From positions 31,523 through 95,522 of the IMG/VR virus record IMGVR_UViG_3300030372_004069: DNA of 64,000 nucleotides. The stretch is one strand, 5' to 3'. The DNA comes from a virus (Duplodnaviria > Caudoviricetes). The position numbers were made by a program, and so were the translations under genes. Positions 1 through 64,000 of the stretch are shown here, one piece after another. Position 1 is the first letter of the stretch. Every line of letters starts with the position of its first letter. The notes below the pieces were generated by a model, which was given only the letters and a program-made list of their open reading frames with translations, made no database searches and was not told the origin of the DNA.

Positions 1-15
1 CAAATATGGGGTGTT

Positions 16-31
16 TGTAACAAAAAATACA
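16..31. promoter_or_regulatory. NtcA-type binding box
   Basis: TGTA-ACAAAAAA-TACA is a perfect GTA-N8-TAC, just upstream of a -35 element. Confidence 0.7.
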
Positions 32-38
32 TAGGTAC

Positions 39-67
39 TTGACTATATACTATACATGTGTTAGTAT
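39..67 (+). promoter_or_regulatory. sigma70-type promoter
   Basis: TTGACT(39-44)-N17-TAGTAT(62-67) with extended TG; start near 74 fits the first aptamer. Confidence 0.6.
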
Positions 68-74
68 TAACACA

Positions 75-124
75 ATCGTTCAACCTGATACATTTCAGGT
101 CGCAAGTAAGCCGACTCGGAACGG
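75..124 (+). ncRNA. Glutamine riboswitch-like aptamer 1 (glnA/Downstream-peptide class)
   Basis: CGTTC...GAACG P1, ACCTGA/TCAGGT P2, CGCAAGTAAGCCGAC core; upstream of a YRGV (DUF4278) peptide. Confidence 0.7.
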
Positions 125-125
125 A

Positions 126-300
126 ATCGTTCATCCTCATGGAATTTCTTCTCGCTAGTTTATTAACATGTGAAAGTGCTCAGAGTATTATAGACAACAT
201 TAAACTCTCAACTCCTAACAGAGAAGAGTTAGTTGAAGTAATACAAGAGAACAGTGAGAAGGGATGCTTTAAGGACGCAAAAGCCGACTGAAGGAACGGG
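126..300 (+). ncRNA. Glutamine riboswitch-like aptamer 2 with an ORF in its P2 loop
   Basis: ATCGTTCATCCT (126-137) ... AGGACGCAAAAGCCGACTGAAGGAACGGG (272-300). Confidence 0.6.
139..291 (+). CDS. small hypothetical protein (50 aa) nested in the aptamer
   Basis: MEFLLASLLTCESAQ...GCFKDAKAD; ATG 139 is in frame with track ORF 58..291. Confidence 0.55.
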   Translation: MEFLLASLLTCESAQSIIDNIKLSTPNREELVEVIQENSEKGCFKDAKAD

Positions 301-332
301 GTCTAATCCACCTCACTTTCAGGAGAAAGCCA

Positions 333-488
333 ATGGCACAAGTCACTTATCGTGGTGTCCAGTATGACACTAACGAGCGTAAGCAAGCAAAACCAAATAA
401 GTCTGAATTGACTTACCGTGGTGTTAAGCACAGCAAAGCAGATGAAGTTCTACCTTCATACCTAGACGCTGGACTTACTGCTGTTTAG
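333..488 (+). CDS. DUF4278-family peptide (51 aa)
   Basis: Not in ORF track. MAQVTYRGVQYDTNERKQAKPNKSELTYRGVKHS..., two TYRGV motifs, AGGAG RBS. Confidence 0.85.
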   Translation: MAQVTYRGVQYDTNERKQAKPNKSELTYRGVKHSKADEVLPSYLDAGLTAV

Positions 489-508
489 TTCCACAGAACT
501 AAATTAAT

Positions 509-549
509 AAAGAGCACCTCTTGACAGGTGCTCTTTTTTTGTGTAAAAT
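509..549 (+). terminator. intrinsic terminator overlapping a sigma70 promoter
   Basis: AGAGCACC-tcttgaca-GGTGCTCT-T tract; TTGACA(521)-N17-TAAAAT(544). Confidence 0.8.
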
Positions 550-571
550 ATCTAAATACCATATAAAAATT

Positions 572-745
572 ATGGAACCACAAAGAGACAAATTAAAACT
601 TATTGTTCGTAATTTGGAATTATTAGTAGATTCTCTTAAAGCAGAAGTCTATTCTGATGTAGATGCATATTCTACAGAAGTGGATACTTCCAAGTTTTCA
701 CGATTTACTGATTATGATGAAATATTTGAGGATGATGATGAATGA
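572..745 (+). CDS. conserved cyanophage hypothetical protein
   Basis: MEPQRDKLKLIVRNLELLVDSLKAEVYSD..., acidic tail. Confidence 0.7.
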   Translation: MEPQRDKLKLIVRNLELLVDSLKAEVYSDVDAYSTEVDTSKFSRFTDYDEIFEDDDE

Positions 746-903
746 GATCTAAGGAATTATTAAAAAATCTTAGACAAGCACTACAACAAGATTATCTGTA
801 TGATAGTAAGGAGCTTGAATTTATGAGAGAACAACTTTCTGTTTTAGAGCAAGAAGTAGAAAAACGTAAAAAAACAAAACCCCAAGGATTTGGTAAAAAA
901 TGA
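742..903 (+). CDS. hypothetical protein (53 aa)
   Basis: Not in track. MRSKELLKNLRQALQQDYLY...KPQGFGKK, ATGA overlaps at both ends. Confidence 0.7.
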   Translation: MRSKELLKNLRQALQQDYLYDSKELEFMREQLSVLEQEVEKRKKTKPQGFGKK

Positions 904-1532
904 CTATAAAACTTGTAAGCATTACTCCTGACGCAGAGCAGACAATGGCATATATTGCCAGAGTGTCAAATCCGTCCAATCAGGACAATGATAAGTATTC
1001 TGGACTTTTGAAGTATTGCATCAAACATAACCATTGGAGTGTTTTTGAGCAATCTTCCATGACTTTGGAAATAGAGACTACTCGTGCTATTGCGGCACAG
1101 ATATTAAGACATAGAAGTTTCACATTTCAGGAGTTTTCTCAAAGATATGCTGCTAGTACGACATTGGGTGATATTGATCTTCCAGAACTTCGTAAGCAAG
1201 ATTTAAAGAATCGTCAGAATTCGACTGATGACTTAGATCCTAAAATGGTGGAAAAATTTGAGAAACAGATGATTACACTTTTTAGTTCATCTAAGGCATT
1301 ATATGAACAAATGCTCAGTCAGGGTGTGGCTAAAGAATGTGCTAGAATGGTATTACCACTCTGCACTCCTACCAGAATCTATATGACTGGTTCATGTCGT
1401 TCTTGGATACATTATATTAATTTAAGATCTGCACACGGAACTCAAAAAGAGCATATGGAGATCGCAGAGGCATGTAGGAAAGTGTTTATTGAACAATTCC
1501 CTTCTGTTTCTGAGGCTTTGGAATGGTTATAA
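900..1532 (+). CDS. thyX: FAD-dependent thymidylate synthase
   Basis: HWSVFE, RHRSFTFQEFSQRYA ThyX motif, ARMVLP. Confidence 0.97.
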   Translation: MTIKLVSITPDAEQTMAYIARVSNPSNQDNDKYSGLLKYCIKHNHWSVFEQSSMTLEIETTRAIAAQILRHRSFTFQEFSQRYAASTTLGDIDLPELRKQDLKNRQNSTDDLDPKMVEKFEKQMITLFSSSKALYEQMLSQGVAKECARMVLPLCTPTRIYMTGSCRSWIHYINLRSAHGTQKEHMEIAEACRKVFIEQFPSVSEALEWL

Positions 1533-2032
1533 TATTAGATGATGTTGTAAATTTAAATTCTTCTTTTCAGAGTGATATTGTAGAAGTACTTCAGACACAT
1601 AAACACCATACAGGTAAAACTAATTTTAATGAAAAATGGTATTCTTTGGAGGAAGATCATATATTCAGAAATCTTTGTTTACAGATGATGGTTAAAGCTC
1701 ATTATTATGTGGATTTAACTTCATGTATTGGGTATGAATTTTGGACACAGAATAATACACGACCAAATGGTGGGTGGCATCAAGATAAGGATGAACAATT
1801 AAAAATGAAGACAGGAGAATTGAGTTTTCCTTTATGTTCTTTAATTTATTATCCTTTAGTAGAAAATCTTGAAGGTGGACAATTGCATGTAGAAGATGAT
1901 ATAATAACTCCTAAGACTAATAGGTTAGTTATCATAAGTGCAGGTCTATGGCATTCTGTTCGGGAATTTACTGGTAATAGAATTTCTTTTTTAATTAACC
2001 CTTGGAATAAACCTCTAAATAATCTTACATAA
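1523..2032 (+). CDS. 2OG-Fe(II) oxygenase
   Basis: WHQDKD (HxD), GGQL, PKTNRLVI, WHSV...R. Confidence 0.8.
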   Translation: MVIILDDVVNLNSSFQSDIVEVLQTHKHHTGKTNFNEKWYSLEEDHIFRNLCLQMMVKAHYYVDLTSCIGYEFWTQNNTRPNGGWHQDKDEQLKMKTGELSFPLCSLIYYPLVENLEGGQLHVEDDIITPKTNRLVIISAGLWHSVREFTGNRISFLINPWNKPLNNLT

Positions 2033-2042
2033 AATTATAATC

Positions 2043-2291
2043 ATGGCGACATATCCTGTTGTTCACAAAGAAACTGGTGAACAAAAAGAAGTAAAAATGA
2101 GTATTACTGAATGGTCTCAGTGGTGTGATGATAATCCCGATTGGAAACGTGATTGGTCAGATCCTGCTACTTGCCCAATGGCTACGGAGGTTGGAGAATG
2201 GAGAGATAAGTTAGTTGCAAAAAATCCAGGATGGAATGAAGTTCTGGATAAAGCATCTAAAGCACCTGGTTCTAAAGTAAAAAAAATCTGA
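2043..2291 (+). CDS. conserved cyanophage hypothetical protein
   Basis: MATYPVVHKETGEQKEV..., the small gene usually found before phoH. Confidence 0.75.
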   Translation: MATYPVVHKETGEQKEVKMSITEWSQWCDDNPDWKRDWSDPATCPMATEVGEWRDKLVAKNPGWNEVLDKASKAPGSKVKKI

Positions 2292-2295
2292 CAAC

Positions 2296-3054
2296 ATGGC
2301 AAGACGTAAAAGAGGAAGTGTTGATCAACCTATTGGAGTTGGTTTAACTACCAAACAAATGAAAAGGAAGAAACCTTTAAATGCTGATTATTTGGTTGAT
2401 ATTGAACCTCTCAATGATAATCAAAAAAGATTATTTGATTCTTATAAAAAAGGTAAGAATATAATTGCTTATGGCTGTGCTGGAACTGGTAAAACCTTTA
2501 TAAGTTTATATAATGTACTAAAAGATGTTTTAGCAGATAATAATCTTTATGAAAAAATTTACTTAGTTCGTTCTTTAGTATCTACTAGAGAAATTGGTTT
2601 CTTACCTGGTGATCATGAGGATAAGGCAGATATTTACCAGATTCCTTATAAGAATATGGTGAAGTATATGTTTCAGATGCCATCTGATGCCGACTTTGAG
2701 ATGCTTTATGGGAATCTTAAATCTCAGGATACTATTAAGTTCTGGAGTACTTCTTTTATTCGTGGAATTACTTTAGACAATGCTGTTGTTATTGTAGATG
2801 AGTTTCAAAACTTAAACTTCCATGAATTAGATTCTATTATTACCAGAGTTGGGGAGAATACTAGAATTATTTTTTGTGGAGATGCAACTCAGTCAGATTT
2901 AGTTAAAACTAATGATCGTAATGGTATTGTTGATTTTATGAGCATCTTGCGTAAAATGAATTCCTTTGATATAATAGAATTTGGTATTGATGATATTGTT
3001 CGTTCAGGACTTGTTAAAGAATACCTTCTAGCAAAAAATGAATTAGGTATGTAA
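2296..3054 (+). CDS. phoH: PhoH-like ATPase
   Basis: GCAGTGKT, IGFLPG, RGITLD, DEFQN, GDATQSD, DIVRS. Confidence 0.97.
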   Translation: MARRKRGSVDQPIGVGLTTKQMKRKKPLNADYLVDIEPLNDNQKRLFDSYKKGKNIIAYGCAGTGKTFISLYNVLKDVLADNNLYEKIYLVRSLVSTREIGFLPGDHEDKADIYQIPYKNMVKYMFQMPSDADFEMLYGNLKSQDTIKFWSTSFIRGITLDNAVVIVDEFQNLNFHELDSIITRVGENTRIIFCGDATQSDLVKTNDRNGIVDFMSILRKMNSFDIIEFGIDDIVRSGLVKEYLLAKNELGM

Positions 3055-3734
3055 TGTTTGATCATGTTGATTTGAATCTAGAACCTCTTAAAAGACAAAC
3101 TATAGATGGTGTTCGTTATTATTCTATCCCTGATAAAGATGAATTAGTTAAGTTAGTATCTATTACTTCTGTTACGAGCCATTTTAATAAAGAAATCTTT
3201 ATTAACTGGAGAAAGAAGGTAGGCGATGTGAAAGCAGATAAGATCACGAAAGCGGCTACAACCCGTGGAACTGATATGCATACTCTGACTGAACATTACT
3301 TAAAGAATGATGAAGTCCTTCCTAAAGTTCCACCCATATCGGATTTCTTATTTAAGATAGCAAAGGGTGAACTTAATAAAATAGATAATATCTATGCTCT
3401 GGAAGGCCCGCTATATAGTAGGCAACTAGGAATTGCTGGAACCGTTGATTGTATTGCAGAATATGATGGTGATCTAGCAATAATAGATTTTAAGACATCT
3501 AAAAAACCTAAACCACGTGAGTGGATTGAACATTATTTTGTTCAAGCAATGGCATATGGGTGTATGCTATATGAGATGAGAAATATTTCAATTAAAAAAC
3601 TTGTAATTATCATGGCTTGTGAAAATGGTGAATGTGTCGTCTACGAAGAAACCGACAAAGCAAAGTATATCAAACTCCTCGGAGAATATATTAGAAAGTT
3701 TGTTGGAGATAAATTGGAGCTCTATGGAACCTAA
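3054..3734 (+). CDS. PD-(D/E)XK exonuclease (Cas4/RecB-like)
   Basis: SITSV, RGTDMH, AGTVDCI, IDFKTS, Q..AY. Confidence 0.9.
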   Translation: MFDHVDLNLEPLKRQTIDGVRYYSIPDKDELVKLVSITSVTSHFNKEIFINWRKKVGDVKADKITKAATTRGTDMHTLTEHYLKNDEVLPKVPPISDFLFKIAKGELNKIDNIYALEGPLYSRQLGIAGTVDCIAEYDGDLAIIDFKTSKKPKPREWIEHYFVQAMAYGCMLYEMRNISIKKLVIIMACENGECVVYEETDKAKYIKLLGEYIRKFVGDKLELYGT

Positions 3735-3984
3735 TAAAGAATTAGAAAAAGCAATTGAGAGTAAATTCTTAACTCCTCAAAAATTTGCTATTGAAATAGA
3801 AACTATTGTAGCAAATGAAGAACTCAATTATATTGATGCTATCTGTCATTATTGTGAAATTAATGCATTGGAGATTGAATCAGTAACAAAATTGGTATCT
3901 AAACCTCTTAAGGAGAAATTAAAATATGATGCCCAAGAACTTAATTTTATGAAAAAAACTTCTAGAGCTAGATTGCCCTTATAA
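3724..3984 (+). CDS. gp33: late transcription coactivator gp33
   Basis: FAIEIE...YIDAI..YCE...LKEKLKYDAQELNF; synteny with gp59 and gp32. Confidence 0.85.
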   Translation: MEPNKELEKAIESKFLTPQKFAIEIETIVANEELNYIDAICHYCEINALEIESVTKLVSKPLKEKLKYDAQELNFMKKTSRARLPL

Positions 3985-4598
3985 TGGAAACCCTTGAAGG
4001 AATTGCCTACACAAAACCTTTTCCTCATTTAATTATAAAAAATTTTTATAATGAAAATGAATTAAAATTAATTTGGGAAGAACTTAATTTTTATACTAAA
4101 CCAGGAAAATTTTTAGACGCAAAGTATTTTGGCGGAGTTGTAGGTAAAACTAATTCACATGCTTTAGCATTAGATAGTGTTTATCGTGAAGAATATAGAA
4201 ATTTATCTAATATTCTAACAGTTAATAGAAAATTATTTGACACTGAACTTCTAAAAACATTTTCCGACATAGATGATTGTTGTAGTATAGCTCTTACTTC
4301 TAATTGGGACATTACTAAAGTTAGGTATTATCATGATAATGAATATTATGAGCCTCATATTGATAACGATTTTCAATTTTTAGCCTTTTCTTACTTTTAC
4401 AAAGAACCTAAAAAATTTGATGGTGGCGAAATCTATTTTCCCAAGTATAATTATGAATATGAGTGTGATAATAATTCTATGATAATATTACCAGGTTGGG
4501 TTAAACATGGTGTGAAAAAAGTAAGTATAAATGATTCTGCTTATTATGATGGTTATGGGAGATATTGTATCTCCAGTTTTTTTGGAAATAAAGGTTAA
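3984..4598 (+). CDS. 2OG-Fe(II) oxygenase (prolyl-hydroxylase-like)
   Basis: PFPHLII, YEPHID, FDGGEI, HGV, RY. Confidence 0.85.
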   Translation: METLEGIAYTKPFPHLIIKNFYNENELKLIWEELNFYTKPGKFLDAKYFGGVVGKTNSHALALDSVYREEYRNLSNILTVNRKLFDTELLKTFSDIDDCCSIALTSNWDITKVRYYHDNEYYEPHIDNDFQFLAFSYFYKEPKKFDGGEIYFPKYNYEYECDNNSMIILPGWVKHGVKKVSINDSAYYDGYGRYCISSFFGNKG

Positions 4599-5194
4599 TG
4601 AAAGTGACACCGTTTGAGACTTATAGAACTTATCTTTCTATGAAAAGTCATTTTACTAATCCTAAGTATGACTTTATAAAGTATGGTGGTAAGTCAAGAG
4701 CCACCATGACATCCTTTAATAAACGAAAGGATAAGTATTGGTTTGAGAAAACTTCAAGAAAGTATTCAGATCAAGAGATCATAGATTTTCTTTTAGCAAA
4801 TTTTGTATCTACAGACAATCCTCAAAACCTCTGGATTGGGGAAATTATTAATTCAGGAGAAAGAAATTATTCACAATGGATGAAACGAAAGCAGAGTTTG
4901 ACTTACTTGTTCAAAGAACAAAGCAACGAATTACTATTTCAGCAAGACTTGAAAGAAGTATTCAATTGCTCCAAAGGCCATCCCCCTTTGCTAAAAAAAT
5001 ATCTGGGTGGGGAGATTTCGTTAGAAACGCTTACAATACTGGAAAAAGTCTTTTCTTTCAGAAAAGAATTTGATAAGAAGTTAAAAGATCCAGTGTGGGA
5101 AACCGTCAGTATGAAGATTAAAAAGTACATACCTTTTCTAAATATTAATGTGTTCCACTATAAAAAAATATTAAGGGAATTAATCAATGAGTGA
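4598..5194 (+). CDS. gp59: helicase loader gp59
   Basis: YLSMKSHF...YDFIKYGGK...FNKRKDKYWFEK, ISLET. Confidence 0.9.
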   Translation: MKVTPFETYRTYLSMKSHFTNPKYDFIKYGGKSRATMTSFNKRKDKYWFEKTSRKYSDQEIIDFLLANFVSTDNPQNLWIGEIINSGERNYSQWMKRKQSLTYLFKEQSNELLFQQDLKEVFNCSKGHPPLLKKYLGGEISLETLTILEKVFSFRKEFDKKLKDPVWETVSMKIKKYIPFLNINVFHYKKILRELINE

Positions 5195-5519
5195 TTTTTT
5201 TGAATCTGAAATTGTTCGTGAGGAAATGGAAGATATCCATGAACTCCAGCAAGAAATTTATGGCCAATTAATGAATATTAATGACCTACCACATGAAAAA
5301 AAGAAGGAACATATTGACCAATTGATGGAATTGTTAGATAAGCAACGTGTGATGTATGCAAGATTGTCTCTTTCAGACGATCCAAAAGCAATTGAATTAA
5401 AAGATCAATTGCAAAAATCAGTAGTTCTAATGGGTTTCCCAGAAGACACTGATATCCGCACATTGTTTGACCATATGTACGACACTATAAAGTCACTTGA
5501 TAAATTTGTTGACAAGTGA
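5187..5519 (+). CDS. DUF1825-like protein
   Basis: FFESEIVREE...KQRVMYARLSLSDDP. Confidence 0.75.
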   Translation: MSDFFESEIVREEMEDIHELQQEIYGQLMNINDLPHEKKKEHIDQLMELLDKQRVMYARLSLSDDPKAIELKDQLQKSVVLMGFPEDTDIRTLFDHMYDTIKSLDKFVDK

Positions 5520-5537
5520 TAGATGATCTGTTATAAT
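5509..5537 (+). promoter_or_regulatory. consensus sigma70 promoter
   Basis: TTGACA-N17-TATAAT with extended TG. Confidence 0.9.
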
Positions 5538-5543
5538 ACTTTT

Positions 5544-5742
5544 GTTGGGTTGACGAACTCAACGGGGAGTGACTGAATAAACTTTCTGGCATATAGCTGG
5601 TTAAGGTGACGAGACACAGGTGGTGCTGCTACTCGCAAGAGTAGAATCGACTTACCAGTCGGGTCTCAGGCAAGGACGTAAAATTTACTACTGTAGTAAT
5701 GCCCGTTCTTTGTTGGTAATACAGAAACCCAACCTCCCACCC
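5544..5742 (+). ncRNA. structured RNA, probably the manA-type cyanophage motif
   Basis: GC-rich intergenic stretch with many helices: GGGAG/CTCCC, GAGAC/GTCTC, CTACTC-GCAA-GAGTAG, CGACT-TACC-AGTCG, AAGGACG/CGTTCTT, GTTGG/CCAAC. Family name is from recall. Confidence 0.65.
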
Positions 5743-5777
5743 CAAATCCAATTAATCCTATTAATCCGAGGTATCCA

Positions 5778-6683
5778 ATGTCGTTTGCTAATCTTAAAAA
5801 GCAATCAAAACTAGGCTCTCTTACACAAAAACTTGTGAAGGAAGTTGAAAAAATGAATACTAACGGTTCATCAGCTGATGACCGTCTTTGGAAGTTAGAC
5901 GTAGATAAATCAGGCAATGGTTATGCCGTTATCCGTTTTCTTCCTGCTCCTAACGGTGAAGATCTACCGTTTGTAAAATTATATTCCCATGCATTTAAAG
6001 GTGCTGGTGGATGGTATATTGAAAATTCTTTGACCACTCTTGGTCAGAAGGATCCTGTTTCTGAGTTTAATACTACACTTTGGAACAATGGTACTGATTC
6101 TGGTAAAGATGCTGCTCGTAGGCAGAAGCGTAAACTCACATATATCAGTAACATCTATGTTGTGAAGGATCCTGCTAATCCTGAGAACGAAGGTCAAGTA
6201 TTCTTATACAAGTATGGTAAGAAAATCTTTGATAAAATCACTGCAGCAATGCAACCTGAGTTTGAAGATGAGGAAGCAATTGATCCATTTGATTTCTGGC
6301 AAGGTGCTAACTTCAAGTTGAAGGCAAAGAACGTTGCTGGTTATCGTAACTACGATTCTTCTGAGTTTACTGCTGTTTCTCCAGTATTGGATGATGATGA
6401 TGCATTAGAAGCATTATGGAAGAAAGAAAACTCTCTTCAAGAGTTTGTCGGTGCTGATCAGTTCAAGTCTTATGACGAATTGAAAAAGCGTCTTGGTTAT
6501 GTTCTTGGTAGTAATGCTACAGTTACTCAAGATCCTGAAGTAGAAGATGAAGATCGTGCTCGTGGGCCTTCCCCAGTAGCATCTGCTCCATCGGAACCAG
6601 AACCTGCTATTGCAGTTGGTGCTGGCACGGGTGATGAAGATGAAGATACACTATCATATTTTGCGAAACTCGCCGCAGATTAA
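5778..6683 (+). CDS. gp32: single-stranded DNA-binding protein gp32
   Basis: GNGYAVIRFLPA, WYIENSLTT, YGKKIFDK, GANFKLK, acidic C-tail. Confidence 0.97.
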   Translation: MSFANLKKQSKLGSLTQKLVKEVEKMNTNGSSADDRLWKLDVDKSGNGYAVIRFLPAPNGEDLPFVKLYSHAFKGAGGWYIENSLTTLGQKDPVSEFNTTLWNNGTDSGKDAARRQKRKLTYISNIYVVKDPANPENEGQVFLYKYGKKIFDKITAAMQPEFEDEEAIDPFDFWQGANFKLKAKNVAGYRNYDSSEFTAVSPVLDDDDALEALWKKENSLQEFVGADQFKSYDELKKRLGYVLGSNATVTQDPEVEDEDRARGPSPVASAPSEPEPAIAVGAGTGDEDEDTLSYFAKLAAD

Positions 6684-6689
6684 CACAAG

Positions 6690-6717
6690 AAAGGGGGTCT
6701 TAATGACCCCTTTTTTT
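6690..6717. terminator. bidirectional intrinsic terminator
   Basis: AAAGGGGGTC-ttaat-GACCCCTTTTTTT between convergent genes. Confidence 0.85.
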
Positions 6718-7381
6718 ATGGCATTGTAACTCTTGTATTTTCTGTTTTCGCTAATCTATCGGTGATTCTCTGAGAGGATCTTTGATATATCATAATATCT
6801 CTCATATCATTTAAGAATTGTTGTAAATATCTTCTCCTTAAAAGATAGATAGATCTTTTTTTATCATTTTCTATTGTTTGATATTCCCAATTACTAATAC
6901 CTAGAATGATTGAGTCGGAACCAGGTGTAATATAAGTATTTCCTTCATAATATGATATTGAAAAATCTTTATCTACATGTTTACCTTTAGGTAAAATTAA
7001 TTTACCCTCAGAATCTCTAATTTCCTTAGTTTCATAATGGTGTATATCTCCTAAAGCATCTTCATTCTTGTAAATATTAAGTACGTAATAATATAAATCT
7101 CTATTTGATAAAGGCCATTCATTTCTTACATTAATAATACCAGCAGTTATAAGGACAACCCAATCTAATTCTGAATTACCATAAAATTCCTCTGCCACAG
7201 TATCAGGTCTTGCACCTTCCATTATTTCATACTTATCAAATACTGTAAAAACATTTTGTAAGTCATCACGGAGTTTATTTCTTCTGAATAAATTCTTAAC
7301 CGTCAGATAACTCTGAGAAGAGAGACTATCCGATAAGAAGTTTTGATATTCTAGGTTTGGTAATTCTCTAAAGTATCCCAT
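6716..7381 (-). CDS. gp53: baseplate wedge subunit gp53
   Basis: YFRELP, GARPDTVAEEFYG..LDWVVL..N...EWPL, IHHYET. Confidence 0.9.
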   Translation of the reverse strand: MGYFRELPNLEYQNFLSDSLSSQSYLTVKNLFRRNKLRDDLQNVFTVFDKYEIMEGARPDTVAEEFYGNSELDWVVLITAGIINVRNEWPLSNRDLYYYVLNIYKNEDALGDIHHYETKEIRDSEGKLILPKGKHVDKDFSISYYEGNTYITPGSDSIILGISNWEYQTIENDKKRSIYLLRRRYLQQFLNDMRDIMIYQRSSQRITDRLAKTENTRVTMP

Positions 7382-7382
7382 T

Positions 7383-8660
7383 TTAGAATCCTACTCCGTC
7401 TTCGTTGTTATCATAACCTGCATAATCTTCATTGTAGATTGGTGTAAGTTCTGTAAATGAGAGTGTAAGCATTGATGAAATTGGTGCACCATCTTTATAT
7501 GTTGCAAATGTACCATCACCTGTATAATTGACAGCTACATTTTTAAGAGCACATAGTTTCATTCTATTTAAATAATCTTTTGCTCTGCCCATATATTCAA
7601 TTTGGAATATATTTGGTGTTCTTAATACAGTTCCCCCAGAACCTTTGGGTGCCATATTTCTCTTAAATGATTTTATTATTGTTCTTATAATTTGTGCTTC
7701 TTTTTCATAACGAGGAGTTAATTTGAAATTAAATGTAAAATTTCTAAGAGTCGGACCAGAAAATAATAATTCTAAATTTGGATTTAGGATTTCTCCTTGA
7801 CTTCTAGCCATGAGTTGATCTAAAGTAATATTTCCACCAATAAGTGAATTAACTGCTTTTTGAGCAAAAAAACTTGATACCATGTTTGGATTGGCACCAA
7901 GAACTCCTAGAGTGTCTTTAAAAGCCTTTTTTACACTATCTATTCCCCCATCTCCTGAGATTGCTCCCATCGAACCTGTATATAGTTGATTTTCCAATTC
8001 ATTCATTCTAGATTCACCCCAAGCAATAGAGTTAGTATCTGCAAGTTGTGCTGGAATTGGAAGAATAATATTTCCTAATAAATCTCTGGTATCTCTTAGA
8101 TTACCTTGTTCTCCCTCTAAAGATTCTCTGCCCGAAGAAACTATCATTCTAGTTCTTCTTGATAGTGGAGTTCTGTAAGATCTTTTATACTCAAAAACAG
8201 AAAACTTTAGAAAATCTTGAGTATTATCTATTGTACTATATGGGTATCGTAGATCAGATGGCATTCTGGGACTAGGACTTCTACCTAAGGCCCATCTTCC
8301 ATCTCTTCGTGAAAATTTCTCCCAAGGATTCTTCCATGGTTTAACTGGTTTGTCACCGCCATCACCACCACCAGTATTAGTATCATCGTCGTCGTCATTA
8401 TTATTCAACCCCCCCGTATTAACCATCTTATTAATATTACTACTTATTGTTCCTAATATACCACTACTAGTTGGACGGTTAATGGTTATTTCTTTCGCAT
8501 CCTTATCAAGGTTAGAATTGTTATATATTCGTTCAGCATCTCTATATGAGATACCAGCCTCTTCAGCGATAAGTTGTATTTGTTCTCGTATTTGTGCTTT
8601 TTCTTCGTTTCTCTGTATTCTGTTAGCGTTTCGTTGACTGCCAGGTAATCTTGGGGGCAT
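7383..8660 (-). CDS. gp48: baseplate tail-tube cap gp48
   Basis: NPNLELLFSGPTLRNFTFNFKLTPR, VNYT, LSFTELTPI. Confidence 0.85.
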   Translation of the reverse strand: MPPRLPGSQRNANRIQRNEEKAQIREQIQLIAEEAGISYRDAERIYNNSNLDKDAKEITINRPTSSGILGTISSNINKMVNTGGLNNNDDDDDTNTGGGDGGDKPVKPWKNPWEKFSRRDGRWALGRSPSPRMPSDLRYPYSTIDNTQDFLKFSVFEYKRSYRTPLSRRTRMIVSSGRESLEGEQGNLRDTRDLLGNIILPIPAQLADTNSIAWGESRMNELENQLYTGSMGAISGDGGIDSVKKAFKDTLGVLGANPNMVSSFFAQKAVNSLIGGNITLDQLMARSQGEILNPNLELLFSGPTLRNFTFNFKLTPRYEKEAQIIRTIIKSFKRNMAPKGSGGTVLRTPNIFQIEYMGRAKDYLNRMKLCALKNVAVNYTGDGTFATYKDGAPISSMLTLSFTELTPIYNEDYAGYDNNEDGVGF

Positions 8661-8676
8661 TTATCGACCTATATTT

Positions 8677-9057
8677 TTAACTATTTAGTTGTCTTTTTCC
8701 AAAAGGTATTTCTCTTGCATCCGCAAGTTCCTCTGGATAGACTTCATACAACTGACCTACGACCTCATTCCATGTATATTGTCTATAAGAACCCCAATGA
8801 AAATTGATTCCACGAAATCCCCAACGGAATAAATCAGTTACTGCAATTAATGGATGTGCATCATATTCTATATTATTAGTTTTGGGATTATAAACAAAGG
8901 TATAATATTTTCCCACATCAGGAACAGGAGTGACGGTATCATTAAGAGCTTCCATCATTTCTATCATTAAATCATCAGGATCTTCTGTTCCCATTAAATT
9001 ATCTACAACACCACGAATTCTATTATGTTTGTCATCAGTAGGGTAACTTGAGGTCAT
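8677..9057 (-). CDS. DNA end-protector (gp2)-like protein
   Basis: GKYYTFVYNPKT...YDAHPL...GFRGINFHW; next to gp4. Confidence 0.6.
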   Translation of the reverse strand: MTSSYPTDDKHNRIRGVVDNLMGTEDPDDLMIEMMEALNDTVTPVPDVGKYYTFVYNPKTNNIEYDAHPLIAVTDLFRWGFRGINFHWGSYRQYTWNEVVGQLYEVYPEELADAREIPFGKRQLNS

Positions 9058-18258: not shown

Positions 18259-21200
18259 TGGCATCACTTAATCAAGATTTTACAAGATCAGGAAACTCAG
18301 TATTTGAGAATGTTTATATCTATGGTAATCTTGATTATCAATTTAAAAGCATTTCAGTTGATGATTTAGAAGTAAGAGGAAATTCATTTACAAGTGGTAT
18401 TGCCACGTTTGCTGATGATGTTTATATCTATGGTGAGTTAGATATTAGTTATCTAACTGTTAAGAATAGATTTAATGTAGGTTCTGGAGGTACTGTATTT
18501 GTTGGTATTAATACGGGTTTATTAAGTGGCCGAGTTGGTATAGGATCTACTCTTCCAGTACAAAAATTTCAGGTTGGTATTGATACTTCTGCTTTTGTTG
18601 TTGCTGGAGTAGGCACAGTTGGTATTGGAACCACCACACCAGGTGGCGGTTGGACTGAAGATAATGCTGAATATAATAGTACAACACAAGGAGATTTAAA
18701 ATTAGACGTTACGGAAACTATTCGTATTGGTAGGAATATTTACGATTCAGTTGGTTCTCCTGGTGCGAATGACTATTGGTTGAAGAGAGATGAATATGGT
18801 ATTAGATGGCAACCCACCCCTCCTAGTGAAGATACAGAAGGTATTAAACTTCAAGATGAAGGTTTATATGTTCCTCTTACAGGTATTGCTCAAACATTTA
18901 GTACTCTAAACTTTGTACAAAGAAATAGTCTTGGTTTTGGAACTGATACACTTGTTCCTACTGCACAAAATGAGGTTACTGCAACTGGATTAGCAACCAT
19001 ATTTACTAATGATTTATGGGGATATAGTGGTGAAGGTGCTAATGCTTCAATTTATAGGCAAACTAATGTTGGTATTTTAACAGTAAATCCTATAACACCA
19101 TTCCAAGTTGGAGCAGGTGGAACTCAAAGTGTTGTTGTTACTGGTATTGGTTCTGTAGGTATTGCCACTACCAATCCTCAACAGATGTTCCAAGTAGGTG
19201 TGGGAGGAGATGATAGTCAATTTACTGTTATTAAGGCAAGTGGGTTTGTTGGTATTGCAACTTTAGATCCACAGTATGCTTTAGATGTTTATAAAGATGG
19301 TTATTTTAGAGAGAAATTAACAGTTGACAAACATACTGAATTAAATTTCACATTAAATGTAGATAAGGCCACTACTTTAAAAGATACACTTGATGTAGAT
19401 CTTGCTACAACACTTAATAATACACTTGATGTAGATGGAAAAACTACATTTAATAATGATACAGAGGCTAGTTCTACTCTACTAGCTTCTGTCCAAATGG
19501 ATGGTGGTGTGGGTATTGTTAAAAATTTAATAATTGGTGGGATTACTGAAGTAAAGTCAAGTCAAGGATCTGCTAGTCCTGCTACTGGTGCTCTTCAGGT
19601 TACAGGTGGTGTAGGAATTGGTGAAAACTTACATGTTGATGACGATTTAAATGTTAAAGGTAATACTGTTTTAGGTGATACAACTAATGACACTACAACG
19701 GTGAGTGGTACTTTACATGTAGAATCTCCTATAGAATCAGTAGGGGTAGATACTGGAGCTGTTGTTGTTGAAGGTGGAGTTGGTGTTAAAAGAAATGTAA
19801 GTGTGGGTGGTAGTCTGACTGTGAGTGGTCTTTCTACTTTTGTAGGAACTGTAGAATTAGAGTCATCATTATTAGATATTAATGATGATAATGGGTTTTC
19901 TGATGCAGTTGGTGTATGTAAGACTGATTATCGTTTGGCATCAGTGGGAACTGGTGTATCATGGAGACCATCTGGTGTTCAGACAAAAAATGCCATTTGG
20001 GTTTCTATGAATGGATGTGATAGTAATAGTGGATTATTAGAAGGTGATTCAAAGAGAACTATTGGAGCAGCTGCGGCAATAGCATTGACAGGAGATACTA
20101 TTATTGTACGTTCGGGAGTTTATAAAGAAAATAATCCAATAGGTCTTAGAACTGAGGTTACTGTTTCTGGTGAAGACTTAAGATTGGTGACAGTTGTTCC
20201 TCTTAATACTAATAAAGATGTCTTTCAGGTAAGAGCAGGATGTCTAATACAGAATATGAACTTCGCAGGTATTACAAGTCCTACTAATCATCCTAATTGT
20301 GGAGCTGTGGCATTCCCTCCAACTGCAGATGCTGTTGCATTAGGTGAAGATTTTCAGGCAGTAACTGGATATACTGCATTAGGCCCAGCAAACCAAGGAC
20401 CAGATAGAGTGGATCCATCAAAAGGTGGAAGATGGAGATCACCTTATGTAAGGAACTGCACTAATTTCATGACTGGTAGTATTGGAATGAAAATTAATGG
20501 TGATTATGTTAATGCTGCATTTACTGGTGTTAATGATTTAGGGCAAGATCTAAAATCTATGGTCTGTGATTCATTTACACAGTATAATGAAAATGGAATT
20601 GGTGTATCAATAACTAATAATGCTTATGCCCAGTTAGTTTCTATCTTTACTATTGGATGTGATATTGCTATATTCTGTGGATCTGGTGGGCAGTGTGACC
20701 TAACAAACTCTAACTCATCCTTCGGTAATGTCGGACTAAAGGCAGATGGTATTGGAGATGTTGAGTTTACTGGAATTACTAATGTAAGTTCTATTGGTGG
20801 TCAGGATGTTATTTCAATTAATAATGTTAGAGATATAGAACAAAATGTAAGAAAACCTTTTGATGGCCAAGGAGCATATTTCCAAATTGATTTAGATAAT
20901 TATCCCGATACTAATGCAACTGGCATATTAACAGCACCACTTCAATTTGTTAGAAGTATTGATATTATTGATGGTGGTACTGGATATACTCCAGGATCAG
21001 CTCCTAATGTTACTATTCCTAATCCTTTAGGCCCTGAATCAATTTTACCAGAGTTTTCTGCTAATGTAAGTGCAGCAGGAACAATTAGTTCTATTGATGT
21101 TATTGCGAGTGGAAGAAACTTCTTACCAAATCAAGAACTTCCTGTTACTTTCTCTAGTGGAGATGCTATTGCTAGAGTAAATACAGATCCTGTATTATAT

Positions 21201-21590
21201 ACAGTAAGTGAATCGACAGAACCTAATCTATTATCGGGATTGACTGATGTGACATTTAATGAGTTTATTCCTTATAGTATTGGGGCTGGAGTAAGTGTTG
21301 CTTTCTCAAGGTTAAGTCGTATCATTACCAGTTCACATTCTTTTGAATATGTCGGTGCTGGTACCGACCTAAATAGAGCAAACCCCTTCCAGGGTGGCGA
21401 ACCTATTCCTGAAAATGAAGTTATTTCCATTAATGGTGGACAAGTTCCCTATACCAGTACGGATCAAAAAGGTAACTTTAGAATTGGTGATGGTCTTACC
21501 ATTGATCAAACCACCTCTACTATTTCTGGAAGAGATTTTAACAGAGCGATTCAAGCACAATTAACACCATTAATACTTTCGTTGAGATAA
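18258..21590 (+). CDS. virion structural / tail-fibre-like protein
   Basis: VGIGT repeats, GALQVTGGVGI repeats, SPYVRNCT, SHSFEYVGAG. Confidence 0.75.
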   Translation: MASLNQDFTRSGNSVFENVYIYGNLDYQFKSISVDDLEVRGNSFTSGIATFADDVYIYGELDISYLTVKNRFNVGSGGTVFVGINTGLLSGRVGIGSTLPVQKFQVGIDTSAFVVAGVGTVGIGTTTPGGGWTEDNAEYNSTTQGDLKLDVTETIRIGRNIYDSVGSPGANDYWLKRDEYGIRWQPTPPSEDTEGIKLQDEGLYVPLTGIAQTFSTLNFVQRNSLGFGTDTLVPTAQNEVTATGLATIFTNDLWGYSGEGANASIYRQTNVGILTVNPITPFQVGAGGTQSVVVTGIGSVGIATTNPQQMFQVGVGGDDSQFTVIKASGFVGIATLDPQYALDVYKDGYFREKLTVDKHTELNFTLNVDKATTLKDTLDVDLATTLNNTLDVDGKTTFNNDTEASSTLLASVQMDGGVGIVKNLIIGGITEVKSSQGSASPATGALQVTGGVGIGENLHVDDDLNVKGNTVLGDTTNDTTTVSGTLHVESPIESVGVDTGAVVVEGGVGVKRNVSVGGSLTVSGLSTFVGTVELESSLLDINDDNGFSDAVGVCKTDYRLASVGTGVSWRPSGVQTKNAIWVSMNGCDSNSGLLEGDSKRTIGAAAAIALTGDTIIVRSGVYKENNPIGLRTEVTVSGEDLRLVTVVPLNTNKDVFQVRAGCLIQNMNFAGITSPTNHPNCGAVAFPPTADAVALGEDFQAVTGYTALGPANQGPDRVDPSKGGRWRSPYVRNCTNFMTGSIGMKINGDYVNAAFTGVNDLGQDLKSMVCDSFTQYNENGIGVSITNNAYAQLVSIFTIGCDIAIFCGSGGQCDLTNSNSSFGNVGLKADGIGDVEFTGITNVSSIGGQDVISINNVRDIEQNVRKPFDGQGAYFQIDLDNYPDTNATGILTAPLQFVRSIDIIDGGTGYTPGSAPNVTIPNPLGPESILPEFSANVSAAGTISSIDVIASGRNFLPNQELPVTFSSGDAIARVNTDPVLYTVSESTEPNLLSGLTDVTFNEFIPYSIGAGVSVAFSRLSRIITSSHSFEYVGAGTDLNRANPFQGGEPIPENEVISINGGQVPYTSTDQKGNFRIGDGLTIDQTTSTISGRDFNRAIQAQLTPLILSLR

Positions 21591-21591
21591 T

Positions 21592-23544
21592 ATGGCAATA
21601 GCACCAGTCAATAAGTTTATATCAGTTGCTGTTCCTGTGGCACCAGGAGAGCAAAAATTGTATGAAGTACCAACAGGAACTTCTGCACTTGTGTTATATG
21701 CACAGGTGGCTAATGTAGGTATAGGGTACTCATATCCTACTGTTACTTTTATTCAACGTAGAGAAACAAGAAGTACAGGTAATACTAGAGATATAAGAGT
21801 TATAAAGGATGTTGAGATTCCACCAAATGATGCAGTAATTTTAATTGATGGTAGAATTGTATTAGAAAAAACCCCATTAATCATAGATCGTTTATATATT
21901 ACAGGAATTCAGACTGGAATAACCACAATTTTCAATGTAGATTATGATGAACCTGCTGGACTTGCTACAGTAACTACAATGACTCCACATGGTTTTGGGG
22001 TGGGTAGTGAAATAACCATGGCAGGTATTGCTTTTACTTGCCCTAGTGGAACTGGTATTACAACAACTATATTTCCTGATCCACAAAAATCATATATTGT
22101 AGATACAATAGTTGAGGAAGAACCTAGTGTTGGTGCATCTAAAACATTTACATCTATAGTTGGAAGTGCTGTTGGTTATAAGCATGTTTATAATGCTGCT
22201 ATTCATGATTTTGTTAGATCTAGGCCAGACGCAGTTACTTTGACAGGTGGATCTAGTTATACTCCTTCAGGAGCACTCTATAATCCTACTACAGGAATTG
22301 TGACATTTTCTATACCTTGTCATGGGATGCTTGATTCAACTGCTACTAGTCTTAAAGATCCTGGAGCTGGTACTGCATATAATGCAAATGCTGGTATATT
22401 AACTGTTCATACCACTACGACTCATGGTTATGATGATGGTGATTTAATTAGATTTGATGATGATGCACTAACTTTTACCTGTGCGATGGATAGTAATACT
22501 GCAGAAAAGAAATATCCAAGAGCATCAGATCCAACCAGAGGTGTGTGGTTACCTATTTCTAATAAAACTGCAAGTACTTTTGAACTTAATGTAGGAAAGA
22601 GTCCATTAGATTATTTCAGTGTTGAAGCAGCAAATTATGATTCTGCTTCTGGAATTATGACTGCTACTATAGGTAGTCATAAGTTAAAGGTAGGTACAAG
22701 TATTAAATTAGCAAATAAATCTATACAGTTTAGATGTGCACAAGATAATTTTGTAGGTATTCACACATACCCTCGTCCTGCAGGTTATGGTGGTGCAAGT
22801 TCCAATGATCCTGCATATGATACTGCTGTTAATATTGATGCAGTTACTGATACTACTATTACTCTTGATGTTGGATCTTCTTCTTATGTTGGGGTACATA
22901 CGTTTGTATCTGCCACTGGATTGACGGTAAGTGACGCACAATATAATCCTGTTACAGGAATTATGACGTGTACTGTTGCTGATCATGGCATGGATAATGG
23001 GGATGGTATTAAATTTGCAACTGAATCTTTAACTTTTAGTTGTGGATATTGTGGTGCCATAGGAGTTTCTTCACAAAAATCTTATCCAAGGGATAAGGAT
23101 TATGCTAATAATAGATGGTTACGTATTGATAATGTTACTACTAATACGTTTGAGGTACAAGTTTTAGATACTATTCCTTCTACTAATACTGATAGACATT
23201 ATTTTGAGTCGGCAACTAGTGAAGGTGTAACGAGAGGTGTTGTTGTAAGTGGTGGTGCTTATGAACATACATTTGTTAGTGCGGTATCAGGAAGCATGAA
23301 ACGTTCTAATAAAACTATATCTATTACAAATAATTCTTTAATATTTACTTGTAGTGTAGATAATTTCATGACCGAACATAGTTATCCACGACCAACAGAT
23401 CCTGTTGCTGGTATAGCAACTCCAATTACTAGAGCTGATTATAATACGATAAGTGCATATGTTGGTGTATCCTCAGCTGGTGGATTAGTAGGTCCTTTAC
23501 AAATGGAATTTTTATCTAGTATTCTAGAGAACAGTAATGCCTAA
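21592..23544 (+). CDS. virion structural protein with internal repeats
   Basis: Repeated YNP.TG...HG...G..I.F....L.F.C.....YPR units. Confidence 0.7.
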   Translation: MAIAPVNKFISVAVPVAPGEQKLYEVPTGTSALVLYAQVANVGIGYSYPTVTFIQRRETRSTGNTRDIRVIKDVEIPPNDAVILIDGRIVLEKTPLIIDRLYITGIQTGITTIFNVDYDEPAGLATVTTMTPHGFGVGSEITMAGIAFTCPSGTGITTTIFPDPQKSYIVDTIVEEEPSVGASKTFTSIVGSAVGYKHVYNAAIHDFVRSRPDAVTLTGGSSYTPSGALYNPTTGIVTFSIPCHGMLDSTATSLKDPGAGTAYNANAGILTVHTTTTHGYDDGDLIRFDDDALTFTCAMDSNTAEKKYPRASDPTRGVWLPISNKTASTFELNVGKSPLDYFSVEAANYDSASGIMTATIGSHKLKVGTSIKLANKSIQFRCAQDNFVGIHTYPRPAGYGGASSNDPAYDTAVNIDAVTDTTITLDVGSSSYVGVHTFVSATGLTVSDAQYNPVTGIMTCTVADHGMDNGDGIKFATESLTFSCGYCGAIGVSSQKSYPRDKDYANNRWLRIDNVTTNTFEVQVLDTIPSTNTDRHYFESATSEGVTRGVVVSGGAYEHTFVSAVSGSMKRSNKTISITNNSLIFTCSVDNFMTEHSYPRPTDPVAGIATPITRADYNTISAYVGVSSAGGLVGPLQMEFLSSILENSNA

Positions 23545-26500
23545 GTATCTTAGTGGAAGAGTAAAACAAGTCCCGCAGTCGGCTTTATCTACCAATAGAT
23601 ATCAGTATCTCGGTCTAGATCAGGCCGAACCTAATTTTAGTAATCCTACATCGTTAGGTATTGCTGATGGTGGTAGTAGTGCTGCCATACCTGTGGGAAC
23701 TAGATATCAACTCATCACAATTCATGGTGATACTTCTGGGGATAGATATTGGCAACCTGTAGGCGGTGGTATAGTACCTGGATCTATTAGCATATATGAG
23801 GAAGGTTCTTTAGTAGGTAGTGCCAATAGTATTACTCAAATTGATTTTAGAGGCAATTCTTTAACTGCAATTGCTCAACCATATGATCCTGGAATTAGTG
23901 CAGGTAATATTGCTACAATAACAGCAGCACCTCCTGGTAATAATTCGGAAGTATTATTTAAAGATGCTGGCGATTTTGCAACATCTCCTAACTTAATATT
24001 TGATGGTACTTCAGGTATTCTTACCACTGCTCAATTGAATGTTGGCATGGGTGGAACTGTTATTACAGCTATTAGTAAGAGTGGAATTAGTTCGGTAGGA
24101 ATAGGAACTACACTTCCTTCTCAGATGTTGCATATTTTAGGTAATCTTAGATTAACAGGTACAGTTTATGATGGTGATAATTTTGGAGGAAATCAGGGAG
24201 ATTTATTAGTAAAGGCAGCTGTAGGTGATCAACTTGAATGGAAAGCACCACAAAATGTACAGTCAGGTGCTGGTGGAACTATATCAGAAATACAATATCA
24301 TGATGATACAGGATTAGTAGATGGTGCTCCTAATTTTGTATGGATAGAAGCGACACAAAGAGTAGGAATTGGTAGTACACAACCTAATTCTTTGTTGGAT
24401 GTTGTTGGGATTGCTTCATTTAGTAGAGTAGAAGTAAGTGGTATTACAACAACTTATGGATTATTAGATATTAATGCAGGTGGTCAGGCAGATGCATTTA
24501 CGGTAGAAAATTTAACATCAGGTAGAGTTGTTCTTGCTGGAACAGGTGGTTCTTTAACAGATAGTTCCAATTTAACTTATAATACTACCAGCAGTACTTT
24601 TGATGTAACGGGACATACAGATCTTGATAATGTAAAAATAAGTGGTGTTTCTACATTAGGTTCGGTTAGAATAGAATCTAATATTATTGATACAGATACG
24701 GGTAATTTAATATTAGATTCTGCTTCAGGGACTGTTCAGTCAGAGGATCCATTTTTTATCAATGATGACACAGATTCTTTTAATCCTGATAGTGGTGCTT
24801 TACAGGTAAATGGTGGAGTAGGAATAAACAGTAATGTAAATGTGGGTAGTTCTCTCTCTGTTACAGGCCCTACTGAAACCGATGCAGAAGGAAACTTGGG
24901 AGTAGGAGTTACTCTTTCAGCATATGGTGGAATTACGACTACTGGTGGAGATCTTTATGTTGGTGGAGATTTATTTATTAAAAATGATCTCACTTTAGAT
25001 GAAGGTAATTTCCAGAGACTTATTGTTAATCCTGGTATTGCAACGTTTAAGGGTGATGTAGAATTATGGGGACAGGCAGGTATTGTATCTGCTTTCTGGG
25101 ATCAATCCCATGATAAATTCAGTCTTTTAGGTAATACTAAATTAACTTTTGGTGATGGGCCAGATTTAGAGATATATTATACTCCTGGTGATGGATCTAA
25201 TGATGGTAGTGTAATTAAACATACTGGACCTCATGATATGAGGTTACAAGTACCTGCAGGTTCTCATGATATAGTGTTTGAGACTACTGCTGGTGCTAAT
25301 ATGGCAGTATTTAATGCTGATGGAGGTACTGAATTACTTTGGAGAGGTGGTAGTGGTGCTGGTACAAAATTTAATACAGCTCAACATGGTGTAGAAGTAA
25401 CTGGTGTATTGGGTGTAAGTGGGGTTTCTACTTTTGGAGGTAATTCTACATTTAATGGAAATCTTACTGCAAATGGGGATGTAGATTTAGGTGATGATGT
25501 CACCGATACTGTTACTGTAACAGGTAGATTTGATAGTGAGTTAGTTCCTTTCGCTGATGAGACTTATGAATTAGGATCATCATCACTAAAATGGAAAACA
25601 TTACATGCTAAACAATTAAGTATAGCTGGCGTTTCTACATTCACTGGTGCTATAGATGCAAATGGAAATTTAGACGTAGATGGTGTTTCAGAATTAGATG
25701 ATGTCAATATCTCTGGGGTTGCTACATTTTTAGGTCCAGTTCATGATGAAGATGGTGAAGTAGGAGCTATTGGAAATCTTTTAGAAACAACAGCATCAGG
25801 AGTAAATTGGATAGATCCTGGTGACTTGACTATTAAAAATGCAGTTAGAGTTCTTACCACTGGAGTTACAACTGACAGTTCTTACCATTTAACATTTGTT
25901 GATAGTAATAATGATCCTGGTGAACAAGAGGGGGTTTATACTGGTGCAGGAATAACATTTAATCCAAGTACAAATCATTTAACCATAGGTGGATCTTTTT
26001 GGTTAAAAGGATCAGATGCTCCAGATGGTGATATTATTAGTGAGGGTGGAGATGATGGTAAGTTTGGAATTTTTAATGCAGGATCACGTCATCTATCATT
26101 AAATGTAAAGGATACTGATGACGAGTATGTAGGAATTGTTACTTTTAGTTCTCAGAGTGGTAATACTAATGCTGCTAAACAATCTATATTTCAGTCTAAT
26201 GTTTATCCTCATAGTAGTGAAACCTTTGATTTAGGAAAATCTGCGTCAGAACTACGTTGGAATAATGTTTATGCTAAAAATTATTATGGTGATGAATCTG
26301 ATTTTGTTAGACTTAAGGTATCTGGTGTCTCTACATTCACTGGTGCCATAGATGCAAATGGAGATTTAGATGTAGATGGCCAGACAGAATTGGATGATGT
26401 AAACATTTCTGGTATTACTACATTTGTTGGAATTGCATCTTTTTATTCTGGTATTAAAGATCATACTGGTGTTACAGGTGATACTTTACAACTTTTACAG

Positions 26501-27337
26501 TCAACAGGATCACAAGTAGTTTGGGCTGATCCTGATTCTGTAATAATAGGAGAAGCAAAGAAAGTTCAGACTCAAGAGAGTACAACAGATGCAAATTATT
26601 ATTTAACTTTTGTAGATAGTAATAATAGTGCAGCAGGTAATTATGAAGTGGTTTACACTGGTGCTGGAATAAGTTTTAATCCTAGTACAAGTAGTTTATC
26701 TGTTCTTGGAAATGTAAGTATTGGAGGTACATTAACCTACGAAGATGTAACCAATGTTGATTCAGTCGGCTTAATTACGGCAAGAAAAGGAATTAGAGTT
26801 TTATCTGAGGGTATAAATGTCGCAGGATTATCTACCTTTACAGGTATAACAACAGTAACTGGAAATACCTTATTCACAACACAATTCAGTGTCTTGGGTG
26901 TTTCTACATATAATAACAATTTACTTCCTGGTCTTACTGAGCAGTATGATTTAGGTTCTCCCAGCCAAAAATGGAATAATGTTTATGCAAAAAATATAGA
27001 AAGTGGTGGTGGAACTGACCCTATTGAAACTGTTGTTACTAAATCTGGTAATTTTAGTGGTACAGAGCAAGTTATTGATGATGACGTGGATTCATCTACA
27101 AGTTTACTTGAATATACAATATTCTTTTCGTTAAATTCAGATGCCACAAAAATTCAATCAGGAAAGGCATTTATAATGTCTAATGGATCAACACCCTATA
27201 TTTCTGAATACTCAATAATGTATAATGATACGAGAATTGCTAATCTCTCTACTGATATAAATGGTGGTAAAACAAGACTCTTAGGAACAAGTAGCGAGCA
27301 AGTTAATTATAAATTATCTAGAAGAACATTGACTTAA
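23537..27337 (+). CDS. tail fibre-like protein
   Basis: VSGVSTF, LDVDG..ELDDVNISG and LTFVDSNN duplications, YDLGS..KW motifs. Confidence 0.75.
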   Translation: MPKYLSGRVKQVPQSALSTNRYQYLGLDQAEPNFSNPTSLGIADGGSSAAIPVGTRYQLITIHGDTSGDRYWQPVGGGIVPGSISIYEEGSLVGSANSITQIDFRGNSLTAIAQPYDPGISAGNIATITAAPPGNNSEVLFKDAGDFATSPNLIFDGTSGILTTAQLNVGMGGTVITAISKSGISSVGIGTTLPSQMLHILGNLRLTGTVYDGDNFGGNQGDLLVKAAVGDQLEWKAPQNVQSGAGGTISEIQYHDDTGLVDGAPNFVWIEATQRVGIGSTQPNSLLDVVGIASFSRVEVSGITTTYGLLDINAGGQADAFTVENLTSGRVVLAGTGGSLTDSSNLTYNTTSSTFDVTGHTDLDNVKISGVSTLGSVRIESNIIDTDTGNLILDSASGTVQSEDPFFINDDTDSFNPDSGALQVNGGVGINSNVNVGSSLSVTGPTETDAEGNLGVGVTLSAYGGITTTGGDLYVGGDLFIKNDLTLDEGNFQRLIVNPGIATFKGDVELWGQAGIVSAFWDQSHDKFSLLGNTKLTFGDGPDLEIYYTPGDGSNDGSVIKHTGPHDMRLQVPAGSHDIVFETTAGANMAVFNADGGTELLWRGGSGAGTKFNTAQHGVEVTGVLGVSGVSTFGGNSTFNGNLTANGDVDLGDDVTDTVTVTGRFDSELVPFADETYELGSSSLKWKTLHAKQLSIAGVSTFTGAIDANGNLDVDGVSELDDVNISGVATFLGPVHDEDGEVGAIGNLLETTASGVNWIDPGDLTIKNAVRVLTTGVTTDSSYHLTFVDSNNDPGEQEGVYTGAGITFNPSTNHLTIGGSFWLKGSDAPDGDIISEGGDDGKFGIFNAGSRHLSLNVKDTDDEYVGIVTFSSQSGNTNAAKQSIFQSNVYPHSSETFDLGKSASELRWNNVYAKNYYGDESDFVRLKVSGVSTFTGAIDANGDLDVDGQTELDDVNISGITTFVGIASFYSGIKDHTGVTGDTLQLLQSTGSQVVWADPDSVIIGEAKKVQTQESTTDANYYLTFVDSNNSAAGNYEVVYTGAGISFNPSTSSLSVLGNVSIGGTLTYEDVTNVDSVGLITARKGIRVLSEGINVAGLSTFTGITTVTGNTLFTTQFSVLGVSTYNNNLLPGLTEQYDLGSPSQKWNNVYAKNIESGGGTDPIETVVTKSGNFSGTEQVIDDDVDSSTSLLEYTIFFSLNSDATKIQSGKAFIMSNGSTPYISEYSIMYNDTRIANLSTDINGGKTRLLGTSSEQVNYKLSRRTLT

Positions 27338-27341
27338 TATT

Positions 27342-29576
27342 ATGATTAGTACAGCTACTTTATTTACTGATGATGCATATGAAACTAATAGGGTTTCTCA
27401 ATTAAAAGCAGAGGGAGCTAATTTTGTTCCTGATGGTACTGGGCCTAAGGTATATGTGGTGACATGTGTTAATGCTTCAGATTGGAATGAAATACATGAT
27501 TATATTATTAATGAAAATGAGATTGATGGTATTCCGAATAGAAAAATAGAATGTACTGATGATTGTAAAATATGTGATAGAATGGCATCTTATGAAATGT
27601 CGGATGCCGAAGCAGATCAACTTAAATTGCATTCTAAAGTTGCTGGAGTTCATTTAGATCCTGATTACTATCAAGGAACTTTTAGAGGAGTTTATGATAG
27701 ACCTCTTTCTACTACTCCTAGATATGATTCTAATGTTAAAATAGGAAGAGATTTTGATTCTAACTTTTTTCCAGCAACTCCTACTTCTGCTTTTTTGGGT
27801 AGAACAGGAGCATCAATTTATAGACATCAAGAGAGAGTTGATCGTTGGTTTGACCTTCCTGATACTACTATTATAGATGGTAACCCATCTTATCTTGGTG
27901 ATGGATCTGACGTTGATATTATAGTTTGTGATGAATCAGCATGGTATGGTCATGTTGAATTTGTAAAAACAGGTGTAGGAGAACCAACTCATTTTGTAGG
28001 AGATAATGTATTAAAAAGTGGTTTTGCTACTTCCTCTCAAAATGGTGTATGTGGTGTTTTAGATTGTGTTTTGGATTCTCCTTACTATCTTGATCCTGAT
28101 TGGTTTGAAGGTGATGCGAGTAGTAGATTAATGGTTCGTTGGGATGGAACTGTAGTACCTGTAGAATCTTATGCAAGAGATTGGTGGAATAATAATAGTA
28201 CAAGTTCTAGATCTTCTAAGTATGTAAGTCCTGCTAATGGAGGAACTGCTACAGGAACTAATGATTTTGGTACGGTAAGTATTTCATCATCTTATACCAG
28301 AGCTGCTATGAATGGTTCCAATACTACCGAACATACAAATGCAGGATATCATGGTACCCCATGTATGTCACAGGCATATGGAAAGACTGCAGGGTGGGCA
28401 TTTAATGCAAATAAATGGCACATGAATATAATTTGGGGTGCAGGGGCAGTAACTATATCATCTTGTTTTAAGATATTAAAAATATTTCATCAGTGTAAAC
28501 CAAATAGATCTTTGGATAATACAAAGGATCCGACAATAACTTCCCATAGTTGGGGAAGAAGAGTTGGTGTATCAGCCGGTTATGGAGCAAATTATTTTTA
28601 TAGAAAATCGGGTAATGGAAATGATGGTGTACCTTATAATGCATCTTCTATTCCAGAATATTTAAAATATGTCTCAGGTGGAAGTTTTGCATGTCCTGCT
28701 CCTCCAACATATTCTGAAACTCTTTTAGGGGATGATATGGTTAATGCAGGAGTTATTTTTGTTGTTTCTTCTGGAAATTATAATCAACAGCAAGTATTGG
28801 GTGATCATCCCAATTACAATAATTATCTAGGTAATCCTAGTTGGACATTGCAGGATGCCATTGACATATTAGGATTTTTATTCGGTATTTCTTTAGTTAC
28901 AAATAGACCTGGATTTCCTGCTAGTATTGGTATAGATTCATCGGGGCCAACTGATATTTTTCGTACTTTTAATATAGGAAATCTTGCCTCTCCTAAACCT
29001 AATAATACGTCAGAACAAAAAGCTGATGGAATAGTAACTCTGACAGCTAGTTGTATGGGAAATGCTATAGATTGTTATACTATTGGAGCAGATTCTTTTG
29101 CTGGTGTTGATAAGAATTGGTTTCGTACTAACTTTAATCGTTATGATGGATATTATACATTAGATGGTGTACAATCTTTAGACTCTGAAGATGGTGAATT
29201 TGGAGGTACGAGTTCTTCTTGTCCAGTTACAGTAGGATTGTTTGCAACTAAGTTGCAACATAATAGAACATGGACTTGGAGTAATCTTAAAGATTGGTTG
29301 GCAAATCAAGTTACTGTTCAGGATGCATCTGCTTTTCCTGAAGGAACAGAAGCTATAACTGCCAATGATTCTAATTGGAATTCTCGTACTAATTTGCAAG
29401 GATCTTTAAGAAGGATTCTTTGGGATGCTCCTACATCCTCTCCCACTCCTCCTGGCCCAGAACCTGATCCTGATGATCCGACTGCCTTATCACCAGGAGT
29501 ACTTCTGTTAGCACAAGCTGGAGGGGGATTGATTTTTAGACCTGGAAATGGAATTTCAATTAAAAAACTTACATAA
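27342..29576 (+). CDS. subtilisin-like serine protease (S8)
   Basis: Triad motifs DIIVCDE, HGTPCMS, GGTSSSCP; oxyanion SSGN. Confidence 0.8.
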   Translation: MISTATLFTDDAYETNRVSQLKAEGANFVPDGTGPKVYVVTCVNASDWNEIHDYIINENEIDGIPNRKIECTDDCKICDRMASYEMSDAEADQLKLHSKVAGVHLDPDYYQGTFRGVYDRPLSTTPRYDSNVKIGRDFDSNFFPATPTSAFLGRTGASIYRHQERVDRWFDLPDTTIIDGNPSYLGDGSDVDIIVCDESAWYGHVEFVKTGVGEPTHFVGDNVLKSGFATSSQNGVCGVLDCVLDSPYYLDPDWFEGDASSRLMVRWDGTVVPVESYARDWWNNNSTSSRSSKYVSPANGGTATGTNDFGTVSISSSYTRAAMNGSNTTEHTNAGYHGTPCMSQAYGKTAGWAFNANKWHMNIIWGAGAVTISSCFKILKIFHQCKPNRSLDNTKDPTITSHSWGRRVGVSAGYGANYFYRKSGNGNDGVPYNASSIPEYLKYVSGGSFACPAPPTYSETLLGDDMVNAGVIFVVSSGNYNQQQVLGDHPNYNNYLGNPSWTLQDAIDILGFLFGISLVTNRPGFPASIGIDSSGPTDIFRTFNIGNLASPKPNNTSEQKADGIVTLTASCMGNAIDCYTIGADSFAGVDKNWFRTNFNRYDGYYTLDGVQSLDSEDGEFGGTSSSCPVTVGLFATKLQHNRTWTWSNLKDWLANQVTVQDASAFPEGTEAITANDSNWNSRTNLQGSLRRILWDAPTSSPTPPGPEPDPDDPTALSPGVLLLAQAGGGLIFRPGNGISIKKLT

Positions 29577-29601
29577 CCCAATAAATAATAAAAAAGAGTA
29601 A

Positions 29602-32600
29602 ATGACCAATAAACCTTTCGGTGTAGAAGAATTAAATATAGTTGGATCTGCTGGAACTTCCCTTATAGAAGCTGTAGCTGATTTACATATCCGAGTAGGT
29701 GGTGGATGTACTGTAGGTATTGGAACAAGTGTATTTAATATTCAAGATGGAACAGCAGACGCTGATAATGATTCTGTTTTAAATGTCGGTATCGTAACTG
29801 CAAATCAATATTATGGTACATTTAAGGGAACTATTGATCCTGGAACTTCTACTCTTAGTATTGCTTCTTCTCTTACTGATGTCATAGGAGTTAATGCTAA
29901 TCAGATTTATCCTAAAATTGCATCTGAAGATAGTATATTATTTTGGGATTTTAGTGCAACTAAAACAACTTATTTAAAGATTGGAGATGGAGTAACAATA
30001 GATGGTGATACGTTAAAAGGAGATTATACTTTACCTGTAACAGGCACTACTGGTGGAGAGAGTACAGGGGAAGCTATATGGACATTAACACCCAGTTCAG
30101 GAACAGGAGATTCTGTCACATTAAAAGCAGGTACTAATGTATCAATTGATGCCACTAGTGTAGGTTCTGGGGAATTTACTCTGAATGTTGCTTCTGGTGC
30201 TGGTATTACATTTACTGGTATTGATGTAAAGCAATATTCTGATAATTTAAGTCCAACAAGAACAGAAAGAACTTGTTCTGATCCGATTGTAGTTGATATT
30301 GCTAGTAATACTGCCACCATTGCAATTGGTAATACGAGTAATGCTTATGGTGAGAGGTATATACAGACAACAGAACCTGCAACTTCTTGTGATGGTGATA
30401 TTTGGTATGATACATCACCTCCAGCTGGAGGAGGTGGGAGTGGTATAACCATTGAGGATGAAGGTGTTGCCCTATCAACTCTAGCTACAACCCTTAATTT
30501 CACTGGAGATGGTGTTACTGCAACTGGTACTGGAGCAACGAAAACTATAAACATTCCTGCTGCTAGTGGTGCTATAACCATTGAGGATGAAGGTGTTGCC
30601 CTATCAACTCTAGCTACAACCCTTAATTTTACTGGAGATGGTGTTACTGCAACTGGTACTGGAGCAGAAAAAACTATAAACATTCCTGCTGCTAGTGGTG
30701 CTATAACAATTAAGGATGAAGGTAGTGCATTAACAACTGAGGCAACAACTTTAAATTTCACTGGAGATGGTGTTACTGCAACTGGTACTGGAGCAGAAAA
30801 AACTATAAACATTCCTAGTGGTGGTATCAGTGGTATAACCATTGCTGATGAGGGTAGTGATTTATCAACTTTAGCTACAAAACTTGATTTTGTTGGAACT
30901 GGTGTAGTTGCTAGTGGAACAGGAGCAACGAAAACTATTACAATTTCTAGTGGTGGAACTATAGGAGAAGTTGTTGCATGGTCAGGTTTAATGACAGATT
31001 CTGATATTCCTTCTGGATACTTCTTATGTGATGGACGGTCATTAAACAAAAATATATACGCTTCTTTATTTGCTATCACAGGATATATTCATGGTGGAAG
31101 TGGAGATAATTTTAATATCCCAGATTTAAGAGATAAATTTATTGTTGGAGCATATTCTGATGGTAGTGATACGACATATCCACAAGTAAAACCAAGTGCA
31201 ACTGGTGGTAGTGCTGATGCAGTAGTTGTTCAGCATAATCATAGTTATGTTACTAAAGGCGGTACCTATACTGGTGATAGTCATACTGAACAATCCGACA
31301 CTTGGAGACTTGAGAGCACGGTAAACACAGGAGATAGTGGTGAGAGTGGAACCAATAAGAACCTACCACCATATTATGCACTTGCTTATATAATAAATGC
31401 AACTAATCAAGGTGGAGGTGGTGCTGGTGGTATTAGTGGTATAACCATTGAGGATGAAGGTGTTGCCCTATCAACTCTAGCTACAACCCTTAATTTTACT
31501 GGATCTGGTGTAGTTGCTACTGGTACTGGAGCAGAAAAAACAATTACAATTTCTGGTGGTTCATCTGCATTAATTAGTGTAAAGGATTATGGTGCTGTGG
31601 GAGATGGTGCTACAGATGATACTACAAGTATTCAAAATGCTATAAATGCCACATCAGCAGCTAAACAAAGACTATACATCCCTGCTGGTACATATATCGT
31701 TTCAAGTTTATCTCTTCTAGATAATACTTATCTATTTGGTGTTGGTACTTTAAAAAGAAAAGCAAGTTCAACAGGTTCTGTAATTACAACTAGTAGCAAA
31801 AATAATTGTATCCTTAAAGGATTTACTATTGATGGAAATAAATCTGCTGCAACTGCTAATAATGCAGCTATCTATATTAGTGGTGGGTATCAAATAGTCA
31901 TTGATGGAATTACAGTAACTAATCATACTTATGATGGAATTACAATTGTTAATACAACTGATAGAACACAAAAAACAGAAAGTTATATTAAAAATTGTAC
32001 AGTTAGTGATTCTGAAAGATATGGGATTGAAGCACAGGACGTTAAAGATTTAACGATTATTGGTAACTTGATTTCTAATCTTTCAGGTGCCTCTAATCCA
32101 ATACAAAATACTGGAATTTCGATTTATGGAACAGATGCTGATAAGACTGATTTAGTTACTGTAGAAGGTAATACAGTTATAGATGCAGGTGGAGCAGGTA
32201 TATCTGCTCCTTATATTTCAGAGACATCAAATTTTGGTGTATCAAAAGTACAAATTATCGATAATAAGGTAAAAGGTTCAGGTTATAATGGTATAGTAGT
32301 TCAGACAAATAATGGTATTGTTTCTAATAATATATGTGATAATAATGGTACAGCTACTGGTCATCAAGGAATTCTTATTAATGCTCACTACATAACTGTT
32401 GATGGTAATAGTTCTATTAATAATGCAGGAGTCGGCATAGACGTTGGAGATGGCAAGTTTGTTACAGTTACAGATAATATTGTCAACAACAACGTACAAA
32501 TAGGAATAGAAATAAATTCATGTGAAAGTTGTGTAGTTGACGGTAATATTGTTAGAGATAACTGGACAGGAGATGCGGGTGCTACTGCAAACGTTAGAGC

Positions 32601-35019
32601 CGGTATAGTTGTACATGAAGATGGTTTTTCAGGAGGTTGCTCAGATATAACTGTTTCAAATAATGAAGTAAAAACTGGAACTAATCAGAAATATGGAATT
32701 TCCCTTCTTGCTAATACAAACAGAGTTTCAATTATAGGTAATAGTTTAACAGGGTCAGGAAATAATAGTATATCAGGGTCTAGAGCTTTAAATATAGAAG
32801 CTATAAACGGATCATTTATATGTGAAAAAAATATAGATCCACCATCTGATATTGCTTCTGCACCTACAATAACTGTTGACCAAAATACAAATTTTCAAAT
32901 AGTTACAGGAACTACAACAATTACATCTATCGTTACTGGTACAACTACAGATACAAATAAGTATCAACGTGGAAGATTGTTAACACTATTATTTACAGGA
33001 ATTTTACAAGTTACAAATGGTTCAAATTTAAACCTAAATGGCAATTTAACCACTAGTAATGGAACCACATTAACACTGGTTGCTGAAGCTGGTACTTGGT
33101 ATGAAGTTTCTAGGAAGTCAGGTTCTGGTGGTGGAGGTAGTGGAACAGTTACTAGTGTTGGTAGTGGTACTGGATTGAGTGGAGGTCCAATCACAACTAC
33201 TGGAACACTTAATCTTGAAGATACCGCAGTCACTGCTGGATCATATAATAGTGCAAATATAACTGTTGATGCACAAGGAAGAATTACTGCGGCTGCAAAT
33301 GGATCTGGTACAGTAAATGTGAAAGACTACACAAATAGTAATGGAACCACACCTGGAGGTGGAACAGAGGATGATACTACAGCAATACAAGCTGCATTTG
33401 ATGCAGCAAATTCTACTACTCACCAAAAAGGAAAACGAATAGTATTTCCAGCAGGTGTATATTGTGTTGAGAGTCAATTAAATGTAACTTTAGATGCTGT
33501 TCAGGAACAATTCCATGTTGAAGGGTTAGGAAATGTAGTTATACGACAAAAACATGCGAATAATGGATTTAATATTGATATTGATACGAACCATTTTCTT
33601 GAAGATGAAGGTGCACCAAGAGTCTCAATACGTGGTATAAAATTCGCACAGGATGAGAGCCTTAGTAATGGTCAAGGAAAAGCAATTTATCTAGATGGTA
33701 ATAATCAGGGAGCACGACATACCTCCTTATGTACCATTGATAATTGTCAAATAGGGAATTGGGGGGATCAAGAAAAGTCTTTTGGTATGGGTATTCATAT
33801 TAGTAAACTTCATGATGTATCTATTACTAACTGTTCATTCTTTATGGATTTTGGTGATTCAGCAACCCCAAGAGTAGATCAAACTAACACAGCTGTATAT
33901 ATTGATGGTTCTAGTGGTTCACAACCAGGTCATTATTACGTTGATAATTGTTCTTTCTTTTATGGTAATTCAGGTATTACTCTTAAAGAATATTGTGAAG
34001 GTCTATATGTTTCTAATTGTGGTTTTGTTGCTAATGATAATGGTATATTTTGTGATGTGGATGCTGGAGGAGTAGAAAATGGCCTCCAAGTTACTAATTG
34101 TCACTTTAATCAAAATACTCTACAGTATGGTCATAGTATTTACTGTGAGTCAATGGTAGATATTACTATTTCTAGTTGTTTGTTGTATTCAGGGGTAACA
34201 TCTGGATCTCAAACAGGAACTGGTTCAAGAGGTAACATATACTTGGATGCTTGCGAAAATTATATCATTAGTAATAATGTTTTCAAAAAGCATGGTACCT
34301 ATGGTACAGATCAATTTAACTATGCAATAACTATTACAAATCCATATAATACTCATAAGGGTGTATCATCAATATATGGAAATAATTTTAGTAATTATAA
34401 TACTGACAAACGTGCCATATGGTTACAATTAGATAGTAATAGGGTTAAAGTTTTAAATAATTCATTTTATAATTGTAATAATCATATATTAGATGAAGGT
34501 TCAGAGAATACTACATTCCCTCAACTTACTAAGAGTGGTACTGCTGCAGATAATACTTCAGGAGATCCAGCTGTTACTGTTTGGCATGTCCAGAAGACTA
34601 CCAATCAAACTATTGATAATGAGACTTGGAGTGATATTACAAGTTTATCTCAGGATGTTACTGCTCTGAGTCCTACCAGTAAATTCTTAATTACTGCTAC
34701 TGTTAATGGTTCTATGAGTAATAATAGTGGACATGATGGTCTGTTGAGATTGATGAGAGGTACCACTGTAATAGGAAGCACTGCTACAGATGTTGGTGTT
34801 GATGCTAATAATACTGGTTTTGCACAGGTGAGTGGTCAAGATTCATATTATACTATTGATAATAGTTGTATAACCTTCCTAGATACTCCTGGTGTAGGAA
34901 CTCATACATATCATATAGAAGGGAGAAATAGTGATAATAGTTCTGATCTTATAATAAATGGTCGAACTGCTGGAGGTTACTATTTGGTTAGTCACATGAC
35001 AATTCAACAAATTTCTTAA
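29602..35019 (+). CDS. long tail fibre / tailspike with collar domain and two beta-helix (pectate-lyase-3-like) domains
   Basis: 43-aa repeats; collar GEVVAWSG..GYFLCDG..FNIPDLRDKF; SVKDYGAVGDGATDDT and NVKDY..DDTTAIQAA. Confidence 0.85.
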   Translation: MTNKPFGVEELNIVGSAGTSLIEAVADLHIRVGGGCTVGIGTSVFNIQDGTADADNDSVLNVGIVTANQYYGTFKGTIDPGTSTLSIASSLTDVIGVNANQIYPKIASEDSILFWDFSATKTTYLKIGDGVTIDGDTLKGDYTLPVTGTTGGESTGEAIWTLTPSSGTGDSVTLKAGTNVSIDATSVGSGEFTLNVASGAGITFTGIDVKQYSDNLSPTRTERTCSDPIVVDIASNTATIAIGNTSNAYGERYIQTTEPATSCDGDIWYDTSPPAGGGGSGITIEDEGVALSTLATTLNFTGDGVTATGTGATKTINIPAASGAITIEDEGVALSTLATTLNFTGDGVTATGTGAEKTINIPAASGAITIKDEGSALTTEATTLNFTGDGVTATGTGAEKTINIPSGGISGITIADEGSDLSTLATKLDFVGTGVVASGTGATKTITISSGGTIGEVVAWSGLMTDSDIPSGYFLCDGRSLNKNIYASLFAITGYIHGGSGDNFNIPDLRDKFIVGAYSDGSDTTYPQVKPSATGGSADAVVVQHNHSYVTKGGTYTGDSHTEQSDTWRLESTVNTGDSGESGTNKNLPPYYALAYIINATNQGGGGAGGISGITIEDEGVALSTLATTLNFTGSGVVATGTGAEKTITISGGSSALISVKDYGAVGDGATDDTTSIQNAINATSAAKQRLYIPAGTYIVSSLSLLDNTYLFGVGTLKRKASSTGSVITTSSKNNCILKGFTIDGNKSAATANNAAIYISGGYQIVIDGITVTNHTYDGITIVNTTDRTQKTESYIKNCTVSDSERYGIEAQDVKDLTIIGNLISNLSGASNPIQNTGISIYGTDADKTDLVTVEGNTVIDAGGAGISAPYISETSNFGVSKVQIIDNKVKGSGYNGIVVQTNNGIVSNNICDNNGTATGHQGILINAHYITVDGNSSINNAGVGIDVGDGKFVTVTDNIVNNNVQIGIEINSCESCVVDGNIVRDNWTGDAGATANVRAGIVVHEDGFSGGCSDITVSNNEVKTGTNQKYGISLLANTNRVSIIGNSLTGSGNNSISGSRALNIEAINGSFICEKNIDPPSDIASAPTITVDQNTNFQIVTGTTTITSIVTGTTTDTNKYQRGRLLTLLFTGILQVTNGSNLNLNGNLTTSNGTTLTLVAEAGTWYEVSRKSGSGGGGSGTVTSVGSGTGLSGGPITTTGTLNLEDTAVTAGSYNSANITVDAQGRITAAANGSGTVNVKDYTNSNGTTPGGGTEDDTTAIQAAFDAANSTTHQKGKRIVFPAGVYCVESQLNVTLDAVQEQFHVEGLGNVVIRQKHANNGFNIDIDTNHFLEDEGAPRVSIRGIKFAQDESLSNGQGKAIYLDGNNQGARHTSLCTIDNCQIGNWGDQEKSFGMGIHISKLHDVSITNCSFFMDFGDSATPRVDQTNTAVYIDGSSGSQPGHYYVDNCSFFYGNSGITLKEYCEGLYVSNCGFVANDNGIFCDVDAGGVENGLQVTNCHFNQNTLQYGHSIYCESMVDITISSCLLYSGVTSGSQTGTGSRGNIYLDACENYIISNNVFKKHGTYGTDQFNYAITITNPYNTHKGVSSIYGNNFSNYNTDKRAIWLQLDSNRVKVLNNSFYNCNNHILDEGSENTTFPQLTKSGTAADNTSGDPAVTVWHVQKTTNQTIDNETWSDITSLSQDVTALSPTSKFLITATVNGSMSNNSGHDGLLRLMRGTTVIGSTATDVGVDANNTGFAQVSGQDSYYTIDNSCITFLDTPGVGTHTYHIEGRNSDNSSDLIINGRTAGGYYLVSHMTIQQIS
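30445..31560 (+). repeat. five ~129-nt intragenic repeats (ITIEDEGVALSTLATTLNFTG...)
   Basis: Copies at 30445, 30574, 30703, 30835 and 31441; first two nearly identical in DNA. Confidence 0.9.
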
Positions 35020-35059
35020 TGAGAACCTCATGAATAAATATTTAAAAAAATTATAGATA

Positions 35060-36952
35060 ATGCCAATAAAAATAAAAAATGATGGTGCATGGGTTGAAGT
35101 AGGTAGCAGTGGTGTTAAGACTTATGATTTAACTGTTGAGCAAACGGGTGATCCAGCTACTGATGCTAATCCTGTATTAAGATTGAGTGATGGTACTACA
35201 AATGATGATATTACCATAACTGGTTCAGGTGCCGTTACTGTTACTCGTACTAGTGCCACTGGACTTACTATTGATGCGGCTTCTGGTGGAAATGATTATA
35301 CTATTCCTGTTTATGGTACTGGTAATGGAACTAGTGGAATCAGACTTCTTAAGAATGGTACTGACCATGATTCAGTAAGTATTTTTGGTATGAATGGTCT
35401 TAAAGTAGTGGGTAATGCTACTGATGGATTTAATGGTACCGCATTAATAATTAAAACAGTTAGTGGGGACGATGTAGGTGGTAAGACTTATACTTTTTCA
35501 TCTGTACAGGATGTTACTAATGTAAACTTAAGATTGAATGATGGAACTACTGATCAAGATGTACTCCTCACCGCAGGACCAGGTATTACTCTTAATAATG
35601 TAACTGCTAGTGGATTTGAGATTTCTACTAATGAAAATGCAGGTAAGACTTATGATTTAACTGTTGAGCAAACTGGTGATCCAGCTACTGATGCTAATCC
35701 TGTATTAAGATTGGGTGATGGTACTACGAATGATGATATTACCATAACTGGTTCAGGTGGCGTTACTGTTACTCGTAATAGTGCTACTCAACTTACGATT
35801 ACTGGTTCAGGAGCAGCTGGTGGTTTAACATTAGATACAACAGTAGCAGATATTTTGGATCTTGATGGTAGTACTTTAAAGGCCGATGATGCTACTGCTG
35901 ATAAAATTGTATTTTGGGATGATGATCCTGGAAAGTTAACTTATTTAACTGCTGGAAATGGTTTAGCGATAAGTGGAACTGAAATAACTGCCACAGGTAC
36001 TGCTAGTTTTTCTGTTCCAGGATCTGATAAACAAGTTCTGTTTAATGATTCTACTTTTTTAGCTGCTGCTTCAACGTTAGAATATGATAAAGCGGGAGAT
36101 GGTATATTATACAAGTATGGTGATCGTATACGATGTTTAAAAACAGGTGGTGAGAATTATTGTGATCTAACTGCCGATGGTGGAATTTTAATAAGAAGAG
36201 CCGATTCGGTTGCTAATCCTAATGACGGCCCTTACATAGATTTTAAAATAACTGATGATGATGCTGATGCTCGTATCCAGATAGAACGTGTTGTTACAAG
36301 TCCTGGTACTGATAGTTTCTCATCTCTCAAGTTTTTTACAGGTGGTGGTGGATTCACTTCTGGTAATCTTGCGGAAAGATTACGTATCGGAAAGGCAGGA
36401 GAGATTGGAATTGCTGGTGCCAATTATGGAACATCAGGTCAAGTACTAACCAGTGGTGGTCCTGGTGCATCTGTTGTATGGGGATCAGGTGGAGCTGGTG
36501 GTGTAGACTTAAAACAAAATAATGATAATACGTACTTTCAGATATGTTTTGCAGTATCTTCAGAAACAGAAGATGTCTACGTTAATGACAATCTTAGACT
36601 ACAAGTAAGACCACTAGACGGTGCTCTTCGTGTGATGGGTGACATTACTGCATTTTATTCTTCTGATGAAAGATTAAAAGATAATATATCTCCTATAAAA
36701 AATGCACTTGCAAAAGTTTCCTCAATTAGTGGTAACACATTTACATGGAATGAAAAATCTGACGATGATAAACAAGGGAATGATGATGTTGGTGTCATCG
36801 CACAAGAAATTGAAAAATTAGGACTTCCTAATGTAGTTACTACTAGAGACAGTGGTTACAAAGCAGTTAAGTATGAAAAATTGGTTCCACTTTTAATTGA
36901 GGCAATCAAAGAACTTAAAGAAGAAGTAGATGAATTAAAATCTAGATCTTGA
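35060..36952 (+). CDS. tail fibre with C-terminal S74 intramolecular chaperone
   Basis: SSDERLKDNI, GVIAQE, VKYEKLVPLLIEAIKEL. Confidence 0.9.
   Translation: MPIKIKNDGAWVEVGSSGVKTYDLTVEQTGDPATDANPVLRLSDGTTNDDITITGSGAVTVTRTSATGLTIDAASGGNDYTIPVYGTGNGTSGIRLLKNGTDHDSVSIFGMNGLKVVGNATDGFNGTALIIKTVSGDDVGGKTYTFSSVQDVTNVNLRLNDGTTDQDVLLTAGPGITLNNVTASGFEISTNENAGKTYDLTVEQTGDPATDANPVLRLGDGTTNDDITITGSGGVTVTRNSATQLTITGSGAAGGLTLDTTVADILDLDGSTLKADDATADKIVFWDDDPGKLTYLTAGNGLAISGTEITATGTASFSVPGSDKQVLFNDSTFLAAASTLEYDKAGDGILYKYGDRIRCLKTGGENYCDLTADGGILIRRADSVANPNDGPYIDFKITDDDADARIQIERVVTSPGTDSFSSLKFFTGGGGFTSGNLAERLRIGKAGEIGIAGANYGTSGQVLTSGGPGASVVWGSGGAGGVDLKQNNDNTYFQICFAVSSETEDVYVNDNLRLQVRPLDGALRVMGDITAFYSSDERLKDNISPIKNALAKVSSISGNTFTWNEKSDDDKQGNDDVGVIAQEIEKLGLPNVVTTRDSGYKAVKYEKLVPLLIEAIKELKEEVDELKSRS
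35116..35786 (+). repeat. ~140-nt intragenic direct repeat
   Basis: KTYDLTVEQTGDPATDANPVLRL... at 35116 and 35644, about 6 mismatches. Confidence 0.9.
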
Positions 36953-36977
36953 CAAACAACGTTGTTTATGATATGAT
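36949..36977 (+). promoter_or_regulatory. sigma70 promoter
   Basis: TTGACA-N17-TATGAT with extended TG. Confidence 0.7.
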
Positions 36978-36980
36978 ATC

Positions 36981-37181
36981 ATGAGTCACATTACTGCATG
37001 GATGGACGAAGAATATTTAATGAAGTGTGTGGTTGATCCCACAAAGAAAACTTTTTATCTCTATTCTAATGAAGGAGATACGAAGGAAATCGTATGCGAT
37101 AATACCGAACAATTTATGAATGTATTGAGTGTGGTTAGATCATCATGCCCAGAAGATAGATTAGTATATACTGATGTATAA
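36981..37181 (+). CDS. conserved hypothetical protein (start may be 37002)
   Basis: YLMKCVVDPTKKTFYLYSNEG...QFMNVL. Confidence 0.65.
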   Translation: MSHITAWMDEEYLMKCVVDPTKKTFYLYSNEGDTKEIVCDNTEQFMNVLSVVRSSCPEDRLVYTDV

Positions 37182-37184
37182 ATA
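37177..37184 (+). promoter_or_regulatory. T4-type late promoter
   Basis: TATAAATA; another at 45770; (C/A)TAAATA variants lie upstream of several structural genes. Confidence 0.6.
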
Positions 37185-37206
37185 TCGCAGGTATGTAAAG
37201 TGAAAC

Positions 37207-37389
37207 GTGGAACCTTATAAGGTAACTAATGCTGATAAAAAGGGTAATACTCCTGCTTGGCAAGGATATGTATCTAATAAAAAAAATGTAAAAACTGGTA
37301 AACCTCTTTATGAACTAGCAGATCATATAACTATAACCGAAGAAGAATGGCTTAGAATCCAAACAACTGGGGGTGGTTGTGAAAGTTAA
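37207..37389 (+). CDS. hypothetical protein
   Basis: GTG start after late promoter; VTNADKKGNTPAWQ. Confidence 0.45.
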   Translation: MEPYKVTNADKKGNTPAWQGYVSNKKNVKTGKPLYELADHITITEEEWLRIQTTGGGCES

Positions 37390-37708
37390 TTTTTCTTATA
37401 GAATATCTTCTACCTATTGTTGGTATAAAGATTGGGTAAATGAGAATAGAAAAATAGTCAGGATGTATTTTATAAATGATATTCCTTTTACATGGGATGA
37501 ATTAGAAGATATTGGAGTAAGCACTGAGGAAATACCAGGTCTTAAAATTATTGCAGATAATCAAAAAGAATATAATGTAGAAGAATTGTATAATTATCAT
37601 TCTTATTTGATGGAAGAAGAATTTAATCCTCTAATATTTTCACTAGAATTGGAGAATCCTGAAGATCTTCCTGATGATCGAAAATATGAAGAAGATCTAG
37701 CTAACTAA
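37373..37708 (+). CDS. conserved hypothetical protein
   Basis: MYFINDIPFTWDEL, YLMEEEFNPL. Confidence 0.65.
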   Translation: MVVKVNFSYRISSTYCWYKDWVNENRKIVRMYFINDIPFTWDELEDIGVSTEEIPGLKIIADNQKEYNVEELYNYHSYLMEEEFNPLIFSLELENPEDLPDDRKYEEDLAN

Positions 37709-37744
37709 ATAAGATATAGTAATAATTTTAGTAGTCATAATCCC

Positions 37745-40700
37745 ATGCCTCTGAATAAATTAGATAATTTTATAAAGAATACAGAAGGTCGTATTCTATA
37801 TGTGAGTCCAAGCGATTTAGACTCAACAGACACGATTGATAATCAAGGTAATTCACTTGCAAGACCTTTTAAAACCTTACAAAGAGCTTTAATTGAATCT
37901 GCTAGATTTTCTTATGTTAAAGGAAATAGTAATGATATTATAGAGAAAACTACAATCTTGTTAATGCCTGGTGAGCATACAGTTGATAATAGACCAGGTT
38001 TAGCAATATATGCTGATGGAAATGAGGCGAAAGTTAGAACCAAAAATGATAAGGGAGCAGGAACTCTTGCTAAGAATACATTAAATTTAGATTTAAATAG
38101 TAATTTTGATATAACACAAGGAGATAATATTCTTTATAAGTTTAATAGTGTTGATGGTGGAGTTGTTGTACCTAGAGGTACATCTATCGTTGGACTAGAT
38201 TTAAGAAAAACTAAGATAAGACCAAAATATGTTCCAAACCCAACAGATGATACGGTTCCGACTTCTTCAATATTTAAAGTAACTGGTTCATGTTATTTCT
38301 GGCAGTTTTCTATTTTTGATGGGAATGATTTAGATTTAGTTTATACTGATAATAATGTTTTTACTAGTGGTAAACAGGCATTTCCTACATTCTCACATAA
38401 TAAATTAACAGTATTTGAATATTGTGATGGTGTTAATAATGTAGATGGTTATGATAGTAATGATCTTGATATGTATTACTATAAAGTAGGAAATGCATAT
38501 AATGAAGGATCTACAAGACCTATAGAAAATACTCAAAAATATCCATTAAATTTATTAGCATTTGAACCACAAAGACCAGAGTGGGAAATTGTTGGTGCAT
38601 TTGGTAAAGATCCTCTTAGATTATCTAAGATTCAGGCTGGTACTGATGCTGGTGCCACATCTGTAGTAACAGTTACCACTACTACTCCACATAATCTTCA
38701 GGTTGGAACCCCAATTAAAATAAGAGGTGTTTCATCTCCAACTGGATATAATATTTCAGCACTTGTTACATATGTAAGTGATACGGATGATAAAGTATTT
38801 ACTTATACATGTCCACAAGCTGCACGAGAACCTGCTAACTTTGGACCAGGTAATGTATCTTCAGCAACTGTAACCATAGAAACTGATACTGTAGAAGGTT
38901 CTTCTCCTTATATCTTTAACTGTTCTATGAGATCAGTATGGGGTATGAATGGTATGAAGGCTGATGGTAATAATGCAGCTGGTTTTAAATCCATGGTTGT
39001 TGCTCAGTTTACTGGTATATCTCTACAAAAAGATGATCGTGCTTTTGTGAAATATGATGCAGGTACTAGAACCTATCAATCAAATAGTTATAGTGCAGTA
39101 GATGGTAGTGAATTATCAGGTGGATCTTCAGTAACCACTGTAGGAAAGGTATATCATTTAGATTCGGGAGCAATATATCGACCAGGTTGGGAAACAAGTC
39201 ATATTAAGATTACCAATGATGCTATTTTACAGATAGTTTCTGTCTTTGCTATTGGATATACTAAACATTTTGAGGCACAAAGTGGTGGTGATGCTTCCAT
39301 TACCAACTCTAACTCAAACTTTGGTCAATTAGCTTTGATTTCTGATGGATTTAAGAAAGAAGCATTTTTAAGAGATGATAGAGCATTTATTACTTCTATT
39401 GTTTCTCCTCGAAGTATTGAATCGGTAGAGGAAGAAGTTGATTGGTTATCTATTGATACATCTGAAGTTGATACCTCTAAGTTATATTTAGCTTCTTATA
39501 ATAGTGAAGATATTAAACCACCTTTTAATGCTCAAGGTTATAAGGTAGGTGCTGCTCTTGGTGATAAATTATATGTTGATATTTCAAATACTCCATATAG
39601 TGCAGAAATTTTGATGCCAGATGGTAGTAGTTCAGAAATATCTTATTCTGTTGTTACACCACCTATCTCCACCACTAATACCTTTGCTATTGGTAGTCAT
39701 AATTTAACTACAGGAGAAAAGGTTATTATTGTAAGTAGTGATGGAGATCTACCAGAAAATTTATCTGAGGATACGGTATATTATGTAATAACAGAGACAA
39801 CAAAAAATACTCTAAGTGCAAATGAAGTTGAATTAGCATCTTCTGAGTCTAATGCTGCAAATGGGTCAGAAATTACAGTTTCAGGGGGAACTAATCTTAG
39901 GATTGTTTCTAGGGTTACTGATAAATCTCCTGGTGAATCAGGCCATCCAATACAATGGGATTCTGTTAAGAGTAATTGGTATTTAACTGTTAATAGTACA
40001 GGTAATACTATTACAGGACAACTTTCTGCTCTTGCAACTGCAGGTGTTACTCAAACTGATTCAAGTTATGTAAAAAGAAAAGATGATACGAGAAGTTTAG
40101 ATGAAAAGATTTATCAATTAAGAGTTGTAATTCCAAAAGAGTCTTCTGATGCTAAAAATCCAGAAAATGGATTTATAATTCAAGAATCAAGTTCAACAGG
40201 AGTAACTACTGATACTGATTTCACTAGAACAAGTCTTTTAACCGATAGTGATTATGCATTTGATAGAAATCCAGGTTTTATTAGTACATCTTTCTATGAT
40301 TCAACAGTTGGAATTGCTTCTATAAGAACAGATCTTCCTCATACCTTAGATGTTGGAGACACTGTAATTATTAAGAATGTTCAAGATTCTGCTAACACTG
40401 TAGGTGCAGCTAATAGTGGTTATAATGGAACCTTTACTATAAGCAGTGTTCCTAATAACATGGAGTTTAAGTATAATACTAATTCTCAGACTCCTGGATC
40501 TTCAATGACAGGTATCACTACAATTAGATCTACTGAGTTACCACGATATCAAAGAAATAATTTACAAAAAAACCTTTATATCTATAGAAATGAGGTAGTA
40601 TCTGAATATATTAGGGGTCAGCAAGATGGTATCTATCACATCTATACACTTTCTGCTGATAATGCAATACCAGAGACCTTTACTTCCTTGAAGTATAGTC

Positions 40701-43234
40701 AAAATGTGACAGATTTGTATCCTCAACAGGATAGAGATAATCCTAATGATAATCCACAAGCTGCTGCTTCTTTTGCTAAGAGATCTCCACTTGGTCAAGT
40801 TGCCACTAATGAACTTAAAAAGAGTATAACCAGAGAAAGTACCAATATTCTTTCTACGAGTTTAGGTATAGGTATTACTGTATCTTCAGTATCTACTCTT
40901 TCTGGAGGAATATCTACTGTTACATTCAGTGATAGGCATAATTTTAGTAGTCTTACTAGTGGAAGTGTTGGAAATGCAGGAACTAATTATAATGCTACAG
41001 GAATTTATCAAAACGTAAAACTTTATAATGATTCTGGTTTAACTACTTGGTATGGTGCAACCGCCAGAGTAGAAGTAACTGGAGGAGCTGTTGCTTCTGC
41101 GACTTTGATTGCACAGGGTTCAGGATATTTGGGTGTAACTTCAGGAACACTTACTTTATACTATGATACTGCTGCTATTGGTGGCGGTGATGGTAATGCA
41201 ACCTTTGTAGCTACAGGAACTCAAGATTATACTTCTACTATTGGTAATGTACTTCAATTTACTGGTGTTGGTGTTGCAACTGATAGTTATACTAGAATAA
41301 CCACTACTCCTAGTGATACTCAAGTTGCTATTGCTAGAACTATTGGAGATCCTGATATTGTTGCAACTCAATATGCATTATCAGTAGCACCTTCTATCAC
41401 AGTCTCATCAGATACATATGATGCAACTTCAGGAATATCTACCTTTAATTGTTCTGCTGCTCATGGATTACTTGCTGGTAATAGTTTTAGAGTAATTGAT
41501 AGTAGTGATAATAATTTGGGTGATTATATAGTTCAATCAAAAATAGATGTAGATTCATTCTCTGCAGTTACTAATGTTAATTTAGCAGCTTCTAAAATCT
41601 ATAAACATGGATTCTCTGCGAATGAGAAAGTATCTGATAAGACCAATGAAAATCTAGCAATTAGAAGTACTCCTGTATTTGAGGAACAATATGCTTACTT
41701 AACTTCTATTGTAAGTGATAATGTAATACAAGTTTCTTTACCAGGTTCAGAAACAGGTATTATTGAAAGGTTCCCATATGGATCTTATATTCAAATAGAT
41801 GATGAAATAATGAGGATTGCTTCTCCAACTTTGACTGGAGGAGGTAGTGATAATGTTACCGTTATCCGAGGAGCATTAGGAACTCCTGTACAAACACATG
41901 ATGCCAATTCTTTAATCAAAAAGATTAAACCACTTCCAGTTGAATTTAGAAGACCATCTATCCTTAGAGCATCAGGTCATACATTTGAGTATCTTGGTTA
42001 CGGGCCAGGAAACTACTCAACCGCACTTCCACAGGTTCAGGACAGAACTCTTACAGAAAGAGAAGAGTTCTTATCTCAGTCACAAGAGAAAGGTGGTGGT
42101 ATAGTTGTTTATACTGGTATGAATAGTAAAGGTGATTTCTATATTGGAAACCTTAAAAAATCATCTGCAACTGGTGAGGAAACTACTTATGACACACCAA
42201 TCCCAACTGTAACAGGTCAAATACCTTCAGTATTGAGTGGATTATTTGATGAAGTAACAATTAAGAAAAGGTTAGTTGTTGAAGGTGGTGAGGATAATAA
42301 TTTCCTCTCACAATTTGATGGCCCTGTAACCTTTAATAATACTGTTAAATTTAACAGTCCTGGATCTCAATCAAGTCCATTAAAGATTACCGACGCAACT
42401 AATGCTATCAATACGACTAGTGGTGCATTAGAAGTTGCTGGTGGTGTTGGTATTGGGTTGAGTATGCATATTGGTGGAGAGATAAATGGAACAAATGCTA
42501 GATTTAGTGGTATTGTTACTGCTGCAAATGTATCAGTAGCAAGTTCTGTAACTGCTGGCACATTCTATGGTGATGTAAGTAATGCAACAGGTTTCTCCTA
42601 TCCTGGTGGGGCTATTAGTACTACCTTTAATGATAATATATCATTATATTTTGGTACTACCGATAATGATTTACAAATTGTACATGATGGTGGAAATTCT
42701 GTCATAAGAGAAACTGGAACTGGAGGACTTTATTTACAAAGTGACCATAATGTTTATATTACTAAGGAGGATGGTAGTACAGTAAGTGCTGATTTTAATA
42801 CTGTTGGTAGTGCAGTTCTCTATCATAATGGAACAAGAAAATTCTCTACTGAAGATTATGGTGTTCAAATTGGAGATGGTGTTAGTGATAGTAGTGGAGA
42901 ACTTAAAGTTGCAGGTGACATAACTGCGTTCTTTAGTCCATCTGATGAGAACCAAAAGGATAACATTGTTCCTATTCCTAATTCTTTGGATAAAGTAATA
43001 TCCATTAGTGGTAATACATTTACTTGGAAAGAAGGACATCCTACTCAATCAGGGGATGACACTGGTGTAGTAGCACAACAAGTTGAAGCACTAGGACTTC
43101 CAGGTGTGGTTAGAACTAAGGATGATGGATTTAAATCTGTTCAGTATCATAAGTTGGTGCCACTTTTAATTGAGGCAGTTAAAGAATTATCTGCGAAGGT
43201 TGATAACCTTGAACAAAAATTATCAGATAAATAA
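37745..43234 (+). CDS. large virion structural / tail protein with S74 chaperone
   Basis: MPLNKLDNFIKNTEGRILYV N-terminus, GHTFEYLGYGPGNYS, C-terminal SDENQKDNI...LVPLLIEAVKEL. Confidence 0.85.
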   Translation: MPLNKLDNFIKNTEGRILYVSPSDLDSTDTIDNQGNSLARPFKTLQRALIESARFSYVKGNSNDIIEKTTILLMPGEHTVDNRPGLAIYADGNEAKVRTKNDKGAGTLAKNTLNLDLNSNFDITQGDNILYKFNSVDGGVVVPRGTSIVGLDLRKTKIRPKYVPNPTDDTVPTSSIFKVTGSCYFWQFSIFDGNDLDLVYTDNNVFTSGKQAFPTFSHNKLTVFEYCDGVNNVDGYDSNDLDMYYYKVGNAYNEGSTRPIENTQKYPLNLLAFEPQRPEWEIVGAFGKDPLRLSKIQAGTDAGATSVVTVTTTTPHNLQVGTPIKIRGVSSPTGYNISALVTYVSDTDDKVFTYTCPQAAREPANFGPGNVSSATVTIETDTVEGSSPYIFNCSMRSVWGMNGMKADGNNAAGFKSMVVAQFTGISLQKDDRAFVKYDAGTRTYQSNSYSAVDGSELSGGSSVTTVGKVYHLDSGAIYRPGWETSHIKITNDAILQIVSVFAIGYTKHFEAQSGGDASITNSNSNFGQLALISDGFKKEAFLRDDRAFITSIVSPRSIESVEEEVDWLSIDTSEVDTSKLYLASYNSEDIKPPFNAQGYKVGAALGDKLYVDISNTPYSAEILMPDGSSSEISYSVVTPPISTTNTFAIGSHNLTTGEKVIIVSSDGDLPENLSEDTVYYVITETTKNTLSANEVELASSESNAANGSEITVSGGTNLRIVSRVTDKSPGESGHPIQWDSVKSNWYLTVNSTGNTITGQLSALATAGVTQTDSSYVKRKDDTRSLDEKIYQLRVVIPKESSDAKNPENGFIIQESSSTGVTTDTDFTRTSLLTDSDYAFDRNPGFISTSFYDSTVGIASIRTDLPHTLDVGDTVIIKNVQDSANTVGAANSGYNGTFTISSVPNNMEFKYNTNSQTPGSSMTGITTIRSTELPRYQRNNLQKNLYIYRNEVVSEYIRGQQDGIYHIYTLSADNAIPETFTSLKYSQNVTDLYPQQDRDNPNDNPQAAASFAKRSPLGQVATNELKKSITRESTNILSTSLGIGITVSSVSTLSGGISTVTFSDRHNFSSLTSGSVGNAGTNYNATGIYQNVKLYNDSGLTTWYGATARVEVTGGAVASATLIAQGSGYLGVTSGTLTLYYDTAAIGGGDGNATFVATGTQDYTSTIGNVLQFTGVGVATDSYTRITTTPSDTQVAIARTIGDPDIVATQYALSVAPSITVSSDTYDATSGISTFNCSAAHGLLAGNSFRVIDSSDNNLGDYIVQSKIDVDSFSAVTNVNLAASKIYKHGFSANEKVSDKTNENLAIRSTPVFEEQYAYLTSIVSDNVIQVSLPGSETGIIERFPYGSYIQIDDEIMRIASPTLTGGGSDNVTVIRGALGTPVQTHDANSLIKKIKPLPVEFRRPSILRASGHTFEYLGYGPGNYSTALPQVQDRTLTEREEFLSQSQEKGGGIVVYTGMNSKGDFYIGNLKKSSATGEETTYDTPIPTVTGQIPSVLSGLFDEVTIKKRLVVEGGEDNNFLSQFDGPVTFNNTVKFNSPGSQSSPLKITDATNAINTTSGALEVAGGVGIGLSMHIGGEINGTNARFSGIVTAANVSVASSVTAGTFYGDVSNATGFSYPGGAISTTFNDNISLYFGTTDNDLQIVHDGGNSVIRETGTGGLYLQSDHNVYITKEDGSTVSADFNTVGSAVLYHNGTRKFSTEDYGVQIGDGVSDSSGELKVAGDITAFFSPSDENQKDNIVPIPNSLDKVISISGNTFTWKEGHPTQSGDDTGVVAQQVEALGLPGVVRTKDDGFKSVQYHKLVPLLIEAVKELSAKVDNLEQKLSDK

Positions 43235-43252
43235 CTAAAAATGTAGCTATCA

Positions 43253-45082
43253 ATGGCAAATTATAATAAATCCTATAATTTTCAAAATGGGATACAAGTT
43301 GATACAGATAAATTTGTTGTAAATGCAGCTGGATTGGTTGGTTTGGGAACTACCATTCCAAGAGATAATCTAGAGGTATATGGATCTTCTACTTTTAGAG
43401 ATGGTGTAACGGTAACGGGATTAGTTACTTCAACTAATTTTTATGCCACTGGCATCTCTACAATTTTAGGAAGTGTTGGAATAGGAACCACAGATATAAC
43501 TCAAGCAGCAGACTCAAATAATAACACAGTTCTTAATGCTGGTATTGTTACCGCTAATTTTTATTATGGTAGTGGATTATATTTAAATGATGTTGTTGGA
43601 TATACGACGGAGGGATGGGTTGTTAATCAAGCCGTAGATTCTGGTATTGTAAGAAGTGGTATCGCAACAGACTTAAAGATAGGTATAGCAACTAATAAAA
43701 CTTATGAAAAATATGATTTAATAATTGGTTCCGATCCCTCAAGTGGTGGAGAAGGTATCTCCTTTGACGGTGGAACAGGAAATATTGAGTCAACTGGAAT
43801 TATAACAGCTATTTCATTCGCAGGTTTTGGTACTAATATTACTGGCATACCTAATTCTTCTTTAGATAATTCATCTGTTTCATTTGGTGGTGTAAGTATA
43901 TCATTGGGTGGTGTAGATGCCACACCAGCATTTGATTTAACTGATGCTACAAATTATCCTTATACTTCATTAACTGGTATTAGTACAGAGATTTTAGGAG
44001 ATAGCTCCCCTCAACTTGGTGGAAACTTAGATCTTAATAGTAATAATATAACGGGTATAGGTTCCATTAGTATTTCTGGTATAGTTACGGCTGCTGACTT
44101 TGTTGGTGGTGGAATTAATACAACAGGATTATCTACATTTACTGATCTTCATGTAACTGGTATTTCTACGGTTGAAGGAGTAACTACTGTTAATGATGAG
44201 ATTAAGTTTGCACGTTTAGATGGAGGAGCTGCTGGTTTATCTACTTATTGGAGTACAATAAGATATGGAAATGAAAATATATCGTTCCCTTACAGTACAA
44301 GAAGATCTGTTGATATATTAAATTATGATACTGGTAATGTTAATTTTTACTTAGATGCTGCTAATCGTGGTGGTACTTTAGGCAATTTCTTCTGGCATAA
44401 GGGATCTAATAATACTAGATTAATGACTCTTACCAATGATGGTAATTTAGGTATTGGTATTACTCAACCTGAATATCCATTACATGTTTCTGGTATATCC
44501 ACATTTGCTGGTGCTGTTTTCACTTCTGGTAATCTTACTGTTGGAAATAATTTAATTATTGAAAATACTCTCACTGTTGATGAAATAAACACAGATGTAA
44601 ATGGTGATCTAACAGGTAATGTTAATTCTACTGCAGGTCTTTCAACTTTCTATAATATGGAAGTTACTACTGCAGTAGGAATCGGAACTACAGTAGGAGA
44701 TACAAAATTCTCTGTAAATGCTGATGAAAGATTTAGAACCTATATTACTAGTGCTGGTAAAGTGGGTATTCGTACTACTCATGATTATAATTCTAATTTT
44801 GGATTGATGGTTCCTACAACCAATGCACTTTTTAGAGGAGTAGGTATTGGATCAACAAGTCCGAGATCGGCAGCTGATTTTAGTAGGGCTGGTGCAACAC
44901 CTGGTAATGCTACTGATAATGAAGATCAAAGGTTTATGTTACCTCCACAAGTAACTGCTACTCAGAGAGCAGGACTTACGACTGCGGTTGGAGCACTAAT
45001 ATATAATCTTGACACAAATAAAGTTAACGTATATACTGGGGTTGGTGGTACTTCTGGTTGGGAGGTAGTAACAAGTTCTTAA
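43253..45082 (+). CDS. tail fibre-like protein
   Basis: VGIGT repeats, SPQLGGNLDLN, C-terminal PPQVT..QR..GALIYN. Confidence 0.75.
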   Translation: MANYNKSYNFQNGIQVDTDKFVVNAAGLVGLGTTIPRDNLEVYGSSTFRDGVTVTGLVTSTNFYATGISTILGSVGIGTTDITQAADSNNNTVLNAGIVTANFYYGSGLYLNDVVGYTTEGWVVNQAVDSGIVRSGIATDLKIGIATNKTYEKYDLIIGSDPSSGGEGISFDGGTGNIESTGIITAISFAGFGTNITGIPNSSLDNSSVSFGGVSISLGGVDATPAFDLTDATNYPYTSLTGISTEILGDSSPQLGGNLDLNSNNITGIGSISISGIVTAADFVGGGINTTGLSTFTDLHVTGISTVEGVTTVNDEIKFARLDGGAAGLSTYWSTIRYGNENISFPYSTRRSVDILNYDTGNVNFYLDAANRGGTLGNFFWHKGSNNTRLMTLTNDGNLGIGITQPEYPLHVSGISTFAGAVFTSGNLTVGNNLIIENTLTVDEINTDVNGDLTGNVNSTAGLSTFYNMEVTTAVGIGTTVGDTKFSVNADERFRTYITSAGKVGIRTTHDYNSNFGLMVPTTNALFRGVGIGSTSPRSAADFSRAGATPGNATDNEDQRFMLPPQVTATQRAGLTTAVGALIYNLDTNKVNVYTGVGGTSGWEVVTSS

Positions 45083-45088
45083 TATATT

Positions 45089-45778
45089 ATGCATCAAACT
45101 TATAATATTTTCCCCACGACAATTTATCTTGGGGAACTACTTGAACATCAACATCATAAAGAAGAGTTTTATAAACTCTATCCTAAATTTGATTACGAAG
45201 AAAATGATAAGCACAATACTGTTAGTGAAAAGGTTGGTAATCCATTAATTCATTTAGAGGATACTTTAGATCCTCTTTTTTCAGAAATTATAGGACATGC
45301 TAAAAAATATGTCTGCGAGATTTTAAAATATAAAGATATTTTTAATTATGTAATAACAAAGACTTGGTTATCTCGTATGAGAGATACTAAATGTATTCCT
45401 TGGCATATACATTCCACGAGTCATATATCTTTTTGTTATTATGTAAATATGCCACCCCATTCACATGCCGTAGAATTTGACAATCCTCATTATAAGAATA
45501 GTTTATTTTTAGGATCTACCTCTGATATTAAATATGAAGAGCAAAGAATGTTAAATGAAATAAATGCGGAAAATGCTTCTACATATTATATTGTTCCACC
45601 CGAAGGTCATGTAGCTCTTTTTCCTAGTAGTTTAACTCATCGTACCAAATGTATGAATGATAATTTTAATGAAGAAAGATTAGCTATTGTAGGTGATATT
45701 ACATTGATGCTAAAGGAAGAACATCTTCATTATTCTATGGGATATATTGATGAAAAGTATTGGAAGAAGTATAAATAA
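45089..45778 (+). CDS. putative 2OG-Fe(II) oxygenase (TIGR02466-like)
   Basis: IFPT, WHIH..SHISFCYY, LFPSSLTH, ERLAI. Confidence 0.8.
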   Translation: MHQTYNIFPTTIYLGELLEHQHHKEEFYKLYPKFDYEENDKHNTVSEKVGNPLIHLEDTLDPLFSEIIGHAKKYVCEILKYKDIFNYVITKTWLSRMRDTKCIPWHIHSTSHISFCYYVNMPPHSHAVEFDNPHYKNSLFLGSTSDIKYEEQRMLNEINAENASTYYIVPPEGHVALFPSSLTHRTKCMNDNFNEERLAIVGDITLMLKEEHLHYSMGYIDEKYWKKYK

Positions 45779-45796
45779 TTTAAAAAATAATATCAA

Positions 45797-46864
45797 ATGA
45801 CGATTAAAGCATCTGGAAGTTCATTATCTTTTACTGAAATTGCAACCGAGTTTGGATATTCTACTGATAACAAACTAGGTAATTATAGGGTTACTTATGA
45901 TAATACCCCTCAAGGAGGTTCTTTTTCTAATTTACCATTAGATGCTGGCATCCCTCAGTCAGGGGCAATTAGTTTCAGTGAGTTTTATAGTAAGCAATTA
46001 AATATAGTGGTACAAGGTTATACACCAGGTCATGGTGTTATTTCATGGGCAAATAAAAGTGCAACAGGTGTTTATGATGATGGTGAGGTAGAGATGATTG
46101 GTGGATATAAGGGAAAACCTGCCAGAAATGTAACAGGGTGGCAAGGTGGAAAAACTGTTAAAATTAATGTAAATAGAGTGATTGGATCTGCGATGCCAGG
46201 ATCCAATGAACATTATAAATGTGCTCTTAAGACGGGATCATGGCCTTCTGAAACTACACTTTCAGTAGATGTAGGGGGAGAAGGTGTTATTACTGGCCAA
46301 GGTGGCGGTGGTGGCAATGGTGGAACTCCAGGAGCTACTGGAGGCACTGGTGAAAATGGAAGTAGTGCTTTAGGTATTCAATACAGTCCCATTAATGTTA
46401 ATGTTGCAGCTGGAGGAAGAATTCAGAATGGTTATGGAGGAGGAGGCGGCGGCGGTGGTGCTGTCCGAGATCCTAACAAAGAAGGTGAGGATAGGTACTA
46501 CGGCGGTGGCGGTGGCGGCGGTGGAGCCGGATACCCATATGGTGGTGGAGGTTCTGGTGCTGGTGGTAGTAATGGAAGTGGAACTCCCGGTCAAGGATCA
46601 TCAGTTGAAGTTGCTGGTGGTGGTGGGCCAGGAGGATATGGTGGACTAGGAGGCCGAGGAGGAGATGTAAATGCTGCTCAAACTTCTGGAGCAGTAGGTC
46701 CTGGATCTGGCCCAGTAGGTGAGACAGGGCCAGGTGGTCCTCATGGGGGTAATGGAGATGCCATAAGAGCAACAATGGCACAAGCAGGAAATGTTAACAT
46801 ATCCGCTACTGGAGAAATTAGAGGTGATCAGCACTATAGTGTAGCACCTGGTACAATTACTTAA
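45797..46864 (+). CDS. glycine-rich fibre-tip / adhesin-like protein
   Basis: SLSFTEIATEFG..IPQSGAISFSEFY N-terminus, poly-Gly loops. Confidence 0.65.
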   Translation: MTIKASGSSLSFTEIATEFGYSTDNKLGNYRVTYDNTPQGGSFSNLPLDAGIPQSGAISFSEFYSKQLNIVVQGYTPGHGVISWANKSATGVYDDGEVEMIGGYKGKPARNVTGWQGGKTVKINVNRVIGSAMPGSNEHYKCALKTGSWPSETTLSVDVGGEGVITGQGGGGGNGGTPGATGGTGENGSSALGIQYSPINVNVAAGGRIQNGYGGGGGGGGAVRDPNKEGEDRYYGGGGGGGGAGYPYGGGGSGAGGSNGSGTPGQGSSVEVAGGGGPGGYGGLGGRGGDVNAAQTSGAVGPGSGPVGETGPGGPHGGNGDAIRATMAQAGNVNISATGEIRGDQHYSVAPGTIT

Positions 46865-46883
46865 ATAATTATTTTATATTATT

Positions 46884-47225
46884 ATGAAATCTATTTTTAA
46901 AATTGATGAGTATCTTCCAGATACCAATCAAATAATAGTGAGGTTTTCAAGATTACATGCACCTCAGCCTATTGAATCTTACGCTCCAATGGCTATTGAT
47001 TGTAAACAGTTAGATCTTTATGATTGTGATTCTTTTGTGTTTAGTTTGATGAGAGAGTATGGGGATGGTTATGTAAAAGAATATGAGAAAAATGAACCTA
47101 TAAAAAATGAAACAGAAACTATAAGTGGTAAGTTAAACCTACGAGATTTGGTTGGTAAAGTTATTGAGTGTGATGCTGACAATTATAAACGAGAACTTAT
47201 TAAAATGAATAGAGTAGAATTATGA
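46884..47225 (+). CDS. hypothetical protein
   Basis: ORF in operon. Confidence 0.6.
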   Translation: MKSIFKIDEYLPDTNQIIVRFSRLHAPQPIESYAPMAIDCKQLDLYDCDSFVFSLMREYGDGYVKEYEKNEPIKNETETISGKLNLRDLVGKVIECDADNYKRELIKMNRVEL

Positions 47226-47704
47226 CTACTCCAAAATATAAAGAATATTTTAAAAAATGTGAAGAGTTTTGTGTTTGTGCTATAAAATGTGATAAAGATT
47301 GGGTTGGTATAGAACCAAAGAATTTAAATTACGGATTATATCATTATTGTGTTTATGGTAGTGCGAGGATTGGAATACCATTTCAAAAGGATTATGAAGA
47401 AATTAATCCTAAAGATTTTTTTGATATGAAAAAATATTTGAATGACCATATAATGATGGAGATATGTGAAGATTTTTATTGGATAGGATTTAATACATTA
47501 GATAAGAATCAAAATTGGAATGGTAAATTAGTTACGGATGATATTCTTGTAGTTGAAAAAGAATCTTGGATTATTTGTTTTGATGGCCATCCTATAGTTA
47601 ATAATAAAGACCTATCCAGATTTGATTATGCTCCATTATATCCTGATAAGAAGTATAATATTATTTTAAATAAAGGAGTTCTTGGAGTTTTTACTAAGTG
47701 TTGA
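47222..47704 (+). CDS. hypothetical protein
   Basis: ORF with ATGA overlap. Confidence 0.6.
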   Translation: MTTPKYKEYFKKCEEFCVCAIKCDKDWVGIEPKNLNYGLYHYCVYGSARIGIPFQKDYEEINPKDFFDMKKYLNDHIMMEICEDFYWIGFNTLDKNQNWNGKLVTDDILVVEKESWIICFDGHPIVNNKDLSRFDYAPLYPDKKYNIILNKGVLGVFTKC

Positions 47705-49214
47705 TATATTCTAAACGATCTTTAACTGTCATATTATTCTGATAGTGATATCTATAATTTTCTACTAATTGTTTAGTATAAAATTCATAATTGTCTATTT
47801 GACATTCTTCTATTTTGGGAAGTTTACCTAGATATGGTTTATTATATCCCACTAACATACTTGTCCAATTATATTTGTTGAGTAAAGTTTCAGCATGGTT
47901 TATCCACTCTTGTTTTAACTTTTTTTCAATCATGCTTGACATTGACTCTAATACATCTGTGGTATCATATGCTCTCCAATATTCTGTATCCTGTCTATCT
48001 GATAGTGTGTAATGATATAACACAAATTCCATAGTTTCATTTAAGAATTTCTTCATTACTTTACTGACAATATTACTCTCCTTATTTCCCCACTTTTTAT
48101 TTTTATTAATTAATTTTGAAATATTTTTTACTGTAACACAAGTAACCATAATTGATGTAGCTTCTAGCGGTTCAATAAAACTTTGACCAAGACCATTACT
48201 CACAACATTCTTAACTGCTATATTATCTAAACTACCACTAATAAACTTACGAGATTTTATTGGATTCCATTCTAATCCCTGTTTTTTCCAATGTTCTCTA
48301 AGATGATCTTCAGCTTGTTCTGTTGAAATAAAATCATCACAGAAAACATATCCAGAACCTATTTGACCCCATGTTGGTGTCTCCCATATCCATCCATGAG
48401 GTTGGGCAATACTTAATGTACTAGGTCTATAACTTTGAGTATAAACTGGGCCCCAAATAGCAGTATTGTTTATTAAACCTTTATATGGTTTAAATTTTGC
48501 CATATTACCTATTAAAACTCTCTTAAATCCCGTACAATCAATAAACAAATCTGCACTTAGTTTAGTTCCATCTTTTAATATAATATTCTTGACACCATTT
48601 TCATCATATTCTACATTATTAACATGACCTTTAATTTCAGTAAAACGATTCTTAGAAGTATGTTTACGGAGACTATTACCAAACTCTTGAGCATTTATAT
48701 GATAACTATATCCTGGAAATTTACTGAAATTGGATTCATTTTGTTTAGTGAACGGACTTAAATGGCGTGATAAAAGATATTCACAACCCCCTTGACTATT
48801 ATTAAACCAATCTGTATCATAATTAGATATTCCCCTTCTTTTTTGAGTTAGAAAATATTCTACTGAACTAATTTCTTTTTTAAATATATTCTTACCAAAT
48901 TCAGTTATTGGAGTATGGAATGATTGGTCTGGTAATAGATCATCAAAAGTGTGCATCCATCTACTACCTCTATTATTAAAATCTAAAAATTCAATACCAT
49001 ACTTGAAGGATGCTTTGGCATCTTTCATCCATTGAACTTCATCAATACCACAGGTTTCGGCTACATGTTTGATGGTAGGAGTGGTACTTTCTCCCACCCC
49101 TAAACTATCCACTTCTTCACTATGGATGATAGTTAATTCAGCATCGGTAGTTGCTACGAGATATGCTAGACTTACCCAACCTGCTGTTCCACCCCCAACG
49201 ATAATAATTTTCAT
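47694..49214 (-). CDS. tryptophan halogenase-family flavoprotein (PrnA-like)
   Basis: GGGTAGW, VGEST, SFKYGI (catalytic Lys position), FIDCTGF, GWIWETP, FIEPLEAT. Confidence 0.9.
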   Translation of the reverse strand: MKIIIVGGGTAGWVSLAYLVATTDAELTIIHSEEVDSLGVGESTTPTIKHVAETCGIDEVQWMKDAKASFKYGIEFLDFNNRGSRWMHTFDDLLPDQSFHTPITEFGKNIFKKEISSVEYFLTQKRRGISNYDTDWFNNSQGGCEYLLSRHLSPFTKQNESNFSKFPGYSYHINAQEFGNSLRKHTSKNRFTEIKGHVNNVEYDENGVKNIILKDGTKLSADLFIDCTGFKRVLIGNMAKFKPYKGLINNTAIWGPVYTQSYRPSTLSIAQPHGWIWETPTWGQIGSGYVFCDDFISTEQAEDHLREHWKKQGLEWNPIKSRKFISGSLDNIAVKNVVSNGLGQSFIEPLEATSIMVTCVTVKNISKLINKNKKWGNKESNIVSKVMKKFLNETMEFVLYHYTLSDRQDTEYWRAYDTTDVLESMSSMIEKKLKQEWINHAETLLNKYNWTSMLVGYNKPYLGKLPKIEECQIDNYEFYTKQLVENYRYHYQNNMTVKDRLEYINT

Positions 49215-49477
49215 TTATATCTTTCTTTTTTTGGTAATTCTCTAAGGTAATCCATTTTTCTTATATGTTCAATCTTCATAATAGTATGATATAATCTTAT
49301 TACCTCTTTAGGTGCATCAGCTTTCCACATGAAAGGGAGTATCCCATGAACAATACTTTTAAATGCTATTTTGATAAGTATAGATGAGTTCTTAATAGAG
49401 TGCCATAAATGATATTGGTAACTCCATCCAGTTTCTACCTTCAAGTGATAGATTGATTCTTTTATTATATTTCTCAT
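49211..49477 (-). CDS. DUF6356-like small protein
   Basis: HL...GWSYQYHL...IVHGILPF. Confidence 0.55.
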   Translation of the reverse strand: MRNIIKESIYHLKVETGWSYQYHLWHSIKNSSILIKIAFKSIVHGILPFMWKADAPKEVIRLYHTIMKIEHIRKMDYLRELPKKERYK

Positions 49478-49506
49478 AGTTCTAATTATACCATAACTAT
49501 CTATTA

Positions 49507-50223
49507 ATGCAAAACTTAATCTTATGTCCAGGTTTACCACGTTCAGGATCTACTTCTCTTTGGAGATTGTTATCTTCTAATGATAGTATTGTAAAAGAAC
49601 CTCATTATCTTTTTGGTTTATATAATTTTGATTCTACTTATCCTTCATTATATCCTGATGAAGTAGTAGAAGAACATAAACAATCTATTTTAGAAAGAAA
49701 CGAGAGGATATTTAATTTAGAGTTACCTTATTCATTTAATGATTATACTCATTATATTAGTAAAGGTTTATTAGATTTTAGTCAATCGTATTGGTTATTA
49801 TCAGAGGATTATCTAAAAGAAATAAAACAATCGTTACCTCATTTTAATATAAAGATTATTCTATTGTATCGGGAACCAGTTCAGAGATTATATTCTTATT
49901 GTAATATGATATGTAATGGGTGGAGTTGTAATGACTCACCTAGAGAATTATTTAATAAGTATATTCCATATTGTAATACTCTTTACTCAGATGTTAATGA
50001 TAAGTTTAGAAGAGTATTTAATGATGTGATTTGTTTATCTACAGAGAAGTTCTTTGGTAGTCAGAAAGAATGTAATAGACTTACAGATTTCATAGAAATG
50101 AAAAACATAGAGATGGTTAATATACATGAAAATAGCATAGACTATGAGCCGTTAAGCAATGAGGACATAAAAAGAGTTCAAGAACTATTAAGGCCATCAT
50201 GTGAGTTTCATGCCAAGTTATGA
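49507..50223 (+). CDS. sulfotransferase-family protein
   Basis: GLPRSGSTSL (5'PSB), KEPHY, LYREPVQRLYS (3'PB). Confidence 0.8.
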   Translation: MQNLILCPGLPRSGSTSLWRLLSSNDSIVKEPHYLFGLYNFDSTYPSLYPDEVVEEHKQSILERNERIFNLELPYSFNDYTHYISKGLLDFSQSYWLLSEDYLKEIKQSLPHFNIKIILLYREPVQRLYSYCNMICNGWSCNDSPRELFNKYIPYCNTLYSDVNDKFRRVFNDVICLSTEKFFGSQKECNRLTDFIEMKNIEMVNIHENSIDYEPLSNEDIKRVQELLRPSCEFHAKL

Positions 50224-50278
50224 AAACTTATACATACCTTTGTATGGTTTGTACGAGGAGCTCTATAATTTTTAAAGG

Positions 50279-50334
50279 GACAATACATGAACTGTCACCA
50301 GACTCTTGTAAAGAGTCTTTTTTAATGATATGAT
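50279..50334 (+). promoter_or_regulatory. early promoter cassette copy 1 (dyad + hairpin + -10)
   Basis: GACA-N10-TGTC, AGACTCTT/AAGAGTCT hairpin with T tract, TATGAT. Confidence 0.65.
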
Positions 50335-50359
50335 GTATTTGTACATTTGAATAAGCATC

Positions 50360-50899
50360 ATGTTAAATGAATTGTTTACAGATGGTTCTCTAAGATCCTA
50401 TATTGAAGAGAATCTTGAAGATCCTTGGAATGGAACACCTTTTGAGGGTTATGTTTATATGTCACCCAAACAGAAGGGTGAATTTGGTGAAAGATTTACT
50501 ACAAAGTATCTTGAAGTTTTAGGATATGACGTTAAAAGAGCAAAAACATCCACAGCAGGGCATGACCGAGTTGTTGATAACTCACTAACAGAGATTAAGT
50601 TCTCATTAGCATGTAGAAATAAGAAGAAAGATGGTGTAATTGTTGATAAGTTTATCATCAATCACGTTTCTTCTGGTAAAGATTGGGAGAGATTAGTATT
50701 TGTTGGAGTTAATCCAGATGAATCTGATTTAAGAGTAGTATGGTTCAGTAAAGAGGATTTTAATACTCATCTCACATCTACTAATCCTTTGTTTAAAGTA
50801 CAACAGGGAGGAAAGAAAGTTGGTAATGATGATTACATTTGCACAAATGTTCAATCTCTGTTAGAATGTGATTGGGTTAAAAATATTAATTTATGGTAG
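50360..50899 (+). CDS. putative type II restriction endonuclease (PD-(D/E)XK)
   Basis: KGEFGE...GHD...EIKFS; overlaps the downstream methyltransferase start. Confidence 0.6.
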   Translation: MLNELFTDGSLRSYIEENLEDPWNGTPFEGYVYMSPKQKGEFGERFTTKYLEVLGYDVKRAKTSTAGHDRVVDNSLTEIKFSLACRNKKKDGVIVDKFIINHVSSGKDWERLVFVGVNPDESDLRVVWFSKEDFNTHLTSTNPLFKVQQGGKKVGNDDYICTNVQSLLECDWVKNINLW

Positions 50900-51615
50900 A
50901 TCTACGTTTGGGGGATTGTTTAGACATTCTCCCTACATTATCAGATAATAGTATTGATATGGTGATGGTAGATTTGCCCTATGGTACAACGGCTTGCAAG
51001 TGGGATAGTATTATCCCTCTTGATAAATTGTGGGAACAATATAACCGAGTATGTAAACAAGATGGTGCAATGGTATTTACTGCTGCTCAACCATTTACAA
51101 CGGTGTTGGCATCATCTAATATTAAGAACTTTAAGTATGAATGGATATGGGAGAAACCCCAAGGAACTAATCCTATGAACGCCAAAGTCATGCCACTAAA
51201 GTCACATGAGAATATATTGGTATTCTATAGAAATAAACCAACATATAATCCTCAAATGTGGTATTCTACTCCTTACAGTGGATTTAAATCGGATACTGCA
51301 AAGATCGGTGAAGTCTATGGTGAAGCACAGTCTAAACATAGAGACAATCCTGAAGGATCACGTTACCCTAAGACTATATTAAAATATAAGCAAGAGAAGG
51401 GATTACACCCTACACAGAAACCAGTAGGATTGATGGAGTATTTAATTAAGACATATACCAATGAAGGTGAAACTGTTCTTGATAATACTATGGGGTCAGG
51501 TACTACTGGATTAGCCTGTATTAATAATAATAGAAATTTTATAGGTATTGAAATGGATGAAAAATATTATAAAATTGCAGAAGAAAGAATTAATGTTGGG
51601 AGACTTCCAATTTAA
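50893..51615 (+). CDS. DNA methyltransferase (N6A/N4C, beta class)
   Basis: GDCL, DLPYG, HPTQKP, LDNTMGSGTTG, FIGIE. Confidence 0.93.
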   Translation: MVDLRLGDCLDILPTLSDNSIDMVMVDLPYGTTACKWDSIIPLDKLWEQYNRVCKQDGAMVFTAAQPFTTVLASSNIKNFKYEWIWEKPQGTNPMNAKVMPLKSHENILVFYRNKPTYNPQMWYSTPYSGFKSDTAKIGEVYGEAQSKHRDNPEGSRYPKTILKYKQEKGLHPTQKPVGLMEYLIKTYTNEGETVLDNTMGSGTTGLACINNNRNFIGIEMDEKYYKIAEERINVGRLPI

Positions 51616-51660
51616 GAACTGTCACAAGACCCTATACAGGGGTCTTTTTTATGCTATAAT
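51606..51660 (+). promoter_or_regulatory. early promoter cassette copy 2
   Basis: TCCA-N10-TGTC, AAGACCC/GGGTCTT hairpin, TGCTATAAT. Confidence 0.75.
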
Positions 51661-51681
51661 ATATTCAGTTACAAAACATTA

Positions 51682-52860
51682 ATGCCATTACGTCCACACC
51701 AAATTGATGCTCTGGATGCTATGGCAAACAATCCAAAGGGTCAAGTTATCGTGCCTACAGGTGGTGGTAAGACCATGTGTATGATAGAGGATGCTAAAAC
51801 AGTATTCCGTACACAAGAGGTTGCAACCATTGTCGTAGTCGCTCCACGTATCCTATTAGCACAGCAACTATGTTCTGAGTTTATGGAACAGATTGATGAT
51901 GTTCATGTATTACATGTTCATAGTGGTGAGACTGAATATAATTCTACAACAAAGGTAGATCAGATAAGACTTCATAACTTCATGTGTTATGAAACAGATT
52001 CTCATCAAATCATCTTTACAACATATCATTCACTACATAGAATACAAGAGAGTGATATTGTAGTTGATGTAGTTTACTTTGATGAGGCACATAATTCAGT
52101 TCAGAGAAACTTCATTGAACCTGTAGAGCATTTCTCAATGTATGCTGATCGTTCATACTTCTTTACTGCCACACCTAAGCACAGTCTCACACCATTCAAG
52201 GCAGGTATGAATGATAGTGATATATTTGGTCAGGTTATATGTCAGGTTCCAGCTCCTCAGTTGGTCAAGCAAGGTTATATTCTACCACCAAAGGTGGAAG
52301 TATATGAATCACGTTTGTTAGATAAGCATGAGTTGGTTGCTGATAAAGATTGTGAGCAAATGATAGACTCTATTGATAACCTACAGAAGGATAAGGTACT
52401 CATTTGTGCCAAGTCTACCAAGCAAATCACTAACTTGGTATCACAGACGGATTTCTGTGTTCAATTAAGAGAACGTGGTTATAATTGGATGTATATTACT
52501 GCCAAGACTGGTGCATATATTAATGGTAAGAAGGTTGGTAGAGATATGTTTTTTGAGATATTAAATGAGTGGGGTAAGGATGAATGGACTAAGTTTGTAG
52601 TTCTACATCACAGTATTCTATCTGAGGGTATCAATGTAAATGGTCTTGAGGCCGTCTTGTTCCTAAGATCTATGGATTATATCGGTATCAGTCAAACAAT
52701 CGGTAGAGTGATCCGCAAGGGGGCAACTGATAAGGCATACGGTTTAGTTTGCGTTCCAGTTTACTCTAAGGTTGGTATCTCTACTGCACGTAAAGTAGAA
52801 GCAGTTGTTGATACTATTTTCAACAAGGGTGAAGCAGCAACATCGGTGGTAACAAAATGA
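51682..52860 (+). CDS. SF2 DEAH-box helicase (type III Res-like)
   Basis: LRPHQ, PTGGGKT, DEAH, TATP, SEGI, QTIGRVIR. Confidence 0.92.
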   Translation: MPLRPHQIDALDAMANNPKGQVIVPTGGGKTMCMIEDAKTVFRTQEVATIVVVAPRILLAQQLCSEFMEQIDDVHVLHVHSGETEYNSTTKVDQIRLHNFMCYETDSHQIIFTTYHSLHRIQESDIVVDVVYFDEAHNSVQRNFIEPVEHFSMYADRSYFFTATPKHSLTPFKAGMNDSDIFGQVICQVPAPQLVKQGYILPPKVEVYESRLLDKHELVADKDCEQMIDSIDNLQKDKVLICAKSTKQITNLVSQTDFCVQLRERGYNWMYITAKTGAYINGKKVGRDMFFEILNEWGKDEWTKFVVLHHSILSEGINVNGLEAVLFLRSMDYIGISQTIGRVIRKGATDKAYGLVCVPVYSKVGISTARKVEAVVDTIFNKGEAATSVVTK

Positions 52861-53102
52861 AAAAAGAAATCCCTACAACAGAATACATGCAAGATGGATG
52901 GGATAGTGGCCCTACTGGTTGCCATCCATACAAGAGAGGTTCCCGACATAATAAGATAGGGATGTGGATCATGTGGCTATTCTATGGTATCATTCTTATA
53001 CAGGTAATACATGCTATGTTAGTATTACCATTCTTTCCTATTCCTTTTGCAATACTATTAGGATTAGGTTTTATATGCTATGTGGCATGGAGGGCAACAT
53101 GA
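52857..53102 (+). CDS. small membrane protein
   Basis: Two hydrophobic segments. Confidence 0.55.
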   Translation: MKKEIPTTEYMQDGWDSGPTGCHPYKRGSRHNKIGMWIMWLFYGIILIQVIHAMLVLPFFPIPFAILLGLGFICYVAWRAT

Positions 53103-53332
53103 CTGAGTGGGTAAAAGGATATGAGGATAAGCACTCAAATCCTGTATATAAACATGCCAAGAATCCTGAGAAGTGGGAAGTAAAATCTAATAGGTTAATC
53201 GTATCATATTATGGTGATGGTGGTGCGATTGATATTAGACTTATGGATACTGATAAGGATCTACAACATCAAATAAACATTACTGTTGAGGATGGTAAGT
53301 TAAAGGCAATGGTATCGGAGCAAACTAAATGA
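53099..53332 (+). CDS. hypothetical protein
   Basis: MTEWVKGYEDKH..., ATGA overlaps. Confidence 0.55.
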   Translation: MTEWVKGYEDKHSNPVYKHAKNPEKWEVKSNRLIVSYYGDGGAIDIRLMDTDKDLQHQINITVEDGKLKAMVSEQTK

Positions 53333-54273
53333 AAGATACCATACTCTATGGTGACTGTAGAGAGACTCTATGTGGATTTTTACCACAGAGTGCAAGAGTA
53401 TGTGTTACATCTCCACCATACTACGGTCTGAGAGATTATGGTGGGGAAGATAGTCAAATTGGTCAGGAACAAACACCTGAAGAATACATAGATCAATTAG
53501 TAAACGTATTTAAGGAGGTAAAAAATGTGCTCACAGATGATGGAACTTGTTGGGTTAATCTTGGCGATAGTTACTATAATTACAGACCTGGAAGGGGACA
53601 AGGACTGGCAAAACAAACAGTCTCAAATACTAAACAAGACCTACCAGATGTGTGTCCTCGCAGAGGAAACAAACTTGAAGGATTGAAAGAGAAGGATCTC
53701 ATCGGAATCCCATGGATGTTCGCATTTGCAATGCGAGCTGATGGATGGTATTTAAGACAGGATATTATATGGAATAAACCTAATCCAATGCCTGAGAGTG
53801 TGAGAGATAGATGTACTAAGGCACATGAGTATATCTTTCTATTCAGTAAAAATAAGAAGTATTTCTATGACAATGAAGCAATCAAGGAACCAGCAAAGGA
53901 CTGGGGAACCAGAGACAGAACCAACGGCAAGTATCACAACGAGGGATCAGGATTGGCACCACATAGCGGTCTTACGAAATCATATTCAACAAAGAATAAA
54001 CGATCTGTCTGGTCAGTAACAAAGAAACCATACAAGGGAGCTCACTTTGCTGTATTCCCACCTGACTTGATAGAACCATGTATATTGGCTGGTAGTGAGA
54101 AGGGTGATACCATATTAGATCCATTCATGGGATCAGGAACAACTGCTATGGTGGCAAAGAAGTTAGGAAGGCATTACTTAGGTTGCGAACTACATGAGAA
54201 CTATGGTAATCTAATAGAGGAGAGGGTCTTACCTTATGAGAATAGATTGGAGAAGTTCTTTGAAGACAGTTAA
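53329..54273 (+). CDS. DNA methyltransferase (N4C-type SPPY, beta class)
   Basis: TSPPYY, IIWNKPNPMPES, HFAVFP, LDPFMGSGTT. Confidence 0.95.
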   Translation: MKDTILYGDCRETLCGFLPQSARVCVTSPPYYGLRDYGGEDSQIGQEQTPEEYIDQLVNVFKEVKNVLTDDGTCWVNLGDSYYNYRPGRGQGLAKQTVSNTKQDLPDVCPRRGNKLEGLKEKDLIGIPWMFAFAMRADGWYLRQDIIWNKPNPMPESVRDRCTKAHEYIFLFSKNKKYFYDNEAIKEPAKDWGTRDRTNGKYHNEGSGLAPHSGLTKSYSTKNKRSVWSVTKKPYKGAHFAVFPPDLIEPCILAGSEKGDTILDPFMGSGTTAMVAKKLGRHYLGCELHENYGNLIEERVLPYENRLEKFFEDS

Positions 54274-54742
54274 GAGGCACAGGTATAAAGATAAGAAGAT
54301 ATTTGAGACAAGAAAACTTGTCTTTGAACCTTATGCGTTTAGTGAACTGAATATGTGTCTGGTAACAGGACTCATACAAAAGAATCTCACACCTGACTTA
54401 CTGAAGCGTAAGAAGTTAATGTTCAGGTGTGAGATTAACAAGTATTATGGTCATTGTTATCATGCTACACAGGCATTATATTATTTGATGGACACTGACA
54501 AGTTAGTACCTATGAGTGGTGAGGATTACCGAGGAGAGAAGCACTGGTGGTTACAGAATGAGGATAACATATATGATTGCACTGCCGAGCAATACTGGAC
54601 GGTTGGTAAACTGCCACCCTACCATGTGGGTAAGAAGTCTAAGTGGTATGGATGGCAGCAAAGACCTCAACAGGCATCATTGGATTTAATGGTCAAGGTG
54701 TTGGGTGATCGCTTAATTGATGATAATGTTACGAATTCGTAA
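54236..54742 (+). CDS. hypothetical protein
   Basis: GHCYHATQALY...HWWL...D, a Cys/His/Asp pattern. Confidence 0.6.
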   Translation: MRIDWRSSLKTVKRHRYKDKKIFETRKLVFEPYAFSELNMCLVTGLIQKNLTPDLLKRKKLMFRCEINKYYGHCYHATQALYYLMDTDKLVPMSGEDYRGEKHWWLQNEDNIYDCTAEQYWTVGKLPPYHVGKKSKWYGWQQRPQQASLDLMVKVLGDRLIDDNVTNS

Positions 54743-54776
54743 CATATTTGTGCAAAATCTAATTTATATGTATAAT
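54726..54776 (+). promoter_or_regulatory. 20-bp perfect palindrome plus sigma70 promoter
   Basis: ATGTTACGAATTCGTAACAT, then TTGTGC-N17-TATAAT. Confidence 0.65.
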
Positions 54777-54882
54777 ACATATTAACGACTAGCGTAAGTT
54801 TACTTACAGCATACATTTAAGGTGTATGTGATAGTCAAGTCAACGGAACCATATTAATTTGTTCCACTATAAGAGGAAAACT

Positions 54883-56073
54883 ATGTTATTAGTTTTAAAG
54901 AAAACATTAAACCTTGTCGCTCTCGCTGTTGAGAATGTTAAGGATACTGTTCTAAGAGGATTATCTCATCTAGGTATTATAGATGATATGCCAAAGAATC
55001 TTTTAAATTTAGAAGATGTTTTGGAAGATAAAAGAAAAGGGTTATATACAGATAAAGATTCTGTAGTTGTTGCAGCAAGACTGTGTGATCTACTTTCAGA
55101 TCCCACATACAATCGCACAGAGGATATCAGTTATGGTAATTGTGAAAGAGATTTGAAGCAACTCAAAGGTTTTTCATATAAAGCATCTGGTATTCTTTTT
55201 GCATTTGTAAGGCCTGACGGAAAAGTTGTTGTAACACAAGGTAATCACCGTACTACTATGTTATGGATGGTTACTGAAGACCCAAATGTAAGAATACCAG
55301 TCAATCTTAATTTTCATCCTGAAGATATTTCAGTGGAAAGAATGATAGAGATTGAATCAGAGAACCATAATGCCGATTGTGCTTTCAGGTCTAACCAAGA
55401 TAATGATAGCAAGTTTAAGTCTGCATTTTTCTCTAAGCAATCTTGGGCGTTACTAATCTTTCAATTTCTAACACCCTTTTGGATTGGTATTGCAGGTACT
55501 TTGCAAAATGCAAGGTTTAGATGTCATTCTTACAATTACATCTCAAAAGCAAGAAAAGAGGCTGGTGATGATGATGTAAAGACTGTACTTAATGTCTTTA
55601 CAGGTTTATACAAAGATATTGAGAATCCTAATGTAGAGATTCTAGGTAACTTTGTACGAGCTGGAGCTGTATTTCTCAATGTGTTTGGTAAGCATATTTC
55701 AGAAGTAAATGCGAAAAATAATGATGTAGATTCATTTGCTGGAATGATTGAATATTATTTCAGAGATATGGAGATACAACTAAAAAAAGCCAGAAATGCT
55801 GGATACCCTATTGCCATCAAACAAAATATCACACAGGCTGATATTTGTAAAGGTAGTAAAGTTTATAAAGGAATTGAACTCTATGTTTGTAGATTCATAA
55901 GTCTTTATAATGATTATGTGGAAACACAAGGTTGGGATATTTCAGGTAGGAATTCAACTGCTATTCCTATTATCGAAGGTAGAGAATTTGCAAACTTTAC
56001 ATCCAAACTTGACCCCTTTTTCAGACAAACTCTTGCTGAAGTTGCTAAAGCACCAGTAGTCCACAACAAATAG
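54883..56073 (+). CDS. ParB/Srx-like N-terminal domain protein
   Basis: DPTYNR, VRPDG..VVTQGNHRT motif; AGAGGA RBS. Confidence 0.6.
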   Translation: MLLVLKKTLNLVALAVENVKDTVLRGLSHLGIIDDMPKNLLNLEDVLEDKRKGLYTDKDSVVVAARLCDLLSDPTYNRTEDISYGNCERDLKQLKGFSYKASGILFAFVRPDGKVVVTQGNHRTTMLWMVTEDPNVRIPVNLNFHPEDISVERMIEIESENHNADCAFRSNQDNDSKFKSAFFSKQSWALLIFQFLTPFWIGIAGTLQNARFRCHSYNYISKARKEAGDDDVKTVLNVFTGLYKDIENPNVEILGNFVRAGAVFLNVFGKHISEVNAKNNDVDSFAGMIEYYFRDMEIQLKKARNAGYPIAIKQNITQADICKGSKVYKGIELYVCRFISLYNDYVETQGWDISGRNSTAIPIIEGREFANFTSKLDPFFRQTLAEVAKAPVVHNK

Positions 56074-56076
56074 TTA

Positions 56077-56133
56077 GACAGTCTTAATACTGTCACAAGA
56101 GGGGTCGTCAAGACCCCTTTTTTATTATATAAT
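56077..56133 (+). promoter_or_regulatory. early promoter cassette copy 3
   Basis: GACAG-N8-CTGTC, AGGGGTC/GACCCCT hairpin, TATAAT. Confidence 0.75.
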
Positions 56134-56158
56134 ATGAACATACCAAACGAGGAATCCC

Positions 56159-56299
56159 ATGCGTTGTGAAGTTAAACTCTATGTTGCTGGTCAAGTCTTC
56201 TATGAGGAGGTCAATGCACGTAACTATGATGATGCCAGAGAGACAGCTCTCGCAAGAAATCCAACTGCTACTGTTATAGCCGTCAATGCGAAATTCTAA
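56159..56299 (+). CDS. small conserved cyanophage protein (46 aa)
   Basis: Not in track. MRCEVKLYVAGQVFYEEVNARNYDDARETALARNP...; GAGG RBS. Confidence 0.75.
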   Translation: MRCEVKLYVAGQVFYEEVNARNYDDARETALARNPTATVIAVNAKF

Positions 56300-56495
56300 C
56301 TATCAAACCTTCTATAAGGAGGAGATAAAGAATAAGACTGGTTATGTTACCAAAGATGGTACATGGGCAGCAATTCCAACTACGGGTGGTGGTAAGAAAC
56401 TTGCCATCATTCATAATGGAGAGCATGTTCACACTTGCAGAAATTTTGACTCTGCTAAGTCATACATATTAAGAGAAAGTAGGAAATCTAAATGA
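56286..56495 (+). CDS. hypothetical protein
   Basis: GYVTKDGTWAAIP...IIHNGE. Confidence 0.65.
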   Translation: MRNSNYQTFYKEEIKNKTGYVTKDGTWAAIPTTGGGKKLAIIHNGEHVHTCRNFDSAKSYILRESRKSK

Positions 56496-56797
56496 GTGAA
56501 ACTAAACAAGATAAATGGAATCGTGGAAGGACTCTCTTTCTTGAATCTGTACATAAACCAGATCATGAGTTAAGAGGATGTGCCCACAATCAAGAGTGTT
56601 TCCATGAATTAATGGAGATAAGAGAACAGGTTATTAAAATTGTTCAAGAACTGGAAAATCCACATACTCCACCATTAGCATTTGGTAAGAAGAATAATCA
56701 TGTGGAACCTACAATTACTACTCCTCATGGTGAGATTAGTGAAACTCTAATGAGTGGAGCATTAGGTGATTATTATGCAGACAAGAGGGAGTATTAG
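56492..56797 (+). CDS. hypothetical protein
   Basis: KWNRG..LFLESVHKPDHELRGCAHNQEC. Confidence 0.65.
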   Translation: MSETKQDKWNRGRTLFLESVHKPDHELRGCAHNQECFHELMEIREQVIKIVQELENPHTPPLAFGKKNNHVEPTITTPHGEISETLMSGALGDYYADKREY

Positions 56798-56991
56798 TGA
56801 CTGAAGAAGAATTGGAGGAACAGAGATGTATAGATGATGATTATCATGTAATCAATCATTATTACAGAGCTAAAAGGTTACATCCTAATATACCATTCTA
56901 CTTACAAGATGAAAATGGTCAAACATTTGAGTTTAAGTGGGATCTTATTTATCAATATATTGGGAAACTGAGTGATCATAAGATATACTAA
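56797..56991 (+). CDS. hypothetical protein
   Basis: GTG start overlapping upstream stop. Confidence 0.5.
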   Translation: MTEEELEEQRCIDDDYHVINHYYRAKRLHPNIPFYLQDENGQTFEFKWDLIYQYIGKLSDHKIY

Positions 56992-57012
56992 TAGGCATAA
57001 ATTTTTGTTAAA

Positions 57013-57028
57013 TGTATCAGGGAATACA
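57013..57028. promoter_or_regulatory. NtcA-type binding box
   Basis: TGTA-TCAGGGAA-TACA; TGnTAGAAT -10 at 57052. Confidence 0.6.
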
Positions 57029-57114
57029 GACACAATTTGTCTAAATAATGATAGAATTAGGGATAACAAGATGATCTAAATCTCTTTGTTATTGTAGTTC
57101 ATTTGGAGGCAATT

Positions 57115-57270
57115 ATGCACAACTTAATTTCATTTAATCAACTAGCTGGATCTTATAAAGAAAAAACGGATTCACAAGATGATTTACTCACCGAATACTA
57201 CGAGTGTCTAATTGACTGTGACGAAGACCAACATGTTTGTAAACGTATATGTAAGGAGGTTTTAATTTAA
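57115..57270 (+). CDS. small 4-Cys protein (51 aa)
   Basis: Not in track. MHNLISFNQLAG...EYYECLIDCDEDQHVCKRICKEVLI; GGAGG RBS. Confidence 0.8.
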   Translation: MHNLISFNQLAGSYKEKTDSQDDLLTEYYECLIDCDEDQHVCKRICKEVLI

Positions 57271-57347
57271 ATCAAGTACACGTTTAAACTAAAAGCAACA
57301 TGAACAAATATCAACACCCACCTTAAGTAAATTGTATAGTAAATCCT

Positions 57348-57382
57348 AAGCCCTTGACTTAATAAGTCAGGGGTTTTATAAT
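57348..57382 (+). promoter_or_regulatory. hairpin/terminator overlapping a sigma70 promoter
   Basis: CCCTTGACTT-aat-AAGTCAGGGG-TTTT; TTGACT-N17-TATAAT. Confidence 0.7.
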
Positions 57383-57402
57383 GTGTAAAATTTGGAAGAA
57401 AC

Positions 57403-57552
57403 ATGACCAAAAGATCGGAGAAGGAAATCATAGCAGCCTTCACTCACATGGCCACTGCTGAATTGAAGGGAACTATAGAACATTTTACTACTTATGGCCA
57501 GTCAGGGAGAAGTAGTAAGAAGATTGTAATAGAATATAATATAAAAGAATAG
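57403..57552 (+). CDS. hypothetical protein (49 aa)
   Basis: MTKRSEKEII...SSKKIVIEYNIKE. Confidence 0.55.
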   Translation: MTKRSEKEIIAAFTHMATAELKGTIEHFTTYGQSGRSSKKIVIEYNIKE

Positions 57553-57560
57553 GAGGAATT

Positions 57561-57833
57561 ATGCAACCCCAAATTAACATAGATTCTCTTTATGATGAGA
57601 TGAGAGTGATGAGAGATCACTTACTGAATAGAATAGAATTACTTGAGAGTGATGTAGAGATATTAACAAAAGAGAATATGGATTATGCAAAGCAAATGTA
57701 TCAACTGGAGAATTACCTTGAAGATCGTATAGATACTATGTTAGAATATCTTAAGACAATCAAAAATAATGAAGGATTGGAGTATAAAAAAGGCAGCAAA
57801 GAAATTAATAAAGAGAGCAAAGAAACACCCTGA
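57561..57833 (+). CDS. coiled-coil hypothetical protein
   Basis: AGGAGG RBS. Confidence 0.6.
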   Translation: MQPQINIDSLYDEMRVMRDHLLNRIELLESDVEILTKENMDYAKQMYQLENYLEDRIDTMLEYLKTIKNNEGLEYKKGSKEINKESKETP

Positions 57834-57924
57834 ATTGTACACTGAAAAGGAAATTTATTATGCTAAACAAGTTAGGAAACAAATCAAAGATGAAGAACGA
57901 CAGTCTAAAGATACATCAGAATGA
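57769..57924 (+). CDS. basic hypothetical protein (51 aa)
   Basis: MKDWSIKKAAKKLIKRAKKHPELYTEKEIYYAK... Confidence 0.55.
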   Translation: MKDWSIKKAAKKLIKRAKKHPELYTEKEIYYAKQVRKQIKDEERQSKDTSE

Positions 57925-58048
57925 AGATGGTTCATTTAGTATGGAATGGGATAAGCAAGATCCTAATTGGAAGTTTCTAAATGACTTGACATCTAAAGAG
58001 ATTCAAGTTATTATTGAACAAGCTATTAAATATGATACTAATGGATAA
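57890..58048 (+). CDS. hypothetical protein
   Basis: NEDGSFSMEWDKQDP.W.FLN. Confidence 0.6.
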   Translation: MKNDSLKIHQNEDGSFSMEWDKQDPNWKFLNDLTSKEIQVIIEQAIKYDTNG

Positions 58049-58394
58049 TTACAAGGCCTATTCATTGCAGGAACTTGAAGTGTGGGTACGAGAAGCAGTA
58101 GAAGCAGATTGCACCCCTAAAGAAATATATGATTCTATTATCACTACAGTAAAGAGTAATATGAAGTATCATAGAGCATGTTATAGAGATAGTGTGAAAC
58201 TTCTTTCATTATTAAGAGGAAGTAAGCATGAGTTTGAGATAATTGAGAATAATAATATGTCAGAAGAAAGTGCATATTGGGAAGGTAGATTGGATGGAAA
58301 AGAGTTTGAGGATGCACTTAATAAGTATGGGTATGAATATACTCCTAAGAGTGACCCGATTACAGGTAATATTGATATTCATACTGATAAATAA
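58041..58394 (+). CDS. hypothetical protein
   Basis: YSLQELEVWVREA... Confidence 0.6.
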   Translation: MDNYKAYSLQELEVWVREAVEADCTPKEIYDSIITTVKSNMKYHRACYRDSVKLLSLLRGSKHEFEIIENNNMSEESAYWEGRLDGKEFEDALNKYGYEYTPKSDPITGNIDIHTDK

Positions 58395-58588
58395 TGGCTC
58401 TTTCAACTACAACAATAGAACATTTACTAGAGGCACAGGGATGTTTACGTGCAGCTCTTAAATCGGCTGCAGTCAATGAGAAACCTTTAGTTATCCATCA
58501 ATTATCTAAACTGTTGATGGATATTGAACACTGTGAGAGTTTTGAGAAATTAATGGATGTAATGGATGATCATAGTAATTCTAGTTAA
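58394..58588 (+). CDS. hypothetical protein
   Basis: MALS...LLEAQGCLRAALKSAAVNEKP. Confidence 0.65.
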   Translation: MALSTTTIEHLLEAQGCLRAALKSAAVNEKPLVIHQLSKLLMDIEHCESFEKLMDVMDDHSNSS

Positions 58589-58677
58589 GAATTATTATCA
58601 TAGTATGAAGACAATGTAAAGTTTATAGATATTTTATATAACTTATGTTATGATATCAACAAATACTTCTTCTTCCA

Positions 58678-58896
58678 ATGATTAACTTAGACGAAAGATA
58701 CCACGATTACTTACAAAAAGGTAAAACATTAAGAATAGATGGTGTTAGTGAACGTCTTCAGGCCTATGGATGGCATTGTGATGGAAATGACATAAAAGGA
58801 TACTATTTGACGACAGAAAACTATAAATTGTATTATAATATGAACGAACAATTCATCAAAATGGAAGCACTCAGGGAGGCCGTACTAGATGTCTGA
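58678..58896 (+). CDS. hypothetical protein
   Basis: MINLDERYHDYL...YGWHCDG. Confidence 0.65.
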   Translation: MINLDERYHDYLQKGKTLRIDGVSERLQAYGWHCDGNDIKGYYLTTENYKLYYNMNEQFIKMEALREAVLDV

Positions 58897-59155
58897 AATT
58901 AAGCACGATTTAGAACATGAAGTGTATCTTGATCCCAAAGATGGGAAAGAACATATTAATCATGGCAAAATGGAATACACAAAAGCAGATTTAGAATCTG
59001 CTCATGCCTATTATGACGAGTATCATAAAGGAGAAGAGGTGGATAGTAATGATGGTGCTATTAATGATTACCATACAAGGCATCAGGATCAACACCTAGA
59101 AATCTACTGTGACAATCATCCTGACGCAGAAGAGTGTAGAGTGTACGATGACTAG
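58889..59155 (+). CDS. cp12: CP12-like Calvin cycle regulator
   Basis: C-terminal LEIYCDNHPDAEECRVYDD, the CP12 Cys-pair motif. Confidence 0.85.
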   Translation: MSEIKHDLEHEVYLDPKDGKEHINHGKMEYTKADLESAHAYYDEYHKGEEVDSNDGAINDYHTRHQDQHLEIYCDNHPDAEECRVYDD

Positions 59156-59211
59156 GACAGTTTAGATAGTGTCACAAGGCCCCTTCACAGGGGTCTTTTT
59201 TTTGCTATAAT
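59156..59211 (+). promoter_or_regulatory. early promoter cassette copy 4
   Basis: GACA-N10-TGTC, AAGGCCCC-ttcaca-GGGGTCTT, TGCTATAAT. Confidence 0.8.
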
Positions 59212-59219
59212 AAGCACAT

Positions 59220-59309
59220 GGGAAAACAAACGAGGTTCCTAACTACTCTGACTTAGAAGCAGAGACATGATGTTAAGGTAATGCACTGCCCCCTCAGTTT
59301 TGTTTTCTC
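59220..59309 (+). ncRNA. putative structured leader RNA
   Basis: GGGAAAACAAA/TTTGTTTTCTC, GAGG/CCTC, CCTAAC/GTTAAGG, CTCTG/CAGAG nested helices starting at the predicted TSS. Confidence 0.55.
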
Positions 59310-59333
59310 TCACCAATTACCCCCCTTTTTTAA

Positions 59334-59759
59334 ATGGCAACAAGATCAAGGATTGGAATACAACTTGCTGATGGTGCCATTCTTTCAGTGTATCATCACT
59401 GGGATGGTTATCCACAGTGGTTAGGTGTTACTCTCAATGAGAAGTTTAACACAAGAGACAAGGTTGCAGAGCTAATTGATGGTGGAGACATCTCATGCTG
59501 CGATTCAGACACCGATTGGGATAGAAATGATGTTCCTAACCATGTATTGTATTACAATGCAAGAGGAGAGAGAACAGAACCACGTTTAGACTTAAATGTG
59601 GATGATTATTTTGATGGTGGAGAAGAGTATGCTTACATCTTCACATTAGATCATACATGGGAGTGCTATGCACTAACTCAAGAGAGAGATGATGACTGGA
59701 ATGTAATACAGACTAATGCAGTTCCAGCAGAAATCCCATCTGAAGTGCCAGCAGAATAA
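59334..59759 (+). CDS. conserved phage hypothetical protein
   Basis: MATRSRIG...SVYHHWDGYP..LG..L, EEYAYIF. Confidence 0.8.
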   Translation: MATRSRIGIQLADGAILSVYHHWDGYPQWLGVTLNEKFNTRDKVAELIDGGDISCCDSDTDWDRNDVPNHVLYYNARGERTEPRLDLNVDDYFDGGEEYAYIFTLDHTWECYALTQERDDDWNVIQTNAVPAEIPSEVPAE

Positions 59760-59803
59760 CTGGCACACATGGGGTTGCCAGACCCCCTCAAAACTGGTAT
59801 TAT
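59747..59803 (+). promoter_or_regulatory. early promoter cassette copy 5
   Basis: GTGCCAG-N8-CTGGCAC, GGGGT/ACCCC hairpin, TTGCCA-N17-TATTAT. Confidence 0.7.
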
Positions 59804-59809
59804 ATAAAT

Positions 59810-64000: not shown

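What the first reader, a model, noticed from the sequence alone, without database searches (positions are those of the whole stretch)
126..300. A complete 50-codon ORF nested inside a riboswitch aptamer
Seen: the second aptamer's 5' half (ATCGTTCATCCT, 126-137) is followed 2 nt later by an ATG (139). Its 3' half (AGGACGCAAAAGCCGACTGAAGGAACGGG, 272-300) encodes the last codons and the TGA. In aptamer 1 the same P2 loop is only 6 nt. Inference: either translation of this uORF and aptamer folding exclude each other (a ribosome-coupled switch), or ligand binding clamps the gene's start and stop together. Both would be unusual riboswitch architectures.
Basis: partly seen in the sequence, partly recalled or inferred. 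Interest (0 to 1): 0.75.

Follow-up and report, generated by a model that had tools for sequence, protein, structure and literature searches.

The report
Gene nested inside phage glutamine riboswitch
In this marine cyanophage a real, conserved 50-codon gene sits inside one hairpin of a glutamine-sensing RNA switch built from two interlocked sensor cores, so folding of the sensor and translation of that gene should compete on one RNA; I found no paper that describes this layout.

Summary
Window 139-291 is an ATG-to-TGA ORF of 50 codons. It starts one base after a riboswitch hairpin strand, and its last six codons and stop lie in conserved riboswitch sequence.

The ORF is a real gene: phrog_504, dN/dS 0.33, two invariant Cys. 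In 88 of 92 unique inserts of 20 different lengths the frame is kept. Free-standing homologues exist without any riboswitch.

The hairpin closes around the gene. Its pairs covary across 91 unique sequences. Relatives such as L134 carry the same two halves joined by a UUCG loop, and that form scores as a glutamine riboswitch in Rfam.

The two "tandem aptamers" share a helix (109-116 with 282-289) that covaries between the units. The best fold is therefore an outer glutamine aptamer holding an inner, circularly permuted core in its P3 loop. The gene sits in the inner core's hairpin.

The stop codon lies in a switching segment (288-294). This segment can instead pair with 316-322 at the ribosome-binding site of the downstream DUF4278 (IF17-like) gene.

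Glutamine binding and the translation-versus-folding competition are inferred, not shown.

This scan reported the same layout earlier on other DNA (at least 66 genomes). I found no published description.

The parts
39..67 (+). Sigma-70-like promoter (TTGACT, 17 nt, TAGTAT with a TG before it). It predicts a transcript start near 74-75.
   Evidence: The same motif stands before the P-SSM2 and AG-345-L05 leaders. Consensus match only.
77..81 (+). Outer P1, 5' strand (CGUUC), proposed to pair with 294-298.
   Evidence: Invariant in all loci, so it cannot covary. The choice of partner rests on the geometry imposed by P3 and on the nested Rfam alignments of L030 and L102.
83..100 (+). Outer P2 hairpin (83-88 with 95-100, loop 89-94).
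   Evidence: All four tested pairs show changes on both sides in A3.
101..108 (+). Outer junction CGCAAGUA (family consensus CGGAAGUA).
   Evidence: Rfam alignment. Invariant in A3.
109..116 (+). Shared P3, 5' strand (AGCCGACU), pairs with 282-289. Six standard pairs and two C.A/A.C positions.
   Evidence: Covariation between the units: the fifth pair is G-C in 65 loci and A-U in 4. The eighth pair is U-A in 38, A-U in 16 and G-C in 1. No mixed cases.
119..132 (+). Inner P1 as a local hairpin (GAACG, loop GAAU, CGUUC).
   Evidence: Sequence. It forms in the unconstrained fold. It is invariant, so there is no covariation test.
134..138 (+). Inner P2', 5' strand (UCCUC), pairs with 271-275. Here C138.A271 is a mismatch; most of the window's clade has C-G.
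   Evidence: first pair U-A 87 and C-G 3. Fourth pair C-G 52, U-A 28, U.G 10, no C.A. Fifth pair A-U 60, C-G 9, U-A 6, U.G 5, and 11 mismatches.
139..291 (+). Nested gene of 50 codons plus TGA. The product is a small two-helix protein with invariant Cys11 and Cys43.
   Evidence: phrog_504, E 6.7e-9; dN/dS 0.33; 345 clusters.
271..275 (+). Inner P2', 3' strand (AAGGA). It also encodes codons 45-46.
276..281 (+). Inner junction CGCAAA, coding for part of D-A-K.
   Evidence: Synonymous divergence is 0.13 in the ORF tail against 0.39 in its interior.
282..289 (+). Shared P3, 3' strand (AGCCGACU). U289 is the first base of the stop codon.
290..298 (+). Outer junction GAAG and outer P1 3' strand GAACG. 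Together they read GAAGGAACG, the family consensus.
316..329 (+). Expression platform. CUUUCAG (316-322) can pair with CUGAAGG (288-294). The Shine-Dalgarno sequence AGGAG lies at 321-325.
   Evidence: Unconstrained minimum-energy fold. The partner bases stay compatible in all loci scored.
333..488 (+). Downstream gene of 51 aa, DUF4278 (IF17-like small protein).
   Evidence: Pfam PF14105, E 8.1e-8, 33 bits against a cut-off of 25.3. Also phrog_5049, E 5e-17.
509..543 (+). Intrinsic terminator (11-bp stem and a T run) that ends the unit.
   Evidence: RNA-library contigs tile 126-518 and then stop (weak hint only).

Best explanation
Window 74-543 is one short phage transcript. Its leader is a glutamine-riboswitch variant made of two interlocked three-way junctions. 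The outer core has P1 77-81:294-298, P2 83-100 and P3 109-116:282-289. An inner, circularly permuted core sits at the far end of the same P3, with P1' 119-123:128-132 and P2' 134-138:271-275. P2' closes around a real 50-codon gene (139-291). That gene's ribosome-loading region is the inner core itself. Its last six codons and stop codon are the P2' 3' strand, the inner junction, the P3 3' strand and the start of the outer junction. Inferred mechanism: when glutamine holds the fold, the initiation region of the nested gene is buried. Segment 288-294 is then kept in the aptamer, so the Shine-Dalgarno sequence of the DUF4278 gene (321-325) is free, as in the gifB switch. Without glutamine, 288-294 pairs with 316-322 and masks that site. 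The nested gene can then be translated, and its ribosomes unwind P2', P3 and outer P1. Shown here: the gene, the helices and the alternative pairing. Inferred: ligand binding, the direction of control and the coupling.
For: Gene: phrog_504 match. There are 91 unique products with invariant C11 and C43. dN/dS is 0.33. Codon-position entropy is 1.35/0.93/1.56, and 88 of 92 inserts of 20 lengths keep the frame. A profile search finds 345 clusters. Free-standing homologues have their own SD and no aptamer.
Hairpin around the gene: compensatory pairs. In L134 the natural allele has a UUCG loop in place of the gene, and that form scores 39.4 bits as RF01739. Relatives with a compact hairpin appear in RNA libraries as 135-148-nt skips between 124-137 and 268-274.
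Interlocking: P3 covaries between the units. In A3 and A4, 0 of 500 shuffles reach the observed paired fraction (93-97%) or covariation score, and slid controls fall to 31-58%. Rfam itself aligns L030 and L102 in the nested way at 41.0 and 40.2 bits.
RNA-level constraint on the ORF tail: pS 0.13 against 0.39.
Platform: helix 288-294:316-322 appears in the minimum-energy fold. When the stop codon is UAA the partner base is U in 37 of 37 loci. When it is UGA the partner is C in 36 and U in 37. No A.C case occurs.
Context: the downstream gene is DUF4278, the family that glutamine riboswitches control in cyanobacteria (PMC6212724).
Against: No binding or expression data exist. P1 strands are invariant, so nested and tandem P1 pairing cannot be separated by covariation; the nested choice rests on geometry and on Infernal alignments of compact relatives. 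In the window, P3 has two non-standard positions and P2' has a C.A mismatch. The enforced nested fold is 13 kcal/mol above the unconstrained minimum (-62.0 against -75.3), although nearest-neighbour energies ignore tertiary contacts and ligand. There is no Shine-Dalgarno sequence at -5 to -10 of ATG139, so the nested gene may be poorly translated. Computed accessibility of the two start regions differs little between the free and the nested state. The covariation counts are of related sequences, not of independent events.
Confidence: 0.6

Rival explanations
1. This is a plain tandem of two independent glutamine aptamers. Unit 1 is 75-127. Unit 2 has P1 128-132:294-298 and its hairpin is split by the ORF. 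Each unit has its own tiny local P3 (AG-CCGA-CU).
For: Unit 1 alone scores 34.2 bits. Unit 2 alone scores 34-39 bits in compact relatives L134, L135, L047 and L071. Published work describes glnA RNAs as sometimes tandem (PMC2864571).
Against: The local P3 would have only 2 bp here. It is absent in the large class with AGUCG and CGACU, where the only partner lies in the other unit. Compensatory changes link the two units. With P3 formed between units, a tandem P1 pairing makes a pseudoknot in which 2 nt (117-118) would have to span an 8-bp helix (inference from geometry).
Confidence: 0.15
2. The gene is only a passenger. A small phage gene landed in a tolerant hairpin loop, or the sensor has decayed. 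Gene and riboswitch then work independently, with no regulatory coupling.
For: Hairpin loops of this RNA vary widely in length. Free-standing homologues exist. No long-range helix co-evolves between the two ends of the coding part: native duplex energy is -11.9, against -11.1 for non-native and -11.0 for shuffled partners.
Against: Start and stop positions relative to the core are fixed in about 90% of 97 loci. The embedded genes have given up their own SD for core sequence. The stop codon sits in the switching segment and varies compatibly with the platform. Both halves stay conserved and covarying in gene-bearing loci. A homologous gene occupies the equivalent hairpin of the outer core in 27 loci.
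Confidence: 0.2
3. The insert is not coding. It is a structured RNA extension of the hairpin, and the open frame is incidental.
For: In the window alone, 144-156 can pair with 253-265 in the minimum-energy fold.
Against: That pairing is not conserved across loci. The coding signatures listed above apply. The product has a PHROG family and a confident fold (pLDDT 79.7). Homologues with ordinary gene context exist.
Confidence: 0.03

Closest known systems
Glutamine-I riboswitch (glnA RNA, Rfam RF01739), for example the Synechocystis gifB (IF17) leader (Klahn et al. 2018, PMC6212724)
   Same: It has the same core motifs (CGUUCA, CGNAAGUA, GAAGGAACG) and a three-way junction. It sits in the leader of a DUF4278 gene. 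An SD-masking helix competes with the aptamer's 3' part.
   Different: Here two cores share one P3 and one is circularly permuted inside the other. A hairpin holds a whole gene. The window's copy falls below the Rfam threshold or is missed altogether.
Glutamine-II riboswitch (Downstream-peptide motif, RF01704) of marine picocyanobacteria
   Same: The CGCA junction variant matches, as do the host group and the short DUF4278-type gene downstream. Unit 1 scores 29.3 bits.
   Different: The score is below threshold (33 bits). The defining 3' pseudoknot hairpin is not evident here. That family has no nested gene.
Tandem, mutually docking aptamers such as the glycine riboswitch
   Same: Two sensor domains for one ligand lie on one leader and contact each other.
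   Different: Those domains lie side by side, each with its own helices. Here one lies inside the other, they share a helix, and a gene sits within.
Group I introns with homing-endonuclease ORFs in peripheral loops
   Same: A folded functional RNA closes a helix around a protein gene placed in a loop, and the ORF may run into core sequence.
   Different: That RNA is a ribozyme, not a ligand sensor. Here there is no splicing and no mobility function, and the product is a 50-aa protein of unknown role.
Long-distance RNA pairing in RNA phage MS2, where coat-gene translation opens the replicase start (from my own knowledge)
   Same: Ribosomes translating an upstream frame melt a structure that controls the next start site.
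   Different: MS2 involves no metabolite sensor, and its upstream frame is not enclosed by the regulatory fold.

Membership tests
Glutamine-I riboswitch (RF01739) | Conserved core sequence: CGUUCA, CG(G/C)AAGUA, GAAGGAACG | tested here: met
   All three motifs are present at 77-82, 101-108 and 290-298. A second set lies at 128-133, 276-281 and 118-123.
Glutamine-I riboswitch (RF01739) | Covariance-model score at or above the gathering score (35 bits) | tested here: inconclusive
   In the window, unit 1 scores 34.2 bits and nothing spans the gene. Compact relatives with the same halves score 41.0, 40.2, 39.4, 37.1 and 35.3 bits. My own model R1 cannot bridge the 135-nt insert.
Glutamine-I riboswitch (RF01739) | Three-way junction P1/P2/P3 supported by covariation | tested here: met
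   P2, P2' and P3 show compensatory changes. No shuffle of 500 reaches the observed scores. P1 is invariant and therefore uninformative.
Glutamine-I riboswitch (RF01739) | Selective binding of L-glutamine | not testable with these tools
   This needs in-line probing, ITC or a structure.
Glutamine-I riboswitch (RF01739) | Leader of a nitrogen-related gene, typically DUF4278/IF17, with an SD-masking alternative helix | tested here: met
   DUF4278 gene at 333-488. Helix 288-294:316-322.
Glutamine-II riboswitch (RF01704) | Score at or above 33 bits, and a 3' hairpin whose loop GGAACG forms the pseudoknot | tested here: not met
   29.3 bits for 74-130.
phrog_504 small phage protein | Full-length profile match | tested here: met
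   E 6.7e-9, residues 2-48 on profile positions 3-52 of 53. The family's function is unknown.
Regulatory leader peptide / uORF (attenuation type) | A short frame whose act of translation matters, not its product. Typically there is no conserved fold and no free-standing homologues. | tested here: not met
   The product is conserved, with invariant Cys and a confident two-helix model. Homologues exist as ordinary genes.

The most novel reading that the evidence does not exclude
One phage mRNA uses an interlocked double glutamine sensor as a two-way translational switch. With glutamine, the fold buries the start of the nested gene and frees the IF17-like gene. Without glutamine, ribosomes on the nested gene unfold both sensor cores and end on the very segment that masks the next start site. 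Nitrogen status would thus choose between, or set the ratio of, two small proteins.
Probability: 0.4. Interest if true: 0.9.

Novelty: new variant of a known kind. Interest (0 to 1): 0.8.

Why it matters
Riboswitch aptamers are treated as compact non-coding domains that lie in front of genes. Here a protein gene lies inside the sensor, and two sensor cores share a helix. The layout is not a rarity in one phage: about three quarters of 137 cyanophage leaders sampled blind have it (97 with a gene in the inner hairpin, 27 with one in the outer hairpin).

It also explains why covariance-model scans report so few phage riboswitches. A 2017 survey found two glutamine aptamers in cyanophage genomes (PMC5473149).

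If the coupling is real, it is a new way to make ligand sensing and translation act on each other. It would also be a handle on how cyanophages read host nitrogen status. The natural gene-less alleles supply ready-made controls for experiments.

Tried and rejected
Extended stem between the two ends of the coding part: native duplex energies (-11.9) are no better than non-native (-11.1) or shuffled (-11.0) partners, so I rejected it as a family feature.

Custom covariance model of the compact double aptamer (R1): it returns two partial matches (74-171 at 32 bits, 202-301 at 13.5 bits) and cannot span the gene, so it gives no membership verdict.

MAFFT columns for the fourth and fifth P2' pairs are split by a gap, so the formal count undercounts them. 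I used the register-aware tally instead.

Function of the protein:
- No Pfam family.
- No PDB fold match at E <= 0.001.
- The protein atlas gives only unnamed clusters.
- Profile hits to two giant proteins (one with HEAT repeats by Pfam, the other without a family) look like helical-repeat noise.

Homodimer with zinc: complex prediction gave no answer (score 0.02). This is no evidence either way.

Metatranscriptome contigs cover 56-518, and one 224-nt contig matches 117-340 exactly. They are contigs in RNA libraries, so they do not prove transcription, transcript ends or strand.

Only one copy of the gene is found in the 95.5-kb virus record, which is 45% complete.

Literature searches found no description of a gene within this aptamer or of interlocked cores. 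Ames and Breaker 2011 is not held, so I could not check it.

Full report
WHAT IS THERE

The window comes from a 95.5-kb T4-like cyanophage record. Neighbouring features fit that: ThyX, PhoH and a manA RNA.

Positions 39-67 match a sigma-70-type promoter, and 509-543 form an intrinsic terminator. Between them lie a structured leader, a 50-codon ORF (139-291) and a 51-codon DUF4278 gene (333-488; Pfam E 8e-8).

CGTTCATCCT ends at 137 and the ATG is at 139. AGGACGCAAAAGCCGACTGAAGGAACGGG spans 272-300, and the TGA is at 289-291. Rfam finds only the compact first unit (75-127) at 34.2 bits, just under the gathering score of 35. It finds nothing that spans the ORF.

IS THE ORF A GENE? YES

- It matches phrog_504 (E 6.7e-9). 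One P-SSM2 record annotates its homologue as a predicted protein.
- I fetched cyanophage loci by the junction motif between the two units, a criterion blind to ORFs. Of 137 loci, 97 carry an ATG ORF of 47-67 codons in the second hairpin, and 32 have a compact hairpin there.
- Among 92 unique inserts with 20 different lengths, 88 keep the same length modulo three.
- In 82 aligned products, Cys11 and Cys43 are invariant.
- Codon-position entropy is 1.35/0.93/1.56. In the window's own clade dN/dS is 0.33.
- A profile search of 1.8 billion representatives finds 345 clusters, almost all 50-60 aa long.
- Two of the more distant members lie in ordinary operons. They have a GGGAGG ribosome-binding site, an ATGA overlap with the upstream gene, and no aptamer sequence. 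The protein family therefore exists independently of the RNA.
- AlphaFold gives a two-helix hairpin at pLDDT 79.7. I found no structural or family lead to function.

DOES THE HAIRPIN CLOSE AROUND THE GENE? YES

The strand after CGTTCA and the strand before CGCA covary over 91 unique sequences.

| Pair | Counts |
|---|---|
| First | U-A 87, C-G 3 |
| Fourth | C-G 52, U-A 28, U.G 10, C.A 0 |
| Fifth | A-U 60, C-G 9, U-A 6, U.G 5, mismatches 11 |

The 3' strand is coding (Trp-Asp, Glu-Asp or Lys-Asp) and the 5' strand is not. Protein constraint therefore cannot explain the match.

Natural alleles without the gene exist. L134 has the window clade's two halves joined by UUCG, and that compact form scores 39.4 bits as RF01739. 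Such alleles also appear in marine RNA libraries as contigs that skip 135-148 nt between 124-137 and 268-274.

In the ORF's last six codons, synonymous divergence falls to 0.13 from 0.39 in the interior. That is the mark of a second, RNA-level constraint.

The coding interior is not a conserved extended stem.

THE TWO UNITS ARE INTERLOCKED

The segment after CGCAAGUA in unit 1 pairs antiparallel with the segment before GAAGGAACG in unit 2. In the window this is 109-116 with 282-289: six standard pairs and two C.A positions.

Counts across loci:

| Unit 1 / unit 2 | Loci |
|---|---|
| AGUCG / CGACU | 65 |
| AGUCA / UGACU | 4 |
| Eighth pair U-A | 38 |
| Eighth pair A-U | 16 |
| Eighth pair G-C | 1 |

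No locus mixes these states. Rarer versions (GGACGG/CCGACC and GGACGACG/CGCCGCCC) keep the helix with quite different letters.

The formal counts agree. On 61 gene-bearing leaders, 93.2% of cells are paired, against 89.2% in shuffles and 31-58% when the partner is slid. No shuffle of 500 reaches the covariation score. On 23 compact leaders the paired figure is 97.1%, again with 0 of 500.

For compact relatives of the short class, Infernal itself prefers the nested reading. It takes the 5' part of unit 1, P3, the 3' part of unit 2, and places everything between them in the P3 loop, at 41.0 and 40.2 bits.

Given this P3, a knot-free and geometrically sensible fold follows:
- outer P1 77-81:294-298
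- outer P2 83-100
- P3 109-116:282-289
- inner P1' 119-123:128-132
- inner P2' 134-138:271-275, around the gene

The inner core has the family's elements in circularly permuted order. P1 strands never vary, so the choice of P1 partner is inference, not a test result.

EXPRESSION PLATFORM

In the unconstrained fold, CUGAAGG (288-294) pairs with CUUUCAG (316-322). That reaches into the Shine-Dalgarno sequence AGGAG at 321-325. Segment 288-294 comprises the end of P3, the outer junction and the first base of outer P1.

The pairing stays possible in all loci scored. Where the nested gene stops with UAA, the partner base is U in 37 of 37 loci. Where it stops with UGA, the partner is C in 36 and U in 37. 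No A.C combination occurs.

This is the arrangement described for gifB, where glutamine binding releases the ribosome-binding site (PMC6212724). Here the stop codon of the nested gene lies inside the switching segment.

MOST LIKELY MECHANISM (INFERRED)

With glutamine, the double aptamer folds. The region from -18 to the ATG of the nested gene is then inner P1' and P2', so initiation there is hindered. Segment 288-294 is held in the aptamer, so the DUF4278 gene is translated.

Without glutamine, 288-294 masks the downstream site, and the nested gene can be translated. Its ribosomes must unwind P2', P3 and, by their footprint, outer P1. A ribosome terminating at 289-291 sits on the masking strand, which could give some coupled expression of the next gene.

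Several points weigh against overconfidence. There is no Shine-Dalgarno sequence before ATG139. The enforced nested fold is 13 kcal/mol above the computed minimum, and computed accessibilities differ little between states. No experiment exists.

RELATED OBSERVATION

In 27 loci the outer P2 hairpin also holds a gene of 61-75 codons (phrog_6471), which stops in the CGCAAGUAAG junction. Its profile is homologous to the inner-hairpin family over the Cys-to-Cys core (hhalign probability 96.4%, E 1.3e-9). Gene-in-hairpin is therefore a repeated, probably duplicated, module.

NOVELTY

The accessible literature calls these RNAs at most "tandem" and reports very few in phages. I found no mention of an enclosed gene or of a shared helix. 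The 2011 paper by Ames and Breaker could not be read.

The same layout was reported earlier by this scan on other DNA, in at least 66 genomes. My tests here were run independently on this window and on freshly fetched loci.

VERDICT

This is a new variant of the glutamine riboswitch, and it deserves experiments.

Noticed in passing
window 5546-5743 (+): A full-length manA RNA (RF01745) at 181 bits, a known cyanophage cis-regulatory motif.
   Followed up: no
window 509-549 (+): A strong promoter-like site (TTGACA, 17 nt, TAAAAT; 11 of 12 matches) has its -35 hexamer inside the terminator hairpin of the riboswitch unit. It stands just before the next small gene (ATG 572).
   Followed up: no
window 58-291 (+): A GTG-started 77-aa frame runs through the first unit into the nested gene. 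Database entries of 73-82 aa that match only over their last 50-odd residues are probably this over-extended gene call.
   Followed up: partly
L031, L037, L075, L106, L111, L126, L138 (after the last GGAACGG): Some leaders carry an extra element between the double aptamer and the ribosome-binding site (ACGGAUCC, a GNRA-capped hairpin, GAGAAGGUU). It resembles the 3' half of a canonical glnA aptamer, and its partner is unknown.
   Followed up: no
one search list, for example L062, L127, L105: In many loci the gene behind the same leader is not DUF4278 but a different small gene that starts MNTL... The sensor module is therefore combined with different cargo.
   Followed up: no
P0099, P0119, P0151: Some family members read the aptamer's 3' half in another frame (ending ...TQKPTEGTG) and stop later. 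The RNA sequence is kept while the protein tail changes.
   Followed up: partly
L141 601-771; L142 409-585: Free-standing homologues of the nested gene overlap the upstream gene by ATGA. In L142 the homologue lies next to a 2OG-Fe(II) oxygenase gene.
   Followed up: partly
L128 about 6549-6830: This locus appears to have three units in a row: a gene-bearing first hairpin, then two more CGTTCA...GGAACGG units.
   Followed up: no
window 900-1532 and 2296-3054 (+): ThyX (PF02511, E 1.5e-48) and PhoH (PF02562, E 1.2e-42), typical cyanomyovirus genes, lie downstream of the unit.
   Followed up: no
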